From positions 2,688,001 through 2,752,000 of the forward strand of contig CM000208.1 in NCBI GenBank assembly GCA_000002445.1: DNA of 64,000 nucleotides. The letters are read 5' to 3'. The DNA is from Trypanosoma brucei (lineage: Eukaryota). Positions 1 through 64,000 of the stretch are shown here, one piece after another (positions within the stretch are counted from its first letter, which is position 1; every line of letters starts with the position of its first letter). The notes beneath the pieces were generated by a model. The model made no database searches. It worked only from the letters and a program-made list of their open reading frames with translations, and was not told where the DNA came from. The translations under genes and the position numbers were made by a program.

Positions 1-1135
1 CTTCTAGATGTCACCATGGGCCATTCCCCACTTTGTCAGGGTATTGGGGGTCAGCATATTAATACGAAACGTATTAGCGCCCGTTGCAAGAACACTCCGC
101 TCGCGAAACAGGTGGAGGAATAATGGGTTTAGCACTCCGTCCATCCGCAGACCCCTGTTGGGTTTAATGCGCCACACGCGTCTTGATCAAACGCTTCAGA
201 GCCCCGAGTGTTTACATCGCAACCTGTTCGTTTTCGGGCGTTTGTGGTGATGGCAAAAATTGAGGTCGTTGCAACCAAGTGCTTCGAAAGGGTCCTGAAC
301 TTTAGAGTCGCTGCTGGCTGTTGGCGGCGTTCCCAGCGGGTTGGCCGTCGGAAACTCTTTCGCTACCGGCGGGAAAGGTGTAAAAAGAGAAGTTAGAGAG
401 GAAGTGCGTGGTGCTCGTCCCACGGTCGCTGGCAACCCTGTAAGTTTTGTGAGCTGAGTGCTACTTGATGGTTGCCCGTTTCCTCTGGACCTTTCCTTAC
501 GCCTCCGTAAAGCATCCGCACATCGGTTGCGTCTCGGTTGTTTTCCCCAGAAGTGGGACGGACCCTCGGGTGTCGTTCGTCTTCGGGAGGCATGCGGGGG
601 GTGAGCCGCTGGGCGGCTGGTGGGGGGTGTCGGGGTTCGCGGCCGGTGCCTCTCCTCCCGGGCGTGAGGTTCTTGAGTTTTCGACTACGGTTTCGACTTA
701 CCTCGTTTGTTTGTGCAGCGTCCGGGGTCTGGGGGATCGGGCGTATTTCCGGTTCCGGTGGGTTTCATATCCTTGTAAAGGGAAACGGTATTGGCCTTCC
801 GTGGGCAGCCCGTGGCCTGAAGCACCGCTTTCCACTATCTGGAGCTGTTGCGCCCCCACCGTGCCACGTCCCTTGACACCTGTTGTGCATGATCGCCAGC
901 TGCTTTGTTAGGCATTCGTTCTTCTGGCTTGCGGTCCGTTGATCGCCCCCTCTTCACCAGCGTCATGCGTGTCCGCATTTATTTATACGTATATACATAT
1001 GCTTGTGTGTATGGGCTCCTCTTTTTCCCCTCCCCTTTGTGATATGCATGTGTTCGTATGCGTGTGTATGCACCCCTGATGGTATTTCTTTGAGTCTCTC
1101 ACGCACAATTTGAAGCCCAAAGACAGTTATGGTAG

Positions 1136-2437
1136 ATGCAACGGTATGGTTCCCTGAAGCCGTCTTTACCGCTGCTGTGCCAGGCCACTTGCGCATGGCA
1201 CGCGGCTCTTCAACACTACTGGCGGGCACTGGTTGAATGTGGATCCTCCCTCACACTGGAGCATTCTCAAAGGATAGGATTGTTATATTTAAAGCATGGT
1301 AAACAAAGCCAACTCTACTACTGGACGAAGCTTTTTAGCTCGGAAGGTGTGCCCGCTTGCGCTCTTTTGTTGAAAGCCCTTGTTAGACAAGATATGTGGC
1401 GGTGCGCTATTGGCCTTTGGGTGTGGAATCCAAGTGGGACTCTCTGTGACTCTCTGGTGGGTGAGTTGATGGCGGAATCAATGTGGAAACAGTCTCTGCA
1501 AGTGGTAAATCACCTTTTGAACATTAGGAAGCTGAGTTGTGGGGATGCGATATCTATCGACGACCACGTTGGAGAACCTGATGGAACCACTGAAAGGTTC
1601 GTAGTCGGTCCTAGCGACACTATGCGGGTGGCATACGACCCAACTTTTGTGCCGGTGGAGGAATGTGGGATGTCCAGTGGATTATGCCACCTCATTACCA
1701 GTTTGTACCCTACTAGGTCTCAGTGGCATCAGGCTGTTTGCCTCCTGGTGCAGCTTAGTGAAAGCGGGACTTCGGCAGACACAGCAAAAGAATTATTGGA
1801 ACTCGCTGCTGCCAGGTCGGCCTATCAAGGGCGACGATTTGAAGATGTATTTAAATGGTCTTTAAGATGTCGATATGTTCATACTTCCTGTTCGCTGCAG
1901 CGCACCCTTTTGCGTGCGGCGATCGCTGTGTCCTGTTGGGAGGAAGCATTTGCAACGTTGGACAAACTGGTTATGCGTCGGGTGGAGGAAGTTCCTGTGA
2001 TTACCCTGTGTGAGCTTTGCAGGGGTTTTATGAAAGAGTACGGGCAGGGAAAACATGTAAACCTATTGGATAAATTTTCTACTATCATAATGAAGTGTTG
2101 GGAGCTTTTCCGTACCGAAATGAAGTTGGAGATTAAGAGTTTTTTTGAGTTTAACGCCGTTGACACAGGTGCGTTGGAGGTTGATTCGTTTAGTAATGAG
2201 TTCGTTGTTTCTGGGGCGGATGGGAAATCACTTTGTGGGAGCCGATACCCCATAAGTGTGACTGACATGGATAAGCTAACTAGTTTGTTGTTAAATAAGG
2301 GACATTGGAAGGCGGCGCTGCACCTGTTAAGTAAGTTTAGTGAATCTGAATGGTCAAACGAGAGAGAAAAAGTGATCGTCAATGCCGCACGAGCCTCGAT
2401 GAGGTGTTGGGAGACTGCACTGTTATTTGTCAGCTAG
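1136..2437 (+). CDS. hypothetical alpha-helical repeat protein (PPR/TPR-like hairpin repeats?)
   Basis: ATG-initiated 433-aa ORF on the transcribed strand. Recurrent helical motifs (CWEEAFATLDKL, GHWKAALHLLSKF, MRCWETALLFV) are reminiscent of pentatricopeptide-type repeats; no family firmly recognised. Confidence 0.45.
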   Translation: MQRYGSLKPSLPLLCQATCAWHAALQHYWRALVECGSSLTLEHSQRIGLLYLKHGKQSQLYYWTKLFSSEGVPACALLLKALVRQDMWRCAIGLWVWNPSGTLCDSLVGELMAESMWKQSLQVVNHLLNIRKLSCGDAISIDDHVGEPDGTTERFVVGPSDTMRVAYDPTFVPVEECGMSSGLCHLITSLYPTRSQWHQAVCLLVQLSESGTSADTAKELLELAAARSAYQGRRFEDVFKWSLRCRYVHTSCSLQRTLLRAAIAVSCWEEAFATLDKLVMRRVEEVPVITLCELCRGFMKEYGQGKHVNLLDKFSTIIMKCWELFRTEMKLEIKSFFEFNAVDTGALEVDSFSNEFVVSGADGKSLCGSRYPISVTDMDKLTSLLLNKGHWKAALHLLSKFSESEWSNEREKVIVNAARASMRCWETALLFVS

Positions 2438-2535
2438 GTTTGCTGTTATCGTAATTAATGTTACTAATAATATTACACTTAGTGTTACAGCTATCACATG
2501 CACGTATGTACTCGACAGCATCGCTGCACCTATTA

Positions 2536-2537
<2 letters not shown>

Positions 2538-2568
<31 letters not shown>
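2538..2568. repeat. (TA)n microsatellite
   Basis: Directly visible, about 15 units. Confidence 0.95.
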
Positions 2569-2574
<6 letters not shown>

Positions 2575-2849
2575 TTTACATGCATACATATTTTCAAATT
2601 CGCTCCCTTTCGATACGACATCATGAATATTTCCGCGGCGTTTCATCCAGATGTTGAAGACATTTTCAAAACTTTTACCATTTTCCTTCGTGTACTTCTA
2701 TCAATGCGATCTAATTTAACTGTCTATTGGTTTTCCCTCTATGCTAGCATACCGAGGAAGGCATCCGGTGAGTGAAACAGCTAAATAATTCTAAGACAAC
2801 AAGTGTTATATTCTTTAAGGGGGTGGAGAACGTTACTCAAGCAAATTTA

Positions 2850-3230
2850 ATGTCTCACTACCTTTTGGTCACTTTCACGTTCAACTGTCCTGAGATACGT
2901 ATTTTGGGCCCCATCAAGGAACAAACAATTGAAAAGCTGAATGATGTGATCCCCAACGCTACCACGACGTCGAGGAGCAACAGAACTGCATTGCCCAAGT
3001 TTGAGTACCTTCCCAACCCCAACCACTGGTACATTAAGCTTGACAGACAGTTTTGCGACGAGGATGGAAAGTCCCACCTGATGGTCCTTTTGTTGGATGC
3101 ACTTTCAGAGGAAGGGTCGTGGCGATTGGTTTCGTCATTTGTTACGAAGGAACCCAGTGGAACTGGTTCTAAGGAAGGCACAGAAACGCATACGCTGTTT
3201 CTAAATAAACTTCTTGCTGAGGATAGCTGA
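2850..3230 (+). CDS. small hypothetical protein (126 aa)
   Basis: Track ORF 2772 starts at GTG; the first in-frame ATG is at 2850. Non-repetitive globular-looking composition on the coding strand. Only 335 bp from the upstream gene, so uncertain. Confidence 0.3.
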   Translation: MSHYLLVTFTFNCPEIRILGPIKEQTIEKLNDVIPNATTTSRSNRTALPKFEYLPNPNHWYIKLDRQFCDEDGKSHLMVLLLDALSEEGSWRLVSSFVTKEPSGTGSKEGTETHTLFLNKLLAEDS

Positions 3231-3566
3231 TATTTTGCTCCTTTCGCTCCCCTATTTTTTACTCAAAGAAAATACGAGTCAAAAATGATGAAAGGGGAAA
3301 GGAAAAGCAACAAAGAGATTGAAGAAAAGTCAATGTATTTATACATGTTATGTGGGATATTATATGGTAGGGAAGTGATGTATTGAGGACGCTTTTTTTT
3401 TCTTTGTTTTAATGAGGAGCTAAAAAGATAGAGAGAAAAGAAAAAAAGGAGGAATTGCCTTCGTTAGCTCAATTGGGCATGATTTATGTTCCCATTTAGT
3501 TGACATAAATTTGCACCTTATTTCTTACCACCGGGAGGCGAGTGAGGATGCGAGGGACATGAATGG

Positions 3567-3646
3567 TTTTCTTCTTTTTCCTTTTCTTAACTGCGCCTTT
3601 TCTTGCTTTTCGTCTTATTGGCGTGCGTCAGTCTGAAAATAGTTAG
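3567..3646 (+). promoter_or_regulatory. poly-pyrimidine tract + AG: putative trans-splice acceptor region for IFT57
   Basis: C/T-rich run 3567-3620 followed by AG dinucleotides 25-45 nt upstream of the ATG. Kinetoplastid mRNAs are matured by SL trans-splicing guided by such tracts. Confidence 0.4.
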
Positions 3647-3670
3647 GTGGGTAAAAACATTAATAAAAAA

Positions 3671-4912
3671 ATGAGCGAAGAGACACAACCCCAATCTACA
3701 GAACCTAAAGGTTCTGGAAGTGGTGTCATCATTGATGATGGTACAATGGATGATCTGATCGATAAACTCAGGATTTTACGATATGAAACCGAATTTTGTC
3801 CCCGTGTCAAGCCCCCATTCAAACCCTTGAGCAAGTATTACTTTTCGGGACCCTCTACCATTGATAACCCTAACGCCCAGTTCTACTATTTCACGTCTCT
3901 GTGCTCCTGGTTAATGGGTTTATCCGGTCGTAATTTTGAACCTCCGGGGCAGTTTGACGATCCGAATGCTACGGCTACCAATATATTAATGGAGTTACGT
4001 GGGATGAACATAACAGCACCTAACCTTGCGCCTAATCGGTTGCGCCAAGCAAGTGGTGAAGCAGTTCTGACTGTGCTTTCGCTTCTCGCTGATCACGCTA
4101 TCCTCAGTAAAGGTTTAAGCATTCGTGCTATTGACTACAGTAATATTGAAAAGTTCGATGAGTTGGAAGGGGCCACGGATGGTGACGAGAATTATGGAAT
4201 TGGTGATGAGGTGGAGGATAATGTGATGATCGATAGCGACGATGACGATGAGTTATACGTTCGTGCTGTTGGGGGGAAGTCAGGGAAAGAAGACACAGGG
4301 ATACCTGTGGAGTCAGAAATTAATGCAGATGAATGGAATCTGGAAGTGGAGCGCGTTGGACCTTTGCTTCATGTAAAGTCAGAGGCGATACAAGATTGGC
4401 GCTCTCGCATTGAAAACGCCGCAATTCTTTTGAAAGCTGTTGAGAAAATGTATCCAGAGGTAAGGCAAATGCTTCAGAGGATGAGTGATGATTTAGAGAA
4501 ATCCAAAGACCGCATTCAGAAACGTGAGCAGACGCTCGCTCAGCAGTTTTCCGATCAAGTTGAGGATTACCGTGTGAAGCTGCGGGAGCTGAACTCTTCT
4601 CAAGATGCCGCAAATATAGCAAGTCAGAGCGTTCAACAACTTTCAGCTGAGTTAAATCAAGTAAGTGGATTGCTGGACCAGGTAAAGCGGGATATCGAAG
4701 AAAGAGAGGCGAAACTATCAGATACATCTCCATTGATGCAAGTAAAGGATGCTGCTGTGAAGGTAAGGGCCGAAATCAAGCAAATGTCTTTAAGAATTGG
4801 TATTTTGCAACACACAGTCCTCCACTACGTAATGAAACAAACAAAGGCAAAACGAGAGGGTACAGCCAATACCTCTGGTGGTGATGAGTGGGAAGAAACG
4901 GATTATATGTAA
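3671..4912 (+). CDS. IFT57: intraflagellar transport protein 57 (IFT57/HIPPI)
   Basis: Track ORF 3647 is GTG-initiated; first ATG at 3671 (MSEETQ). Strong recalled similarity to IFT57 N-terminal block (DKLRILRYETEF..KPPFKPL..YYF..NAQFYYF..DDPNATATNIL) and C-terminal coiled coil (EWNLEVERV, RIGILQHT). A poly-pyrimidine tract plus AG lies just upstream. Confidence 0.88.
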   Translation: MSEETQPQSTEPKGSGSGVIIDDGTMDDLIDKLRILRYETEFCPRVKPPFKPLSKYYFSGPSTIDNPNAQFYYFTSLCSWLMGLSGRNFEPPGQFDDPNATATNILMELRGMNITAPNLAPNRLRQASGEAVLTVLSLLADHAILSKGLSIRAIDYSNIEKFDELEGATDGDENYGIGDEVEDNVMIDSDDDDELYVRAVGGKSGKEDTGIPVESEINADEWNLEVERVGPLLHVKSEAIQDWRSRIENAAILLKAVEKMYPEVRQMLQRMSDDLEKSKDRIQKREQTLAQQFSDQVEDYRVKLRELNSSQDAANIASQSVQQLSAELNQVSGLLDQVKRDIEEREAKLSDTSPLMQVKDAAVKVRAEIKQMSLRIGILQHTVLHYVMKQTKAKREGTANTSGGDEWEETDYM

Positions 4913-7152
4913 TATACATACATATTATTGCTACCTGCTTCGAGCGGTGACGAACTGACATCAAGTTTATATGATTGGTCGTTTTGGTTGGATAGAACCG
5001 TTCCCATTTGTGGGCAAGACATTGCTTCTGCGGGGGGGGGGGGTGGGTGGCGGTCAACAAACCTGGGAGGCTATTAGAGATTTGAACAAAGACACAAGGA
5101 ATAATCTGAAACGTGAGAATGTGTCCGTCATAATCATTTGTCGCTCGGGGACGCCTACCCTTTTTATGTTATTTCTTTTTCTCTGTAGCTTTTGCTTTGG
5201 TGGAAACAAAAACGCTAACACAAGATTAAGTATAAATGTACTTTTTTATCAGCTTGTAGACGTCGAATATTTCCTTGTTTTTGCTGATTTCTGTTATGGG
5301 TGCCACTATGCATCAACAACTGAGAAGGAGAGGATGCTGGACATAGTGCTGGCGGAGGAGGGCAAATACGGCAGCGACGAAAGACAGCCATATTATCGTT
5401 GTTGGGCATTTTCATTCTCCCTTGAAGCGTGGATGAGATGGTTGACGTGGCGTGTGCCGACGGTTGAAGGGAAAGTACGCTTTGGCGCATCATAAGCGAC
5501 CACAATTTGTAGGGCATGGGTCCACTTGCGTGGTGCCCCGATGAGCTTTTGCTTTATGCGTGTGAGTTTGGTGGTGCGCTTGTTGCTTGTAGATATAGCG
5601 TTTCTGTATCGGTCGAGTATTTGTGTTTGTGCGTGTAGGGGGTGTGGAGGGTGTCAGCTCCTGGCTGAAGCCAATGCTCTAAGCAACCGAACGCATGCGC
5701 ACACGCATATACACACTCAGGGATCCCTTAAAAAAAGGTATGCAGTCCGAAGGCATTGATATAGTAGACGGTGGACAGGGGGTTGGTAAACTGCAGTTCA
5801 CAAAGAAAACAACGGGGAAAATGCTTTTTATCTTGCGTATGATTCTAGAACGTGTTATTTTTCAGTGGACAAGCTGACGTAGGATCTCGGGCAGCATGTT
5901 AACGCCCGCGGGTAAATGCAATGGACAAGCGAGGAAAGTGACGATTCAAGAATGCAAGGGGATTCTGCTTAATACCCAACGGTGTCCGCGCCGGAGACTA
6001 CTTGTTTCTGACAGAGGTGCTGCTCCTTTCCTACTACAACACCAAACATCCTTAAACTCTTCAGGAAAATGCACTATTTTTGCGTGAGGCACTTATAGCC
6101 ACTTTCATAGTACATCGGTGAATGAGTGACTACATATATCTTTCGATAGTGGTGGGAAGGATTTTCTAAGCCTGTTTTTTTATTTTCGGAACTTTCATAG
6201 TTTTTCTGTTCGATCGCGACCTTTCAAGCTGGGTCAAAAACTTTACGAGTTTTTTTTCTTTTTCGTAAGAGTGACCTGTTTTTAGCGAGGAGTAAAAACG
6301 GTCATTGCGATCGTGGTTTGTGTGATATAGGAAACCCAAGACCACTGCGATATTTTAGTCACCTTTGCCGTGTTAGCGCTTCGACGGTGTGGTGCATCAC
6401 TGCCGTTGCGGCAGGTGTGAGGGTATGATTTTTTTACCTTTCAAACGATGTATGTGCGTCCTTGGTATTATGCCGCCCTTCCTACCATTTTGGTTTGGTT
6501 TCCCGTCCGTTACCGAGTAGGCGCCGGTGGTAGGTTAATGTGGTGGCAAGGAAAGACTACCCGTTACAAAAGTGTGAGTTGGTGAAGGGTAATAACACCC
6601 TGTTAAATCCATCGATGCACTCATTTCCATTAGGTGTGGTCTTTTAGAGGGGTAGGGAGAGCCTTTAAATGTTTTATTTGCTTATTTTTGTTCGTGCTCC
6701 GGCAACCAGTTTTCCGCATGTTCCTTCTGGAGGTGTTTACACGGGCCGGTAATCATGTAGCCTCTTGCGTCTGGAAAACATTTGCATGTTTGGGATTGGT
6801 TCCTGTTTTGTTTTGTTTTGTTTTGAGCTTCTTGGTCGTCCGCATTGTTGTTTGGGGTACCCGGGTGCTGTAAGTGGAGGAGTTTTGGTATTCCTTCCGT
6901 GTATGATGGGTTATATTTACCTGGGGTTTTGTGGGTGTACAGCAGTATCCCATGTCGGTGCACTGGGTATCACTGCGGTTATGCACGCCAGGGAAAGCCT
7001 TTTTCTTCTTCAGCTGGATATTTTCATAATGTGTTGCTGCGCATAAGGACTGAGCTTGGAGGAAACAAATGTTGGGTATCTGTGTATTGTGAACTTTTTT
7101 GTCTTCTGCTGTGTTCATACATCACCTGTGGTGTTCCATTAGGAGGGGTGTG

Positions 7153-7839
7153 ATGTCCAAAAAGGAAGCAATATCGACACCTCGAAAAAGCAAGAAGGCT
7201 GAAGTTGTCATTGAGGGGTGTGTGACAATCGGGTCGAAGCAATTGCTACCGTCGGCCCTGGATGAATCAAGACGTGAACAACTTTCTAAGCAGTTTGACG
7301 ATATCATCGAGGCCCATGTGGCCATAGATGGTGGGATTGCTGATCCGGTCGCTGCTAAGATAAAGGAGCTGCCTACGTTATCCGTTGGGTTCATCGCTCG
7401 AGCCATGGGGCTCAACCTGTCAAACGATCAGGTGCTTAGCTTGGTTGAGATGGTGGAGGAGAGAGACACTGTTTCCAGGGGTTGTGTGCCTGTGGGTCCA
7501 TTGAAGGAGATAATTGTGGGAGCGCTCATGAGCGGCGTAATCACCCGTCAGGATTCTGTAGCACCAACAAGTAACCGGAAGAAGCGCCACAGTGTCTCGG
7601 AAAACCGTCCCCTGATGCACGTTTCGCGCGACAGCGAAGAGCTCATATATGCAGCTTTCCGAACTCTGGACGTCGGTAATCGTGGCTACATGGAAGCTGA
7701 GGAATTGCGCCACCTCTTTCGCAGCGGCTTGGAGCCATTCACTGATGAGGAAATGGAAAATATGATCGCGGCAGCCGCCGATCCACAGAATGGTCTTATC
7801 TTCTACGAGGATTTCGTCGACGTCCTAGCCAATGAATAG
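7153..7839 (+). CDS. EF-hand domain protein
   Basis: Track start 7099 is TTG; first ATG at 7153 (MSKKEA). C-terminal EF-hand-like loop DVGNRGYMEAEE followed by FYEDFVDVL. Confidence 0.55.
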   Translation: MSKKEAISTPRKSKKAEVVIEGCVTIGSKQLLPSALDESRREQLSKQFDDIIEAHVAIDGGIADPVAAKIKELPTLSVGFIARAMGLNLSNDQVLSLVEMVEERDTVSRGCVPVGPLKEIIVGALMSGVITRQDSVAPTSNRKKRHSVSENRPLMHVSRDSEELIYAAFRTLDVGNRGYMEAEELRHLFRSGLEPFTDEEMENMIAAAADPQNGLIFYEDFVDVLANE

Positions 7840-8251
7840 TTTTGTGCGTGTGCAATTCATCAACCACAATACCTGCCTCGCGTACATGTTTCTGAACGTA
7901 TCAAGTGGCTGCCTTGCTATTTTTTTTTTGTTAGAGGAGTATCCTTTTGGTGCAACCAAGGGACCAAATAGGTTGCGGCACATGCCCTCGTAAACATTTT
8001 TTTTTCTGGTCGACTGTATGTCACGAGACCCATTTGCATCACAGGTTCACTGGGCTTTTTGTGTGCCCAGTTATCTTTTTTCACATTTAGTCTTTCCCTC
8101 CTCTATTTTGTGACCTAAATAAGAAGTTACTGATTATAGGGATCTGGTAAGGGAGGGCCGTGTGAGTGTTTTGCCGTACAAAACCACTCCGCACAGTATA
8201 GAAGCGGCAGCCGCCACTTGCCCATCGTACCGACAGGACGAACTCGGCAGG

Positions 8252-11200
8252 ATGATGCGTCGTATGACTGCAACTGCCGTGGTTCCGCTCATACCGAGAG
8301 CGCAGAGTCGTGCCACAAGCTGTTTCACTGGGAATGGCGATAATCGGAACGGCAATAAGGCCGGAAGAAATGACGTTTCCAAGGGGCCGTACGGGGGACG
8401 ACCGTATGATGATATCGTGTCCAGTGTTGATGTGGATGGGGAGCGGCTCCGAGGGTCAGTGAGTTGCACCTTGAAGAAGGCGCAAACTGGGCCGTCCAGG
8501 TCGAAGTATGTACTCTCAGATGCGCGAGGAGGGGTGCTACGCGAGTGTGGGACAAAAACTGAGGCTAGTAATGAACTGGGCCGCGAAAACCTAAGGGAAG
8601 AAAATAAGAAGGAGGAGCGGATGCTTTCGAAAATAAAGAAAAAGTGCGACGTCATCAGTCAGCCTAAGCGGAAAACCTTTATCCTTACGAGCAATTTTTC
8701 TAACCGATATGCCATAGAAAACGATAACAAGAACCATTCTGATAACGATGAAGATGTTACTCGCATTTACAGCTATAACGAGGTGGAGCAGGCGGGTAAC
8801 AAGTGCCGTCCGAGGCAGGGGGATGCGACATTCTCCAAATCATCTCCTTCACCCACTGTGGGTGTAAACTCTGTCGTCAAGCGCGAGATGATGAGGGAAA
8901 GAAGAGGGAAGGAAAAACATTGTGGCGATTCGGCAGTGCTCTCCGATGCTGGCGCGGTTGCGGACCGGGGTCCCGGATGGGGGAATGCAACATCATCTGA
9001 GAACGACAAGATCACCGAGATGCAAAGGTACGAAGGATATGTTGGCAAGAGAAGCTCTGGTAGCATTGTAAAAGACGCTGATGAATCGCACTTAAAAGAC
9101 AACGGCTACGAAGAAGACGATGATGAATTTGCGGCCAGCTCTGCAGTTTCTGTCGACAAGTTCAGAAGGGTAAAGAACCACCCCTTTTTCGATGACTTGC
9201 TGCGCCGCATCGAAAAAAATGCTGCACGGCAGCGGCAACAGATTAGGGCAGCGGGTCATTACAACTTAGATGCCGTTAATCTGTGCGTACGACCTCTATT
9301 ACAGCTCACTGACTATCCGTTCACCCTCGCAGAGTTGCATCAAATGGCCCCGTTCATATATCCCAATCTTCTCAAGGGCTCTCTGTCGGATTTAAAGGCG
9401 TGTCGCCGCCTTCACCTGTTTCACTCAGCCGATACCGACGTTATCCTAGATTGGTCCGTGGAGGATTTTCTCCGCCGACGATATGAAAGTATTCACCTTT
9501 CGTGGGAACCTGTAAAGATAGTCATGATGAGATTTGGGTGGGACCATGAGATCATGTCAGACCGTGATTGTCTTCTTTATCTTTCCAAGTTTATGGAATA
9601 CATCGAGCTTGCACAGCTAGAGCTAAGCGCAGGAGACGAAAAGCCTAGCGCCGTCGCTATCGAGGATCCTGTGCGGACGGCGGAGCAGCGCCCCATCCCC
9701 GTGTCACGACTTTTGGTGCGACGTAAACCGTCCGAAGAAACGGAGCCATCCGTAACTGAAGCGATTAGGCTTATGGGTACCCCCGCGCTTTGGAGCCCTT
9801 CAAGATCAAAGAAGGCGAGGACAGTCGACAAAGAAAGCGTTGAGGGCGTATTTGAGTGTATCCAACGAGAGGCTGCAGACGTTGACGGAGACGAGGGGTC
9901 ACGACTACGCCACGGTGTGGAGGTGGTTGCACCCTTGCAACAGGCAAGGAACCCGTCGGGGCGCAGCATCAGGGATTTCTCACTTGGCAAAAGAAGAGCC
10001 ACAATGATTAATGATGATGTCCCGAAAAGTTTTGGTATCGCGGGAGGGAAGCCATTTGATGGCGACAACCACATCTACACTCCGGAATCGTACGAGGCAC
10101 TCAGCAATGCTTATCACAAAAAAAAAGTGGAGGCATCTTTGCTGCGTCGTCGCCTCCTTGCAACGAGCAGCATTGACTGCGCTAGTGAGTTGCAGGAGAA
10201 ATTGTTTCAAGTGCAAAAAGATCTCTCTCGCCTGAAGGACCGCCTGGAAAAGATGCGGCAGTTGCGCCGAATGGAAGGGGGAGATGTTGAGCGTCACGCT
10301 TCTGTGGAGATTGAGGGTGATGATCATGGTGCAAACGCTCGCTGGATGGAAAGAAAGAACTGTCCGATCCCAAAGGTTGCAGCAGCCGGAGTGGGGGTGG
10401 GGGATGAAATCAGTGCCGGTGATGAACCTGTTTCGGTTTTTACCGGTGAGTTCGAAGCAAATCAACTAAACACAAGCCAGCAGAGGGGAAAAAACTGTAA
10501 TGTCGCTGGAGATAACTTCGAGGAAGAGGGTTTCACAACGCTACCGGTGTGTGTGGCTGAAAAGGGTACCAAACGTGTGGTGCAAGCCAGATTGTCGGAT
10601 GGGCGTGAAATCCAATCGTTATCTTCAGCGGCGATCCAACTGAAGCGAGAAATAGAATTAGCCCGTGAAAAGCACCGGCGGGAGGAGGAGAGTCTCATGA
10701 AAAAAATGGATGAGGCTTTGTCGACACTAGTCAAAATAGAGATGACCATGAAAAACCTTGCTGAGCGTGAAAAGGAGGAAGCATTGATGGAGGAGGAGCG
10801 ATGCCGACTGGAAAAAGAGCGAAAGGATGAAGCAATCAAAAGGATGAGACGAGAAGAAGCTGAAGCGCGTGCTCGAGCCATGGAGCACGAACTTCTTCGT
10901 AAGCACGAAGAACGCTTGAAACTCCTAAACATGCGGCGCGAGAAGGCACAGCAAGCGCAGCGTGATGCAGAACTCGAACTGGAGCGTCAAAAAAAGGAAG
11001 AACAGGAGGCCTTGGAGGCTGAGGCCGAACTTCAGCGGAAACTGGATGAGGCTAAATCCATGATATGGAGTGACAAAGCAGCGGGCGAGATGCCCGTTAA
11101 GGACCAAGTCGTACATGCTGTTGAGAGGGAGTGTACCCCCGTTTTCTCCGGCGACGCAGACGGTGAGGGCTGCTGTCGTGTTGCATCAGAGGAGATGAAA

Positions 11201-12412
11201 CATGAATCGGCGTCGCTATCTTCGGCAGAACAAGGATCACCGTCTGAATTATCCTGCACTCCTGAGCAGTACGACGGTTTACACCTGGCATCCAAGCGGT
11301 TGCGGAAGGAAATTGCCGAGCTTGAGCGTCAAATGGACGTTGAGGGAGATGAGGATGACATGACGCTTATGGCGGTTCTCGCGGTTTCGAGGGCCGAACT
11401 GGAGGAGTTAGATGAATTTATCCGCATGGTACAACTTAAGGAACCGTGGGCCACAGCGCGTGACAGAGCTCGAAGGGAAGAGGAGATGAAGGAGGCGAAA
11501 AGCAGGGGTGACTCGCCCTGCGATATACAGGAAAAAATAAGTGACATCCGCTTCCAGATTACCTTGATGGAGAAGCGGCTTCAGCATGCCACGGAGCGTC
11601 GGGTGATAACGAAACTCGAACAGGGAATCATCAATGGGAGACGAGAAATTAATCGTCTGCGGGTGGAACAGGACCGGCTGCGCCGTTCGGGGAGGCCGGC
11701 GGATGCTGGTGGCATTCAGGTTCCCCCCTTCGTAAGTGTTGCAGAAGCATTGGCTGAGGCCGAGGCCGAAGATATCGAAGCTTCCGCCGTTGCCGACGAC
11801 GATCTCTATCGTGAGGCACTGGAGGCTCCCGTTGGGGCGCATGGATCTGATAATGTTGCTTCTGTTGGTGGAATGAACCGCCCGCAACCGGGTAATGTTT
11901 TGGACCCCCTTGTCCCCGCCGATCATGTTACGGACTCTGCTAATGACAACTCTGCTGAGTGTGCGGAAAGCACGCCACAAGAGGATGAGAGGGAGCTGCA
12001 GCAGCTAATGGTTCGGTTGAAGGCAGTGTTGGCAGATATCAAGCAACTGGAAGGACGCCTTGACGAGCAGGAAGATGGGGATGATGCCGAAGCCATCGCC
12101 AAATCTCTCATTCAGTTACAAGGGAAGTTGCAGCAGCTCCTCGAAATGCGCGAAACGCTTAGGAAGCGCACGGAACGGGTGTCTTCGAGAGGGAAATCAG
12201 ATTTTCGGGGGCCTGCTTTTGACGAATCTGAGGAGGCGACTACGACGCCAACGCCAGCTGTTTTGACCCCGTTGTCCGGTCGGCCAATTTCAGGTTATGC
12301 ATTATATAAAGACGTCGGAGCCGTGCGTTCAGGTTCAGAAGAGTTTAAGCAAAGCGGTGCCGCGGGAGGGAAGAAGCAACAGAGGGTGAAGTCAAGAAAG
12401 GTCCGCAACTAA
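8252..12412 (+). CDS. large (1386 aa) hypothetical protein with highly charged E/R/K-rich coiled-coil region
   Basis: Track start 8162 is GTG; first ATG at 8252. Uninterrupted ORF. Residues encoded at ~10.6-11.1 kb form an ER/K-rich helix (REKEEALMEEERCRLEKERKDEAIKRMRREEAEARARAMEHELLRKHEERLKLL). Confidence 0.6.
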   Translation: MMRRMTATAVVPLIPRAQSRATSCFTGNGDNRNGNKAGRNDVSKGPYGGRPYDDIVSSVDVDGERLRGSVSCTLKKAQTGPSRSKYVLSDARGGVLRECGTKTEASNELGRENLREENKKEERMLSKIKKKCDVISQPKRKTFILTSNFSNRYAIENDNKNHSDNDEDVTRIYSYNEVEQAGNKCRPRQGDATFSKSSPSPTVGVNSVVKREMMRERRGKEKHCGDSAVLSDAGAVADRGPGWGNATSSENDKITEMQRYEGYVGKRSSGSIVKDADESHLKDNGYEEDDDEFAASSAVSVDKFRRVKNHPFFDDLLRRIEKNAARQRQQIRAAGHYNLDAVNLCVRPLLQLTDYPFTLAELHQMAPFIYPNLLKGSLSDLKACRRLHLFHSADTDVILDWSVEDFLRRRYESIHLSWEPVKIVMMRFGWDHEIMSDRDCLLYLSKFMEYIELAQLELSAGDEKPSAVAIEDPVRTAEQRPIPVSRLLVRRKPSEETEPSVTEAIRLMGTPALWSPSRSKKARTVDKESVEGVFECIQREAADVDGDEGSRLRHGVEVVAPLQQARNPSGRSIRDFSLGKRRATMINDDVPKSFGIAGGKPFDGDNHIYTPESYEALSNAYHKKKVEASLLRRRLLATSSIDCASELQEKLFQVQKDLSRLKDRLEKMRQLRRMEGGDVERHASVEIEGDDHGANARWMERKNCPIPKVAAAGVGVGDEISAGDEPVSVFTGEFEANQLNTSQQRGKNCNVAGDNFEEEGFTTLPVCVAEKGTKRVVQARLSDGREIQSLSSAAIQLKREIELAREKHRREEESLMKKMDEALSTLVKIEMTMKNLAEREKEEALMEEERCRLEKERKDEAIKRMRREEAEARARAMEHELLRKHEERLKLLNMRREKAQQAQRDAELELERQKKEEQEALEAEAELQRKLDEAKSMIWSDKAAGEMPVKDQVVHAVERECTPVFSGDADGEGCCRVASEEMKHESASLSSAEQGSPSELSCTPEQYDGLHLASKRLRKEIAELERQMDVEGDEDDMTLMAVLAVSRAELEELDEFIRMVQLKEPWATARDRARREEEMKEAKSRGDSPCDIQEKISDIRFQITLMEKRLQHATERRVITKLEQGIINGRREINRLRVEQDRLRRSGRPADAGGIQVPPFVSVAEALAEAEAEDIEASAVADDDLYREALEAPVGAHGSDNVASVGGMNRPQPGNVLDPLVPADHVTDSANDNSAECAESTPQEDERELQQLMVRLKAVLADIKQLEGRLDEQEDGDDAEAIAKSLIQLQGKLQQLLEMRETLRKRTERVSSRGKSDFRGPAFDESEEATTTPTPAVLTPLSGRPISGYALYKDVGAVRSGSEEFKQSGAAGGKKQQRVKSRKVRN

Positions 12413-13791
12413 TATGATTGTGCCAGCCGAGGAAGAATGGTCTCCCTGTCACACGAGGGTCAATGTTACATAATAGTGACCAAAAGGTAGATCCTCCGTT
12501 GGGTTCGCGCACGCCTGCGCCCGTATTACGGCCACTGTGTGTGTGTGCGCTGCCAACGCTAAGAGAGAATTGAGGACACAAGTAACGTTAACGTTAGAGG
12601 CAGGGCAGGTGCGTGTAGGTATAAGGTCCAAATAGTTGCAGGTGACAACGTGCGTGCTTTGGTAAGTATACTGCCTTCTTTCCCCCTCACTTTGTTTCTT
12701 TCTCCAGCACTGCTTTGAGAGGGGGGGGGGCGAGGGCACGTGGGATCTGCTGGCCACGACAGTGGGGCCAGTGATGAAGTTGGAGATGGAGGCAAAATTT
12801 GAGTGATTTTACCTAGTGGGCGTTGAGCATAGACAAATGAGCAGTTAAATGCTGTCGTTAATTTCATACTGCTTAGAATAGAACAATTGTATTGGCACCC
12901 CCCTCTAATGTGAACAATCGCGGCGTTGTGGAAGTGACGACGTATGGGAGTCGTGCCTATCCCCAAGGCAGCTTTCCCCCGCTCCTTTGCTCAACTGGGG
13001 GTCACAAGCACTGTCGGTGCTGTTTGAGGGTAGCAATTCTCCGTTTACTTGAGCATTTTTTCCCCTCTCCGCTGTGCACGGGTAAATAGGGGATGGGAGG
13101 TGGTGTAAAAGAAAAGAAAGTGCGTGCGTCCCGATGCATCTACAATGAACACGGAGGTATAGGAGGCAGTGACTGTGTTTTGGAAGGTACAGTAACAAAG
13201 AGCCAAAACATAAGCAATCAATTGAAAAAGGATGCGTTGCCCTGGGGGAAACGGGTCGTGTGTCGGTTCGTCATAGAGTACACACTTTATCCTTCTTTTA
13301 ATCGTTATCTTCTGTAGTGCAATCGTAGGGTGTGAGGTTGGAAGGGAGGAGGGATGAAAGCTAGGTAAAGTTCCCGGAACTACCGACGTGTGAGCACAGA
13401 GAGAGCGTTCTACGAGACATAGAACGAGCTGAAAGCACGATAAGTTTTGTTTGAGATTTTGTTAGTGCTCGCTAACGCTTCCGAACCGCGAGTAGTGTGG
13501 GTTCATCACGTTTGCCTGAGCTTTCCCCGTTCTCAGGGCTGTGGAGGGGCATCTTCCGTGTCGTTTACATTTTTTTCTTTCGTGAGTGCGTGTGTCTGCA
13601 CTTTTTTTAAACCGACTTCTGCTCCGTTTACTCCATTCGTGAAAAAGTCCTTGCCTGGTGCTCCGGGGCGTTTTCCCCTCGTATATCACCTTCCGGCCTC
13701 GAATTGGCTACCGGTGGTGCACGCTGAAGGATTTGTCGTTATTGCCGATCCATGCCCTTTTTTTTTCGTGAGGTCAAAAAAATAGTACGTT

Positions 13792-14253
13792 ATGTTTCGA
13801 GTGACTGGCTTGCAACTTAAGAACCCTGTGGTGTTCAAGCAGGGCCAGGGCATGTTTTCCCATCAGCTCAAGCGGCTGCTGCAGAAGAAGTCGATACACC
13901 GTTACAATTGGGATCCTTTACCGATGTACGATCCTCGCAAGCTCGTGCATGCTAGTCGTCATATGGATGTTGAAACGTGGCGCGAGGTACCCGACCCACA
14001 TTGGGATGAACGGTCTTATTTGGTACCGGATCAGATGTTTTACAACATTCCCGTGCCTCCAGAGTATAAAGATGCGTATTGGTGGAGGGAGCTGCAGGCG
14101 CGGCGCGTGCAGTGCCCAGTGGAGTGGGTGAGTCATCGCATGTACAACAAAGGGGACAGACAACGATACGACTTCCAGGATTTGGCGTTCCGCAAGAAGT
14201 TCGAGTTTTCATATGAAGAGGTAGTGAAGAACGCAAAGGATATGCGAAGTTAG
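13792..14253 (+). CDS. hypothetical protein, possible mitochondrial (MFR.. N-terminus), W-rich
   Basis: ATG ORF of 153 aa. The N-terminus MFRVTG resembles kinetoplastid mitochondrial presequences. Confidence 0.5.
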   Translation: MFRVTGLQLKNPVVFKQGQGMFSHQLKRLLQKKSIHRYNWDPLPMYDPRKLVHASRHMDVETWREVPDPHWDERSYLVPDQMFYNIPVPPEYKDAYWWRELQARRVQCPVEWVSHRMYNKGDRQRYDFQDLAFRKKFEFSYEEVVKNAKDMRS

Positions 14254-14919
14254 TGCTGAGCAATTGGTGTGTACTAGTTCACTTCGCGCCGGTCCGGCGA
14301 GTCTCTCCCTTTACTTTTGCTTGCCGTCGCAAAGGATGGGGAGGGATGGTGGTGGTGCGGTGTAGGAGTGGTAAACGTTCTTTTGTTACGTATCGCTGCG
14401 AGTGCACGTGCCTTTGCTTACGTGATACTATTGGGTCTCTTTTGTTTTGTTGTGCTGAGTGTTTTCGATCTGTTGGCGTCCTCTGTGTGTGCATTTTACT
14501 CCCCATATTGTCTGTGCCTGCTCACCTTCACATGTTAATGTGCGTGTTTGAGTGTAATATTCTTACCTGACAATGTTATCGCGCTGTTGTGCACATAACC
14601 AGTGACCTCATACGAAAAACAAATCCTCTTACTGGCGCTCTTCCACCATGCCTTTGCTTCTCCCTCGCACCTCATCGTCTCTCAGAGCCACTTCCACTAC
14701 GATATCACCCCACGTCGTTGTTCTGATCCGGCAACCGGTGCAGGAGGACGGTAGAAGGGGAACAGGGAGAAAAGGGGCCAGAAACGAGGCAGAAGTGGGT
14801 GCGGGGTGTTCTGCTCTAGAGGAGGTGCTGTATATTACGTCTAATAGGTTGAAGCACAGAGTTGTTCCGCAGGTGGGGGGAAAAAACGGCGTTGGCAACA
14901 GGACGGGACAGAGTACACT

Positions 14920-16953
14920 ATGTCCTCCAAATTAGGGACCGCTTCGGAAAGTACTGGGCGTGGTGGAAGCACTCAAAGATCCTCTGGAACTGCTGTGCCG
15001 GGGTGCTTCTCGCCCCGGCCAACTCACTCACGGAACTTGAGCACGGAAAGCAGCACGTTCCTTAGGGAGACACCATCAAAGGGTGTGGCCGAAACTCCCA
15101 CTGGCAAGCAGCAAGTTTCCTCAGTTTCGAAAGAAGCTGGTGAGAAGTTCAGAAGTACGCGGTCCAAATCACAGACGCTTGATTCCTCCCCCCCATCGCA
15201 CACACGAGTCTCCTCCACAGGTGGGCTTTCCCCCAGTCGGGGGTCGTCCTCTGCGATGTCCAGGGGCAAGGCAGTACGGCGTAGGGAGCGCGCGCTGCGC
15301 CATTCCTCTCCTCTAGAAACGTTGCTCGAGCACCAGCGTTTTAGGTGCTCTTCCTCTGTGAAGGCACTCGAAGGTGCCAGCGCTTCCTCACCCGATGAAA
15401 AGACGCGGGGAGCGGCAACATCTTCACGGGGTTCGTTGGCCGGCTCTCAGATGGGACGCGGAAGGTTTACACTGCTTGAGTCGTATGCGTCCGGGAAACC
15501 GTGGTCTGTGGTTGCCGAGCCACATGGAGACATATGTAGGAATTCGTCACGGAACGTATCGTCTCTCGCGGTGAGTAGTTCGGGGGAGCATGTGGCTTTC
15601 GGTGACCGTTCTGGCCGAGTTTTCGTCATGCAGCAAAGGCGACTGGACGAGGAAAGCGGTGACGTGGAAGGTGGGAGGGAGGACCCCGCAGGTGCCTCTA
15701 CTACTTCTCGTGCCCACCGTCCTTACGAATTTGCCGTGGGTCGTCAAGCCTATACTTCAATTATTGACCCCCTGAACAATGTTGAGGTGACACCCAACAT
15801 TCAAGCCGTATGCTTTCTACCCCAGATAGGAGCTTCGACGTATCTGCTCACTGCAAACGAAAAACTCCCAAAGTTGTATAAGATCGTGAGGGTACGGGAG
15901 TCGCCCTCCTCCTTTTCAGCGGTGGACTGCTTAGGAGGCAACCAAACTTCATCTCTAACGTTGAACCCTCCCCATGGAACTATGGTAAATGCAATGAAGC
16001 AGGTCACTCGATACGCATTGAACCACGAGTACAACATCAATTCACTGTGTCCACAAGCGGATGGGACACAGTTCTTCTCTGCCGATGATTTAACTGTCAA
16101 GTTGTGGTGCGTAGAGTATCCTGAAGCCTCAATTGAGACGTACAGCGTTAAGCCCCCTTGTGATGAAGAGGCACAAGAAATGATTTGTTCCGTTCAAAGC
16201 TTTCCCCACGAACCATTTTTGCTATTTGTGGTAAGTATATCTGGTACAGTTCGTGTTGTGGACACAAGGCAAACAATCAAGTTGCTTCACCGATCTCCGC
16301 TCACTTTCAGAAGCACCTTGCGTGAAAATGACATGACGTACAACAGCATGCTTTTGGATTGCACACTCAGCCCATGTGGGCGTTATGTGGCCGGGCGCGA
16401 TACCACGGGCGTTTGCCTTTGGGACGTCAGGCGTCCTGGAGCATCTGCGGGCGGCTTCCAAGGAGGTTTGGTGTCGTCAAAATTAGCACACAGTGAGGAG
16501 CACGACGTGGTGCAGCGGTGGGAGGTTCATCCGCATCTGCGGCGCGAACTTGACCAGTTCTTCCAGAGCAGTGCTGTTGAGCGGTTCCACCTCCGTTTTT
16601 TGAATTGTCGCGAGATATGCACCGGAGGGTTCGCTAACACACTTCATCTCATTGACATCTTAGACAGTGATGGCGCAGTCATTGACAAAACTTTCACCGC
16701 GCAGCGGTACGGAAATGTAAAGTCGCTTAGGCTTCCCAAATTGCAAGACTCAAGTGATAGAGGACGTGGCTCGTTGCAGGTGTCTTCAGCCAACTCGGTA
16801 TCACTCCCGACAGCTGGTGAGGGAGAAGGGTTATTCAGCACCGCTGTGACACATCTATCGTCCCCTCTTACTTCCCACAATGGTGACTGCTCGATACTGG
16901 CATCTTGTGGTTCAGCTCTATTTCAGATTGGCTATCCCAGCCTCCGCCTGTAA
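14920..16953 (+). CDS. protein phosphatase 2A regulatory subunit B (B55/PR55 family) with long Ser-rich N-terminal extension
   Basis: Recalled similarity to B55 across the WD-propeller: SGEHVAFGDRSGRVFVMQQ ~ SGELLATGDKGGRVVIFQQ; KLYKIV ~ KLWKI; NINSLCPQADGTQFFSADDLTVKLWCVE ~ [28 protein letters not shown]. Confidence 0.85.
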   Translation: MSSKLGTASESTGRGGSTQRSSGTAVPGCFSPRPTHSRNLSTESSTFLRETPSKGVAETPTGKQQVSSVSKEAGEKFRSTRSKSQTLDSSPPSHTRVSSTGGLSPSRGSSSAMSRGKAVRRRERALRHSSPLETLLEHQRFRCSSSVKALEGASASSPDEKTRGAATSSRGSLAGSQMGRGRFTLLESYASGKPWSVVAEPHGDICRNSSRNVSSLAVSSSGEHVAFGDRSGRVFVMQQRRLDEESGDVEGGREDPAGASTTSRAHRPYEFAVGRQAYTSIIDPLNNVEVTPNIQAVCFLPQIGASTYLLTANEKLPKLYKIVRVRESPSSFSAVDCLGGNQTSSLTLNPPHGTMVNAMKQVTRYALNHEYNINSLCPQADGTQFFSADDLTVKLWCVEYPEASIETYSVKPPCDEEAQEMICSVQSFPHEPFLLFVVSISGTVRVVDTRQTIKLLHRSPLTFRSTLRENDMTYNSMLLDCTLSPCGRYVAGRDTTGVCLWDVRRPGASAGGFQGGLVSSKLAHSEEHDVVQRWEVHPHLRRELDQFFQSSAVERFHLRFLNCREICTGGFANTLHLIDILDSDGAVIDKTFTAQRYGNVKSLRLPKLQDSSDRGRGSLQVSSANSVSLPTAGEGEGLFSTAVTHLSSPLTSHNGDCSILASCGSALFQIGYPSLRL

Positions 16954-17305
16954 CCTACGTTCGCGGTAGTTGTTTCCTGTCTCTGACCACGGATGTCACA
17001 GAACCACGCCGTCTTTTTTTCGTTTGCTTAGTATTTTGTTGCTTCCTTTTTGATCTGTTTGGCGCCCTTTGGGGGAACGACACCGACAACATCGGTTCCT
17101 TTATGGCTTTCCTCTTTTTCCCTTTCTTTTGCTTTGAACGGCTGAGCGCGCATCATTTACCGTGCTTGGTTTTACTTGCAATTCTGTATAATACAGGCGA
17201 CCGCAGTATAGAGTTTATCGTTAGGTCTTTCGCAGGAACTTGTTGCAACTGCGTGTTTATTGTTTATCGGCTTGTGTCCCCTGAAGTTTGATTATCCTGT
17301 TAACA

Positions 17306-17309
<4 letters not shown>

Positions 17310-17347
<38 letters not shown>

Positions 17348-17348
17348 G
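17310..17348. repeat. (GT)n microsatellite immediately upstream of the 17378 gene
   Basis: gtgtgt x ~19, directly visible. Confidence 0.95.
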
Positions 17349-17377
17349 ACTAGTTTGTTAGGCAGGAGTCGGGGCGA

Positions 17378-17818
17378 ATGTTTCGTCCCACCACCGCCAT
17401 CGCTGACAGCTTCAAAGAACACTACCACCGCGTGCACCTTCCGAGGCGCTTGGCATTGCAGCGTTACGCACGACAACAGAGCCTCCGAAATGCTGCAAAG
17501 GGGAATGTAAAAGCGGAAGAGGTACCTTACAAGTACAACCGCTGGTGGGTTAATGAGGAGCACGAGTTTGTACACCAGTACGCGTTCGTAGAGGACCCTG
17601 AGGTGACGAAGGCAAAACGGGAGACGCTGCCCCCTGTGACAAGGGAGAACATCTGGAAGGAACCACAGCAAACTTTCTTCTTGCCATTCGCGCCGTATGT
17701 CCGTGTAGTTGACTACCCGAAAGATCCCGATGCAAAGTTCTTAAAGCCAGTTAACATTCCCCGCTGGAAGGATTATATGCAAAGGACCAAACCAGTGATA
17801 CCGCGGACGTGGTACTAG
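17378..17818 (+). CDS. hypothetical protein, possible mitochondrial (MFRPT.. N-terminus)
   Basis: ATG ORF of 146 aa immediately downstream of a (GT)n tract with AG acceptors. N-terminus is presequence-like. Confidence 0.5.
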   Translation: MFRPTTAIADSFKEHYHRVHLPRRLALQRYARQQSLRNAAKGNVKAEEVPYKYNRWWVNEEHEFVHQYAFVEDPEVTKAKRETLPPVTRENIWKEPQQTFFLPFAPYVRVVDYPKDPDAKFLKPVNIPRWKDYMQRTKPVIPRTWY

Positions 17819-18161
17819 TGAGAACTTTGGTTCTGCTGTCGTTTTTTTTTTTTTTTGCGTCGTTGTGTTGCTGTGTGGTTGCGGTCTGCATGTGTTGCTC
17901 AACTTACTGCCTTCGTACGCAGCTTATCCAAGTGCCTCTTTGCCCTGTGTCGAGCACCCAAGAGGAGAGAGGTTCAGTCTTTTCTCTGAATTGTGTTGTT
18001 TACTGGGAACGACGCTGGTAGAACTGGGTGCTGGATGGATGAGGCAACCCCGACTGTGTGCACACCTTTGCATTTGTGCATGCGTTACACCCTTCTTTCG
18101 ATCTGTAATTAATCTTCCCACCGTGCCTTGTTTTGGCTCTCAGTGGTGCATAGAATCAGTA

Positions 18162-19334
18162 ATGGATTTGTCCGGCCTAGTGCCCACCAGTAAAGAACTG
18201 ACGGAGGGGCAAAGGGAACACATCAGGGACCTACAATATGAGATTGACGAGATATGGAATCGCCGTGGTGACTACAAAATTGATTCCTCTGCGTGGGAGC
18301 AGATGCCATTATTCATGGAGAATATTACAGAAGAGGATTTACAGCGTAACGCAGATTGCGCCGCTCTGGCCAGCATCGCGTATGATGACGTCCCACCCGA
18401 GGAGGTCGCCGAGAGTAGGAAACAACACGGCAACAGAGCAATTCAGTTGGCTCTCGACCCGAAGCAAGTGAACAAGGAGAATCTCGCTCGCGCCACTGTT
18501 CACTGCTACACAGAAGGATTAGCTGCCAAGTGTAAAGACCCCGTTCTGAATTCGCAGCTGTATGCGAACAGGAGTTTGGCACAATACATAATCCATAACT
18601 ATGGGCATGGCTTGGAGGATGCTCAGCGTGCCATCATTCTGGATCCAGATTATTACAAGGCATACTATCGTGCCGCTCGATGCGCGGAGCGCATCGGGAA
18701 ATACGATCTCGCACTGGACCTCCTTGCCAAAGGTCGTCGAACGAACCCCGCACCGGTTGGGCGCGCGTTGGAAGACTTCGTTGACATCGAGCGTGTTTGT
18801 CGTGAGGGAAAGGAGAGGGCTGAGTCCAAAAAGAAGAAAGAAAACCTCAGCACGCGTGTGAAAGCGGCGCAGACCTCGAGCACACTTCGCTGTGTTACTT
18901 CCAGTGGTGTTCGCTGTTCGCCCAGAGCCGAGGTATCAAGTGAACAGATGGGGGTGTACGGGCACCACGAGCCCTACTTCGATTCTGAGGGTCTGTTACA
19001 TGTGCCCATACTTTTCATGTATGATGAGTATCAACAGACCGACTTTATGCAAGATGTGAGTTGTGATGTGTGTGTAGGGGAGCTGCTGGACGAGTTGATG
19101 CCCTTTCCATGGGACGACAGGGGACGTTACCAGCGCATTGACGATATTCTCGTCGTTTACAAAATTGATGGTGGTGTAAAGGACCCTAAGTATTACGAAG
19201 TGGACCTTTCGCTGCCGCTTATGGAAGTGTTCCGCTCGGAATCATATCAAATGCCTGCGCTTTTGCCTGTGCTGCACATTATTTGCAAACACTCCGATAT
19301 GTTGACGGAGTGGGATGTTCAGATGTTAAGGTAG
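18162..19334 (+). CDS. TPR protein TTC4 / Cns1-family Hsp90 co-chaperone
   Basis: Recalled similarity to TTC4: WEQMPLFMENITEEDLQRNADCAALASIAYDD ~ VPLFM..ENPDLACLQSIIFDE; TEGLAAKCKDPVLNSQLYANRSLAQY ~ TEGLKKKCADPDLNAVLYTNRAAAQY; C-terminal VPILFMYDEYQQTDF ~ PVLFLYPEYAQSDF. Track ORF 17865 is GTG-initiated. A poly-Y tract plus AG sits at 18091-18160, so 18162 is the likely start. Confidence 0.8.
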   Translation: MDLSGLVPTSKELTEGQREHIRDLQYEIDEIWNRRGDYKIDSSAWEQMPLFMENITEEDLQRNADCAALASIAYDDVPPEEVAESRKQHGNRAIQLALDPKQVNKENLARATVHCYTEGLAAKCKDPVLNSQLYANRSLAQYIIHNYGHGLEDAQRAIILDPDYYKAYYRAARCAERIGKYDLALDLLAKGRRTNPAPVGRALEDFVDIERVCREGKERAESKKKKENLSTRVKAAQTSSTLRCVTSSGVRCSPRAEVSSEQMGVYGHHEPYFDSEGLLHVPILFMYDEYQQTDFMQDVSCDVCVGELLDELMPFPWDDRGRYQRIDDILVVYKIDGGVKDPKYYEVDLSLPLMEVFRSESYQMPALLPVLHIICKHSDMLTEWDVQMLR

Positions 19335-19562
19335 GTGTGGCGGTGGTGGAGTCGTGTTGTGCGAATACACTGCGTTCACGTTTGTGTCCTTTAACTTTCA
19401 CCCTAAAAAATTGTTTTGGAACTTCATTCGAGTGTGGGTGGGCCACGGTGGAGAGGGAAGAACGCAAAGGAGAACAACGGCTGTGTGTAGATGATATTGT
19501 CCCAGCCTTTCCTGCTCGCGTATACGATCTAATAACGCCCATACTTTCGTGTAAATGTGAGT

Positions 19563-19739
19563 GGTTATATTTTCACTTTTCCATTTTTTCCTATGTTCTT
19601 GTGAGGCAATGATTTTGTTCTTTACTGGTTCTTCTTTGTGGCATGACTTATTCTTCTTTCCTTCCAACCTCATTCCTACCGTTGCGTTTAATTTATGCCT
19701 CTCACGTGAAAGATCTAAAGCTCTTCACGTATCACTAAA
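19563..19739 (+). promoter_or_regulatory. poly-pyrimidine tract + AG: putative trans-splice acceptor region for RPL6
   Basis: About 130-nt C/T-rich tract then AGs before the ATG at 19740. Confidence 0.4.
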
Positions 19740-20318
19740 ATGCCCGCTGCCACAAAGAAGGCTGTCGAGAAGAAGGCGAAGAAGGTGAGCCGCAAGAGCC
19801 CCGAATACTCGACGGTGCGCAAGAGTTGCAAGCCCGGGACCATTGCCATCATTCTTGCTGGTCGTTTCCGTGGCCGCCGTGCTGTCATTCTGAAGCAGCT
19901 GCCCAAGAATGGGCCACTGGTGATCTCTGGGCCGATGAAGTACAGCGGTGTTCCTATTCGTCGCATTGACTCGCGCTACATTATTGCGACGTCGACGAGG
20001 GTGGACCTCACGGGTGTCGACACGAGCGCCATCACCCCTGAAATCTTCAAGCGTGAGAAGAAGGAGAAGCGGGTGAAGTCTGAGGGCGAGTTCATGGGTG
20101 ACAAGGACAAGAAGAAGGCGGAGAGCAAGGCGAAGAAGACTTCCAAGGCCGCACCGAAGGGAACCGTCAGCGATGAGCGTGCCCAGCTGCAGAATGCGAT
20201 CGACACTGCGCTTATTCAGGCGATCAAGAAGGATCCACTGGGTAAGGAGATGGCCGGGTACTTGCACTCCGTCTTCACTATCAAGCCGGGTGATGCTCCG
20301 CACCGCCTGAAGTGGTAA
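19740..20318 (+). CDS. RPL6: 60S ribosomal protein L6e
   Basis: KOW-like motif GTIAIILAGRFRGRRAVILKQL, lysine-rich N- and C-termini, 192 aa. Confidence 0.9.
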   Translation: MPAATKKAVEKKAKKVSRKSPEYSTVRKSCKPGTIAIILAGRFRGRRAVILKQLPKNGPLVISGPMKYSGVPIRRIDSRYIIATSTRVDLTGVDTSAITPEIFKREKKEKRVKSEGEFMGDKDKKKAESKAKKTSKAAPKGTVSDERAQLQNAIDTALIQAIKKDPLGKEMAGYLHSVFTIKPGDAPHRLKW

Positions 20319-20675
20319 TGTGATGGGGAGTTGAGCTTTTCGATCAGCACTACGGTGCACTCATTTTTGTTTTTGTTTAATTTTTTTTAAAAAAAACTGT
20401 ACTCTTAAACAAGGGGAAAGAATTGTGGTAAAAGCTGTGTGTGCCCCAGGTTCTTTCGTGTGGCACGTTACTCTTTTGGGTGCACCTTGACACGTTCAAA
20501 ATTTGTACCTGTGCCGAAAGGTAGCTTATACTTCTGTCTTCTCTTCCCTTACCATCTTTTTTTTCCCGTTCGCTTTCGTTACACCTTGCGATGGCAACGG
20601 GAGGAGGTACATAGACTCCCCCAACGGCGCTGCGGTTTTTTTGGTAGTATTTGCGGTGTGTTTTGCGCATGAGCC

Positions 20676-22193
20676 ATGAGTGACAGTGACACTGATTCGT
20701 ACGACCCGTCAGAGAACGCTGTTGTGGAAACCATCTGTGTCCCCGAGGCTCCGCGGCGGGGATGTGCTTCTGCCGCTATTGAAGCTTCGCGTTCTTCCCA
20801 TGTTGTTGGTCAGACGGCATTCCCTTCGTTGTCAGTGTCAGCTGATGCAGCGTCAGGCGCGACCGGTTCTAAGATAGGTGCAATCTCTCCTCTGGATGAA
20901 ACTTTTCTGCTTCGTGGTATTGGTGGACGTGTACGCTCCGTGTGCATTAATCCCATGGGGTCTATTTTGTGCGCTGGTGGTGAGTGCGGCTCTCTCTGTT
21001 TTTGGGATTTTGCTTCTCCCTTGAAGAGTCGCTCGGTGAACCCCACGCGCATTCTCACCCCCTTTCCCAACAGGATTTCAGGATTTCAAGCTGTCATTTC
21101 TGTGCACTCAGCGTGTGATGGGTCATATTTTGTTGCCTGTCAGGACGGAGATTCCCCTGTTCTCGTTGCCGCCAATGGAAAGCAGTTGGGATACTGCTCC
21201 ATGGGTGAACGGGGTATGGTGGATGTTGTCAAATGCAAGGGTCATCGGGGCCCTGTTACGTCCTCCGCACCATCTCCAACGCTGGCCTCACGTTTTTTCA
21301 CTGGTTCGCAGGACAGCACTGCCCGTGTGTGGGACGCTGCTTCGTTTGAGACTAATTCCGTGTACGCTGTGAAGCACGGGTCTGGCCAGCTCCTGGAGAA
21401 TGTCGTTGTGGAGAGCGTCCTACCTCTTCTCAGTGTTGGCAGTGACAAAACATGTGTGTTTGCCTCCGGTGGGGAGGACGGACTTGTACAATTATGGGAT
21501 TCACGACTGAAGTACCGACCTGGCGGTGTATTTAGCGTACTCGACATGTATGGCAGCGGAGGTTTGAGCAGCTCGTCGTGTGGATCTTCACATGGAAGGC
21601 GAACAGCGCATGATACGTTCAGTGAAGAAAGGCACGTTGGTGGTATGGCAGAACCTGACCCCACGTACCCCACATTATGTGTGCGCTGTGGGCCACTGGT
21701 GCGCATTGTGGACTTGCGCAATCCGGCCAAGAGTGGCACTGTAGTGGACGTGTGCCCGCCCCTTACCGGCCTGCCCTCTTCTACAGATACAGGACCGCTG
21801 GTGACGTGCACGAGTGAGTCCTTCTCTAAGGGGAAGCCGTCGTTCATCGCGTGCACGAGCCGTAGTGGTTACCAACATATAGCCGGAGGCCATATTGTGC
21901 AGTTCACCTGCACAAGCGGGAACTATGAGCCGTCCATGGTCTGGCGTCCGGCCTCTGCGGATGCTGACGTAGTGGCCGTAGCTGTCGATGCCACACAGCA
22001 GCAGCTGTTTGCAGGAACACAAAATGGCACCGTTGTTGCGAGAATCAAGTGTACGGGGACGGATGTTGCCGTCGCTGGACCGAACGTACAGACGTGGTTT
22101 GGGTCGCGACCAATGTCGGAGCCCGGTATGGTGCGGCAGAAACGTGGGAGGGCTGAGGGCAATTGTGACGACGGAGATGAGCTGAGATTGTAG
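20676..22193 (+). CDS. WD40-repeat protein, hypothetical
   Basis: 505-aa ATG ORF with WD-like repeats (CFWDF, TARVWD, LVQLWD). Confidence 0.55.
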   Translation: MSDSDTDSYDPSENAVVETICVPEAPRRGCASAAIEASRSSHVVGQTAFPSLSVSADAASGATGSKIGAISPLDETFLLRGIGGRVRSVCINPMGSILCAGGECGSLCFWDFASPLKSRSVNPTRILTPFPNRISGFQAVISVHSACDGSYFVACQDGDSPVLVAANGKQLGYCSMGERGMVDVVKCKGHRGPVTSSAPSPTLASRFFTGSQDSTARVWDAASFETNSVYAVKHGSGQLLENVVVESVLPLLSVGSDKTCVFASGGEDGLVQLWDSRLKYRPGGVFSVLDMYGSGGLSSSSCGSSHGRRTAHDTFSEERHVGGMAEPDPTYPTLCVRCGPLVRIVDLRNPAKSGTVVDVCPPLTGLPSSTDTGPLVTCTSESFSKGKPSFIACTSRSGYQHIAGGHIVQFTCTSGNYEPSMVWRPASADADVVAVAVDATQQQLFAGTQNGTVVARIKCTGTDVAVAGPNVQTWFGSRPMSEPGMVRQKRGRAEGNCDDGDELRL

Positions 22194-22486
22194 AGTTTTG
22201 GATTGTTGGTGAAAGTGTCACTCCAGTTGGGATGTCTGTTGGTTTGCTGTCACTTCGCCTCTTTAATCTTCGTTGCTCTGGCGCCGACGGTGAATCGGTC
22301 GTGATTCGTAATCTCCCACTTCTCACTTGGGATTGCGTGTTTGGTGTAAAGTTATCTCTCCAATTCTTCTTTTTTACTGCTTACAGTTGCGACATTTTTT
22401 CCTTGTAGAACCAGCGGGTTCTTCCTGTTCGTAGATTTTCCCCTCGGGGACTTTTCTTTCTACCCGCTTGCTTCCGTTTCTTGGAG

Positions 22487-23602
22487 ATGTTGCAGGGGGA
22501 AATGGCTTGCCACAGCAAGACCAACAACGTGAGAGGCAGCGATGATTCTAGTGGCACCAACAAGTTGGACACTAGTCGTTCCCCTGAGGTGGATTTTGGC
22601 CCACCGCCGAAGTATGACGATATATTTCAGTTTATCGCTGAGCATGCTGGGCGGCTTCCACGAAATGCTTACACAGGTACATCCCCGTACGAATACACTG
22701 GATGTGACTATGCTCTCGTTCTATACGCCATAATGCCCAGCAAATGCATTGACCTTTCCCGTCTCTGCTGGTCCACAGCACCACTTTCTTCCCAGTTGGA
22801 GGGGAACCTTGTTGCTTTTTGTGAGGGTGCTCTTGGCTTGCAGCTGAGTGACGCTCCGGTCAGTTCTCTAACGCCACACAGTTTACGTACGTCTCCGTCT
22901 TGCATTATGCACCACATGAAGGTACAGCACTGGCTCTATAACTTATCACTGAGGTTCCCCCCTGACGAAGGCTTTGACGCGGCGACAATTCGCATGAAAT
23001 ATCGCCATGCGCAACTTGGTGAGCCACATCTAACGGCAAAGCAGTCAATGATTCCTGCGACTGCGTCATCTTCGCCCCTTCCCACTCCTGAGATGCACCT
23101 ACTGCGGCCAAATGTGTCGGGGCAGCGGAACCCTCCTTATGCACACTGCCAGTCTTTATGGGAGTCGCCGTTACTCGAGGTTGAGGGTTTCGCGTCCACC
23201 CGTGGGGAGGTAGCGGCGCTGGCAGCTTCTTGTGTAGAAGATATTAAGTCTCAGGAGAGACCACCAAAAGGTTATGAAAGGCGCTGGAGGTCAGGCGTTC
23301 CGGATGCCGGAGGCCCCGTAGGTGCGGGAGGCAGAGCGAGAAACGTACGGCAAGAACACGGGAAGGTCACTTCTATGACCGTTAACTCTGTGACATCTGG
23401 CGCTGCGAAAGGTGCACCACCCAATAACTTGGCGGAGCAGTGGTGCGAGTCGGAGTCACGCCGGTTACATCTGAAGGATACTCTGCTGCGCGCTCGACGT
23501 GAGGCCCACAGCACGCTTTTTGGCGACGGGGTGATCAATTTTGATAGTGTTCTTTCAATATTACAGGGAGGAATTCCTGCGTTTTCGAACGCGGCGCAGT
23601 GA
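22487..23602 (+). CDS. hypothetical protein
   Basis: Track start 22481 is TTG; ATG two codons downstream. 371-aa ORF on the coding strand. Confidence 0.5.
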   Translation: MLQGEMACHSKTNNVRGSDDSSGTNKLDTSRSPEVDFGPPPKYDDIFQFIAEHAGRLPRNAYTGTSPYEYTGCDYALVLYAIMPSKCIDLSRLCWSTAPLSSQLEGNLVAFCEGALGLQLSDAPVSSLTPHSLRTSPSCIMHHMKVQHWLYNLSLRFPPDEGFDAATIRMKYRHAQLGEPHLTAKQSMIPATASSSPLPTPEMHLLRPNVSGQRNPPYAHCQSLWESPLLEVEGFASTRGEVAALAASCVEDIKSQERPPKGYERRWRSGVPDAGGPVGAGGRARNVRQEHGKVTSMTVNSVTSGAAKGAPPNNLAEQWCESESRRLHLKDTLLRARREAHSTLFGDGVINFDSVLSILQGGIPAFSNAAQ

Positions 23603-23920
23603 CTCCATTCGGTAATAATGAGCAATGCTTCGCCGGATTATTAGAAAGGGGGCGCGGGTTTTGTTTTCGGAACGTACCTGTGTTCTCGCCAAGTCACATA
23701 CTGCATGGGTTACGCACACAAATCTATTCTTTACCCTATCAGGAACCAGATACCCCTTTGTATTTGGTCATTGTCACGGAACATGCACTACGTGCTTGTG
23801 GGCACCGGAATCACCCTCGATGATACCTTGCTTGCATGCAAGCAATATACCTATACTCCATTTTTGCCGTTAATATTACCACGAATTTCTAATTAACAGT
23901 TTAACTGTAGTAAATGGAAT

Positions 23921-26101
23921 ATGCGAGGCCGATTCTTGTCATCGACTTTTCGGCTGGGATTATATCGAACGAAGCAGCATGTGCGTGCCGGTTCGAAGGG
24001 TCAAGAAGATCAGTTCTCCTCTCGCGCATCACATATCATAAGCAGACGCGTTCGTGCTGTGGACTGGCTTTATATGGATCCTGTTGAAAAGTGGACAATA
24101 CTCGTCGACCTTGGAAGGAGGGCTCCGATGTTGCTTGAGGACGCCCTCTCTGGAGCCCCTCCAGGAGGGGAGCAAGGTGTCAAGGCAGAGATGAATCTAT
24201 TAGGAAGGTTGCTGTGTTATTGCCCTTGTGTTTCCAGGAATGGAAAGCGTGCGGCTGCAGCTGTGAGTGAGGAGCACCTTTGTGGTGTGTCTTCGCAGAA
24301 GCACAGAGGTTTGATTGATGGGCTACCTTACTGCGTCCGCCTGCAACTGTGTTTGTCGTTTCTTATGTGGGTACGATCACTCCGAGACGTACAGAACACA
24401 CTTGCACACCTACGAATGCCATTTGCCACCACGCGTCGCTTTAAACGTGGAGTTGTTGCCGATGTTTTCCCAACTTGTCTATCGGAGATGTGCGTTGATC
24501 CCTTTACTACTGTAAGTCTGATGATGGACGAGTCCCTCAACAGCACCGCCGAGCAGGTGCCCGCCCCTCATGCGTGGCGTCCTGACGGTTACTACGAGGA
24601 CGAGGAGGAACGGAGAGCTTGGAGCTTCGCATCGAGATTAGGAAAGAGGAGGTCCTCCTGTATTCCTAGCGGTGGTGGTACGGCCGACAGTGGTGTTGCT
24701 AGTGGTCAGTCACGTCGCCGGCGTTCGTGTGTGGGTCTCACCGGTCGGGATATGGTAATGCTTCGCGAAATACAGGGAATGCGTCCAGTTCCCAGTGATG
24801 ATGATGTGCTGGCAGGCCGATCGGGTCTACATGTTGGCCGGCTGCGGTTGCAGGCCCCTCCTACAAACCTGGGACAGTCGTACACAAATGGCCTGTCGGC
24901 TTCATCATATGCGCTAAGCGACGCTCAGCGAGGTGCACTCCCTTCCCCGCTTGCGGTTGACAATGAGGAGGATGAAGTTTACCATCATAACATTCATCGT
25001 GGTGAGGGATGTCCACTAGACGAAAGTGGTCAGTTGGAGTGCACGCCTATTCACATACCCGTTTCGCTTGCTGCGGACAGAGTCGTCATCACGCGTCACT
25101 GTGCTATGGCACACGCTGCTATATTGACATCACTTTTTGTCGAGGGACGAACCGTACAGTTTACCACAAACCATCCACTACTGCTAGATTACGTGTCTTT
25201 CCTTTTTGCTGAGCTTGTTGAGGCTGGGTGGGTAAGTGCGGCGATATGTGAGGAAAGCCTGCGTCCATATGTGCCTTTGTGGGCGGTAGCGGAGAGCGTG
25301 CTGGTATTGGTCCCACCGAAGGATACCGAGGTATGTCGTACCCATGACGTCCGGGGCACGGCGGACATGATCGTTCAGTGCGCCCCATGCTCCGTTCTTA
25401 CCGAGGATGTAGGACAAATCTCTGGGAGCCGCTTTTACCGAGATTTGAGAGAAGAGGTACAGAGGCTACAAGCCACTTTAATTTCTCGAGGAAATGATGC
25501 GAGTTGGCGGGTGTCGTGGGTTCCGGTTTCGAAATCAACATCACTTTATGCAACTCCTCAGAAAGTCGATTGCGGTGATGCGGGGGAGTTCCAGACTTCA
25601 GTGAACGAGGTACTCCGCCACTGTCACACAGTCACGTTTCTTTACACACCGCGCAACTGTAGGTTTACCCCTCGTGAGATGGAGGGCTGGTGGTGGAACG
25701 GCCTCCCCAGAAGCGTGCTTGTGGTGGGTGTGAACAGTCACCCCTTGGACATTGTTTACTTCTTTCCACAGGCACCATTTTTACATAAGAAGGTTGGTAA
25801 CGCGTTCCGGTACCGTGCCGTACGGCGTGTGCTTTTAAGAAAGAACGTACACGGCGGGAGGGAGGGCATTGTGCGCAACTGGCTATACCGCAGTCTTTGG
25901 TGTCGTGGGTTGGCACGCACGGGCCTTCAGGGACAATTGGCCGTGAAGGACAAGATGCGTGTATTGCCCGGCGGGGATGTTACCAAAGGTGGTGAGCATG
26001 CTGTAGACGCTCTGAAGTGGGAGCGTACGGTTGATTACCTAGCCAACCCTGGAAAGATGACGTGGATGGCTCTCGTGGCTGCGAAGCTGCTTCATATTTA
26101 A
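23921..26101 (+). CDS. hypothetical protein (726 aa)
   Basis: Long ATG-initiated ORF; no family recognised. Confidence 0.55.
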   Translation: MRGRFLSSTFRLGLYRTKQHVRAGSKGQEDQFSSRASHIISRRVRAVDWLYMDPVEKWTILVDLGRRAPMLLEDALSGAPPGGEQGVKAEMNLLGRLLCYCPCVSRNGKRAAAAVSEEHLCGVSSQKHRGLIDGLPYCVRLQLCLSFLMWVRSLRDVQNTLAHLRMPFATTRRFKRGVVADVFPTCLSEMCVDPFTTVSLMMDESLNSTAEQVPAPHAWRPDGYYEDEEERRAWSFASRLGKRRSSCIPSGGGTADSGVASGQSRRRRSCVGLTGRDMVMLREIQGMRPVPSDDDVLAGRSGLHVGRLRLQAPPTNLGQSYTNGLSASSYALSDAQRGALPSPLAVDNEEDEVYHHNIHRGEGCPLDESGQLECTPIHIPVSLAADRVVITRHCAMAHAAILTSLFVEGRTVQFTTNHPLLLDYVSFLFAELVEAGWVSAAICEESLRPYVPLWAVAESVLVLVPPKDTEVCRTHDVRGTADMIVQCAPCSVLTEDVGQISGSRFYRDLREEVQRLQATLISRGNDASWRVSWVPVSKSTSLYATPQKVDCGDAGEFQTSVNEVLRHCHTVTFLYTPRNCRFTPREMEGWWWNGLPRSVLVVGVNSHPLDIVYFFPQAPFLHKKVGNAFRYRAVRRVLLRKNVHGGREGIVRNWLYRSLWCRGLARTGLQGQLAVKDKMRVLPGGDVTKGGEHAVDALKWERTVDYLANPGKMTWMALVAAKLLHI

Positions 26102-27192
26102 CGCTACATGTGCTTTGCCAAAGGAAGGGAGGGAGTAACTGCTCTCAGACCTCCATTTTCCCCTTGTTCTTTTTTTTTCCGTGTGTACGTTATCTGTGGT
26201 CCTTGGAGTCTAGTACTATTCCATATTGTGTCTGTGTAAGTGTGTAGTGGGGTATCGTACACGTTATATTCTATATATCGCCCTTCATAACATTTTTAGG
26301 CACTTATTGTATATATTGCATTGTGTTTGTACGGTGCCGCTTTCTGCATTTCACTTACTGGCAGTTACACTGGCCAGCTTTGCGCTGAAGGCACCCCGAC
26401 TCACCAGACATTCAATCCACAAGTCTCCGTCGGGCCTGCCAATTCTGCGGTACCTTCTGAACCTCTGCTGTGTTAACTTAAGCGTGGTGGCGGTCAAATC
26501 TACTTATCCCTTTACATCGGTTGGGCAAACATCGCGTTCACAGAAAGAATGAAAGTTTCTACTGGTAAGTGTGGTGTCATCAGCAGGGCCCTGCTCAGTG
26601 GAAGCGGTGTAAGGTCCCCACCGAAAGGAAGCTCGTAGATGTGCATGGAGACCCCTGGCGGCACCGAGAAAAAAAATGTACTTTCTATGCCGAGCGCGTG
26701 CTTTGCAGAGCGTCCGTTTTTTAAAGATTTGAACACGGCAGGCACCGCTTCAACTCTATCAAGTTAACGTGGAGTAGGTATTCTTTCGGCAACCGTACGC
26801 TTCAGCGTGTCCCCTTTAAGAACAGACTGCATATACGGCGTTGTCGGTTGGGCCAGTGGCAAATTTTATCCCTGCAGCCCTATCTCGCAACTCCTAGAAC
26901 CCCTATTTGTTACATTGCATTAAATATGTAGCCTTAACATGACGAGTGAGGAGCGCTATATCTTCTTCACCAAGTGCAGAATTAACCGTCTGAGTACTTT
27001 ATCACTTTGAAGTGAAGCGCAACCTGATTTACCGGTTACATGCTGTTTCCTCCCTTTGTTTCCACTTAAGCCTCCTCTCTCGTATACCCGGAAGTTTGTT
27101 ACGTAGCCGTTGCTCAGGGAGTTCTGTACGCCGCTGAGTGGTATTGCTCGCTTAGTGGAGCGATTTACTCCCCAGATTTGTTATGTGAGGAG

Positions 27193-27270
27193 TGATCGCT
27201 GATGAAGTTGATATGGTCCGTGTTTCAGATCGCTGAATTGACGCACAATAGCATATCTTCTGAGTTCTGC
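27193..27270 (+). ncRNA. candidate C/D box snoRNA (U18-like), copy 1
   Basis: C box UGAUGA 27200-27205, D' CUGA, D box CUGA 27260-27263. Guide GGUCCGUGUUUCA (27215-27227) is a perfect 13-nt antisense to the conserved LSU rRNA block UGAAACACGGACC. Confidence 0.5.
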
Positions 27271-27409
27271 ACTGCCCCCCTGTACTATCGCTGTTTTGAA
27301 TGCTGTTGTCAGGTGTTGTTAGTTGGGCCAGTGGCAATTTTTATTCATTCGGCCCTCTCCCACAACTCCTAGAACCCCTATTTGTTACATTGCATTAAAT
27401 ATGTAGCCT

Positions 27410-27475
27410 TAATATGACGAGTGAGGAGCGCTATATCTTCTCCACCAAGTGCAGAATTAACCGTCTGAGTACTTT
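27410..27475 (+). ncRNA. second, weaker C/D-like module, copy 2 (also at -475 and +475)
   Basis: Degenerate C box AUGACGA (27414-27420) and CUGA (27465-27468) about 50 nt apart. Shares GUGAGGAG..AUAUCUUCU..CUGAGU with the U18-like module. Confidence 0.25.
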
Positions 27476-27589
27476 ATCACTTTGAAGTGAAGCGCAACCT
27501 GATTTACCGGTTACATGCTGTTTCCTCCCTTTGTTTCCACTTAAGCCTCCTCTCTCGTATACCCGGAAGTTTGTTACGTAGCCGTTGCT

Positions 27590-27654
27590 CAGGGAGTTCT
27601 GTACGCCGCTGAGTGGTATTGCTCGCTTAGTGGAGCGATTTACTCCCCAGATTT
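27590..27654 (+). ncRNA. candidate H/ACA-like (AGA-box) snoRNA, copy 2 (also at -475 and +475)
   Basis: Single hairpin closed by a 6-bp stem GGGAGU(27592-27597)/ACUCCC(27642-27647) with inner stem UCGC/GCGA, followed by c-AGA-uuu (AGA 27649-27651). Trypanosomatid H/ACA-like RNAs are single hairpins with an AGA box. Confidence 0.35.
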
Positions 27655-27667
27655 GTTATGTGAGGAG

Positions 27668-27745
27668 TGATCGCTGATGAAGTTGATATGGTCCGTGTTT
27701 CAGATCGCTGAATTGACGCACAATAGCATATCTTCTGAGTTCTGC
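27668..27745 (+). ncRNA. candidate C/D box snoRNA (U18-like), copy 2
   Basis: C box 27675-27680, guide 27690-27702, D box 27735-27738. About 70 nt from C box to D box, typical of trypanosomatid C/D snoRNAs. Confidence 0.5.
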
Positions 27746-28142
27746 ACTGCCCCCCTGTACTATCGCTGTTTTGAATGCTGTTGTCAGGTGTTGTTAGTTG
27801 GGCCAGTGGCAATTTTTATTCATTCGGCCCTCTCCCACAACTCCTAGAACCCCTATTTGTTACATTGCATTAAATATGTAGCCTTAACATGACGAGTGAG
27901 GAGCGCTATATCTTCTCCACCAAGTGCAGAATTAACCGTCTGAGTACTTTATCACTTTGAAGTGAAGCGCAACCTGATTTACCGGTTACATGCTGTTTCC
28001 TCCCTTTGTTTCCACTTAAGCCTCCTCTCTCGTATACCCGGAAGTTTGTTACGTAGCCGTTGCTCAGGGAGTTCTGTACGCCGCTGAGTGGTATTGCTCG
28101 CTTAGTGGAGCGATTTACTCCCCAGATTTGTTATGTGAGGAG

Positions 28143-28220
28143 TGATCGCTGATGAAGTTGATATGGTCCGTGTTTCAGATCGCTGAATTGACGCACAATA
28201 GCATATCTTCTGAGTTCTGC
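28143..28220 (+). ncRNA. candidate C/D box snoRNA (U18-like), copy 3
   Basis: C box 28150-28155, guide 28165-28177, D box 28210-28213. Confidence 0.5.
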
Positions 28221-28544
28221 ACTGCCCCCCTGTACTATCGCTGTTTTGAATGCTGTTGTCAGGTGTTGTCGGTTGGGCCAGTGGCAACTTTTATCCCTGC
28301 AGCCCTATCTCGCAACCCCTAGAGCCTGTAGTCGTTAGGGTTGTTGTGACGGTGTTTTAACTTTGTGGATGTGTGATTCTTCATGTGGTGGCGGTCGTAG
28401 TTGACTTTTTGGTCTTGCCTTGAGCTATTGATATCGAGCGCCCTGTTATAGTCTTTGACCGGCACAGTTTACTTAAATTTCTTTTGTTTAATATGAATGC
28501 TAAGTAGGGAATAGCGAGTCTGCGCCCTTTGGCCCTTCTCGGAC

Positions 28545-29546
28545 ATGTCATTGTTTGATGATGATGATGATGTGGGGTCTTCAGTTTCGTCCACTGAGGG
28601 CGATCTTAACGAGAGTGTTGTACCCATGAGCACAGTAAGGACGGGCGGGGTTTGTGTGAAGACTGAAGCTAAGACTAATGGACCTCGCACAGGACTTGAG
28701 GATGTGCACCGGTTTACGCTTAGCGTTGAGGAAACGCAGCGGGCAGAGGAGCGGAGGCGTGTAGAGGCGAGTAAAAGACTTTTACTATCAACTGACGGTG
28801 GCTTAATTCCGAATTCGTGCGGCGGTCCTTCATCTCAGGAGCGGAGTCGGTTCGGGTCCTCTATAGCGGAGGCTCTCCGTCTTCGTAGTGAAACACGGGA
28901 GAGGGTGCTACTACAACGCATTCTGAGGCAGCGGCGAGAAGAGGAGGGCAATGAAGAGTTGGCGGAGAAGGATATGGAGGTTGGTGTATTTATCACTCCG
29001 CAGTACCTTAGTGCTCTCAAGCGTCAGAGAAGTACGCGAGCGACATCCCCCGGAGGTCTTGCAAAGCAAACAGAAAACACGGAGGATATGGACCCACTGG
29101 AGTTGTATGTGCAAGAGTTGGAGGAAAGACGTCGGGTGGTGGGAAAAAAAGATCATGACTCGTCTGATGTTGGCACCAACAGGAACGATGGGGGTAGGGA
29201 CCAAGATATGGGGCTGAGAGTGCACTCGGCACAGGTTGTTTCAGGAAATAAGCAACCGGAACATGTGGAACGAAGTGGTGTGACGGGCATTCCTTGCGGC
29301 CACGATGTTGTCTATTCTGTGAAAGCAAGTAGTGGCGCGTGGGTCCCCACTGGTACTAACGGCGCTGTAATTGATGTTTCCGGCGCGGCCGCACCAGCAT
29401 CTCCGAGTCCGACGGCGAACTCCGCGACCCCCCAGGAGGCGCTGCAGGAGGTTAGATGGAGACGGCAAAAGCCGCGTGCGGACCGTTCGTTTATAGAGTC
29501 CGCAGCCACACGGTTTAATAGACGATCTATGGACCGTTTTGTGTAA
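28545..29546 (+). CDS. hypothetical protein (333 aa), acidic N-terminus
   Basis: ORF on the coding strand beginning MSLFDDDDD. By my hand count the ATG may sit 1 nt off the track coordinate; track coordinates used. Confidence 0.5.
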   Translation: MSLFDDDDDVGSSVSSTEGDLNESVVPMSTVRTGGVCVKTEAKTNGPRTGLEDVHRFTLSVEETQRAEERRRVEASKRLLLSTDGGLIPNSCGGPSSQERSRFGSSIAEALRLRSETRERVLLQRILRQRREEEGNEELAEKDMEVGVFITPQYLSALKRQRSTRATSPGGLAKQTENTEDMDPLELYVQELEERRRVVGKKDHDSSDVGTNRNDGGRDQDMGLRVHSAQVVSGNKQPEHVERSGVTGIPCGHDVVYSVKASSGAWVPTGTNGAVIDVSGAAAPASPSPTANSATPQEALQEVRWRRQKPRADRSFIESAATRFNRRSMDRFV

Positions 29547-30731
29547 ATTAGGACTTCTTGAAATGGAAAGGGCATGCAACGGATTGTTTTGTGCTGTTGG
29601 GCTTGACTACCTGACGATCTCCTTCCGCCTGTGTGAGTCGTTCGGGACCGGAAGGAAGTGCGTGTGCATTAGTGATAGGGGTCGTGCTTCGCCGCTGTTG
29701 TGCTTGTGTAAACTAAGGTGGGAAAGATAATTGTGGAGAAGTAAAATTTTCTGTCATTACCACTGCGTGTGCTGCCTCATCTTCCTCATTACCTTCTCAA
29801 CTCATACGCGCTTATCTACTAACATTTTGTTTGTTTGCAAAACGAAACACCAAGAAACAAGTGCCTGAAGAGGACCAGGGTGCGTCGCCGACTCGAATAT
29901 AACCGGTTACACCGTACTGGGAAGAGTAGAGAAACTGTACGGTTGCGCCACAGCCTCGCAATCCTGTTTACCTCGGTGGCTAAATCCCATCCTAAAGGGG
30001 GGGCGAGGAGGACACAAAGAAGCAGGAAATAGCGCAGGGTTTCGAGAGTAACTTATCACCTTGTCCTCGTTGAGCACAAAGTTTCGTTTTCTTTTACTTC
30101 TCTGTAAGGAGTTAGTCTAAGAAAACTTGCAAGTGGAAGGGGGGAACACAGCTTGTGGCACTTGTCGGGCCTTGTCGGTCTCTCCGTGTTGCTTCTTATC
30201 TTCGCTTGGTTGCTGAAGGACCCTCTAGCTCCACCTCCGGTATATTCGGGGGTGTGTGCGTACTCTATTCACTACTCTTGTTTGTGTGTGCGTCTCCGTT
30301 GCCTGATTTGTAAGCGGCGGCGGGTGCTGGTGACGGATAGAAGCACCAATAAGTCGAGGAAGTGTAAGGGTCCCTAAAGAAGATTGGTGTAAATTGACGG
30401 ATCAGTTGTTAGCGATTAAGGAGCTTGGAGCACGTTGCAGGTGGGGCAGTCAACGTACTCACTGTAGGCTCGTCGGTGGCAGTTTTCTCCACACAAAGCG
30501 TGCATCACTTTGTGCATCTTTTTTCCTTTCCGAGTGGTTGTGTACCCGTGCCTTTATTACCCTTGTCCGTGCTGCCGTTCGGAGTTGTAGAAGAACCGAC
30601 TGTGTGATTGCGCTCGTAGGAATTATAGGTTGCTGAGTAAGACGAGGGGCGCGAACAAGTTGGGTGAGTCAAGGTGTGATATATAAAGAGTGTGTGTGCG
30701 TACAATCCTTTTCCCGTCATCCACAGTTATC

Positions 30732-33431
30732 ATGACATTGTCTGTCGACACCGCGATTGGGGACACCGCCATATGCATGGAGAGGTCATGTGATGCTCCT
30801 ACACCTACTTACGCAGTCAAAACGCGGGCCATGGTGTTGAGCGGCGGTAGTGGCTGTACGCTCTCCAGGTGTCGTCGACTTGGGCGCTCCGCCCGCCAGA
30901 GATCGCCTTCGAATAAACGGTTCTCGGGAAGGATGTCAGCGGCATCCGTGACGCCCTCAGGGGGCCCAGTTATGGACAGGAGCGGCACTGGGTATGTTGA
31001 TGTTTGTCGTGGTGGTGAATGTGCTCCGATGCTTTGCAGGTCAGGGGGATGCGATCACGGTGTTTCCATTTTTGCGGCGGCCGCGACGCCGGCTGCCGCG
31101 GTACCGTTACTCGACGGTACTGTTGCAGCGGAATGCACGAATGGTGCCGGTGGGATGCCAGCTGATGGTAGTCGTTGTGTGACTCAGTTGTACGACGCGG
31201 GCGCAAGCTTGAGGAATGAATCTGGTCGACGGTATCGAAACAACTATTCTTGCCATTACAGCAACAGTGGTGGTAGTGGTTATTGTTGTTGCAGTGCGTC
31301 TTATCGTGGCCAGAAGGGTCACAAGGGCGGTCAAAGCCAGGTGTTTCACAATTCACCGCTTTTCATGGGGAACGGTGGCAATCTGCCTCCCAATCGTGGT
31401 GTAATTTCGAACTATCACTATCACCATCACCCGCCCTGTGGAGCCTCGCACCATCACCACCAAAGGTGTGCTGTGCGTTCCCATCGTCGTCGTGGATTCG
31501 GTGCCGCTGCTGTGGAGGCGATTCGCAGTAGGTTTCAGGCAGGGGCTACCATGTCGCATCACGCACCACCACTTTCCGCTGTGAAATGCAATAGACAAAC
31601 TAAGCAAACTGCTAGTAACGGGGATCAAGAGCCACGGCAGGCATTTCAGGTCCCCCTCCCAAGGTCGAAGGCGGCTGCCGGAGTAACCCAACCCTCCGCG
31701 ACGTCATGTGATGCTGGTGTTGTGAGGCCATCGAAGGGCGATTTCAGAATTGAGATGGATACTCCTTTTTCAGCCACAGACTCAATGAATGACCCTGTAA
31801 ACGGTTCTTCACGGCTCTCTGGCATTGCACCACTTTTCGACCTTGCGATACAGCAGCTCATCCTTGAGTGCGATCGACGGGTTGCCAACGCTTCTGGGAC
31901 GGCGTGCGCCAGTGCGCACAGTCCCTCTAACTCGTGCAATTCTCAAAAGCAGTCTTCAGCGCATTTCTCCGTTAACACTCATTCCTTTGATATGCCAACG
32001 GCATCCCACACGAAGACCACCTTCGCGCAAACACCGAAGGAGTCGTCGTTTGCCACGTTTGCCGTTGAGCAGGCACCTCTGGAGGGAGGCCAATTGGAGT
32101 CTCCGCACCGGGATGCGGAAGCTGAGGTGATGGCTAGGGACGGTGCATGCACGACTAAGCTCCACCGTGTTGAGCCACGGTTGGAGGAGCGGGTGACCGC
32201 CCGTCGGGAAAACCACGTGGGTAACGTTGTTGGTAGGCTGTTTAGGGATCAATCGGAGGATGCCGTGGACCTCGGGAGCGACTGTTCCAAGTTGCAGTTG
32301 CTCATCGTGTCAGTTGGGCTGACTGTGTCATTTGGAGAGTCGGCTCCGTTGGTATTAATCGGCACGCTCATCTATTTGTTCCGTATTGTCAAGCGGTGTG
32401 ATTCTGAGTATTCGAGCGTAACCGCAGCGAATTGGTACCGACTCACAGCTGTCGCCCTGCTGGTTGCTACAAAAATGTACGTTGATGGTTCAGGTAGCTG
32501 GAATGAGTGTTTTTCGAATGCCACTGATATACCTTTAAAAGAATTGAACAAGCTGGAGATCGACTTCCTTTTCTTGCTTGACTTTGACGCGCTGATCACG
32601 GAGGAAGAGGTCGAAGCTCGTGCTGATTGGATGGACTCTGTTGCCAGCCGACACGATATGATGACACCCCTGCGGACATTTGTATTGGGGAGCAGCTGTG
32701 CCCCTTCATGCGTGGCGACTCCCTTGTCTCCTGCTGCTGACGAGGCGTTTCGGTCGGTTCCACTTGGTTCTTCCAGCAACATGCCGTCAACCCCATTGTC
32801 CCTTACACCATCCAATATGACACCGGTGAATTGTTTCTCAACTCCATTTACCCAGTCAAGACCAATCCGCAACCAGTGTGTCGGTTCTTTGGTTTCTGGT
32901 GTTGATGCGAGTGACAAGCAGCAGCAGCAAACGCGGCCTTCAAGCATGCGTCGTTTGTCCTCATCACTGTGCCCCTGCGATCGCATGAGCCCCTTGCCAC
33001 TGTCTGTGTCGAGTCTGTCTCTAACGGAGAGACTCTTTTCGGTTGTTCATGCACCTGCCGAACCAGAAACACCCCCAAGTCTCCGTCGTTTTGCTCGCCA
33101 AGATGATGAACCTGTATCTCCGTTGACACCACCCGACCAGGAGAGGATGTCCCCAGTATTTTTCTTCTGTAACGCGACTCGGGGGAGACGTTGTAATGCG
33201 ATGACGGCAGTTGGGGAGAAAACAAATAAGACATCGCCGGCAGGCAGTGCAGTGCAGTACCGCGTCTCTGCAGGTGTTGCCGGTGACGCCTGGAACGGTG
33301 ATGAAATGGATGAGGAGGGGGGAACGCCTCCGCACCCGCGGCGTTGTATTCTCTCACCACCCACACAGGAAGCAGCGCCACTGCCTCCGCTGGGTATGAC
33401 AGACTTCCACCACCGTCTTCCCAGGAAATAA
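30732..33431 (+). CDS. PHO80-like cyclin domain protein with very long low-complexity N-terminal region
   Basis: Track start 30690 is GTG; first ATG at 30732. C-terminal region contains a cyclin box of PHO80 type (LIGTLIYLFRIV...LVATKMYVDGSGSWNECFSNATDIPLKELNKLEIDFLFLLDFDALI). The N-terminal ~550 aa are low complexity, including a His-rich run HYHHHPPCGASHHHHQ. Confidence 0.72.
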   Translation: MTLSVDTAIGDTAICMERSCDAPTPTYAVKTRAMVLSGGSGCTLSRCRRLGRSARQRSPSNKRFSGRMSAASVTPSGGPVMDRSGTGYVDVCRGGECAPMLCRSGGCDHGVSIFAAAATPAAAVPLLDGTVAAECTNGAGGMPADGSRCVTQLYDAGASLRNESGRRYRNNYSCHYSNSGGSGYCCCSASYRGQKGHKGGQSQVFHNSPLFMGNGGNLPPNRGVISNYHYHHHPPCGASHHHHQRCAVRSHRRRGFGAAAVEAIRSRFQAGATMSHHAPPLSAVKCNRQTKQTASNGDQEPRQAFQVPLPRSKAAAGVTQPSATSCDAGVVRPSKGDFRIEMDTPFSATDSMNDPVNGSSRLSGIAPLFDLAIQQLILECDRRVANASGTACASAHSPSNSCNSQKQSSAHFSVNTHSFDMPTASHTKTTFAQTPKESSFATFAVEQAPLEGGQLESPHRDAEAEVMARDGACTTKLHRVEPRLEERVTARRENHVGNVVGRLFRDQSEDAVDLGSDCSKLQLLIVSVGLTVSFGESAPLVLIGTLIYLFRIVKRCDSEYSSVTAANWYRLTAVALLVATKMYVDGSGSWNECFSNATDIPLKELNKLEIDFLFLLDFDALITEEEVEARADWMDSVASRHDMMTPLRTFVLGSSCAPSCVATPLSPAADEAFRSVPLGSSSNMPSTPLSLTPSNMTPVNCFSTPFTQSRPIRNQCVGSLVSGVDASDKQQQQTRPSSMRRLSSSLCPCDRMSPLPLSVSSLSLTERLFSVVHAPAEPETPPSLRRFARQDDEPVSPLTPPDQERMSPVFFFCNATRGRRCNAMTAVGEKTNKTSPAGSAVQYRVSAGVAGDAWNGDEMDEEGGTPPHPRRCILSPPTQEAAPLPPLGMTDFHHRLPRK

Positions 33432-34139
33432 ATGTATATTGACAGCCTCTTAAATAAATCGTGTATGATGTTTGTTGAATGTTTCTGCTGGTTCAAGCGT
33501 TAACAACAAAAATAGAGGTAAGAAGGAAGATCATAGGGTATGGGAGGTGCGTCGACTTTTTTGTTTGTTTGTTTGTGATAGGAACTTCTGAGAGGGGGGG
33601 GGATGACGTATGCGTTCTACGATACTTTTTTTTTTTGTGTCTGTGTCTGTGTGTGTGTGTGTGTGTGTGGGAAATTTGTTAACATTGGCTCGAGCGGGGA
33701 AGGGCAATTATAGCGGAGGAAAGAAGTTTTAAATGACGCACGACTCCGTTTGCGTTGGTGCTGGTCGGCTCGTAGAGATGTGACTGTGTCACCTTCCTGT
33801 AAGACTCAAAGTGGGTTAAATCCCTTAGAAATAAAAAAGAAATATAATGAGTGTTGTGAAGGAGTACCCGCATGGAAATGTTTATTAGTGAGACACCATA
33901 TTGTGGAAAGGAAATAAAGTTGTTCAGGTGGTTGAAGGGTTGGGTTCGATATCGTTCCATATAAATAGATCTTTTGAGTAACAAGCAAAGGAGAGTGAGA
34001 GACAGGGAAAGAGGAAGAGTTTGGCATTATATGAATGTGTAGCGAATTCCGTGGTTATCTTGTGAGTAGGAGAGATAAAACGAGAGATAAATGATGTGCT
34101 TGCGCTTGTGGTTGCGGTTGCTTGTTTGTATGTTTCTGC

Positions 34140-34207
34140 GTGTGTGTGTGTGTATTTATATATATACATATATATATATATATGTATGTATGTGTGTGTG
34201 TGTGTGC
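34140..34207. repeat. compound (TG)n(TA)n(TG)n microsatellite
   Basis: Directly visible. Confidence 0.9.
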
Positions 34208-34710
34208 TTATATTTGTTGAAGTCACGAAAGGGGACCTTCTTTTTGTTTTTGTAACGTATTGTTGCCGTCGGGTGTATGCACCTTGTGGAGGCGTTGAAC
34301 GTGGCTCCATGCGGCACACTTCGTTGTGTTTCTTTTGCTTTTATTTAGTTCTCTTTTTTTATATTTGGTTTAGCCACATGGCCCAATAACTACACCCCTA
34401 CACCACCCATTTGGCCTTAACCACCCTTTGGGATGCCCATGGAGGCATTCTACACGGTTGCTTGAAGCCTTCAGCGCGTTATTATTATTATTATCAGCAG
34501 TCTTTGTCACTGTTATTATTTTGTTTTTTTCTTCTTGTTACCTTTATTTTCATATCTTTTCATTTGTACGTACCGGGTGAAGTCAATAAAAAACGAGAGA
34601 GGAGGGAACTGTGTTTAAGAGAGGTGAATTTGGTGTATGAAGCATACGGGAAGCGTAACAGATTTAGGGAAACCTGGTATTTGCAAAAGAAAAAAAAAAG
34701 AAAGAAAAAA

Positions 34711-34757
34711 GAAAAAAAGACACACACACACATGCACACACATGCACGCACACACAC
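34711..34757. repeat. (CA)n-rich microsatellite
   Basis: Directly visible. Confidence 0.9.
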
Positions 34758-36515
34758 GTATAGCGAACCTATAAGGGAAGAGGAGTGATGTTGAGAAGGA
34801 AGGAGAAATAAAACGATGGAGGAGGGAAAAAGGCAACAAAGGAGGGAAATAAAGCCCTTTCGTTCAACAGTGAAAGTGATTTTTTTTTTTCCTTTTTTCC
34901 CACCTTTTTTTGAAAAAAAAACTTTGTTTTCTGTCCTCTTCCTTTCTTCCCCACATAGGAATTGGTTTAGTGAAGAGTGAGCGGGAGTGTGGAATGTAAG
35001 ATGAAGTGGGTGTAATATTTTTTTTTGTTTTGTGAGGTGTTAGGGAGAAGGGGGAAACACTTTGTGTGGTGAGATTATTGTGTTGTTAGTGAGTGGATAC
35101 CGACGAAAAGGCAAGGGAAGGAAAAAGGAGAGGGGGGAAAAAACAACAACAACAACAAAGAAAAGCAAAAGGGTGTTCCGAAACAACAACAACAACAATT
35201 GCATAAATGGAAGGCTTGTGTATATGTTTACCGTGAAGCAACGCGTTGGGTTTACCCGCCTTCCCGTATATTTATTCGTCACCATTAAAGAAAGGGAGAA
35301 GAAATATGAAAAAAAGAAATCCAAAGGGGATGAGGGATGACGTAACTGTTCTATGAATGCCCAACGTGAACACGTGCTCATGCACACACTTATATGTAGC
35401 AACAATTACAAACGAATACAAAAAAAAATAAGTATAAGTAAATAAACAACCACACACATATATATATATATATACGTTTTCCTGTAAGTTTAAAATACTT
35501 GTTTTAGGATTCATGGTAAGGAGAGAAAAGTTATATAATGATAACATGAATATACATATATGAATATGTACGCTTGTGGAGGAGGTGTGTGTGTGTGTGT
35601 GTGTGTGGGGAACCCTGGCAGCGGGAAAGTACATTAACTTTCCGGTGTAGTGGGGGTTATAAGTTTTTTTCTTTCTGTTTTCCCCTTTCACCCCCTTGTT
35701 GTTGTTCCCTTTTTTTTTTTGTTTAAGCTTGTGAATCAGTGGTGCCCTTCTCCATTGCCATCAGTATTGTAGGCGAAACGGTATTCCTATACTTTTGTTT
35801 TTCTTTCCTTTCTTGCAGTCCTTTCCCCTGTCTTCACTCACAACTGTTGTGTGATACATTTGATTACTTTTTTTTTCTTTCTTTTTAAATTTTGGCTGCA
35901 CTTCTTTCGCTCCATGTACAGGTTTACAGAAGGCAGTTTTCTTGGGAAAGAGTGTGTTACTTAATTTCTATGGTAAGTGAGTGAACAATGGATGATTATG
36001 ACGTCTCTAAGGTCGCGCACAGTCATTGCTGGCACACCGTAGCATTCCTTGAGGCATATCTTTTCTCTTGTCTAAAATTCCCCCCATTGCTGCGGCATTT
36101 ACTTGCTGGATTTCACCCTCATTCTTGCTTGTTACTCTTCTTCCTCTTTGTCTTCTCACTGTTTGTGTTTCCATGTGCCCTTTTTTAAAAAAATTATTTG
36201 TTGTATGTACCTTTTCAGGTATTGTGAGTGAATAACACATTAAACAAGCCAGAAATTAAGGGACGTGAACCTAATAGGGACACTCAAGGGAATTGGGGCG
36301 GGATAGTGTGGAGTGGTGAGACCCACTGAAGTGACGGCAATCCCTGAAGAAGAAAAAAAAAAGAGAAATAATTAAAGGTAACAAGGGCCACATAAACGCA
36401 TACGGAGACGTGCTGCGACTTTGCCGGTGTGCCTTCTTAGATTTAGCGTATCCTGGAGTGTGCATTTGACTCCTATCGGACTTGCTTTCTTTTGGTCAGA
36501 GACAAAGAAGAAAAC

Positions 36516-38705
36516 ATGAATATTTTTTCCTTTGGGAGGGAAAGCATGTGCTCTTTCTCAGCCACAGAGGGAAAGGAGAGTGTGCCTCTAACCGCACGGT
36601 CGTATGAGCGATCCCGGTCTGAGCTCTTCGAGGGCCTTACCACCACCCGTGCCGTTGCTCTGCAGGCGACGACCTCAAGTAACTTCCCTTCGAGCAGCAA
36701 TGCGAAGCAGGTACCTGACGGTGAGGGTTTGTTTTCCATGGGCAGTTGTTCCGTATCCACGGACAAAGTGGAGGAAAACTCAACCATCTGTGAGACCTCC
36801 AGGTCTGCTGGGGGGAAGCAACGGAAACAGAAGGGTCAACAGAAACCCCGTAAGGCAAAAACGAATAACTCTAGGGACGATAACAAGAAGAAAAATGCGA
36901 CGAATACAAAGACGCCGCAGCGGACGTCACGGAAGAAAAGCGGGAAGCGCAAGAAGAGAAGGTCTAGTTGTCGAAGTATGGGTGAGGCAAGCGTGCGGAG
37001 CAACGGGACACCTGCAGAGGGAGAGATTGAGAGTAGTAATGCTGAATCAAGTGTTCAGTTACCACGGCCCTTTAATACCCCAAAGGGTGTACCGGCTGTG
37101 GTGCATGTTGTGGCACACAATATCGCAGAGATGCAGGGAAGGAAAAGAGAAAGTTGCGTCCAATCGCTCTCGCGCCCGTTTGAAATGTTCGATCGAATAG
37201 TTTCCAGACCCGAGTGTGGCAAGGATGCCCAGGAAACGCCTTCAACAGCGGCTTCCCACAGCGATCTTCACACCTCTATATCTGTGTTGAAGGGGCAAAG
37301 CTCCACGACCATCGATTTACCTGAGAGGAGTAATTCTGTGGTTGGCGTGTTTGCGACTGCAACAACTCCGGCACTTCCTTCTTCGCCGCCGCTGTATGGA
37401 AGGAGCAGCAGGCGTGAACATACAGCGCGTGCCGGGGATGGTACGGCATACTTGTCGTCGTTGACATTTTCATCATTACTGGGCTCCTTCCAAAAAGAGC
37501 AAGAGAAAACAGAAAGGCCCCCAGCTAAGAGCCCCTCCACCCTTGAGGGTCTTACTCGACACTCTCTCACAGATATGGTTGAGGGTAAAGTCCCGAGTAA
37601 AACTGAACCTGTTGTAGAACGACTTCTCGCACGCACTCTGAGCTCAACTTCTGAGAAAGAGCGTACGGCGACAATTGTGTTCGACCTTGACGAAACCCTT
37701 TGCAACAACCGCGTGAACGGTCCCGCCATACTTAGACCCGGTGCGATTGATATACTGGGAAAACTGCGGTCGCTATATCCCCGCTGCATCGCACCTGGGG
37801 ATGGGGGCTCGCCAGTTCGTGATGCAAGCGCCTCCGCGGAAAGTGTAGGAAACTCCGGTAGCAGAAGCGGACTAGTTCCGACGGATGTGACGGCTGGTAA
37901 TGGTCCTTTGCTGCAGCTGGAGATTGTTCTGTGGACCGCAAGTGTGGAATCGGTTGCACGTCCCGTAGTCGATCGACTTGACCCTGATGGCACCATCTTT
38001 GATTGTGTTATATGCCGCGACGCGCGTTGGTACGACGAATCTGGATACACGAAGGACCTGCGCCTTCTTGGTCGTTATATTGAGCGTAGCGTAATAGTGG
38101 AGAATTCTCCCCTCTGCGTGAAGTTGAATCGGCGTAACGCTATTCTTGTGAGCGACTTCGTGAGGAATCGAATGGACCGACAACTGTACGTAGTGTGCGT
38201 TATACTTTTGGAGTGGCTCGATAACGTGAACAATCTATTGCTGCGAAAACATATGATGCGTGTCAATATGGAGCGTCGGAGGGGCTGTGGGATGTCCGAT
38301 GGCGGAGAAAGTCCCGAACCGGAAATGCCGCCGAGCGAGGCCCAACTAAGGGGTTCAAAGACACCTGGCCTCACAAAGCCGCATAAAGCGGATATGCTGG
38401 GCTCGACTCTTCCTTTGCACGAACTTGAGCGAAGGGCTTCTGCGATTTATTTTGTGGGGAGCCATCCTTTTATTTCACCCTCAACGCGTCTTGTTAGGTC
38501 GTCTGCTTGCCAACAGGCGGTAAGGTATCTTTGTGGAGAGGGATTTGCCTCTGGGAAGATGAAAATCATCTCGAGGAGGCGCCCGGCAGCAAAACATGCG
38601 GCAGTTACGCCAAACACACCAAAAGGAAGATCTTCTTCGCTTACTTCCATTTCACCTGCACCGGTCCCTGGAAGAGCGCCTTCGCGGGAAGTGTCGTGTT
38701 CCTGA
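36516..38705 (+). CDS. FCP1-homology / NIF-type (CTD small phosphatase-like) phosphatase
   Basis: Track start 36492 is TTG; first ATG at 36516. DxDxT catalytic motif FDLDETL, LRPGAIDIL, EIVLWTAS, YTKDLRLLGR, IVENSP match the SCP/NIF signature. Basic NLS-like N-terminus (KQRKQKGQQKPRKAK..KKSGKRKKRR). Confidence 0.75.
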   Translation: MNIFSFGRESMCSFSATEGKESVPLTARSYERSRSELFEGLTTTRAVALQATTSSNFPSSSNAKQVPDGEGLFSMGSCSVSTDKVEENSTICETSRSAGGKQRKQKGQQKPRKAKTNNSRDDNKKKNATNTKTPQRTSRKKSGKRKKRRSSCRSMGEASVRSNGTPAEGEIESSNAESSVQLPRPFNTPKGVPAVVHVVAHNIAEMQGRKRESCVQSLSRPFEMFDRIVSRPECGKDAQETPSTAASHSDLHTSISVLKGQSSTTIDLPERSNSVVGVFATATTPALPSSPPLYGRSSRREHTARAGDGTAYLSSLTFSSLLGSFQKEQEKTERPPAKSPSTLEGLTRHSLTDMVEGKVPSKTEPVVERLLARTLSSTSEKERTATIVFDLDETLCNNRVNGPAILRPGAIDILGKLRSLYPRCIAPGDGGSPVRDASASAESVGNSGSRSGLVPTDVTAGNGPLLQLEIVLWTASVESVARPVVDRLDPDGTIFDCVICRDARWYDESGYTKDLRLLGRYIERSVIVENSPLCVKLNRRNAILVSDFVRNRMDRQLYVVCVILLEWLDNVNNLLLRKHMMRVNMERRRGCGMSDGGESPEPEMPPSEAQLRGSKTPGLTKPHKADMLGSTLPLHELERRASAIYFVGSHPFISPSTRLVRSSACQQAVRYLCGEGFASGKMKIISRRRPAAKHAAVTPNTPKGRSSSLTSISPAPVPGRAPSREVSCS

Positions 38706-39023
38706 TTTTCTCTTTGTCTTTCGGGTATGTTGGTGCCACTTGAGGGGTCATATGTGTGCACGTGACAAATGCCCTGTCATTCAGCAAGGAGGTCTGCAGC
38801 GGCACATGTGCACAAAGAAATGTGTACCCACCATCGCCTACGTGCAAGTTCCGCTTCGTCATCATTTCGTTGCGTCGTTGGCTTTCCCCCTCCTTTTCCT
38901 TCCCTGTCTCTGCATGGTCGAGTCTGCCACCTCACTTGCAGTGTCGCAGCACGATGCCTAGATTTCACAGAGTTCGTAGCTTGTGCTGCGGCATGTTATT
39001 GTTTGTGTCGGTTCTAAACGATG

Positions 39024-39027
<4 letters not shown>

Positions 39028-39058
<31 letters not shown>
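39028..39058. repeat. (TA)n microsatellite
   Basis: Directly visible. Confidence 0.95.
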
Positions 39059-39062
<4 letters not shown>

Positions 39063-41347
39063 TTGCTGTGCTTGTGAGGTGGTAAGGGTATACCTGCATG
39101 TGCATTTGCATGGTTAACATGAGGGCTGCCGTTGCACTGCAGAAATCGTTAAGTGTGTAGCCGCCGTTTGGGGCCGGCTTCTTCCCCCTTTGTTTCACTT
39201 CTTTTATCTCTATCTTTCACTTTTTATTTTCCTTCTTCTATTTCGTTTTTTTCCGTTACCCACCCGTTGGGAGAGTTTTGATCACTTATTTTGGAGCGTG
39301 GGTTGCAGTGGTTTGCACGGTGGTGAAATATTTTTCCTTATTATTTCGCTTTTCATGCTCCACTTAAAAGGTATGTATATCTATATTTATGTGTGTGGTG
39401 AGGTATATGGAATAGAATAAAAGGCCAAACTAAAATGCATGAGGGGGAGGGAAGTTGTGAGGCACGAAGAGGGGAAGTGGAAGGGATGGAGGAAAGAAAG
39501 AAAAAGTTCAAAAATAACCCCACCCTCAAAAAAAAAAAAGAGAGGAAGACTAGCGCGAGGGAGATGAAAAATGGAATAATCTGCATTGAGGAATTGTAAA
39601 GAAAAAGGCGAACACACATGCACAAACATACAATAATGGGTGAACCAGCGATGCATATGGTTCGAAATAAAGTAAGGGAGTTGGAAAAAATTTGAAACGG
39701 TGCCCGTATCTCATTTTCCACTTTTTTACATCTTCTGCCGCCTTTGGTTTAGCCCTTCTTTCTTTCCTTTGGTTGAATTCACATGTTCCTTTTCTCTTAA
39801 GTCCGTCTGGAGTTTTCATTGAGGATGGGATGGAGGGTCGCCGTTTAGTATGCATATATATATATATATATATGCGTTTGTGTATTGGGAAAATCAAAAA
39901 TTCCGTCAATGAGTTGGTGTTTTTTTTTTACTTTTTAATACCTTTTTAAAACCCTTTTAAAACAGCAATGTTAGTTGTTGCTTTTTTTTTTCCCCCTTGT
40001 TCTCTTCTATCCAGTAGGGGACTTTCCCTTTCCTTCAGAGATTGTGCCGCAAAAAAAAACCCAAAGGTCTGTTTTGACAGTTGAGCTCGCTTCCATGCAA
40101 TGCAAAAACTATGTTCATAACTATCTCTATATCTCTTTCTTTCTTTTTCCGCCAGCCACTTCCGTCGTATCGCGTCACCCCCCTTTTTGTTGTTTTCCCC
40201 AATTTTCCTTCTTTTCCTTTTTACGCTTCCGTGTGTGCTTTCGTAGAGGATGGTGTGGGGGTTTATTGCCTCCTTTTTTTTATATTTTTATTTTGCAGAG
40301 GTGGGATGACGACAAGGGGCGGGGGGGAGCGGTGAGGGACGAGGAGACATTTTGGATGAGTAATGGGATAATATCACCGCGAGAGCTCGACGAGGGTTCG
40401 ATTTATTGCGTTTGTAGCGCAGGGGGGCACATGTGTGCGTTTAGAGAAAAATATCATATCTGATTCTAGGTGCGTAGGTGCGCGCGCGTGTGTGTGTGTT
40501 TGTGTGTGTGGGGAGGGAAGCCGCTTTAGTTTCACGGCTCCTCAAGCCGCTGTGCCTGGGAATGCATTCTCAGGTTATGGCACAGTATGAGGGCCGTATA
40601 GGGTGCCACTTTTTTGTTTTTTTTTTTCGTGATGGAACTGTCTCTGTCCATTCTTTTTGTCTTATCCCTTTAACATTTCACTTTTTTTTTTTCTTTACTC
40701 CATCTTCACTTTGTCTTGCGGATATTCAGGTACATTTGTGACGCCGCATGTGAAATACTGGGGGAGGGGGAATTCTAGCTGGGTTTGCCCTAACTCTAAC
40801 CTCACTTTTTTTTTTTTTTTAAATCCTTCCTCTCTCCTCGGTGGATGCCATCGGTGGCTGCGTTGGCGCCACCCCCCTCCATCGATTTCTCTTTTGTGTC
40901 TTCGTTCTTTCACTTAATTTCACTTTTTTTTATTTTTGTTTCTTCCATATCCCCCGCCTCCCCCAAATCATGCCTGCCCTTGACTCTTTGCATATTACAA
41001 CGCTGGTACCACCTGCAGTCGTCCGTCAACTTTCTTCCGTTTGAATTGGGTGTGAGAGGAAGAAGCAGCCGTATGAGGGTACCGGGTCTACCGCGACTGT
41101 TATCGACAAACAAACCTCCGCACATACGGTAGCACCAAACCAATACAAGTTCACGGTAAAACTTGAGTATCAAAGACCAGTTCCCCCCTTTGCTGCCCCA
41201 TAAGCTTAATTACCCTAGTTGTGCGTCTTTCTATATGAAAAATAAACGCATGTTTACATATATATACGTTTGTGTGAATGTCACTTTTTTTCCTTCTCCC
41301 CCACCATACTCTTTCGCTCTCGCTGGAAGTACAGGATAGCTGTGTAT

Positions 41348-44300
41348 ATGTTATGCCGACGTTTCCTCGAATCACTGAGTGCGCCGCCGGCAGGGCTCAC
41401 ACTGCCGTTGGCATCATCACGTTTCAGTTATCGAGTGAGTCCTGTGTTAAATTCAAATGCAGTTGGTGGTGACACAGGGGGTGTGGATGACCGGCTGCAC
41501 GTCACGCCCTTCTTTGCTTCACTGTTTCCTAATCACTTTGCGGTAATAGGGTCGTGCGCAGAAAACAACAACTCCGCACTTTCATTAAAGTGCCCGCTCA
41601 CCGCAAGGAGGGTTGCAGCGGCACCGCGCGTCACCGAACGTGTGGGGGATAGAAAAAGCAGTGTAAAGGCACAGCCGCTTCATCCTTGGCACGCTATTGC
41701 AAATATTAAACATGCTGTTCTCTATGGTTCAAATGGGGAGGACGGAGACAACAACCCCGAGCCTGATGCAAGTGGAACATCTCAAGCAAAATGCTGCTCG
41801 TTTACTATGCTCGAGGGGAGCCGTGACGCTGGAACGTCTACCGACGCGCAGCTTCACACGCGAGGGACCACGGATTCGGATTGCGCAGATAAGGAAGACG
41901 AGGAGCTTTTGCTCACTGCTATGAGGGCACGCCTGGCACGCTATTCCGTCCGAAATGATCCTACCACCAGTTCCAACGCCGCTTCCATTTGCAGTAACAA
42001 TTGCACCGATGAAGATACGGAGAAAGCCGCTCGCGACAGTGTGCCACATAAGAAACCCCTTACTCTGGAGCGGGTGATGCACGCTTCCGCCTACGCATTT
42101 CACCACACGTTTGAGGCCCTTGTACGCGACAAGCAAGATTGGCTGGCGGTTAAGTTGTTGCGCCGCTGGTGGCATCACAATCCACATCTCTTTCCACTCG
42201 AACTGCAGTTGCAGCAGCGAAAGGAGGTTGCGGATGTTTTGCGTAGGGTACGGCTGGGGGGAGAAATAATTGATGATCGAGACCGACAGACTATTGCAGA
42301 GTGCTTGTCTCAAGTGCCTGCCAAGAAGTACCTGGTTTCGTCTGCGTTATTCGGTCGTGTGTTGATGGTTGCACTCAGAATGGGCGACGCGGTGATGGAA
42401 GAGGAGTTCGTACTGCGTGAATTGCTTTATGACGCCGTATACGGCATAGTTTGCGGAGGCTGCTTAGCAGGTGCTGAGGACACCTCTGAGGTTGCGGACA
42501 CCAAGTCTTGCGACATCGGCAATAAACATGGTGTCGGGCCCAGTGATGATGCTTTGGTGGTTGGTGTGGAGTCTCGATCCTCCGAAGGGGGTCCGAAGTT
42601 TCATCTTTACAAGGAGAAATACGAAGACTGGCTGGTGTTCGTTGGGGCTATTGCAGCAGCCGCGATGCTAGAACGACATGCGGAGAAGCTTCAACGTGAA
42701 CATAACCGCGGGTTAACATACGAGCGTCTTGTCCGCGCCGTACGCGAAGAGTATGCCAACTTCATGAACAGAGCGTGCCACCCACAACAAGGGCAACAAT
42801 CGTGGTCGAGCGTTCCGTTTTCGGCGGACGTGAAGGAAAGCCTGCCGGTTTTGCCAGGCTGGGCCAAGATGCTATTCACAACGGTCTTCCGTTGTTACGA
42901 GGAGTCTGGAGTGTTTCATATTTCACCTGCCCGCCGTCCAGGCAACTGTGCTCTGCTGTGGAGGAATATTCATGCAAAACTTCTGGAGAAGTTTCCACAC
43001 GTTTTTCATGCGGGAAGCACAGTCGCAACGTTGCTTTCATTGGAGGCACTTGAGGAAGCAGCCGTGTCAGCCATGGGTACGCGCCGTCTTTCCTTTGTTG
43101 GGAAAGAGGAGGCACTGTGCCGGTGGCGACTGGAATGTCTATCCTGTAAAATCCCATTTGAGCTGTACGGGGGTGTACTCAATGGTGGTGAAAATACCGA
43201 TGTGGACAATCAGCAAAACGTGGGGGACCCATACAATTGGCCATTTAGTGACTTGCCGCGTACGTACAAGCAGCGTCGAGCTCGTTTCGTTGCATCCTAC
43301 AGCACCTTCTCCCACAACGGCGACCGAGAGAACCTCGCCGCGAGTTCTTCCCTCGCGGACAGCGGCCGACACCAACTTCACTGGAAACACCGTGAGTTTT
43401 TTGGCTCTGGGGTTTGTCTTTCCTCCTCTCGACCAAACATTCCTGTTTTCACTTCCCCAGAGGAAGTATACCGCTGCGAGAGGGATGCTCTGGACGAGGT
43501 TGCTGATGCGTGGCGTTGCACGGTTGAGATATTTCGTGATTACTCATCACTGCCCTTACTTCAACTAGACCCTGCGTCCTCAGCCTTTTCGGCGAATGAC
43601 AGCTTACGGGGGTGCGATGGCGATACAGCTTTGGAGGTTTCTAAGCCGTCCATGTTTGTTTTTCTGCGCCTTATGTCCCTGTTGGCCTCGACGGGCAACC
43701 CGCCAAATATCACTGCTGAGAAAGGATCGGCTGGTGATCTGCACTTTCCTCTGGTGGAGTGTATCGAGAGGGACATTATCCCTTTGTGTCATCCGAGTGT
43801 TGCAGCACACTTGCGCCGCTGTTGTGTTACCCATTTATCACGAAGTGGCACGCGGGGAGTGCGGCTGCTTTTGGCTCAGCACCAATTGCTCTTGTCGCAG
43901 AAGTTGAATGAGGATGCTGCCTTGGAGCGACTCCTGACCGGGTTGTTGTGGTCGGGGGGCAATGGAAGTCACGAGGGCGTGTGTCCTCGTGGCTGCTTCT
44001 CCTTTGGAAGCGGGTCGTTAGCATGGCAGTTTATTGCCCAGCAGCGTCGCACTTTCTCCTCTTCATCTGGTTGGTTTATGCTTGATTTGATTCTTTCGCA
44101 CTTGGTGACGCTCTCTCTCTCGATACCTGATGACCACAGGTGTGCGGTGTTCGTTTCATCCAACATGATTGCCGTCGCAAGTGACAACGCGCGTGAAGAC
44201 ACCGCTGTGCATTCTTCACTTCGGGGTGAGTTGAGTTGTAACCCGCCACCTGCACAGCATCTGTATGTTTCGCTACTACAGTTGCTGGCGTGGGTCGTTG

Positions 44301-45433
44301 AACAGGAGGAGGTAGGTAAGATTGACAAGTGTCGGGGAACCGGAACTACATCGGCTACTGATGCAACCGCTGGAGTGGATGTAGAATTGAGCTGTGAATG
44401 CACGGATGGTGAGCTCCCATCGCTGCATGAGACTGCCCATCACTGGCGGACTGTTCGGCGGTTCCTTTGCAAGGTTTCAGGTTCCCCATTTTCTCGCGTT
44501 CCTTTTGCGCCATCGGTGTTGGAACGAATAGCCCTAATCCTCGTTCACACCTGTCCTGACCTCGAACTGCTTTTAGGGTCATTACTTACCCTTTTGTTAC
44601 AACATCAGAGGCAGCAGCTTAATAAGAAACTTTTTGCCTTTTGCACGAAATCAACAGATGGACCAATGAATGCGGGGCAGGACGATACCACGTCTCCTAT
44701 TACCCCGCGGTTGTTGTCGAGTCTTTGTGGATTGTTGGTGATAAATGGAGTGAAGGGGCGTGGTGTGTTGGAGTGGCGTACCCGTAGGGGTGCTCCCAGT
44801 TGTGGCAGTGAGGAGGAAAAAGTCTCACTCTGTGAGTGGCACTGCTCCTGCTTTGAAAGTGTCATGCAGGATAGCCATTCGTCTTGTGAGGGCCAAGATA
44901 CTCGTGGGAGTGGTCGTGGCGCTGCGAGTGTTGCAGGTGGCGAGGACGCGATGGAAGTAACGAAAATCGGGCAAACTGGAGTTGAAGCGAAGTACCTTGT
45001 GGGCAGCGTCGTGCTTGGTATAATCGTAGGGGACAGTAAATGGAAGTCATTTTCTGCTGACAACTACAACGTGGCGCTTTTTCTCGACTCAATCCAAAAT
45101 GACGATAGGGGTGTGTGCGCCAGGGGTTCCAGTGCTACTGACGGAAAGGGCGTTTTCCCCCTAGGAGTTGTGCTTCCGTCGGTGCAGATGACTTCTCTAT
45201 ACCCCGCGGGTGTGCGTCAACGTGTCACAAGCATCAAAGATGTTTTTCGGGAGATGCAGCCCGATCAGCGCTCACGAGTGCGGCAATCTCTATCGCAGAG
45301 GGAGCGTACGGAGGTGGGGGGAATGCTTGCTGATTTTATCTTACCCGGGGCTGACGCAGAGGAGTGTGATGGAGACATTGTGCGTCAATTCACACAACAT
45401 GGGGCTGTGAACGGGGTATGCCACCGTGAGTAG
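41348..45433 (+). CDS. large hypothetical protein (1361 aa), possible mitochondrial presequence (MLCRRF..)
   Basis: Track start 41270 is TTG; first ATG at 41348. Long uninterrupted ORF; no family recognised. Confidence 0.55.
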   Translation: MLCRRFLESLSAPPAGLTLPLASSRFSYRVSPVLNSNAVGGDTGGVDDRLHVTPFFASLFPNHFAVIGSCAENNNSALSLKCPLTARRVAAAPRVTERVGDRKSSVKAQPLHPWHAIANIKHAVLYGSNGEDGDNNPEPDASGTSQAKCCSFTMLEGSRDAGTSTDAQLHTRGTTDSDCADKEDEELLLTAMRARLARYSVRNDPTTSSNAASICSNNCTDEDTEKAARDSVPHKKPLTLERVMHASAYAFHHTFEALVRDKQDWLAVKLLRRWWHHNPHLFPLELQLQQRKEVADVLRRVRLGGEIIDDRDRQTIAECLSQVPAKKYLVSSALFGRVLMVALRMGDAVMEEEFVLRELLYDAVYGIVCGGCLAGAEDTSEVADTKSCDIGNKHGVGPSDDALVVGVESRSSEGGPKFHLYKEKYEDWLVFVGAIAAAAMLERHAEKLQREHNRGLTYERLVRAVREEYANFMNRACHPQQGQQSWSSVPFSADVKESLPVLPGWAKMLFTTVFRCYEESGVFHISPARRPGNCALLWRNIHAKLLEKFPHVFHAGSTVATLLSLEALEEAAVSAMGTRRLSFVGKEEALCRWRLECLSCKIPFELYGGVLNGGENTDVDNQQNVGDPYNWPFSDLPRTYKQRRARFVASYSTFSHNGDRENLAASSSLADSGRHQLHWKHREFFGSGVCLSSSRPNIPVFTSPEEVYRCERDALDEVADAWRCTVEIFRDYSSLPLLQLDPASSAFSANDSLRGCDGDTALEVSKPSMFVFLRLMSLLASTGNPPNITAEKGSAGDLHFPLVECIERDIIPLCHPSVAAHLRRCCVTHLSRSGTRGVRLLLAQHQLLLSQKLNEDAALERLLTGLLWSGGNGSHEGVCPRGCFSFGSGSLAWQFIAQQRRTFSSSSGWFMLDLILSHLVTLSLSIPDDHRCAVFVSSNMIAVASDNAREDTAVHSSLRGELSCNPPPAQHLYVSLLQLLAWVVEQEEVGKIDKCRGTGTTSATDATAGVDVELSCECTDGELPSLHETAHHWRTVRRFLCKVSGSPFSRVPFAPSVLERIALILVHTCPDLELLLGSLLTLLLQHQRQQLNKKLFAFCTKSTDGPMNAGQDDTTSPITPRLLSSLCGLLVINGVKGRGVLEWRTRRGAPSCGSEEEKVSLCEWHCSCFESVMQDSHSSCEGQDTRGSGRGAASVAGGEDAMEVTKIGQTGVEAKYLVGSVVLGIIVGDSKWKSFSADNYNVALFLDSIQNDDRGVCARGSSATDGKGVFPLGVVLPSVQMTSLYPAGVRQRVTSIKDVFREMQPDQRSRVRQSLSQRERTEVGGMLADFILPGADAEECDGDIVRQFTQHGAVNGVCHRE

Positions 45434-45778
45434 TGTATCTGGGATCGAGGTAGGACGCTTGATGTCCCCATTATTTCAACCTGTCCACCAAAAGTTGTTG
45501 GGCTCTTCGGGCTACTCACCATTTGGCGATGCAAAATGCATATTTCTACCTGTTGTTCACATGTGCACCGTCTGAGGAGCTCGTTCCCATTTTGTGGAGG
45601 GGGCGGCTATTGTTGTGCATGGTTAGTTTTGAGGCATCCCACTGCTTCGTTGATGCCGTCATTAGCACTCTCTTGGCTTGACTGCTCTTTTTCCTTTTGT
45701 GCAATTTGGTTTTTGTCGTGAATGGATCGAGTTTAAGTGGTGATTAGAGCGTGCAGGTGCTGTTTGTGCAATTAACAC

Positions 45779-47692
45779 ATGAGATGCGCACGTTTCTATC
45801 TTATACAGTGGGGGCACACGGTTGCCGCTGGCACCGCCGCACCTCCCCGTCGTAAGCGGCAATTCAACATGAAGGAGGGAGTCAGGGAGCCCCGTCCTCC
45901 CAGAAGCACTGAAGTGAGTGCATCACCAGCTACCGTATCCACACCGTATCGGTCGCCTAGAGGCCTCACGCGCCCCCTTTCTCAACGAGAGGAGTATCGT
46001 GCCTTCCAACAACAGCAGCAAGAGGCCTTGTGCAATCGTGGGATTCCAGGGGAGTGGATGACGCCATTGCCATCACGTGTTGGTATTGACGAGCATGGTT
46101 ATGAGGCTCCCCGAGTTACAAAAGAGGAGCGCCGAACAATGTTACAGCAGGCATTAGAACGCAACGCAGCATCGGTTGTGGAATTCACGGATGGTGGAGA
46201 AAGTGACATTGAAACCCACGGAATGAGTTCTAGCGACTTTCATTCGCGGGATGGATGGACGACGATACCAAAGGAATCGGCACTGTATAGCAACATTTGT
46301 GCGCGTGACGAGCTTCAGTCACGCGCGCGTCACAACTCTTGGTCTCTCTCCCACCTGCGAGGACATGAAAGGGAAACGGGGAACCTGGCAACACCAGGTT
46401 CGTCGGCTGAATCTATGGACAAGGACTGTGTTTCCGTCGCCTCTGAAGACGTTATTGATGCTTCACGAAGACGGCGACATCAGGACGAAGGTTCCTATAC
46501 AAATGTGTTGGGGGGCGATTTGTTAGAACCGAACTTTGAGAGCATTGGGCAGCCGCGCTCAACTTATGGGATGCGCAAGTTGTTTGTTGCTGGGCTTACA
46601 GGTTACGAAGGAATGATCACCAAGGGGGAGGAGGCACTCATATGTGGAGAGTTAATGCTCTTGTTACAGGATCGGCGCGCTGCGTATATCGCAGAAGAAA
46701 CACGTTACTGCGTCAATTTGTACGAAAAAGAGCTTGGAATCCCGGGGAAGGACACACTTGCCTTCGCAATGGACCGTGCCCCCACTCTACAGGCAGTGCT
46801 GGAACGGTTCTTTCATCTCGGTATTATTCCAAGTTTGCCCAACATATGCCAAGTCAACGAGATGATCGGTAACTTCTCGGGGTATCCCGTCCACAAGAAA
46901 CCGCACACAGTAGGACCATACGTTGGTATAATGAATCTCGTTTCGACCACTGTGATGCACATGCAGCACGTAGACAGCCCCTGGTTCCCCCGCATACATA
47001 TGAGCCCACGGTCCCTTTTCATCGTGGAACAACCGTGTTTAGGGGAGTACAAAATGGGTTACAAACAAACACACCAGCCCTTTCACGCCTTTGAATATGC
47101 TACGCGTGTATCTAAAGATTATCGCATCGAGGTGATGTTTGCTACGGTTGAGGTCTCACACATGCGGTGCCTTCGTGAGGCCGTCGGCCTCACCGACTAT
47201 GCACGGGTCAAACAGCTTGATGGAGGGGGTTCTGACGGTGTTCCAAGGCGTCAGGAGCCTCAGTTGACCGAAACGGCTTCGTCAAAATCGTGCGTAACAC
47301 GGAGTGGGGAGGAAAATGATATGTCCTTGTTTGTCGGTTCAGCTGATAGGTGGATTGAACGTCTGCAACGTCAGCTTCATGCGGCTGAAGTCGATAATCG
47401 TGGGTCTTCTGGGAGAGAGACGGCAAGCGTTCAAGGCCCCTGCCATGATGGCAATTTGCTCAGGGAACAACTACTTGCTACGGGGAGCATTGGTTCAAAG
47501 TCACGACCATTTGAAACTTCTAACGCAGCGGCGGAAAATGGTGGAGGAGCGAACCAGTCGAGGCGCCGGATAATGGCTCTGAAGGCACGCTACGAGCTTG
47601 CAAAGAAGTTAAGAGAGGAGCGTGGACCGGAGGTGTCTAGTGGTATGCGCGTCATCAAGGGCCACTCACCGTTGGAAAAGCCAAGGCTGTAG
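45779..47692 (+). CDS. hypothetical protein with ALKBH7-like 2OG-Fe(II) oxygenase-fold region (tentative)
   Basis: ATG ORF of 637 aa (alternative ATG at 45869). The segment KPHTVGPYVGIMNLVSTTVMHMQHVDS...SLFIVEQ...FHAFEY...YRIEVMFATV resembles my recollection of ALKBH7 (KPHVDS..GATIAGLSLLSPSVMRLVH..SLYILRG..SHEIL..RRISVICRSL). Confidence 0.45.
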   Translation: MRCARFYLIQWGHTVAAGTAAPPRRKRQFNMKEGVREPRPPRSTEVSASPATVSTPYRSPRGLTRPLSQREEYRAFQQQQQEALCNRGIPGEWMTPLPSRVGIDEHGYEAPRVTKEERRTMLQQALERNAASVVEFTDGGESDIETHGMSSSDFHSRDGWTTIPKESALYSNICARDELQSRARHNSWSLSHLRGHERETGNLATPGSSAESMDKDCVSVASEDVIDASRRRRHQDEGSYTNVLGGDLLEPNFESIGQPRSTYGMRKLFVAGLTGYEGMITKGEEALICGELMLLLQDRRAAYIAEETRYCVNLYEKELGIPGKDTLAFAMDRAPTLQAVLERFFHLGIIPSLPNICQVNEMIGNFSGYPVHKKPHTVGPYVGIMNLVSTTVMHMQHVDSPWFPRIHMSPRSLFIVEQPCLGEYKMGYKQTHQPFHAFEYATRVSKDYRIEVMFATVEVSHMRCLREAVGLTDYARVKQLDGGGSDGVPRRQEPQLTETASSKSCVTRSGEENDMSLFVGSADRWIERLQRQLHAAEVDNRGSSGRETASVQGPCHDGNLLREQLLATGSIGSKSRPFETSNAAAENGGGANQSRRRIMALKARYELAKKLREERGPEVSSGMRVIKGHSPLEKPRL

Positions 47693-48101
47693 TCGACTTT
47701 TTGTAGTAGTCACTTCTTTTGGGTGCCTGCACCCCTGGTATTTCATCTGCTTCGGCTCGTGCTGATTTACCGTGTGGGCGAAGGTGGATCCTCTATGCTT
47801 TCTGATGCAAAGTTGCTATTCCCATTGTTCTAGAATTCGCTTGCCTCCTCGAATTCAGTGGGATAGGGGAGGTGGTTGCGATGGTGGTTTGTGATGATGG
47901 TGGCTGAGGGGGGAGAACAAAGGACACAGGGCTGTGTAGGTCGTGTTTTATGATTCCATTGGTCTTTTGCCCGATGCGTACTATTGGTGTGCAAGTTGTG
48001 GAGGGATGCTGTTGGTGACGGTTTGTTTCCCCCACTTTTTTCACTCATTTTTCTTCTTTTTGTGCACTATCGGGTAAGCATCTCTAATAAATGTGGTTGC
48101 C

Positions 48102-48104
<3 letters not shown>

Positions 48105-48135
<31 letters not shown>

Positions 48136-48156
48136 GTGTGTGTGTGTGCGTGTGTG
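48105..48156. repeat. (TA)n followed by (TG)n microsatellite
   Basis: Directly visible. Confidence 0.95.
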
Positions 48157-48440
48157 CTCCACTGCACTCTAAGTAGCAGGACCATCACTTTGAGTTCTCT
48201 CTCTTCCTTTTAAATTCCTGGAACGGTACGGCCTCGTGAGGGGAAGGGGAGAGTCATTTATGTTTCTGCCTTCATATCTATATATTTTTTTTTGCTTCAT
48301 CCACTTTCCCCCGAATAACAACATAAGGTGTAGGCGTGAGGCCTACTTGTGTCTAGTGGCCGTGTGTAGGTGGCAGCGTTGCAACAACGCTGTGAGAACG
48401 CCTGCTGTGGCTTTTCTGCGGAGGGGTGGAGAGAAGCTTC

Positions 48441-49454
48441 ATGTGGCGCCGGGGGATTTTACTTCTCGCACCACCTCGCGTGCTCTGTCTTACAATGGCG
48501 CCAGGTGGGACTATGGCGACGGCGCTCACGCAACTCGGTTACAAGCCGTACACATTTCGTCACACATTTACAGAGGGACGCGTCGGCACGCATCCGCAGG
48601 AGTGGTGCGCGGTTCTTGACAAGGAGAAGGCTTTTGACTCCACTATTTTAGGGAACTCGCAGTGTGGGGCCGCAACAGCGGGTAATGGAGTTAGTTTTGA
48701 TGCACTGGTAGGGCTACCCAGTACATTGGCATTTGAATCCATACTAAGGGAGTGCCCTTTAAGCACACGTGTTATTCTCGTAGAAGAGACTGACAAGGAT
48801 GCCTGGATGAGAGAGGCGGAAACAACGTGGGAACTGCTTTTGCAGCAGACGGAGCGGGCGGCGCGGCGACGTGCGGGCGCGTACCTTCACAAAATGGTCC
48901 AGAAAATGACCACGGGCATAGTGAGTGGGGGATGTGGAAAAAGAAAACAAATATCACCAGTTGCTTTTATTGATATGCTTGAGGAGCGCATCAAAAAAAC
49001 TGTTCCACGGGATCGGTTGCTCGTATATCGCTACGGTGATGGCTGGGAGCCGTTATGCCGCTTCCTCTCCAAGCCTCTTCCAACTGGAGACGGTACCGAA
49101 CCTCTGCCTTTCCCAGCGCGTGACGACGGTACATCTGACGTGGCCTATTTGGCCGATCGACTGCAGCGTGTTGATCGAGTTGTCTGGTGGGCAACATGTT
49201 GCCTTGTCGCTGCCGCTATTGTAATTTACACACCCTTCTGCGCTCAACTGCGTGACATTGTGGCGGAATATTACGTGGACTATCGTTCCTCCTTTGAACC
49301 CCTTTTGGAAGAGAGCGCTGCTTCTGGTGGCAAACTCACACTCCGCCGGGCTCTCGTTTTGGCGAAAAATACAACAATGGCTTTTGAAGAGAAGTTAAAT
49401 GAGCGTGGGGGTGTTGTTGGGGCGGCGGGTGAGGCGCTGAGTAAACTTACATAA
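48441..49454 (+). CDS. hypothetical protein with C-terminal hydrophobic (tail-anchor-like) segment
   Basis: Track start 48426 is GTG; in-frame ATGs at 48441, 48495 and 48513. C-terminal VVWWATCCLVAAAIVIYTPF is hydrophobic. Confidence 0.45.
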   Translation: MWRRGILLLAPPRVLCLTMAPGGTMATALTQLGYKPYTFRHTFTEGRVGTHPQEWCAVLDKEKAFDSTILGNSQCGAATAGNGVSFDALVGLPSTLAFESILRECPLSTRVILVEETDKDAWMREAETTWELLLQQTERAARRRAGAYLHKMVQKMTTGIVSGGCGKRKQISPVAFIDMLEERIKKTVPRDRLLVYRYGDGWEPLCRFLSKPLPTGDGTEPLPFPARDDGTSDVAYLADRLQRVDRVVWWATCCLVAAAIVIYTPFCAQLRDIVAEYYVDYRSSFEPLLEESAASGGKLTLRRALVLAKNTTMAFEEKLNERGGVVGAAGEALSKLT

Positions 49455-50397
49455 ATTGGAAATTCTTCGCAGCTACAGCTCAGAGGAGGCCTTGTAGGTT
49501 TGGGCATATCGAACCGTGGTGCTGGTGCTGGTCGTGGTGGCAGAGTGTGCCAGGGAGAGTTGTTTGTGGACTGGAGAGGGCACGAAATAGACAAAAAGAA
49601 AGGACCGAGCAGATAAAGGGGTAGCGAAGTCAGGCGTTTCTTGCCTTTTTTGTTTTGCTTTTGCTTTTTGTCTCAAAAAAAAAAAAATACGCGCAGCTTC
49701 ACTTAACGAGTCGAGTGGTTGCATTAGTCCAATTAGCGGCATTTGTCACACCGGGGCTAGAATGTGTGTCTACCCACCTGTGTACTATATGCTTTCTCGT
49801 CGTTGATTCCAATGAAACACTTTCCTCTTGGCGTTTTTTTCTTTTCGTTGACACGTGTGATTCTGTTTCTACTCTTCATTCTTTTCTCTGATTGCGCTGT
49901 ATAATTCAAATAGAGCGAACGAAGTACGCAGTAGTGACGAGTTTTTCATTTCCCCTCCCCTCTTTTTTTTTTGTTTATTCGTTTGTTCATTTGTTTTCTG
50001 GTGTTTCGGCCATTGTTGCTTGTGTCACTGTCCGAAAGTGGGGAAGGTGGCCGTACACCCGTAACAGCAGCCAACGCGACCTACTAGATTAGAAGCACAG
50101 AATAAGGGGAGGAAGCAGCGTGTGCACGCGGGAGGGGTGAAATAGGGGTTGAGTCGTTAAGTTTCTTCACGATTTTGATTGTCGGGGAGAAAAGATCTTT
50201 AGAAGGGGTTGGGCACTGAGGGGGAAGGGGGAGGATAAGAGAAGGAAAAAAAAAGACAAGAGAATAGTTAAATAATCAGCCGCGGCATCACGGAGTGTTA
50301 AAACATAAGATATCAAATATAGTTCACTGAGTGTGAAGTTGCAACAAGTGAAGGTTGACGCTAAAGTAAAGTCATCAATTTTTAAAAAAAAAAAACG

Positions 50398-51678
50398 ATG
50401 TCTGTTGCGTCTTCGACCGGTAGCGTGAGCGACAGTGATGTTGCGTCTTACAACCCATTTGAAGGCCTCCCTCCCACTCCCCGCAGCGAGGAGGACGATA
50501 TCCGGAAGGGTATATTCGGTCGGGTGTTGCGTCTACTTCGTACCGTAGACGCGGAAGAAAGGGCCCGTTGGCGGAAAGCCATTGAAGAAGCTGCTACCGC
50601 TAAGCAAATGGCATCTCGGGGTGAAAATAAAAAGAAGCCCCAGTTACAGGAGGATGCCGAGGGTATTGGTGGCTCGGCAGCTGTGGATCGAAGCTGTAGT
50701 GGGACGGTTCTTGTGGAGACATCTGGGGCTGTGAAGCGGCCACGTGATGAGGAGGAGGGCGGTATTTCCAAGGTACCGAAGGAAGAGAATCAGGAAAAAC
50801 ATTGTGAGGTTTCACAGGATCAACGTAAACACGATCCCTCGGACGGGGATTATATCGCAGCGTACTTGCGCACCCTTCTGGATAAGGTTATTGGTTTGAG
50901 CCTCCAGGAACTCCCCGTCGATGCCCTTCGCGTGTTATGCATAATGCTCGGCATACCACTGTCAAACAGCAAGAGCAAGATGGTGTACTATAGTAAGCTC
51001 GCTAGTTTCTACTACACAAACTGTGAAAAACTCGGAAAGAGAGTGTCCAAGTCTTTCCATGTTTTTGAGCAGTTCAGGCGCGACGAGGAAGTGCGGCAGA
51101 AAATTTTTTCACAGAACTACACATCTCGTACTTCCACGAGTAGAACAAACTCAAAAGCTACTTCCTTAGAGAAGCAATCTAGAAGTTCTGCAGTCAAAAA
51201 CACCAAGAAGGGTGCAAATCAGCAGACTTCAGGAGACGGGGAGAGCACTGTTTCCTCAACGCAGGGGACTGCGGTAGCTAGTAAAAGGTCTTCTAAACCG
51301 CGTGTGGCCGCAAGCAAGTCAACCCCTGCAGTATTAGATAATGGCATTGTACACCGCGTGGATGAGGAACTGGAGGTGAAACACCATGGAAAGATGTTCG
51401 TTGCTCATGCCAGCAGCCGTAATCAGTTTGCTTCGGCGTCTGGCGGAATGGATGATGAAGTGGCTACGGAGGACGCGTGGACCAGTACAAAACTTGAGGG
51501 TGCGGTTGCTTCTATTATTCATCTGCACGACCCAGTCACTACCGCAATTGTTGTTAGGAAGTTAGCACAGATGGGATACAAAAGTGCGACCGCTGAACAA
51601 ACCGTAGAGGTGATTTTACACCGGTTTCACGACAGGCAGTTTATTTTCTACGATAATGGCATGGCATTTCTCCTTTAG
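50398..51678 (+). CDS. hypothetical protein with SAP-like motif and K/S-rich low-complexity region
   Basis: ATG ORF of 426 aa. LSLQELPVDALRVLCIMLGIPLSNSKSKMVYYSKL resembles a SAP DNA-binding motif. Confidence 0.5.
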   Translation: MSVASSTGSVSDSDVASYNPFEGLPPTPRSEEDDIRKGIFGRVLRLLRTVDAEERARWRKAIEEAATAKQMASRGENKKKPQLQEDAEGIGGSAAVDRSCSGTVLVETSGAVKRPRDEEEGGISKVPKEENQEKHCEVSQDQRKHDPSDGDYIAAYLRTLLDKVIGLSLQELPVDALRVLCIMLGIPLSNSKSKMVYYSKLASFYYTNCEKLGKRVSKSFHVFEQFRRDEEVRQKIFSQNYTSRTSTSRTNSKATSLEKQSRSSAVKNTKKGANQQTSGDGESTVSSTQGTAVASKRSSKPRVAASKSTPAVLDNGIVHRVDEELEVKHHGKMFVAHASSRNQFASASGGMDDEVATEDAWTSTKLEGAVASIIHLHDPVTTAIVVRKLAQMGYKSATAEQTVEVILHRFHDRQFIFYDNGMAFLL

Positions 51679-53139
51679 CAGCAGTTAGTGCAGTGTTTGG
51701 TGGGGTTTGCTCATTCTGTGTGTTTGTGTTGTAAAGCCGCGGCACCGTATGATTGATCACGTGACAATTTTCCTTTTCCTTTTTTTTTCTGCCCGTGTGT
51801 TCCTGTATGAGCGTGTGGTGTTACGGCCGTTGCACGCGGGAATGTTTTTGTTCTTTTTTCCCCCTTCTCCACCCCAAGGCGGCGGTCGCTTCACCATGAA
51901 GCCGTGGCTCTGGAAGAGGTCGTGTGTGCGTGCGTATGTGGGGTGACAACACCGACTTGAGTCAAATAACATGAGAGAGGGTTAAAGTAAGGAGAGCACT
52001 TACATTACTGTTTCGTTTGAGAATACACTCGATCTTACTGTCCCCTTATTCCTATTTTCCTTCGGCTCGCTTCTATTCCCTCCTGTGCTCGTTTATTTCA
52101 ACTGATGCACACAGATGTGGTTACGAGGGAAGTACGGCTCACTATTTCAATTTTTCCCCCTTCTGACTTTTTTTTTTGTCGCATGAGGTACCGACGTTTT
52201 TCTCGCGAATTTCACGTTGTTATATTCCCCCCCTTTTGTTATACACTGAAAGGGGGATTGGGGAGGTGGGTTGGGGGGGGGGTATTGTTGACTTGGATTG
52301 CATGCCGGTCCCACCACACGAGTGTTACAGTGAGCGTGGCGGGGAGGGGTGTGAAGGGAAAGCGAAGTGGAGATGCGGGATAAAGGGGATAGGGAGGGGA
52401 AATTTGTTTAATTAGTGACTCGCAACACGGCAGCGGCGGCATTCGTAGCAGCAACTGCAGTTGACTACGGTTCATTTTTTTACTCTGTTTTATCTGCGCT
52501 CGCGTACTGTGACATATGGGAAAGGGAAGGCGGAAGTTGTTGTCCCTTCATGTGGGGTGAGCTTTACGTTTAGCGGGAGCAAGATTGAATGCCCTTGTGA
52601 TGGTGACGTGTGAGGAAAGGATGGGAGGGATGAAGATTGAAGGAAACATAAGTGTGTAGTAGAAGGAGGCGCATAGTAGAAGCGTGTAGTGGAGAGAACG
52701 TTTACTGTTACTTCATGTTGTCCCTTTTGCTTACAACCCCTATGTTGTTATTTTCTCCTTACACTTCACCTGTTTAATGCTCATGCCGCTGCCGTTTCCA
52801 CCGCTCGCTAGTGAGATTGTTTCCTCCCCTATGGAGTGTTTGTATGCGATCGCTTCCTTTGCTTTTCTGTTCCTTTATGTGAAAGCTTGTAAAAGGAAGG
52901 AAGGGAAATTTGAGCGAGTACAAGCCCACCTCTGTGCGGGAAAATAACAGGAAGGAGAAGCCGTAACAGCACTAACGGCGGAATTGCGCGCTGTTAGGGC
53001 GAACTGGCAGTGATAGTTGGACCATTTGCAGGTACACGTGTGCCATTGTATCACATACCTGTTGCATTCGTCGCGCTTGAGGGTTGCAAGAGTAGCGGTA
53101 GTACCGAAACGCGGTCTCTTTCCTACTTGGGGAAACGTG

Positions 53140-53493
53140 ATGCAACCCCCAACCCCACCTATGACGCCATTCGAGCAAAGGGCTACACAGGCTTTTCAGA
53201 GTGTGGGCGCCTTGCGCATGCAATCCAACATTTTACATCGCAGTGCAGCCTTCTGCATGGAACGGTGCCTTGACACGGAGGAGTTGTACACCTTGCTGCG
53301 GACGTCGCAGGCGCCCATTCGGTATCGCCTCGATACCGATCTCGCTGAGAAGAAATGTGCTTCGAACTGCAGTGCGAAGTGGGACGAATTGTATCGTGCG
53401 ACGGCAATGCGACTGAATGAGGAGGCGGTGCGGCGGGTTCAGATGCGGCAAATGCAGAACATGATGAATGCGATGCAGGGGGGAGGGGTCTAG
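53140..53493 (+). CDS. small Tim-like protein (twin CX3C motif)
   Basis: Track start 53017 is non-ATG with a Cys/His-rich implausible extension; first ATG at 53140 gives 117 aa. Contains C-MER-C and C-ASN-C separated by 29 residues. Confidence 0.4.
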   Translation: MQPPTPPMTPFEQRATQAFQSVGALRMQSNILHRSAAFCMERCLDTEELYTLLRTSQAPIRYRLDTDLAEKKCASNCSAKWDELYRATAMRLNEEAVRRVQMRQMQNMMNAMQGGGV

Positions 53494-54072
53494 TGCGAAT
53501 GCCCCCATGAAGGACGTGTGCGCGTACGTTGCTGTCGCGGAGAAATAAGAGAGCGATAGTGGCGAGGGGGCGTGTAGTTGTGTTGACGGTGTCTAAGCCG
53601 AAGGTGACGAATAGCTGTTTCCAATCAGTTGTTCGAACGGCCGTGCTTCGGTTCCCGTTGTTCTATGAAAAGGTAATAGGTGGATTTTGATTCACTTTGA
53701 CTAAACTCTTGGCTCGTTATTAACGTTTTCTCTGTTCATCTTTCACCTTGCAATATCTACGATTTCCTGTAGGTGACGGGTCTGTGGTCTTTGTTGGTAA
53801 GTTCGCCGTCATCAGATGTACTTCTTTTCGCCCTCATGTGTCTTGATTCAACTTGCCCATCGCAACTTTTTTGGTCATCATTGATTGTGTTGGTTTTATT
53901 TCATGTGGGGTGTAGCAACCACGTGGAGACAGACATCAAAAGAGGGCGGAGGAACTAACATAAGCGGACAAACCGAAGACAAGGGGCGTAGGGAAGCATT
54001 TGAGTTGTTACTGTTGTGCACAGGTCAGCGCCTTTCTATCTTCCAACAAATACATCACCGGCTTTTGAGCGG

Positions 54073-54378
54073 ATGTACCTTGCGGTTTTCCAGGAGTTTG
54101 CTCATTCAAAGGTTTTGGAGCGCATCCAAAGCGAGGACATTTGCCGAGTTGACGTGGCCCCGATGCCGTGCAGTTCGGCAAAGTCGGAGGAGGAGTTGGC
54201 TGTGGTGCGGGCATCTGCGAAATTAATTATTGAGGATCCCGAAAAGGAGAATGAGGAGGCGGTTGAGGCGGCACTCGCCACCCTTGGTGGGTTGGGGTTC
54301 AGTATTACGCACCGTCATCCAGTTACATCGGCAGGTTGCCCGATGCGGGACCGTGTCATATTAACATACACCGGATGA
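54073..54378 (+). CDS. small hypothetical protein (101 aa)
   Basis: Track start 54016 is GTG; first ATG at 54073. Acidic, non-repetitive; lies in a 1.25-kb spacer between the flanking genes. Confidence 0.25.
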   Translation: MYLAVFQEFAHSKVLERIQSEDICRVDVAPMPCSSAKSEEELAVVRASAKLIIEDPEKENEEAVEAALATLGGLGFSITHRHPVTSAGCPMRDRVILTYTG

Positions 54379-54588
54379 AGTGGCTTGACCCCGGTGACGG
54401 TACTTGTAGGCAGGTGTATGAGGCATGGCGTCACTGGGCAGACAAACGGCTCGAACGTGGTGCGTCAACAACCGCTCCCCTTCCTTTTCTTTTCCTTATT
54501 TCCCTTCGTCACTTCCATCGGGCTGCCGATGACTGCATGTGGCTATGCTGCTGCTATCGTGGCATCTGATTTTTCACTCGAGAGGGGT

Positions 54589-54641
54589 CTCTTCCTCTTA
54601 ATTATGTTTGCGCTACTGCTTGTTCTTCCCTTCCCGTGCAG
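54589..54641 (+). promoter_or_regulatory. poly-pyrimidine tract + AG: putative trans-splice acceptor for RPS3
   Basis: cttcctcttaattatgtttgcgctactgcttgttcttcccttcccgtgCAG about 105 nt upstream of the ATG. Confidence 0.4.
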
Positions 54642-54747
54642 GGAGGAAAATGATCTTGCCCATTCTGTTTTGTAAAGTGGACCGTCAATTCGAGAATCGA
54701 CACCGAACCACAAGCCAAGGTCAGCGATACTTAGCACTGAAGGAAGG

Positions 54748-55392
54748 ATGGGGCCTCTATCTAAGAAGCGCATGATGGTGCGCGATGGGGTCTTCTACGC
54801 CGAGCTTTTCGAGTTCTTAAAGCGCGAGTTGGCTGACGACGGTTTCGCTGGCGTTGAACATCGTGTTACTCCCACTCGCACGGAGATTGTCATCCGTTCC
54901 ACAAAGACCCGCGAAGTCCTCGGTGAGAAGGGCCGCCGCATCCGTGAGCTAACGGCTTGCCTTCAGCAGCGGTTTAACTACAAGGAAGGCAAACTGCAGC
55001 TGTTCGCCGAGCGCGTGGAGGTGCGTGGACTGTCCGCAATGGCGCAGGCCGAATCCCTGCGTTTCAAGCTTCTCAGCAACCTTCAAGTGCGCCGTGCGGC
55101 CATGGGCATCATCCGTTACGTGATGGAATCCGGCGCAAAGGGCTGTGAGGTGACAATTGGCGGAAAGATCAAGGGCCAGCGCGCGAAGAGTATGACATTC
55201 CGTGACGGCTACATGATTAAGTCGGGTACTGCTCACAAACACTTCGTTGACACGGCCACCCGTCATTGCCACTTGCGTGCAGGCACCATTGGCGTAAATG
55301 TTAAAATCATGCGCCCACAGAGTATGATAGAGGAAGACGAGGTACTTCCCGATGTGATCACCGTGATTGAACCCAAGACTATTGAGGCTTGA
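54748..55392 (+). CDS. RPS3: 40S ribosomal protein S3 (uS3)
   Basis: KH-domain and S3 C-terminal signatures ([55 protein letters not shown]), 214 aa. Poly-Y tract plus AG upstream. Confidence 0.9.
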
Positions 55393-55821
55393 TCATGGAA
55401 GTGGTGGGACAAATGTGATTAGGACTGCAAGGGTAGTTTTCGTGCGTGCCCTTGCGAGTTCTTGTATTCCTCGTTTGACGGAGCCCTTGATAATTTTCTA
55501 CGGTCTTTTTCACCTTTTTTTTCTTTTGCTTTCATGACTTTAAAAAAAATAAAATGCCCTTTACCTTGCTGTGCTAGCGCTGCGGGGGAACGTACGCGGG
55601 TGTGTACGCCCTCCGGTTGTCGGCTGCAGAGGTTTGCCCCAGCGTCAGGGATGTATAAACCTAACCCGAAGAAAGATGATACTTGATTTCGTTGCTTTCC
55701 CCCATTGTTTTTTCTGTTCTACATTAGAACGAAAAGCACCAAAGCCCACTGACCTCTTATTTGCGAGATTCCGGTGGGTGTAGGGGCTCATTTCTTGTTT
55801 CCCTTGCCGTAGGCTAGGGGG

Positions 55822-58050
55822 ATGGACAATCAGCGCAATACAGAAAGGCAGCCGCAATCTGAGGAAGAAAATGCGAAAAGTGATGTAAACGTATTAGAAA
55901 ATTCATGTAGTGGGGTGGTGAGGTCTTTCCCGTTACCATTCATCAGGAGGGAGGGTGCGACTGCGGCAGGCAGCACTTCGTTTTCACATGCTTTACTCGT
56001 ATCTGGGAGCAAAAATCGAAGTCAGTCGGAAACATGCTCTTCGGATTCGAGTGGGGCAGAACGAACAAGTGGCCAGATAACGTTGTTGCAGACAGGGGAT
56101 ATTGGCAGCGACTGTTCCTTGTCGGAGGACTTCCAAACATCGACCACAGGACATACGGAGAGGTTACGGTTGTGCGCCCCCCTTCGAAAGAGGGATTCCG
56201 AAACCACCAAGGACCCCCGGATAACGCGAAAATGTCTGTTAAATGCATTCCCTGTGTCGTTAAAACATATTGCTGTCGACGAAGTAGCCGCGGCCGGAAT
56301 GAAGCCCGGCGATACTGTGATTGCAGCAACAAGCGGTTATCATCATCAGTTCACGGAGCAAACGCTTCTGGAAATTCACGGGTTACTTCTTCGTACTGCC
56401 GCTGCTGCTGAGGCGAGGAAGCAATATTTAATGGCTGGCGCACACATGGAAGCCACGAGCGTTGGCCGTCGAGTTACTGAAGGTCTCATCGAGGGGGAGA
56501 GTGCCCGAGATCTCACTGTCTGGAGTGAAGGATGGTATAGGCATCATCCGTCTGTCAGGGGTGGAGTCCTGACCGCAGTTACTGTGCGGCCGCCGCAATT
56601 CAAGGCGGGGATGCTATGGAATGGTGAAGACAAATTCCTTTTAGGGGGTACCGCTTTTGTTGAGGAAGCGCGTATTCTGCAGGTGAAAGTTCCTCACTCT
56701 CAGAATTTCCTGCAAATGGTTAGCAATAGCACTACTCTATGCACAGAGGGAAGTCGCGTTACGAAGGACCAATGGACCGAGAGCTGCGACGGTAGTGATG
56801 CGCGGTCCGAGCCGAAGAAGGTAGCGCACTTATTAGTACGGGAGTATAGTTCTATTTCCAAGGTGCGTGGGGGCACTATGGTGCAAACGTTCTCTCTTAT
56901 ACCAGATCATGTGCAGGGCAATACGCAACGGAGTCTCATCTTGCAGCGTGGTCAGATAACGAAGGTGCTGAGTGAATGCGCACCCGGTGCTGTGACACGC
57001 GGGTTTTCACTGCAACTGCTTCTTCCCTCATCATTACGTAGCGAACTTGGCTCAATGGCATATGAAAATCCATTTTCCACCCGAGATACTGACTCTAACA
57101 TACTCGACGATGGTGGTGGTGAATGTGGTACGTTCTGTGCAAATGAGAGCACATTCGCCAACACCATGAACTCCGACTTTATGTCTTCAACAGCCACACT
57201 GATGATGAACCGCACGTCGAAAGTACGCACGACGGTGCGGCAGCCGTTGGGCGACGAAACGTATCTTCGGTTTGCGAACCCCAAACTTTATGCGTTTGTG
57301 ATGCAGCAATCGCCTGCTATACTAACTGCCCATACGAATGCTATACGTGAATACATACTTTACCATCACCGATTCCGGATTCGACGCAAAATTGCGGAGG
57401 TTATGCAGGCAATCCGTGCACTGCAAGGGTTTTTCCGTCACTGCTTGGGGCGCAAGAAGCGAGCGATTAAACGTATGCTTCGACAATGGCGTCGACTTGA
57501 ATATCAGTGCCGTGCTCGGTTGAAGAAGCAGACGTTTGAGGCTCCCAATGTGAGCCGCATCAGTTATGTTGTTGGAAGCGTTCTTTGGGAGCATGTTGTA
57601 ACGACAGACGAGTACAAGCTCAACATGCTGGAGGAGCAGATGAAGGCGCGACGGGCGGGGTACTTGCGGTGGTGTGCTCAGCGTCGTGAAGAGAATAGGA
57701 TGATGCCTAAGGTAAATGAAAGCAGTGAGTCAACAGAAGTTAGGGGAATTGGAGATCCTCGCGGTGCGAGTACGGTACTTTCGCCAAAAGAACTTAGCAC
57801 TGGAACAATGTTGGTCTCAAGGGAACAACCAAGGTTGGATTCTACCTTGAACAAGTCTCACCACAGGTGGATCGCTAAGTGGAGGGATGTGGTACACGCC
57901 CGATTTGGTTGGTATATTGAACCGGAAGTGTTACTTAGGGAGAGTCACCGTCGGCTCCTCCATTCGCTGCGGAACACAATTCTAACTATGGCAGACGTAC
58001 AAGCAGCGCTAAAGAAGAGGGGCGAAGAGGATGAGTTTACGTTGATGTAG
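55822..58050 (+). CDS. hypothetical protein with IQ calmodulin-binding-like motifs
   Basis: 742-aa ATG ORF. IREYILYHHRFRIRRKIAEVMQAIRALQGFFRHCLGRKKRAIKRMLRQWRR has an IQxxxRGxxxR-like pattern. Confidence 0.5.
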   Translation: MDNQRNTERQPQSEEENAKSDVNVLENSCSGVVRSFPLPFIRREGATAAGSTSFSHALLVSGSKNRSQSETCSSDSSGAERTSGQITLLQTGDIGSDCSLSEDFQTSTTGHTERLRLCAPLRKRDSETTKDPRITRKCLLNAFPVSLKHIAVDEVAAAGMKPGDTVIAATSGYHHQFTEQTLLEIHGLLLRTAAAAEARKQYLMAGAHMEATSVGRRVTEGLIEGESARDLTVWSEGWYRHHPSVRGGVLTAVTVRPPQFKAGMLWNGEDKFLLGGTAFVEEARILQVKVPHSQNFLQMVSNSTTLCTEGSRVTKDQWTESCDGSDARSEPKKVAHLLVREYSSISKVRGGTMVQTFSLIPDHVQGNTQRSLILQRGQITKVLSECAPGAVTRGFSLQLLLPSSLRSELGSMAYENPFSTRDTDSNILDDGGGECGTFCANESTFANTMNSDFMSSTATLMMNRTSKVRTTVRQPLGDETYLRFANPKLYAFVMQQSPAILTAHTNAIREYILYHHRFRIRRKIAEVMQAIRALQGFFRHCLGRKKRAIKRMLRQWRRLEYQCRARLKKQTFEAPNVSRISYVVGSVLWEHVVTTDEYKLNMLEEQMKARRAGYLRWCAQRREENRMMPKVNESSESTEVRGIGDPRGASTVLSPKELSTGTMLVSREQPRLDSTLNKSHHRWIAKWRDVVHARFGWYIEPEVLLRESHRRLLHSLRNTILTMADVQAALKKRGEEDEFTLM

Positions 58051-59019
58051 CTTCCCAGTAGTATAGTTAAGGAAGTAGTCTCCTTTTTTGAGGGAGGAAA
58101 GGGGGGGGGGAGCAAGCACAAAAGAGAGAGAGATTTGGTTTATATTAGTGCTCTTATCGTTACCCACCACTGTTGAAAGTGCGCTTGCTCCCGTCTGTCG
58201 TGTCTCCTACTTTGGTTTTTGGTTGCATTTGGTGTTGGAGAGTGTCAGCATCACCCTCACTGCACTCTGTTTCTTTAAGAACTGTTTTTCTCTCTCTCTC
58301 CCTATAACCTTCCCCACATTTTTCTATTGTACTTAGTGCTGATGGATCAGTTGAGTTTTTTTTTTGTACAATGTGGTATATATCTAGCTACCCTAAGCAT
58401 GCATGTATATACATATATATATATATGTTTCCCTTCTTCGCGCTTGAGAACTCATCTCTTTTTTCTGTTGCGCGTGTTGGTTTGTAACTACCATTAACGT
58501 TTCATCTTTTTTCTTTTACTCTTTTACCTCGTACTTTTTTTGCCAGGTCTCGTATTTGCTGTGCCCTGCGGGACTAGTTATTATTGTTATTATTGCGCCC
58601 ATGTAATGGAACGGGCCGGTTTTTATATGTATATGTTAAATGGCGGTAAAGTAAAGAGAGAAAGCCAATGATGACCGTAAGGAGGGTGAAGTGGAGAACT
58701 GCGTGACACACGGGTCTGTGTGCAAATAAAGACCACGTCGCAGACTGAAGTAATAGTATTGGAAGGAGGAAAATGGGGAAATTTGTACCAATAGGTGTGT
58801 CTACTGCTGCTTGCAGCTGTTGTTGCCATAAGGGGGAATAAATGTTACCACTTATGTGCTGTTGCTTTATCTCTTTCGACCTGGAACACTGAATCTTGGT
58901 CGCTTTCTCTTTCTCTCTCTTTTTTTTTTTGATGTGCTTCTTTCTTTCCTGTCACCAAGATTCAATTTTCACTTTTTTCTCCTTCGTCTACACATTTTTT
59001 TCTTTTTTGCCCACTTTAG

Positions 59020-60252
59020 ATGGTTGGCGAAGATTCTAATTTAGGGGACCCGATGACAGGTCCTGCGGTTAACCTCCCCGCTTTCCAGTCATTGAGCCAA
59101 CCGGGTCTTTTCCCCCGCAGTATTCCACCAGACCCGTCGTTGCAGTGCCAAGTGCTCGCCGCTGAGTGGTGCGCTTCGCTTTCAATCGCAATGATTAATC
59201 TGTCGTCTGGCGATTTTTCCCCTTCAGCTAACTCATCGTCTTCGTCACCGAAAGGGGGATTCGTAGCAGCGGGTCTAGCAACGACATTATTCCATGATCT
59301 CTCTGCCCACTACGGCTCACATGCGCTGCGGCGTGGCGCAAGTCATCCTTTGGGACCGTGTTACCGAAGCAAGAAACGTTCACGTGCGGCGGGTCATCAC
59401 GATGGGCGAGGAGGAATATGGTCACTTAGGATGGCTCATCGGCTCTGGTGTCGCCGTTGTGGTCTACATCTTTGTCCCGGAAAAACAAAACTTCTGCGAT
59501 CTCCGTGTGCTCCTTCAGTATGTTCCCTAGAAGATAGTGAGGGTTTCGTTGGAGGTCCTGCCGCTGGGGAGGCTTCGCGTGCAAATCGGGGGCTGTACGT
59601 GTGTTGCCGTTGCCTCGCAGCAGAACAGCTACGTCACAAGAAGGAAATGGGATCATTTGTGCAAAGTTGCAAGGAAAGGAATGTGAGATATACCAACAGT
59701 GAGGAGGAGGAGGAGGAGGGCACTCACCTTTCCACTAGTAATCACTTAGCCGCTGCTGCCGCCGCTGCAGCCGTCGGTCGCACACGGCGAAGAAAGCGTA
59801 AGAGGCACAATGATGACGTTGTATCTGGAGATCGGGTGTCGAAAGATGGGCAAATTGCTTCCACTGTTGCCCTACGGAACCTACCTAAAGGCTCTTTGGT
59901 TCGAGGTAAGAGGAGTCGCGTGACGGTTCCCGGGGCTTTGAAGGCGCTGCCGCCTTCTCTGAAGAATGAACAAAAGACACACGGCATCGGTAGCATTGAT
60001 GAGGGCCGTATGACCGCGAGGAAGGCGGCACGCACCGAAACCTATGGTGATGTTAAGCGGGCCAACCACACTCAGGCAGGCTCTGAACCACCGGTTTCTA
60101 TGACTGTCGAGTTAAGACAAGTAACGGGTGCGCAACCGGGGCCGCTTCGCCCACTGAGTCGCCGGGGGACCGCTATACCTAAGAAGGATGGTGCATCAAA
60201 CGCAAAGTCGAACAATGCGTTTTCAAATACCATGTCGCGGCTTGGTCTCTAA
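59020..60252 (+). CDS. hypothetical protein (410 aa), Cys-rich central region
   Basis: ATG ORF on the coding strand preceded by a long poly-Y tract (58860-59010). Confidence 0.5.
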   Translation: MVGEDSNLGDPMTGPAVNLPAFQSLSQPGLFPRSIPPDPSLQCQVLAAEWCASLSIAMINLSSGDFSPSANSSSSSPKGGFVAAGLATTLFHDLSAHYGSHALRRGASHPLGPCYRSKKRSRAAGHHDGRGGIWSLRMAHRLWCRRCGLHLCPGKTKLLRSPCAPSVCSLEDSEGFVGGPAAGEASRANRGLYVCCRCLAAEQLRHKKEMGSFVQSCKERNVRYTNSEEEEEEGTHLSTSNHLAAAAAAAAVGRTRRRKRKRHNDDVVSGDRVSKDGQIASTVALRNLPKGSLVRGKRSRVTVPGALKALPPSLKNEQKTHGIGSIDEGRMTARKAARTETYGDVKRANHTQAGSEPPVSMTVELRQVTGAQPGPLRPLSRRGTAIPKKDGASNAKSNNAFSNTMSRLGL

Positions 60253-60626
60253 TACTTCGCTCGTGGAGGCTACTGCTTGTTTTTGCGCGCGTGCTTTTTT
60301 TTTTTGGCGTGTGCGTGGTGCCAATGGGACATGTAGGTACGACGGCCTCTACGTTGTGTTTTTTTTTTTTTTTACGCCACTTCTCCTTGTTTCAGTTTCT
60401 AGACGGGAAGAAACGGGTGTCGGAAACGGGATAGTGTCCTACGATTGAAAAGTTATTGTATTGTAAACCCCTTGGTATGGTTGCTGTCTTCTCTTCTTTA
60501 CGTCGCTACAGGACAGCTCGTCCTCTCTTTTTTTCTTTCTTTTTTTTTCCTTTTCGTGCGTTCGGACGCGGTCCTATTCTTCGTTGTGCCCTCGCCTTGG
60601 CGCAGGTCCTGTAAGCTCCTACAGAC

Positions 60627-62828
60627 ATGTCGTCGCGCTTAACGCTTCAGTCCTATTCTGCGTGGCCCATGAGTATCGATCTTGACATGCTCCGAGCGTA
60701 TACGGCTGGTCACTCCATTGATAAAACCTTGCGGTTAATGCTGGATGCTGCAGCAGCGTCCTTGAAGGGTGATGAAGGGCGTGGGTATCAGTCGCTACCC
60801 TCGCCAGGAACTGAGCTCTTTGTGCAGCACTTATCGGAATCCGCTGCTCGTGGACGTGAGAACTGCCCAGCGGAGTGTGAAGTAGAGGTTGCGCCTCCCA
60901 GTGATGACAATTGTGTGATCAATGAAGAGTGTAGGAAAGAGAACGGTTCACTGTTGGAAAAGGGGAGTGCACCATCTAGCAGCGCAAGGCGCACGTTCCA
61001 TGAAGAATTACAGCGGATATTGGCCGTTACAGCGACTGAGAAATCCGTATACCTGCGAAAGGAGATTGAGGAGCAATTCAATATATTCGATGTGTTGCGT
61101 GATAATTACCTTGCGACACCTTACGCCTTTCTCTCCAGCTATGCCATTTGTATGCCCTTGAAAGATCGCCGGCTGCTAGTGGAGGAATATTACAGTGTCA
61201 ACGAGGAGGTGCTCAAATTCTTCTTTGGAGACGGTATGCACAAAATGGAGCCTGACGGTGAGCCGGAAACGCGCTTTCTTTTTTGGAGTCGGCGCCCGAA
61301 GCGCTGTGACGATCGTGAAAAGCTCAGATGTGCAGGTATTAGCGACGGCTCTCTAAAGCGACAGTGGGAAAACCTCAAGCACGTGTGCACTTTCTTGCAC
61401 TCTGCGTATCGTGGACGTGGAGGCAAGGTGATTTCGCGGAACACACCCCTGTTAACAGCTTTACAGCGATGCTTTGCTCTCCGTGGCCTTTTGGGGGTAG
61501 ACTACGCTACCTTTGTTTTTGGATTTGAACACCAACTAAAGAATCGTTTCTGTGAAAAATTGTCATACGCGGAATGCACGAATTTGTGCAATGTCTTAGC
61601 CACCATGTGGTGCGATGGGTCGAGGTTGATGCTGAGGCAGAGTTTCTGCAATGCATGCGCACGAATTGCTCGTCTGCTCGACGAAAACCGTGTGATAGCA
61701 GAAATTCATCAGATGATGTTTGGGGAGGCGATGCGACCGCGGTGGCAACAGCAGTTGGATGGGATGCAGCGCGTCATAGCAACAAATAAGGGTGCCTGTA
61801 GTGCAAACAACAGCCGAACTGAGGTCGCGACCCCAGCGCCAGTGGCACCACCAGCAATGGCGAGCGTTTCTGTTGACGTACTCCCACCGGACGCTGATGA
61901 CCGATTTCTTGATTCGGATTCGCGTTCCCGTGTGGTATCGGCGGATGTTTCACTAAAGAGGGAGGGGGATTCGTGTGCCTTCGCCTCATCACATGGGGTC
62001 CCAGCCGCTTGTCAGGACAGTAACAACACGGTCGCTACAGTCAACTTAACCGTTGGTAGTCCGGCGACAGTTGGTGCCGCCGTACCGTCGAACACCGGCC
62101 CAAGTTTTGCTCATCTTAGCGCCAACGGTGCATTTTCAAGAAGGTTCATTTTCGAATACTCTTCCATTATCAAGTTTTTGAGTCGCATTGCCGCTGTCAT
62201 TGGGAGCTCCGGGGCCATGTGTGAAGCTCTGGACATATTTTACAACCGAGTGTACGTTTCACTCGAGAGTTTGGGAGCGCGATCGGCATCCTCTCCAGGT
62301 GGTGAGTCCAACATCACCCGAACCGGAGCGGTTTCTTCTCCAGTGGTTGACACGAAGAGGAACAACACTGTTGTTGGTTTTTCCAAGCCTGTAGGTACTG
62401 TCACCGCCACTTCATGTGCTGATGACAGCGGTTTCGTTGCTAGGTTACCTAAGTGGAGTCAGTCTAATTCTGATGAAAGAGTTCCTTTGTTGCCCGGAAC
62501 TCCCGCTAGTGGGGCTGCCAGCGCACCTTGCGTGATCGAAGCGTGCACGCGGTGCTCGAAGGGACAACAACTCCCCGTCATGCAACGTACAATGTCGTGT
62601 GCTGGTGTCGCGTCGAGCACTAACATCGCTGGGGCGGCTGACTGGGGCGTCCACCTCCGAGAGGCGTGTGTGTTTTTCAGAATGTTGCCGAACGTTTTTG
62701 CGAAACTCACTCAAATCACGGAGGAGGATCACCTGGAGTGTGACAATGAGTTTACAAGTTTAGTAGTTACACTTAAGATGCTTGTGCAAATCATTATGGC
62801 TTCTGAAGATCGTAATATTGCCGGTTAG
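60627..62828 (+). CDS. hypothetical protein (733 aa)
   Basis: Long ATG ORF on the coding strand preceded by poly-Y tract 60480-60600. Confidence 0.55.
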   Translation: MSSRLTLQSYSAWPMSIDLDMLRAYTAGHSIDKTLRLMLDAAAASLKGDEGRGYQSLPSPGTELFVQHLSESAARGRENCPAECEVEVAPPSDDNCVINEECRKENGSLLEKGSAPSSSARRTFHEELQRILAVTATEKSVYLRKEIEEQFNIFDVLRDNYLATPYAFLSSYAICMPLKDRRLLVEEYYSVNEEVLKFFFGDGMHKMEPDGEPETRFLFWSRRPKRCDDREKLRCAGISDGSLKRQWENLKHVCTFLHSAYRGRGGKVISRNTPLLTALQRCFALRGLLGVDYATFVFGFEHQLKNRFCEKLSYAECTNLCNVLATMWCDGSRLMLRQSFCNACARIARLLDENRVIAEIHQMMFGEAMRPRWQQQLDGMQRVIATNKGACSANNSRTEVATPAPVAPPAMASVSVDVLPPDADDRFLDSDSRSRVVSADVSLKREGDSCAFASSHGVPAACQDSNNTVATVNLTVGSPATVGAAVPSNTGPSFAHLSANGAFSRRFIFEYSSIIKFLSRIAAVIGSSGAMCEALDIFYNRVYVSLESLGARSASSPGGESNITRTGAVSSPVVDTKRNNTVVGFSKPVGTVTATSCADDSGFVARLPKWSQSNSDERVPLLPGTPASGAASAPCVIEACTRCSKGQQLPVMQRTMSCAGVASSTNIAGAADWGVHLREACVFFRMLPNVFAKLTQITEEDHLECDNEFTSLVVTLKMLVQIIMASEDRNIAG

Positions 62829-63261
62829 CTGTGTTAAGAGTTGGTTGCGGGGCTGGAAGTGTTGTTATCTTCCCTCTTCGTTTTGCCTTGGGTGCACCAG
62901 TTGGTAGACATCGGTAAGTTTTCGGTTGCACCGTTTTCTGCCCGAGCTGTTTAAATGTGTGCCATAGAAATATTTAGACAAAGACGGCGTTGTCGACCAC
63001 TTTTTTAAATCTCTTTTCGTCAATTTTTTGTCTCGTTTGCGCGTCGACAAGGAAGAGAAAGGTTGACCAAGGGAGAGGGATTGCCTTTTCAAAAAAAATA
63101 AAAAATAAATCTGAAGGAGGGGTTCTCTTCCTCCTTTCGCACATATATTTTGTATTAGAGCTTCTCCCCCTTTTTAGGTGGTGGTGTGTACGTGTGTGTA
63201 GATCTGTATTGTTGCGTTGCAGTTCAGAGCGGGCGTGTAGAGGCGAGGGTTCAAGACTAAA

Positions 63262-64000
63262 ATGAATAGGTCGCCCGTAAATTTTTCAGAAAAAAATGCG
63301 CATGGTGATGAACCCGTCACAGCTCCACGGGTGAAGCAGTATGGTGGTGTGGAGCCTCGGGACATGTACAGCTTACCGAGTGTGTCTGTCCGCTCAACTC
63401 CGGCCCTTATGACTTCAGTTGACAGTTGCAACCGCTCTCCGCAGTGTCGACGGCCTTCCCTGACGCCACGCCACACATGTAACGCGGTGTTTGCTGGAAC
63501 GCAGGCACACGGTGAGCGAAAAGACAGACGCTTGATGGTGCTTGCCCCACCAAAGGAATCAGATGGGCCGCGTTGTATCCGGCTTGCGCCAAATGGAACG
63601 TTAGGATCTGTTCATTTTGAATCTACGAATGCTACCGGGAACCGGGACACTGCAGCAGGCGAGGAAGGTTTGGATGAAAGCGGAGCGTACTCCCAAAGTT
63701 CGGATGTGCCACCGCTCGAAGAGCAACTTTGTTTGGAGGACCTGCAGCGGCTCATGCTGGTCTTCTCTTCCACTCCCAGTTTACCCCCCGTCAATGACGA
63801 TGCTTCTTTTGAGAGGATGACTGATTTTCGTCGCTGCGGCGCTGCTCTTCCCAGTCAGGCCAATTCTAGTTGCACGAACACGGAAACAAACGTAAAAGAG
63901 GATCAATCACAGGGTGAGCAAGCGGCATCTGTAGAGGAGAACGTGGGAAAGGCAGGGTCACTTGTGCCCAAGCGCTCTTTTATCGTAGAAAGAAGAAACA
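63262..64000 (+). CDS. hypothetical protein, 3'-truncated by window end
   Basis: I translated frame 1 from the ATG at 63262 and it is open to position 64000 (246 codons, no stop). Not in the ORF track because it lacks a stop. Confidence 0.4.
   Translation, partial: MNRSPVNFSEKNAHGDEPVTAPRVKQYGGVEPRDMYSLPSVSVRSTPALMTSVDSCNRSPQCRRPSLTPRHTCNAVFAGTQAHGERKDRRLMVLAPPKESDGPRCIRLAPNGTLGSVHFESTNATGNRDTAAGEEGLDESGAYSQSSDVPPLEEQLCLEDLQRLMLVFSSTPSLPPVNDDASFERMTDFRRCGAALPSQANSSCTNTETNVKEDQSQGEQAASVEENVGKAGSLVPKRSFIVERRN

What the first reader, a model, noticed from the sequence alone, without database searches (positions are those of the whole stretch)
26841..28322. 475-bp x3.1 near-identical tandem array = probable snoRNA gene cluster with a U18-like C/D snoRNA antisense to conserved LSU rRNA
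The array is seen directly: period 475, three full copies differing at 2-3 positions, inside an intergenic spacer of the + strand polycistron. Each unit carries gcUGAUGA, a 13-nt stretch GGUCCGUGUUUCA, a D' box (CAGA/CUGA), then ~23 nt and CUGA, about 70 nt in total. GGUCCGUGUUUCA is the exact reverse complement of UGAAACACGGACC, the universally conserved eukaryotic LSU rRNA block (the LR3 primer site). If the degenerate D' box CAGA is used, the fifth nucleotide upstream pairs with the A of ..AAAC[A]CGG.. . That is the site methylated by U18/snR18 in other eukaryotes. In trypanosomatids, snoRNA genes are organised in tandemly repeated mixed C/D plus H/ACA-like clusters processed from polycistronic transcripts, which fits this arrangement. 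Whether this particular cluster is already catalogued cannot be decided without a search.
Basis: partly seen in the sequence, partly recalled or inferred. Interest (0 to 1): 0.7.

Follow-up and report, generated by a model that had tools for sequence, protein, structure and literature searches.

The report
Known trypanosome snoRNA gene cluster TB10Cs2

Summary
The array is real: 26836-28326, period 475, 3.1 copies. Rfam places two trypanosomatid H/ACA-like snoRNAs in every unit above gathering score, TB10Cs2H1 and TB10Cs2H2. This identifies the T. brucei-group cluster TB10Cs2, with unit order H1-C1-H2-C2.

Its guide UGGUCCGUGUUUCA is perfectly complementary to T. brucei LSU-alpha 740-753. The fifth nucleotide upstream of the CAGA D' box pairs with A746. 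Published work finds A746 2'-O-methylated by RiboMeth-seq, mass spectrometry and cryo-EM, and lists the snoRNA as the counterpart of U18/snR18.

The other C/D gene, C1, fits SSU Um36. H2 fits LSU-alpha Psi1009 and canonical H1 fits LSU-beta Psi490. The same gene order lies at the syntenic locus in T. rangeli, T. theileri and T. melophagium.

Verdict: observation confirmed, interpretation supported, already known.

One side observation may be new. The two internal H1 copies carry four pocket substitutions that switch perfect complementarity from Psi490 to helix-69 Psi518. The accessible papers do not mention this. Whether these copies are expressed or active is untested.

The parts
26836..28326 (+). 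Whole snoRNA array: three full 475-bp units (H1-C1-H2-C2) plus a terminal fourth H1 copy
   Evidence: TRF; Rfam hits; unit comparison
26836..26901 (+). TB10Cs2H1, canonical copy. Single-hairpin H/ACA-like snoRNA with AGA box at 26896-26898. Pocket strands CGGU and AUCUC.
   Evidence: Rfam RF01525, 84 bits against a gathering score of 35. The pocket pairs 9/9 Watson-Crick with LSU-beta GAGAU-Psi490-C-ACCG. The pocket is identical in T. rangeli and T. melophagium.
26934..27032 (+). TB10Cs2C1 (ends approximate). C box AUGACGA 26939-26945; guide GCAGAAUUAACC 26976-26987; CUGA 26990-26993; second guide GAAGCGCAAC with D box CUGA 27024-27027.
   Evidence: The fifth nucleotide upstream of the CUGA at 26990 pairs with the first U of GGUUGAUUCUGC at the SSU 5' end. 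This is Um8, called SSU_36, which is assigned to TB10Cs2C1. The downstream part is conserved in three other species. Which CUGA is D' and which is D is my inference. Repeated at 27409-27507 and 27884-27982.
27113..27179 (+). TB10Cs2H2. Single-hairpin H/ACA-like snoRNA with AGA box at 27174-27176.
   Evidence: Rfam RF01863, 103.4 bits, identical to the model consensus. Pocket strand GCGAUUU pairs with LSU-alpha AAAUCGC (1002-1008) and GUAC pairs with 1011-1014, leaving Psi1009 in the pocket; the flanking rRNA bases are read. Repeated at 27588-27654 and 28063-28129.
27194..27267 (+). TB10Cs2C2, the U18-like C/D snoRNA. C box 27199-27205; guide UGGUCCGUGUUUCA 27214-27227; D' box CAGA 27226-27229; possible C' box UGACGC 27239-27244; conserved second antisense element 27245-27259; D box 27260-27263.
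   Evidence: SNORD18 match of 27.4 bits, below threshold. The guide is perfectly complementary to T. brucei LSU-alpha 740-753, and T27221 (fifth upstream of CAGA) pairs with Am746. The RNA is invariant from the C box through CAGA in four Trypanosoma species. Repeated at 27669-27742 and 28144-28217.
27311..27376 (+). H1 variant B (unit 2). Same hairpin and AGA box, with pocket strands changed to UAGU and CUCCC.
   Evidence: Rfam RF01525 at only 55.9 bits. It differs from canonical H1 at 10 positions. Its pocket pairs 9/9 Watson-Crick with LSU-beta GGGAG-Psi518-A-ACUA in helix 69. It folds at -21 kcal/mol, z -2.8.
27786..27851 (+). H1 variant B (unit 3), identical to the unit 2 copy
28261..28326 (+). 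Terminal TB10Cs2H1, canonical pocket; the array ends here
   Evidence: Rfam RF01525, 78 bits; alignment

Best explanation
The array is the T. brucei-group snoRNA gene cluster TB10Cs2. It consists of three tandem 475-bp units, each encoding TB10Cs2H1, TB10Cs2C1, TB10Cs2H2 and TB10Cs2C2, followed by a terminal extra H1. It lies in the spacer between two protein-coding genes of a + strand polycistron.

From established trypanosomatid biology (PMC3273796), the cluster is transcribed by RNA polymerase II as a polycistronic precursor. The individual snoRNAs are cut and trimmed out and assembled into C/D or H/ACA-like snoRNPs.

C2 pairs through its 14-nt guide with LSU-alpha 740-753. It places A746 at the fifth position upstream of a degenerate D' box, CAGA, so the methyltransferase 2'-O-methylates A746. 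This is the site equivalent to yeast A649 and human A1313, the U18/snR18 site. C1 guides SSU Um36, H2 guides LSU-alpha Psi1009 and canonical H1 guides LSU-beta Psi490.

Shown here: the repeat, the family matches, the complementarities to T. brucei rRNA, and conservation at the syntenic locus. Shown by others: the modifications exist at those sites and the snoRNAs are expressed. Inferred: that each snoRNA is the cause of its modification. In the papers I could read, the assignments rest on complementarity.
For: Repeat. Rfam gathering-level matches to TB10Cs2H1 (84, 78 and 55.9 bits against 35) and TB10Cs2H2 (103.4 bits against 50) in every unit. SNORD18 is the best family for the C/D candidate, with guide and D' aligned.

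Literature. TB10Cs2C2 is listed beside U18/snR18 (PMC3542256). RiboMeth-seq gives LSUa_746 at 0.92 assigned to TB10Cs2C2 and SSU_36 to TB10Cs2C1 (PMC9283944). MS, cryo-EM, Psi-seq and HydraPsiSeq tables assign Am746 to C2, Um36 to C1, Psi1009 to H2 and Psi490 to H1 (PMC10662448 supplements). H1 and H2 read counts and their attribution to Liang et al. 2005 are in PMC4855143.

T. brucei rRNA read nucleotide by nucleotide gives LSU-alpha 739-766 and LSU-beta 480-531, which match the guides.

Conservation. The same C1-H2-C2-H1 order lies upstream of the orthologous gene in T. rangeli, T. theileri and T. melophagium. Conservation starts sharply at the C box and stops at the D box of C2. The CAGA is invariant, while the downstream CUGA reads CUGG or UUGG elsewhere.
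Against: C2 does not reach Rfam's SNORD18 gathering score (27.4 against 41 bits). The original catalogue paper (Liang et al. 2005) and its sequences could not be read, so the names C1 and C2 are assigned from cluster membership plus target, not from sequence identity to a published record. No knock-out or knock-down specific to this cluster was found in the accessible papers. NOP1 silencing lowered Am746 only slightly, 0.92 to 0.86. The window's organism is not given. The flanking protein's best database hit is 97% identical and unnamed, and the next hit is T. congolense at 41%, so the species within the T. brucei group is inferred.
Confidence: 0.95

Rival explanations
1. The repeat is a non-coding satellite or a transposon fragment, and the C/D-like boxes and rRNA complementarity are chance.
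For: Only that it is a near-identical tandem repeat in an intergenic spacer.
Against: Seven Rfam hits lie above gathering score. The 13-mer occurs three times against 0.05 expected. Four separate guide-target fits fall on experimentally modified rRNA positions. Gene order and guide sequences are conserved at the syntenic locus of three distant Trypanosoma species, while the spacers are not.
Confidence: 0.01
2. C2 uses the canonical CUGA at 27233-27236 as its D' box rather than CAGA. The conserved 13-14 nt would then not place A746 at the fifth position, and the snoRNA would not be a U18 equivalent.
For: CUGA is the consensus D' sequence and lies only 3 nt after CAGA.
Against: With that box the fifth upstream nucleotide is G27228, in AGAUCG. 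It lies beyond the 3' end of the perfect complementarity (27214-27227), opposite U739 of the rRNA UUG, so it would at best direct a U, not A746. This CUGA reads CUGG or UUGG in T. rangeli, T. theileri and T. melophagium, whereas CAGA is invariant in their C2 genes, apart from the upstream T. melophagium copy, which reads CGGA. The SNORD18 model aligns CAGA with U18's D' box. The methylated base found by MS is exactly the one predicted from CAGA.
Confidence: 0.03
3. The two internal H1 copies (variant B) are decaying or neutral copies with no function of their own. The alternative is that they are a retargeted guide.
For: They score lower against the TB10Cs2H1 model (55.9 against 78-84 bits). 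No variant-B type H1 is present in the three other Trypanosoma loci. Psi518 already has an assigned guide, TB9Cs2H1. No expression data specific to the variant were found.
Against: All four pocket substitutions are exactly those that turn 9/9 pairing with site 490 into 9/9 pairing with site 518, in the same register. The lower-stem change G52A improves a U-G pair to U-A, and A41G lengthens the upper stem. The hairpin folds better than the canonical one. The AGA box and its spacing are kept. The pattern GGGAGUNACUA occurred only at helix 69 in 517 kb of environmental eukaryotic rDNA. Substitutions are about 39-fold concentrated in H1, while the rest of the unit stays nearly identical.
Confidence: 0.45

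Closest known systems
T. brucei snoRNA cluster TB10Cs2 (TB10Cs2H1, C1, H2, C2; catalogued by Liang et al. 2005, RNA 11:619; Rfam RF01525 and RF01863)
   Same: Both H/ACA-like members match above gathering score, and H2 is identical to the model consensus. The two C/D members have guides for exactly the sites published for TB10Cs2C1 (SSU_36) and TB10Cs2C2 (LSU-alpha 746). The cluster is tandemly repeated and mixes C/D and H/ACA genes, as described for trypanosome clusters.
   Different: Nothing in kind; this is the same locus or its equivalent in a very close relative. The published sequences and copy number could not be compared directly. The accessible papers do not mention that the H1 copies come in two pocket types.
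U18 / SNORD18 (vertebrates) and snR18 (yeast), Rfam RF00093
   Same: It is a C/D snoRNA whose D' guide GGUCCGUGUUU pairs with the universally conserved LSU block GAAACACGGACC and places the same A at the fifth position (yeast A649, human A1313, T. brucei LSU-alpha A746).
   Different: It scores below the family's gathering score (27.4 against 41 bits). The D' box is CAGA rather than CUGA. It is encoded in a tandem polycistronic cluster, not in an intron of a host gene (the latter from my own knowledge). It has a second conserved antisense element upstream of the D box that has no counterpart in the SNORD18 consensus. Common descent versus convergence on the same target cannot be decided from about 70 nt.
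TB9Cs2H1, the H/ACA-like snoRNA assigned to helix-69 Psi518 in T. brucei
   Same: The pocket of H1 variant B is perfectly complementary to the same site, GGGAG-U518-A-ACUA.
   Different: Variant B is a diverged copy of TB10Cs2H1, not of TB9Cs2H1. No Rfam match to a TB9Cs2H1 family appeared in the array at E up to 10.

Membership tests
TB10Cs2 snoRNA cluster of T. brucei | Contains TB10Cs2H1 (RF01525) and TB10Cs2H2 (RF01863) | tested here: met
   Seven hits above gathering score: four H1 (84, 55.9, 55.9 and 78 bits against 35) and three H2 (103.4 bits against 50), all full length
TB10Cs2 snoRNA cluster of T. brucei | Contains C/D snoRNAs with guides for the published targets of TB10Cs2C1 (SSU Um36) and TB10Cs2C2 (LSU-alpha Am746) | tested here: met
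   The guide positions put SSU U8 (called SSU_36) and LSU-alpha A746 at the fifth position.
TB10Cs2 snoRNA cluster of T. brucei | Located on chromosome 10 of T. brucei, with sequence identical to the catalogued genes | not testable with these tools
   No trypanosome genome collection or snoRNA catalogue is searchable, and Liang et al. 2005 is not held. Flanking protein: 97% to an unnamed Logan contig, 41% to T. congolense.
Box C/D snoRNA (methylation guide) | C box RUGAUGA near the 5' end, D box CUGA near the 3' end, and a guide of at least 10 nt ending one nucleotide before a D or D' box, with the target at the fifth position | tested here: met
   C2 has cUGAUGA, a 14-nt perfect complement including 2 nt of the D' box, CAGA, and CUGA. 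C1 has AUGACGA (AUGAUGA in the other species), a 12-bp guide with one G-U pair, and CUGA.
SNORD18 / U18 / snR18 | Reaches the Rfam RF00093 gathering score | tested here: not met
   27.4 bits against 41; E = 0.0018 when only 171 nt are searched
SNORD18 / U18 / snR18 | The D' guide targets the A equivalent to yeast 25S A649 and human 28S A1313 | tested here: met
   The guide pairs with LSU-alpha 740-753, and the fifth position is A746 in GAAAC[A]CGG. The equivalence is tabulated in PMC3542256.
SNORD18 / U18 / snR18 | The target is actually 2'-O-methylated in this organism | tested here: met
   From the literature, not from my own experiment: RiboMeth-seq 0.92; MS fragment (m1A)(Am)AC(Am)CG at 93% and 91%; cryo-EM positive
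Trypanosomatid H/ACA-like snoRNA | Single hairpin with an internal pseudouridylation pocket, an AGA box 3 nt from the 3' end, and the pocket about 14-16 nt upstream of the box | tested here: met
   Rfam structure lines and folds. AGA lies at 26896-26898 and 27174-27176. There are 15 nt between the top of the H1 pocket and AGA. The definition is from PMC3273796.
Guide for helix-69 Psi518 (applies to H1 variant B only) | Bipartite pocket complementary to both sides of U518, leaving U518 and the next base unpaired | tested here: met
   CUCCC pairs with GGGAG (513-517) and UAGU pairs with ACUA (520-523), 9/9 Watson-Crick
Guide for helix-69 Psi518 (applies to H1 variant B only) | The variant is expressed, and Psi518 depends on it | not testable with these tools
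   No small-RNA reads or knock-out data for the variant are available. The accessible papers assign Psi518 to TB9Cs2H1 only.

The most novel reading that the evidence does not exclude
The two internal H1 copies (27311-27376 and 27786-27851) may be a neofunctionalised paralogue of TB10Cs2H1. Four pocket substitutions have retargeted it from LSU-beta Psi490 to helix-69 Psi518. If so, T. brucei has a second, so far unassigned guide for Psi518, a developmentally regulated H69 site, that arose by retargeting inside a tandem array.
Probability: 0.3. Interest if true: 0.35.

Novelty: already known. Interest (0 to 1): 0.1.

Why it matters
As given, the finding matters little. It rediscovers from raw sequence a snoRNA cluster catalogued in 2005, whose four guides and four rRNA modification sites have been mapped repeatedly.

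The only part with some residual value is the two-type H1 arrangement. If the variant copies are active, they give a clean natural example of how a few point mutations retarget a pseudouridylation guide. They would also add redundancy at a helix-69 site whose assigned snoRNA could not be knocked out.

Tried and rejected
(1) I tried to read the original catalogues (Liang et al. 2005, PMC1370750; the L. major catalogue PMC1828925; Barth et al. 2008, PMC2224155). None is held, so published snoRNA sequences and copy numbers could not be compared.

(2) I looked up spurious ORFs spanning C2 and H1 variant B in the contig index, hoping to find the array in other T. brucei-group assemblies. Nothing is on record. 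The closest flanking-gene contig is only 1.1 kb, and the T. congolense protein has no contig on record.

(3) I searched for a target of the conserved second antisense element of C2 (ACAAUAGCAUAUCUU before the D box). There is no convincing complement in T. brucei LSU-alpha 739-900; the best duplex is -13.9 kcal/mol, rich in G-U pairs and has a large loop. Nor is there one in 120 environmental eukaryotic LSU contigs, where the best score was 12 of 15. I considered pairing with the SSU 5' region by hand and rejected it, since only 7 bp form.

(4) I tested whether LSU-beta U1229, the second published prediction for TB10Cs2H1, could be the target of variant B. It does not fit the variant pocket, and MS found it unmodified.

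(5) I searched the window for the snoGRUMPY (TB10Cs2'C1) primers in case neighbouring clusters were present. There were no matches.

(6) RNAalifold on H2 from four species gave little covariation signal, partly because the alignment is poor. I do not use it as evidence.
Full report
**Observation.** Tandem Repeats Finder reports one array at 26840-28323, with period 475, 3.1 copies and 97% matches. It is the only large tandem repeat in the 64-kb window. In register with the genes it contains, the array runs from 26836 to 28326.

In unit 1 they are cUGAUGA at 27199-27205, GGTCCGTGTTTCA at 27215-27227, CAGA at 27226-27229, a second CTGA at 27233-27236 and the terminal CTGA at 27260-27263. All recur at +475 and +950. 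The 13-mer occurs three times, against 0.05 expected from shuffles. The array lies between + strand ORFs 23921-26101 and 28545-29546, within a run of + strand ORFs.

One detail needs correcting. Units 2 and 3 differ at 1 position, but unit 1 differs from them at 13-14 positions.

**What it is.** A scan of the whole window against Rfam at gathering thresholds gives seven hits, all inside the array.
- TB10Cs2H1 (RF01525) lies at 26836, 27311, 27786 and 28261.
- TB10Cs2H2 (RF01863) lies at 27113, 27588 and 28063. These copies are identical to the model consensus, at 103.4 bits.

These are the two H/ACA-like members of the T. brucei chromosome-10 cluster TB10Cs2. Rfam has no families for the C/D members of this cluster. 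The score is 27.4 bits, below the gathering score of 41. The alignment places UGGUCCGUGUUUC on U18's guide and the window's CAGA on U18's CUGA D' box.

The downstream gene's product has its best named relatives in Trypanosoma: T. congolense at 41%, then T. rangeli, T. theileri and T. melophagium. One unnamed contig matches at 97%. The window is therefore from the T. brucei group.

**Literature.** PMC3542256 lists TB10Cs2C2 in the same row as yeast U18/snR18 (25S A649), human U18A (28S A1313) and T. brucei 'LSU Am910' in the older numbering. PMC9283944 Table 2 gives RiboMeth-seq scores of 0.92 for LSUa_746 (A) and 0.69 for LSUa_747 (C), both assigned to TB10Cs2C2, and assigns SSU_36 (U) to TB10Cs2C1.

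The supplementary tables of PMC10662448 give the following.
- Am746 is confirmed by MS in the RNase T1 fragment (m1A)(Am)AC(Am)CG, at about 93% and 91%, and is seen in cryo-EM.
- The neighbouring 744, 745 and 747 calls were not confirmed by MS.
- Um at SSU_36 is assigned to C1.
- Psi at LSU-alpha 1009 is assigned to H2.
- Psi at LSU-beta 490 is assigned to H1. A second predicted H1 site, 1229, was found unmodified by MS.

PMC4855143 credits H1 and H2 to Liang et al. 2005 and gives their read counts in two life stages. PMC3273796 states the general rules. Trypanosome snoRNA genes lie in clusters that mix C/D and H/ACA genes and are transcribed polycistronically by Pol II. The H/ACA-like RNAs are single hairpins with an AGA box.

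**Guide-target checks against the organism's own rRNA.** The per-nucleotide tables of PMC10662448 let me read T. brucei LSU-alpha 739-900 and LSU-beta 294-624.
- **C2.** LSU-alpha 740-753 is UGAAACACGGACCA, the perfect complement of the C2 guide UGGUCCGUGUUUCA (27214-27227). With CAGA as D' box, the fifth upstream nucleotide (T27221) pairs with A746.
- **Canonical H1.** LSU-beta 485-495 is GAGAU-Psi490-CACCG. It pairs 9/9 with the two pocket strands AUCUC and CGGU.
- **H2.** The strand GCGAUUU pairs with LSU-alpha 1002-1008 and GUAC pairs with 1011-1014, leaving Psi1009 and C1010 in the pocket. The rRNA bases here are read.
- **C1.** The guide GCAGAAUUAACC (26976-26987) pairs with GGUUGAUUCUGC at the kinetoplastid SSU 5' end. 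That sequence is seen in an environmental kinetoplastid rDNA contig, and the MS fragments GG(Um)U and (Um)UG agree with it. The first U is at the fifth position, which is Um8, called SSU_36.

C1 probably extends to a second CUGA at 27024-27027, preceded by GAAGCGCAAC. This would fit the published second assignment, Cm 'SSU_16', a position outside the mature RNA. Which CUGA box is D' and which is D is my inference.

**Comparative evidence.** I fetched the loci encoding the orthologue of the downstream gene in T. theileri, T. rangeli and T. melophagium. All three carry, immediately upstream of that gene, the same genes in the same order, C1-H2-C2-H1, in two or three tandem units.

In the C2 alignment, identity starts abruptly a few nucleotides before the C box and ends at the D box. 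The stretch from CUGAUGA through UGAUAUGGUCCGUGUUUCAGA is invariant. The second CUGA of T. brucei reads CUGG or UUGG in the others. This rules out the second CUGA as the D' box and supports CAGA. The spacers are not conserved: they are CT-rich in T. brucei and (TG)n in the T. theileri clade.

**Mechanism.** The most likely mechanism is the standard one, stated in the best explanation. The precursor is transcribed polycistronically and the snoRNAs are processed into snoRNPs. C2 and C1 then guide 2'-O-methylation by the fifth-nucleotide rule, and H1 and H2 guide pseudouridylation.

The sequence facts and complementarities are shown here. The modifications and snoRNA expression are shown in the cited papers. 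The causal link between each snoRNA and its site rests on complementarity in the papers I could read.

**Side observation: two types of H1.** The first and last H1 copies (26836 and 28261) have the canonical pocket, which is also identical in T. rangeli and T. melophagium. The two internal copies (27311 and 27786) differ from them at 10 positions within 66 nt, while the other 409 nt of the unit differ at 1-2 positions. This is a 39-fold enrichment, Fisher p = 4e-8.

Four of the changes lie in the pocket: C10U, G11A, A47C and U50C. Each converts a Watson-Crick pair with the Psi490 site into a Watson-Crick pair with LSU-beta 513-523, GGGAG-Psi518-A-ACUA, in the same register. Canonical H1 pairs 9/9 with site 490, but at site 518 only 5 of the 9 pairs are Watson-Crick (2 G-U pairs and 2 mismatches). 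For the variant the numbers are reversed: 9/9 with site 518, and at site 490 only 5 Watson-Crick pairs (1 G-U pair and 3 mismatches).

G52A improves a U-G pair to U-A in the lower stem, and A41G lengthens the upper stem. The variant folds better than the canonical copy, at -21 kcal/mol with z -2.8. The AGA box and its 15-nt spacing are unchanged. The pattern GGGAGUNACUA occurred only at helix 69 in 517 kb of environmental eukaryotic rDNA.

Psi518 is an experimentally confirmed helix-69 site, assigned to TB9Cs2H1. Attempts to knock out that snoRNA failed. None of the accessible papers mentions an H1 variant, but the original catalogue could not be read. Whether the variant is expressed and active is untested. 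I put the chance that it is a functional and previously unassigned Psi518 guide at about 0.3.

**Second loose end.** The element between the putative C' box and the D box of C2 (ACAAUAGCAUAUCUU, 27245-27259) is conserved in all four species, with only three transition differences. The literature lists no target for it, and I found none in the rRNA segments available.

**Verdict.** The feature is already known: it is the TB10Cs2 snoRNA cluster, and TB10Cs2C2 is the U18-equivalent guide for LSU-alpha Am746. Interest is low.

Noticed in passing
window 27311-27376 and 27786-27851 (compare 26836-26901 and 28261-28326): The two internal H1 copies carry 10 substitutions, while the rest of the repeat unit is nearly identical. 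The four substitutions in the pseudouridylation pocket switch perfect 9-bp complementarity from LSU-beta Psi490 to helix-69 Psi518. The hairpin and AGA box are kept.
   Followed up: yes
window 27245-27259 (+475, +950); L001:9748-9762, L002:8846-8860, L003:9779-9793 (approximate): C2 has a second antisense-like element just upstream of its D box. It is conserved in four Trypanosoma species with only transition differences. No target is listed in the literature, and none was found in the available rRNA segments.
   Followed up: partly
window 26994-27032; L001:9255-9295, L002:8562-8602, L003:8908-8948: Directly after the CUGA that follows the Um36 guide of C1 there is a conserved hairpin and a C-box-like motif (AUGACGAG in the other species, AGUGAAG in the window). 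A short species-specific guide and a second CUGA follow. C1 is therefore probably about 95 nt long with two guides, and the second guide varies between species, as expected for a spacer target.
   Followed up: partly
L003:9143-9146: In T. melophagium the upstream C2 copy has CGGA where the downstream copy and all other species have the CAGA D' box. This is a single-base difference in the box that positions the methylation.
   Followed up: no
window 26938 and 26967 (and their equivalents in units 2 and 3): These are the only differences between units outside H1. C/T at 26938 lies 1 nt before the C1 C box, and unit 2 has T. T/C at 26967 lies inside C1, where unit 1 has T and units 2 and 3 and the other species have C.
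   Followed up: no
L001:9330-9345, L003:8988-9004 and 9520-9622 (compare window 27032-27112): The spacer between C1 and H2 is a (TG)n microsatellite of very different length in the two T. melophagium units and in T. theileri. In the window it is a CT-rich tract. The spacers evolve freely while the four genes are held.
   Followed up: no
window 28545-29546: The downstream protein-coding gene has no named T. brucei entry in the protein database. Its best hit is 97% identical, from an unnamed Logan contig (ERR7929159), and the next is T. congolense at 41%. No Pfam domain is recorded for any homologue.
   Followed up: no
L110 (metagenome contig, 11970 bp): This is an environmental contig carrying a complete kinetoplastid-type rDNA unit. 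Its LSU region around the H1 target (GACGAGATTCACCGACGCGCGGGTAA) matches T. brucei LSU-beta 482-507 exactly. I used it only as a stand-in for the SSU 5' end.
   Followed up: partly

Follow-up and report, generated by a model that had tools for sequence, protein, structure and literature searches.

The segment at positions 27588-27654 (+ strand) of the 64,000-nucleotide stretch of Trypanosoma brucei DNA analysed here, hereafter the window, is very probably the gene for TB10Cs2H2, a trypanosomatid single-hairpin, AGA-box H/ACA-like snoRNA that guides pseudouridylation of LSU-α rRNA at Ψ1009. The identification draws on family membership, on the fold of the RNA, on its conservation with covariation and on the complementarity between guide and target; from these we infer that TB10Cs2H2 is the snoRNA responsible for Ψ1009. 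A scan of the whole window against Rfam at curated thresholds returned seven matches, all of them within a 475-bp tandem array: three to RF01863 ("Trypanosomatid snoRNA TB10Cs2H2", H/ACA box) and four to RF01525. The three RF01863 matches (copy 1 at 27113-27179, copy 2 at 27588-27654 and copy 3 at 28063-28129, all on the + strand) are mutually identical and each reached 103.4 bits, for a gathering score of 50. Copy 2, the one singled out by an earlier sequence-only reading of this DNA, aligned to model positions 1-67 of 67 with every base equal to the consensus (E = 2.5e-22). Since the match spans 27588-27654, the hairpin drawn at 27590-27654 in that reading is the catalogued copy 2 without its first two nucleotides. 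The RF01863 entry (T. brucei chromosome 10, cluster 2, H/ACA gene 2) has the same sequence, the same structure and the same clustering with TB10Cs2H1 (RF01525); no difference from 27588-27654 was found, and the window copy is either the type sequence or indistinguishable from it. Rfam and the literature on T. brucei snoRNAs and pseudouridines already cover the gene and its cluster, as well as its expression and target site. It was Liang et al. (2005) who first catalogued TB10Cs2H2 in T. brucei, as credited in the table of Chikne et al. (2016), and in our literature search the name was absent from main texts and present in supplements only.

The three copies belong to the tandem snoRNA gene array of cluster TB10Cs2 (26836-28326, + strand), which comprises 3.1 units of 475 bp with the gene order H1, C/D, H2, C/D and a fourth H1 at its end. 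TRF described the same repeat with a period of 475, 3.1 copies and 97% matches over 26840-28323. The array lies between the ORFs 23921-26101 and 28545-29546, all in the same orientation, and the window's ORFs of at least 250 aa are on the + strand in 18 cases out of 19. An array placed between same-strand ORFs is the usual layout of a trypanosome snoRNA cluster within a polycistronic unit. Four flanking ORFs match, exactly and over their full length, proteins of T. brucei brucei TREU927, T. b. gambiense DAL972 and T. equiperdum, and the longest ORFs open across the array itself reach 61 aa and are derived from the repeat. Dinucleotide microsatellites of the types (AT)n, (GT)n, (TG)n and (TA)n were also seen between ORFs of the window, at 2540-2581, 17310-17348, 33636-33669, 39028-39058 and 48105-48132.

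The sequence-only reading had placed the hairpin in every repeat unit, immediately upstream of a C/D snoRNA, and the array has precisely this arrangement, with one hairpin per 475-bp unit in three identical copies and a C/D-box RNA beginning 14 nt downstream in each unit. The C/D-box snoRNA that follows copy 2 (27669-27742, + strand) is SNORD18-like at a sub-threshold score of 27.4 bits (gathering score 41), and a box search located its C box (UGAUGA, 27675-27680), D' box (CUGA, 27708-27711) and D box (CUGA, 27735-27738); further copies lie at 27194-27267 and 28144-28217 (+ strand). A second C/D-like gene of the unit (27410-27472, + strand, ends approximate) has a C box AUGACGA at 27414-27420 and a D box CUGA at 27465-27468. 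It is repeated one period to either side and matched no Rfam family. The motif AUAUCUUCU is common to this gene and to the C/D gene downstream of H2. The C/D genes published for the cluster are TB10Cs2C1, assigned to SSU Um36, and TB10Cs2C2, assigned to LSU-α Am746/Cm747 (PMC9283944).

RF01525 occurs within the same 475-bp unit as RF01863, in two forms. Variant A of TB10Cs2H1 occupies the outer positions of the array (26836-26901 and 28261-28326, + strand, 84 and 78 bits), variant B the inner ones (27311-27376 and 27786-27851, + strand, 55.9 bits), for a gathering score of 35. Units 1 and 2 differ at 14 places, 12 of which are within this 66-nt gene, while H2 and both C/D genes are nearly invariant between units. 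The pocket strands read ..UGUCGGUU.. / CUAUCUCGCAAC in the outer copies and ..UGUUAGUU.. / CUCUCCCACAAC in the inner ones, where the apical loop is also different. The targets published for TB10Cs2H1 are LSU-β Ψ490, the unmodified U1229, U4 Ψ43 and U6 Ψ33 (Chikne 2016 and Rajan 2023 tables), and these might be split between the isoforms.

Folding of copy 2 on the + strand gave a minimum free energy of -26.0 kcal/mol, compared to an average of -17.4 for shuffled sequences (z = -2.76), and 2 of 200 shuffles folded as well. The fold of the reverse complement, on the - strand, was unremarkable (z = -1.5). The stems of TB10Cs2H2 are formed with pair probabilities of 0.92-1.00. Stem I pairs GGGAGU (27592-27597) with ACUCCC (27642-27647), with probabilities of 0.97-1.00, and is the 6-bp closing stem that the sequence-only reading had drawn. 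It encloses the 5' pocket strand UCUGUACG (27598-27605), the 5' strand of stem II CCGCUGAGUG (27606-27615), an apical loop of 8 nt whose sequence varies among species (27616-27623), the 3' strand of stem II CGCUUAGUGG (27624-27633) and the 3' pocket strand AGCGAUUU (27634-27641), all on the + strand. Stem II has 10 bp, three of which are G·U. The tail had been described correctly as well: C27648 is followed by the AGA box (27649-27651), 1 nt past stem I and 15 nt past the base of stem II, and then by UUU (27652-27654), which brings the molecule to its modelled 3' end at AGA + 3, an end that is set by the boundary of the Rfam model.

One element of the earlier drawing did not survive. An upper stem pairing UCGC (27623-27626) with GCGA (27635-27638) had a pair probability of 0.00 and gave -10.6 kcal/mol, versus -25.6 kcal/mol for the Rfam/centroid structure, and is ruled out on both counts; the true stem II is formed by 27606-27615 and 27624-27633. 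The GCGA in question lies within the single-stranded 3' pocket strand that pairs with the rRNA, and is guide rather than stem.

The anatomy was compared with the criteria of the class in PMC2613932 (Psiscan consensus), which specify a stem I of 5-8 bp that is usually perfect, a stem II perfectly paired beside the pocket, guide arms of 3-9 bp, an apical loop no shorter than 5 nt, a Ψ located 13-16 nt from the AGA box, and an AGA box that follows stem I after 1-3 nt and precedes the 3' end by 3 nt. TB10Cs2H2, with its perfect 6-bp stem I, a pocket of 8+8 nt, a 10-bp stem II and an 8-nt loop, agrees with the sequence-level rules of this consensus; its AGA box comes 1 nt after stem I and, by the boundary of the Rfam model, 3 nt before the predicted 3' end. 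It shares with the trypanosomatid H/ACA-like class (e.g. SLA1/TB11Cs2H1; PMC2613932) the single hairpin, the AGA in place of ACA, the clustering in tandem repeats with C/D genes and the distance of 13-16 nt between Ψ and box; no sequence-level rule is broken, stem II of T. brucei having three G·U pairs. The earlier proposal of a trypanosomatid H/ACA-like single-hairpin guide lying beside a C/D snoRNA in a repeated cluster is upheld by the RF01863 score of 103.4 bits and by the published listing of this RNA as the Ψ1009 guide.

Canonical eukaryotic box H/ACA RNAs (yeast snR, human SNORA) have the same bipartite pocket, leave the target U and one further nucleotide unpaired at about 14-16 nt upstream of the box, and use Cbf5/dyskerin as catalyst. 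TB10Cs2H2 differs from them in having one hairpin instead of two, no H box, AGA instead of ACA and a length of ~67 nt instead of ~130 nt, and in deriving from a polycistronic cluster and not from an intron. A canonical two-hairpin architecture with an H box (ANANNA) hinge was considered and rejected: the RNA is a single 67-nt hairpin with an AGA box, and what follows 14 nt downstream is a C/D RNA rather than a second hairpin. As in the single-hairpin H/ACA RNAs of Archaea and Euglena, one guide hairpin suffices. In archaeal H/ACA RNAs, the upper stem has a K-turn or K-loop that serves L7Ae, and the box is ACA.

The pairing of the pocket with rRNA was scanned over LSU-α 901-1061 (161 nt), as taken from the per-nucleotide table in the supplement of PMC10662448. 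The sequence-only reading had anticipated bipartite complementarity flanking a U in rRNA, and such complementarity is present exactly at LSU-α U1009, the only bipartite site within the 161 nt scanned. The 3' pocket strand GCGAUUU (RNA G48-U54, window G27635-U27641) forms seven Watson-Crick pairs with LSU-α A1002-C1008, G27635 facing C1008 and U27641 facing A1002. On the other side of the target, the 5' pocket strand UGUAC (RNA U13-C17, window U27600-C27604) pairs with G1011-G1015, U27600 facing G1015 and C27604 facing G1011, through four Watson-Crick pairs and one G·U. This leaves U1009 and C1010 unpaired in the rRNA, and G18 and A47 unpaired in the snoRNA at the base of stem II, A47 (A27634) lying opposite the target. 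The A of the AGA box is 15 nt away from the base of stem II, within the 13-16 nt rule for Ψ.

How often such a site would arise by chance depends on how G·U pairs are scored. When any G·U was allowed, a site of at least 12 bp occurred in 9.5% of random 6.5-kb sequences; when at most one G·U was allowed, as observed, the figure fell to 0.4%. The lenient criterion scored G·U as full pairs. Because 9.5% of random sequences offer a site when G·U pairs are free, the pairing statistic is by itself only moderately strong. The best site does, in addition, coincide with one of the ~70 mapped Ψ residues. TB10Cs2H2 is assigned to LSU-α Ψ1009, pre-rRNA position 6298, in the supplements of Rajan et al. 2023 (PMC10662448). 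The modification has been seen there by Ψ-seq, HydraPsiSeq, nanopore sequencing and LC-MS (fragment CΨCG, 63-68% occupancy), and its HydraPsiSeq score went from 0.87 to 0.61 upon CBF5 silencing, a partial drop of 30% (PMC10662448). In the table of Chikne et al. 2016, reads for TB10Cs2H2 number 9484 and 3577 in procyclic libraries and 14196 and 3755 in bloodstream ones, with a target in "LSU5". The published assignment of this putative guide to Ψ1009 is itself drawn from complementarity, and our literature search found no snoRNA-specific depletion or knockout tying TB10Cs2H2 to Ψ1009.

On the rRNA side, AAAUCG (LSU-α A1002-G1007) and CGAUUU (C1014-U1019) are self-complementary and flank the target U1009, which therefore probably sits in the loop of a small rRNA hairpin (AAAUCGCUCGUACGAUUU). 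It also follows from this arrangement that the 3' guide GCGAUUU of the snoRNA mimics the rRNA's own pairing partner. To reach its target, the guide would need to open the rRNA helix around U1009. Cm1006, guided by TB9Cs5C1, falls within the guide-target duplex (PMC10662448).

Orthologues of the gene were sought in trypanosomatids at syntenic loci, found through the orthologues of the upstream 726-aa gene. At its gathering threshold, Rfam recognised H1 in T. cruzi (14 copies with a 486-bp period), T. vivax, T. grayi and L. donovani (14 copies with a 638-bp period), and RF01863 detected no H2 in the five syntenic loci scanned. H2 orthologues were recovered by a search with the guide motif, followed by a covariance model built from five species. 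The model scored 82.3 bits in T. cruzi (locus L001, 15940-16005, with 13 more copies), 82.7 bits in T. grayi (L004, 15028-15093), 73.8 bits in T. vivax (L002, 12626-12691) and 65.2 and 58.9 bits in T. theileri (L003, 15538-15603 and 15289-15354); these scores are partly circular, because sequences of these four species built the model. Independent of model building are the second T. theileri copy and the matches in T. melophagium, which are weak (L007, 13340-13405 and 13959-14024; 23 bits, E = 0.013). The RF01863 family looks too narrowly seeded, since its gathering score misses clear syntenic Trypanosoma orthologues that reach 65-83 bits with our own model.

The alignment of five species shows covariation in stem II, where 90% of the cells are paired and three pairs are changed on both sides, compared to 39-46% of paired cells in controls with slid partners. 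For stem I the pairing is good in T. brucei and, with G·U-compatible changes, in T. vivax, and poor in the T. cruzi clade (63% overall, 5 sequences). The AGA box is invariant in all orthologues and the apical loop drifts. T. cruzi and T. grayi have the 3' guide strand unchanged; T. vivax departs from it by 1 nt, at the distal base, and T. theileri by a C-to-U change that is compatible with wobble pairing. GUAC of the 5' guide keeps its position in T. vivax; in the T. cruzi clade it stands 4 nt farther away from stem II, and the changed 5' guide there is UACAUGCG. Searches with filters off found no H2 in the L. donovani array (L005, 12511-22000), where H1 is kept, nor in the intergenic region of Leptomonas pyrrhocoris (L008, 12553-14218), all scores being noise of at most 5.8 bits. 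In these two organisms H2 may be located elsewhere in the genome, may have diverged past detection or may have been lost.

The surroundings of the gene vary among the same loci. The cluster has 3 units in the window, at least 14 in T. cruzi (L001, 15447-22052) and L. donovani, 1-2 in T. grayi and T. theileri and 1 in T. vivax. The 726-aa orthologue and the snoRNA array are separated by a gene of ~745-767 aa in T. cruzi, T. grayi, T. conorhini and T. theileri (L001, L003, L004 and L006, at about 12400-14700, versus 26101-26836 in the window); the contig of T. conorhini stops short of the snoRNA cluster. This gene has a zf-MYND match in T. cruzi, T. grayi and T. conorhini, and only a faint SET match in T. 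theileri. In the window and in T. vivax, the array comes directly after the 726-aa gene, a local rearrangement of synteny.

Three other readings of the segment were weighed against a guide for Ψ1009. That it is no gene at all, and that the hairpin is a chance structure or a processing or spacer element of the C/D repeat, is effectively refuted, and we leave it next to no probability. It could appeal to a folding z-score that is not extreme when taken alone (-2.76), and to the fact that three identical copies result from the tandem repeat itself and do not count as separate evidence. Against it stand the 103 bits of the Rfam match, the reads reported from two life-cycle stages, and the orthologues in T. 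vivax, T. cruzi, T. grayi, T. theileri and, weakly, T. melophagium, with their compensatory changes in stem II and their invariant AGA. Nor is there a notable overlap with a coding sequence, the longest ORF being the repeat-derived one of 61 aa. A more serious objection comes from the AGA-like class described by Myslyuk et al. 2008, whose members have the same structural features and are not destabilised by CBF5 knockdown. TB10Cs2H2 could in principle be such a stable, CBF5-independent, non-guide AGA-box hairpin whose match to U1009 is a coincidence; the lenient chance test, at 9.5%, leaves room for one, and the CBF5 dependence of TB10Cs2H2 itself was not found in the literature searched. However, a mapped, CBF5-sensitive Ψ is exactly where the best bipartite site lies, and the strict test puts chance at 0.4%. 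The 3' guide strand has moreover been kept across Trypanosoma while the apical loop drifts, and published tables place TB10Cs2H2 among the H/ACA guides. With this evidence on the other side, we hold a non-guide RNA to be very improbable.

The alternative to which we grant most is that TB10Cs2H2 is a genuine guide with a main or additional substrate other than LSU-α U1009, such as a spliceosomal snRNA, the 7SL RNA or another snoRNA. Dual targets are known for several T. brucei H/ACA RNAs (Chikne 2016 and Rajan 2022 tables; PMC9283944), and the many tabulated H/ACA RNAs with a second snRNA or ncRNA target include the neighbour TB10Cs2H1. The rRNA scan covered 161 nt, and the difference of the 5' guide in the T. 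cruzi clade could also be read in favour of another partner. The table of Chikne et al., however, lists no scaRNA target for TB10Cs2H2, and the 7 + 5 bp formed at Ψ1009 have the correct H/ACA geometry. On balance we regard another main or additional substrate as unlikely, and a guide for Ψ1009 remains our preferred reading.

For this guide we propose the following mode of action. The array would be transcribed within a polycistronic precursor of the sense strand, from which the snoRNAs would be cut out, as is established for trypanosome clusters. The mature RNA is predicted to consist of the 6-bp stem I, the pocket of 8+8 nt, the 10-bp stem II and the 8-nt apical loop, with the AGA box 1 nt after stem I and 3 nt from its 3' end. 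Like other RNAs of its class, it would presumably assemble with CBF5, NHP2, NOP10 and GAR1. The pocket would then grip LSU-α on both sides of the target, with GCGAUUU on 1002-1008 and UGUAC on 1011-1015. At the base of stem II, ~15 nt away from the AGA, U1009 and C1010 would be left without partners, and CBF5 would isomerise U1009 to Ψ.

A reading of the sequence alone was able to recognise a trypanosomatid H/ACA-like guide RNA, a result of little wider importance. Its practical value is one of annotation, as exact stems, pocket strands and the target duplex can now be given for the three TB10Cs2H2 copies. As to the biology of the family, it is possible, if rather doubtful, that the guide has been remodelled or lost in some trypanosomatid lineages. 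If so, the guide could have co-evolved with an rRNA hairpin loop that varies (in T. brucei it reads AAAUCG-CUCGUA-CGAUUU) or have been retargeted; alternatively, it could be that the modification equivalent to Ψ1009 has been lost outside the salivarian trypanosomes.

Follow-up and report, generated by a model that had tools for sequence, protein, structure and literature searches.

The closest described relatives of the protein analyzed here are the ALKBH7 and ALKBH4 clades of the AlkB family. ALKBH7 is a mitochondrial protein, and its reported RNA substrates are regions of mitochondrial pre-tRNA (PMC11065319). Proteins of the ALKBH4 clade carry an N-terminal Zn-binding domain, as described in the 2015 survey by Iyer, Zhang, and Aravind, which also places the AlkBH1-, 4-, 6-, 7-, and 8-type clades before the euglenozoan divergence (PMC4738411). 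Since the survey has an AlkBH7-type clade in existence by that divergence, an ALKBH7-type protein in the lineage is not unexpected.

A "hypothetical" protein shared by kinetoplastids

We analyzed a single gene of Trypanosoma brucei. All positions refer to the window, i.e., the whole 64,000-nucleotide stretch of contig CM000208.1 that was examined. The gene product divides into a central domain and two long extensions, with the following features:

45779..47692, + strand: complete open reading frame (ORF) of 637 amino acids plus stop codon, from the ORF list; T. brucei ortholog of XP_823355.1/Q389J3
45779..45868, + strand: presequence-like N-terminal 30 residues, MRCARFYLIQWGHTVAAGTAAPPRRKRQFN, with 6 basic and 0 acidic residues
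45779..46567, + strand: N-terminal extension, residues 1 to 263, without a known domain; model pLDDT mostly 36 to 67
46568..47158, + strand: AlkB-type double-stranded beta-helix domain, residues ~264 to 460, from the predicted fold and profile matches
47159..47689, + strand: C-terminal extension, residues 461 to 637, basic (pI 9.55), with predicted helices

The ORF product shares 99% identity with T. equiperdum TEOVI_000192100 and 46 to 66% with its counterparts in other trypanosomatids (Trypanosoma, Leishmania, Porcisia, Leptomonas, Novymonas, Phytomonas, and Angomonas). In T. b. brucei TREU927, XP_823355.1/Q389J3 is identical to residues 31 to 637 and is annotated as "hypothetical protein, conserved"; the orthologs are hypothetical or uncharacterized in all sources, and a literature search returned nothing on the T. 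brucei protein. The computed masses are ~71 kDa for the full-length protein and 67.8 kDa for the 607-residue form. Because the latter disagrees with the 66.0 kDa of Tb927.10.11600, that gene ID was not accepted. The window contains long same-strand ORFs with pyrimidine-rich spacers between them, and the neighbors within the same polycistron (an unrelated cyclin, a NIF phosphatase, a sulfotransferase-domain protein, and an S3-like protein) form an uninformative context.

When 1.84 billion representatives were searched exhaustively with a profile, only 43 proteins were recovered, which makes this a narrow family, and apart from a distant protist group described below nothing in that search linked it to annotated families. 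In an alignment of 36 kinetoplastid sequences, 39 columns are invariant; the core (residues ~250 to 480) is highly conserved, and the flanks are variable with a few short conserved motifs. These comprise AASVVEFTDGGE, GWTTIPxxSALY, LxSRxRxNSW, and RRRR..DEGxY in the N-terminal extension and GSTDxWLxxLR, DGxALREQLL, and QRRxxALKAR in the C-terminal one, for which the AlphaFold2 model predicts helices at residues 463 to 482, 522 to 541, 558 to 568, and 593 to 614. Neither extension matched a Pfam domain in a single-sequence search at E ≤ 10.

The TREU927 gene model starts at M31 and therefore omits the presequence-like segment. The N-terminal motif MRxxRxxxLQWG..AG..PPRRKRQF is kept in eight Trypanosoma species, position 45779 is preceded by a polypyrimidine tract and AG sites, and in most full-length orthologs residues 1 to 30 include 5 to 7 basic and 0 or 1 acidic residues. 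The start codon of the TREU927 model should probably be corrected to the ATG at 45779. The conserved basic N terminus suggests mitochondrial import, as for ALKBH7, and with such a presequence-like segment the mitochondrion would be the probable site of action.

The central domain is an AlkB homolog

Searches with the single sequence were empty: Pfam gave 0 families at E ≤ 10, 2OG-FeII_Oxy_2 (PF13532) included, and phmmer found no match among all PDB chains. A full-length family profile found six PDB matches, all to NMAD-1 or ALKBH7, at nonsignificant E values of 0.27 to 1.2. With the flanks trimmed from the alignments, the homology reaches significance. The HMMER profile, built from 25 cores with ALKBH7 sequences left out, matched five AlkB subfamilies, represented by NMAD-1 (3.1e-10), ALKBH7 (4.4e-10), ALKBH8 (1.5e-9), Ofd2 (7e-7), and ALKBH6 (1.2e-5) in the PDB, the next match having an E value of 0.7. 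Core-only hhalign paired the kinetoplastid family with ALKBH7 over 173 columns at a probability of 96.9% (E 1.7e-10), and at 98.2% (E 4.4e-14) when the distant group was added to the family.

Structure prediction agreed with the profiles. The full-length AlphaFold2 model, built from the 36-sequence alignment, has pLDDT values of 80 to 95 over residues ~250 to 480 and low values elsewhere, including the loop at 432 to 445; a domain-only model from a deeper alignment reached a pLDDT of 83 and a pTM of 0.80. The predicted fold combines a double-stranded beta-helix core and, N-terminal to it, an alpha/beta extension of the AlkB type. In Foldseek searches of the PDB, the top match of the full-length model was human ALKBH7 (4qkd_A; E 2.8e-10; target TM 0.68), and the best 50 matches belonged to the AlkB family throughout for both models. 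The domain-only model gave a query TM of ~0.6 and a target TM of up to 0.71 (for ALKBH7), with ALKBH6, ALKBH8, and NMAD-1 slightly ahead by E value, so that the order of subfamilies depends on the model.

The central ~195 residues are thus almost certainly a genuine homolog of the AlkB-family Fe(II)/2-oxoglutarate (2OG) dioxygenases with a double-stranded beta-helix fold. An earlier sequence-only reading, whose quoted peptides match the ORF product exactly, had proposed an ALKBH7-like oxygenase fold between unrelated extensions. The predicted beta-helix and the significant core HMMER and hhalign matches bear out the relation to AlkB proteins. The assignment to ALKBH7 was slightly too specific, since the ALKBH4-type NMAD-1 ties with ALKBH7 by sequence in the HMMER core profile search and the Foldseek order shifts with the model.

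Outside the family, the closest relatives by sequence are the distant protist proteins P0074 to P0077 and P0198 to P0203 (hhalign 99.6%, E 1.9e-23). Like the kinetoplastid family, they have basic N termini and escape detection by Pfam: none of eight relatives had a match at E ≤ 1, P0074 to P0077 likewise lack a Pfam domain, and P0075 searched alone against the PDB returned only noise. They are shorter than the family proteins, at 330 to 450 residues, and have neither of the two extensions seen in kinetoplastids. Introns are absent from their genes, which in locus L001 share one strand. In most of them, HxK replaces HxD and the distal position is a non-His residue followed by Gly, as in the kinetoplastid proteins. 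P0076 keeps H-K-D...W-S-H...DYRISV, and with its triad intact the loss of the triad is therefore derived; the ancestral protein was probably active.

The canonical iron site is very probably lost throughout the family

Human ALKBH7 was taken as the reference. Its sequence was checked against PDB 4QKD, with one mismatch, which fixed the numbering of H121, D123, and H177, which we take to be the metal ligands, and of R197 and R203, which we take to be the 2OG ligands. Residue frequencies were counted over 47 family cores in a MAFFT L-INS-i alignment of 75 cores from three groups. The positions concerned are as follows:

46892..46900, + strand: degenerate HxD, H372-K373-K374, equivalent to ALKBH7 H121-V-D123 in the concordant register
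47054..47059, + strand: M426-G427, the distal His position (H177 in ALKBH7; "KHG" in NMAD-1) in the concordant register
47123..47143, + strand: strand VIII, R449-I-E-V-M-F-A455, with ALKBH7 R197 kept as R449 and R203 lost as A455

Four methods gave the same register. The MAFFT alignment and core-only hhalign agree on it, HMMER runs without gaps through both motifs against NMAD-1 and recovers it against ALKBH7 as well, and the alignment of P0074 with NMAD-1 pairs HTE with HQD. The bridging sequence P0063 lines up its "LQGSARYDYLM" with "LRGSARYDFSH" of ALKBH7. Around the distal position, the spacing from S412 to M426 is 14 residues, equal to that from S163 to H177 in ALKBH7, and M426 is preceded at -2 by the aromatic Y424 and followed at +1 by an invariant Gly, which matches "W-K-H-G" of NMAD-1. 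Residue 372 forms a beta-bridge in both models. A register equating H376 with H121 and H432 with H177, which the first full-length hhalign had given at a probability of 80.8% and which coincides with that of the sequence-only reading, was rejected: columns 376 and 432 are variable, gaps of 5 and 6 residues are needed whereas the register through M426 is gapless, and core-only hhalign, MAFFT, and HMMER all contradict it by giving H372/K374/M426.

This register also revises the motifs that had been singled out from the sequence. The HxD position had been read as H-T-V, beginning at H376, with a true HVD 24 residues farther on. The counterpart is H372-K-K374, so that reading was four residues off and fell on a variable column (P in 9, R in 6, A in 4, and H in 3, among others); H397 lies 21 residues after H376 and 25 after H372. 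THQPFH (432 to 436), taken for the equivalent of ALKBH7 SHEIL, sits instead in a poorly modeled loop at 432 to 445, the distal His column being that of M426.

Across the 47 sequences, column 372 is His in 39, Gln in 6, and Ser and Lys in 1 each. Column 374, where ALKBH7 has D123, is never acidic (35 Lys, 9 His, 2 Arg, and 1 Ser), and column 426 is always hydrophobic (23 Met, 10 Val, 9 Ile, 3 Phe, and 2 Leu). The His-x-Asp/Glu...His facial triad for Fe(II) is thus incomplete family-wide. The R-x5-R motif for 2-oxoglutarate on strand VIII is incomplete too: column 449 is Arg in 47/47, and column 455 is Ala in 47/47. In AlkB proteins, the Arg equivalent to R449 is the ligand of the 2OG C5-carboxylate. 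Taken together, these columns make it very probable that the canonical Fe(II) site has been lost in the whole kinetoplastid family.

A probable pseudo-oxygenase and its alternatives

Since at most one iron ligand out of three and a single 2OG arginine out of two remain, a pseudo-oxygenase is the favored reading. The sequence-only reading had left the choice between a relocated metal dyad and an inactive protein, and its second option is the one that fits, the Asp, the distal His, and the second Arg being replaced in every member. Catalytic residues are consistently lost across the orthologs, and conservation persists in the remainder of the domain; ligand loss throughout the family combined with the 39 invariant columns is, at the level of sequence, the mark of a pseudoenzyme that purifying selection has maintained. 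The family would then most likely consist of non-catalytic pseudo-oxygenases. Overall, we put a probability of roughly 0.7 on a kinetoplastid AlkB homolog with a dismantled catalytic center, i.e., a pseudoenzyme and binding module that is probably mitochondrial. Three further segments matter for what the protein may bind:

46676..46768, + strand: most conserved segment of the family, residues 300 to 330, RAAYIAEETRYCVNLYEKELGIPGKDTLAFA, in the alignment of 36
46967..46993, + strand: H397-V-D399 and the conserved hairpin H-x-x-x-P-W-x-P-R (397 to 405), at the end of strand IV
47072..47113, + strand: loop between strands VII and VIII, residues 432 to 445, with THQPFH; pLDDT < 50 in both models

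Conservation is strongest in the first segment and in the hairpin. Residues 300 to 330 (AAYIAEETRYCVNLYEKELGIPGKDTLAFA) include the invariant positions E307, R309, Y310, C311, Y315, L319, and L327, pair roughly with Y61 to W81 of ALKBH7 in hhalign, and are candidates for a ligand- or partner-binding role. In the hairpin, P401, W402, and P404 are invariant in the 36-sequence alignment. The standard topology of a double-stranded beta-helix would place the hairpin at the end of the barrel that holds the active site, and we therefore propose that the former substrate face was kept as a binding surface. Under the pseudo-oxygenase reading, oxidative demethylation would be absent from the kinetoplastid protein and the AlkB scaffold would be retained as a module that binds RNA, a protein partner, or a small carboxylate. 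Residues 300 to 330 and the 397 to 405 hairpin would be its candidate contact surfaces, and the lineage-specific N- and C-terminal extensions may mediate assembly or localization. A mitochondrial binding role, taken by itself, is about an even bet.

Several conserved residues could still hold a ligand or a metal, namely H372 (39/47), H397 and R449 (both invariant), and H436 (34/36), and two alternatives build on them. According to the first, the protein does not catalyze a reaction but senses or binds 2-oxoglutarate or another carboxylate, held by R449 in an iron-free pocket, and would couple the mitochondrial metabolic state to whichever complex it joins. Strand VIII, in which D447, Y448, R449, and E451 are invariant, and the high confidence of the modeled barrel agree with such a pocket. 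However, the other residues that contact 2OG have not been retained: the position equivalent to Y165 is variable (F in 22, Y in 9, T in 7, and V in 3, among others), those of R203 and H108 have become Ala and Ser/Asn, respectively, and the invariant E451, two residues after R449, could fill the pocket as a salt bridge with K374. We regard both the carboxylate pocket and its coupling to metabolism as unlikely.

The second alternative, which we rate as less probable still and quite improbable overall, is that the protein remains an active Fe(II)/2OG dioxygenase whose metal site is non-canonical or has moved, with H372 joined by H397 (and D399) on the neighboring strand or by H432/H436 of the VII-VIII loop; it would make the protein not a dead enzyme but an AlkB-derived oxygenase with a ligand arrangement unseen before. 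H397 indeed occurs throughout the family (47/47) and in nearly all distant relatives (8/9), strand IV should, by standard topology, terminate at the distal-His end of the minor sheet, R449 is invariant, and H436 is conserved in most orthologs. Against this, D399 is present in just 20/36 orthologs (S, E, N, A, or T in the remainder), H372 is replaced by Q, S, or K in 8/47, and the second 2OG arginine is an invariant Ala. H397-V-D399 aligns with H147-T-Q of ALKBH7, where H147 is a non-ligand position in a variable column (S in 8, H in 5, K in 3, D in 2, and N in 1 of the ALKBH7 orthologs), and the impression of a shifted or duplicated HxD thus came from a misalignment. As for the loop, column 432 is H in 28, Q in 4, E in 2, and S and D in 1 each of the 36 sequences, and column 436 is H in 34 and Y and E in 1 each; both histidines are missing in the divergent members P0061, P0063, and P0065, and the loop is modeled with low confidence. 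No three-ligand set is conserved family-wide.

Finally, a chance or generic jelly-roll likeness in a protein unrelated to AlkB enzymes would accord with the empty single-sequence Pfam and PDB searches and the weak full-length profile, but it is effectively refuted by the significance of the core hhalign and HMMER profile matches and deserves practically no credence.

Comparison with known systems

To our knowledge, kinetoplastid mitochondrial genomes encode no tRNAs. Set beside the mitochondrial pre-tRNA substrates of ALKBH7, this suggests one possible, admittedly speculative, rationale for the loss of catalysis in the pseudo-oxygenase that we favor. What is new here is the link between a "hypothetical" family and AlkB, the family-wide loss of the canonical site, and a corrected residue mapping. 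A fold and a family can thereby be assigned to a kinetoplastid-wide protein without a Pfam domain, in which an AlkB-type demethylase scaffold appears to have stayed under strong selection after its iron site was lost; no earlier report of a catalytically dead AlkB homolog was found in the literature searched. The advance is a modest one at the level of annotation and holds no conceptual surprise, its practical gain being the corrected active-site alignment and the probable start codon correction in TREU927. If mitochondrial, the protein would be a candidate adaptor or non-catalytic subunit in the RNA or protein metabolism of kinetoplastid mitochondria, a system that has many lineage-specific components and is of interest as a drug target.

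Compared with human ALKBH7 (4QKD, 4QKB, and 4QKF), the kinetoplastid protein is 15 to 20% identical and has H372/K374/M426 and A455 in place of H121/D123/H177 and R203. It also carries ~264 extra residues at the N terminus and ~180 at the C terminus, and it has no match to PF13532, which is present in nearly all of the ALKBH7 orthologs listed. It differs likewise from Caenorhabditis elegans NMAD-1 of the ALKBH4 clade (PDB 8HAZ and 8HB2), which is non-mitochondrial and has an intact HxD...H, and the N-terminal Zn-binding domain of that clade was not seen in it. The proposed role has precedents in trypanosome mitochondria. One is a dioxygenase-fold, PhyH-like subunit in the RESC (PDB 8FNC, chain 14); the others are the catalytically dead, RNase III-like subunits KREPB4/5 (see PMC6800513 and PMC5648035). 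In both cases, an enzyme fold has been kept as a structural or binding subunit, much as we propose for the kinetoplastid AlkB homolog.

Start codon and N-terminus of the AlkB-like protein

The N-terminus of the AlkB-like protein has probably been cut too short in the TREU927 reference annotation. Its gene model encodes 607 aa and starts at M31 (45869), while the first ATG of the open reading frame (ORF) lies at 45779 and adds 30 residues (45779-45868). These extra residues are conserved across eight Trypanosoma species, and the stretch looks like a mitochondrial presequence. Closely upstream of the ATG at 45779, the window contains the following elements.

~45668-45703, polypyrimidine tract
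~45729-45757, several AG dinucleotides

In the orthologues from Trypanosoma brucei gambiense and Trypanosoma equiperdum, eight residues (AAEEEGRG) that the window lacks are inserted after ORF residue 582 (window ~47524), in the variable C-terminal region of the protein. Besides this insertion, only two substitutions, G12R and Q81H, distinguish these orthologues from the window.

Genomic neighbourhood

The genes surrounding the AlkB-like gene are as follows.

30690-33431, upstream, same strand as the AlkB-like gene, 913-aa PHO80-type cyclin-domain protein
36492-38705, upstream, same strand, 737-aa NIF/FCP-like phosphatase
41270-45433, upstream, same strand, 1387-aa ORF with no Pfam domain
48426-49454, downstream, gene with a Sulfotransfer_4 domain (Pfam E 1.6e-29)
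54748-55392, 214-aa ORF with KH_2 and Ribosomal_S3_C domains

The three upstream neighbours are functionally unrelated to the AlkB-like gene, as expected for a trypanosomatid polycistron. Downstream, the intergenic sequence at ~48105-48150 holds a (TA)n microsatellite of ~14 units, immediately followed by a (TG)n run. In P0049, a 1321-aa predicted protein (36% identity, E 2e-58) encoded by a divergent relative, an AlkB-like part is directly followed by a Sulfotransfer_4-type part, so the order of the two genes is conserved; the single chain is either a gene-calling read-through or a genuine fusion. As for the S3-like ORF, the T. brucei RPS3 described in the literature is Tb927.9.6070, located on a different chromosome (PMC3493610, PMC6393297), and the ORF at 54748-55392 may therefore be a second copy or a variant of the S3 gene.

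Relatives outside the kinetoplastid family

The kinetoplastid family has its closest relatives in a small group of protist proteins (P0074-P0077 and P0198-P0203) of 330-450 aa, with basic N-termini and no Pfam match. Their genes are intronless, and at one such locus (L001), on a large contig, one strand carries all the genes. In most members HxK replaces the HxD of the Fe(II)-binding triad of AlkB enzymes; P0076 has kept the full H-K-D...H triad.
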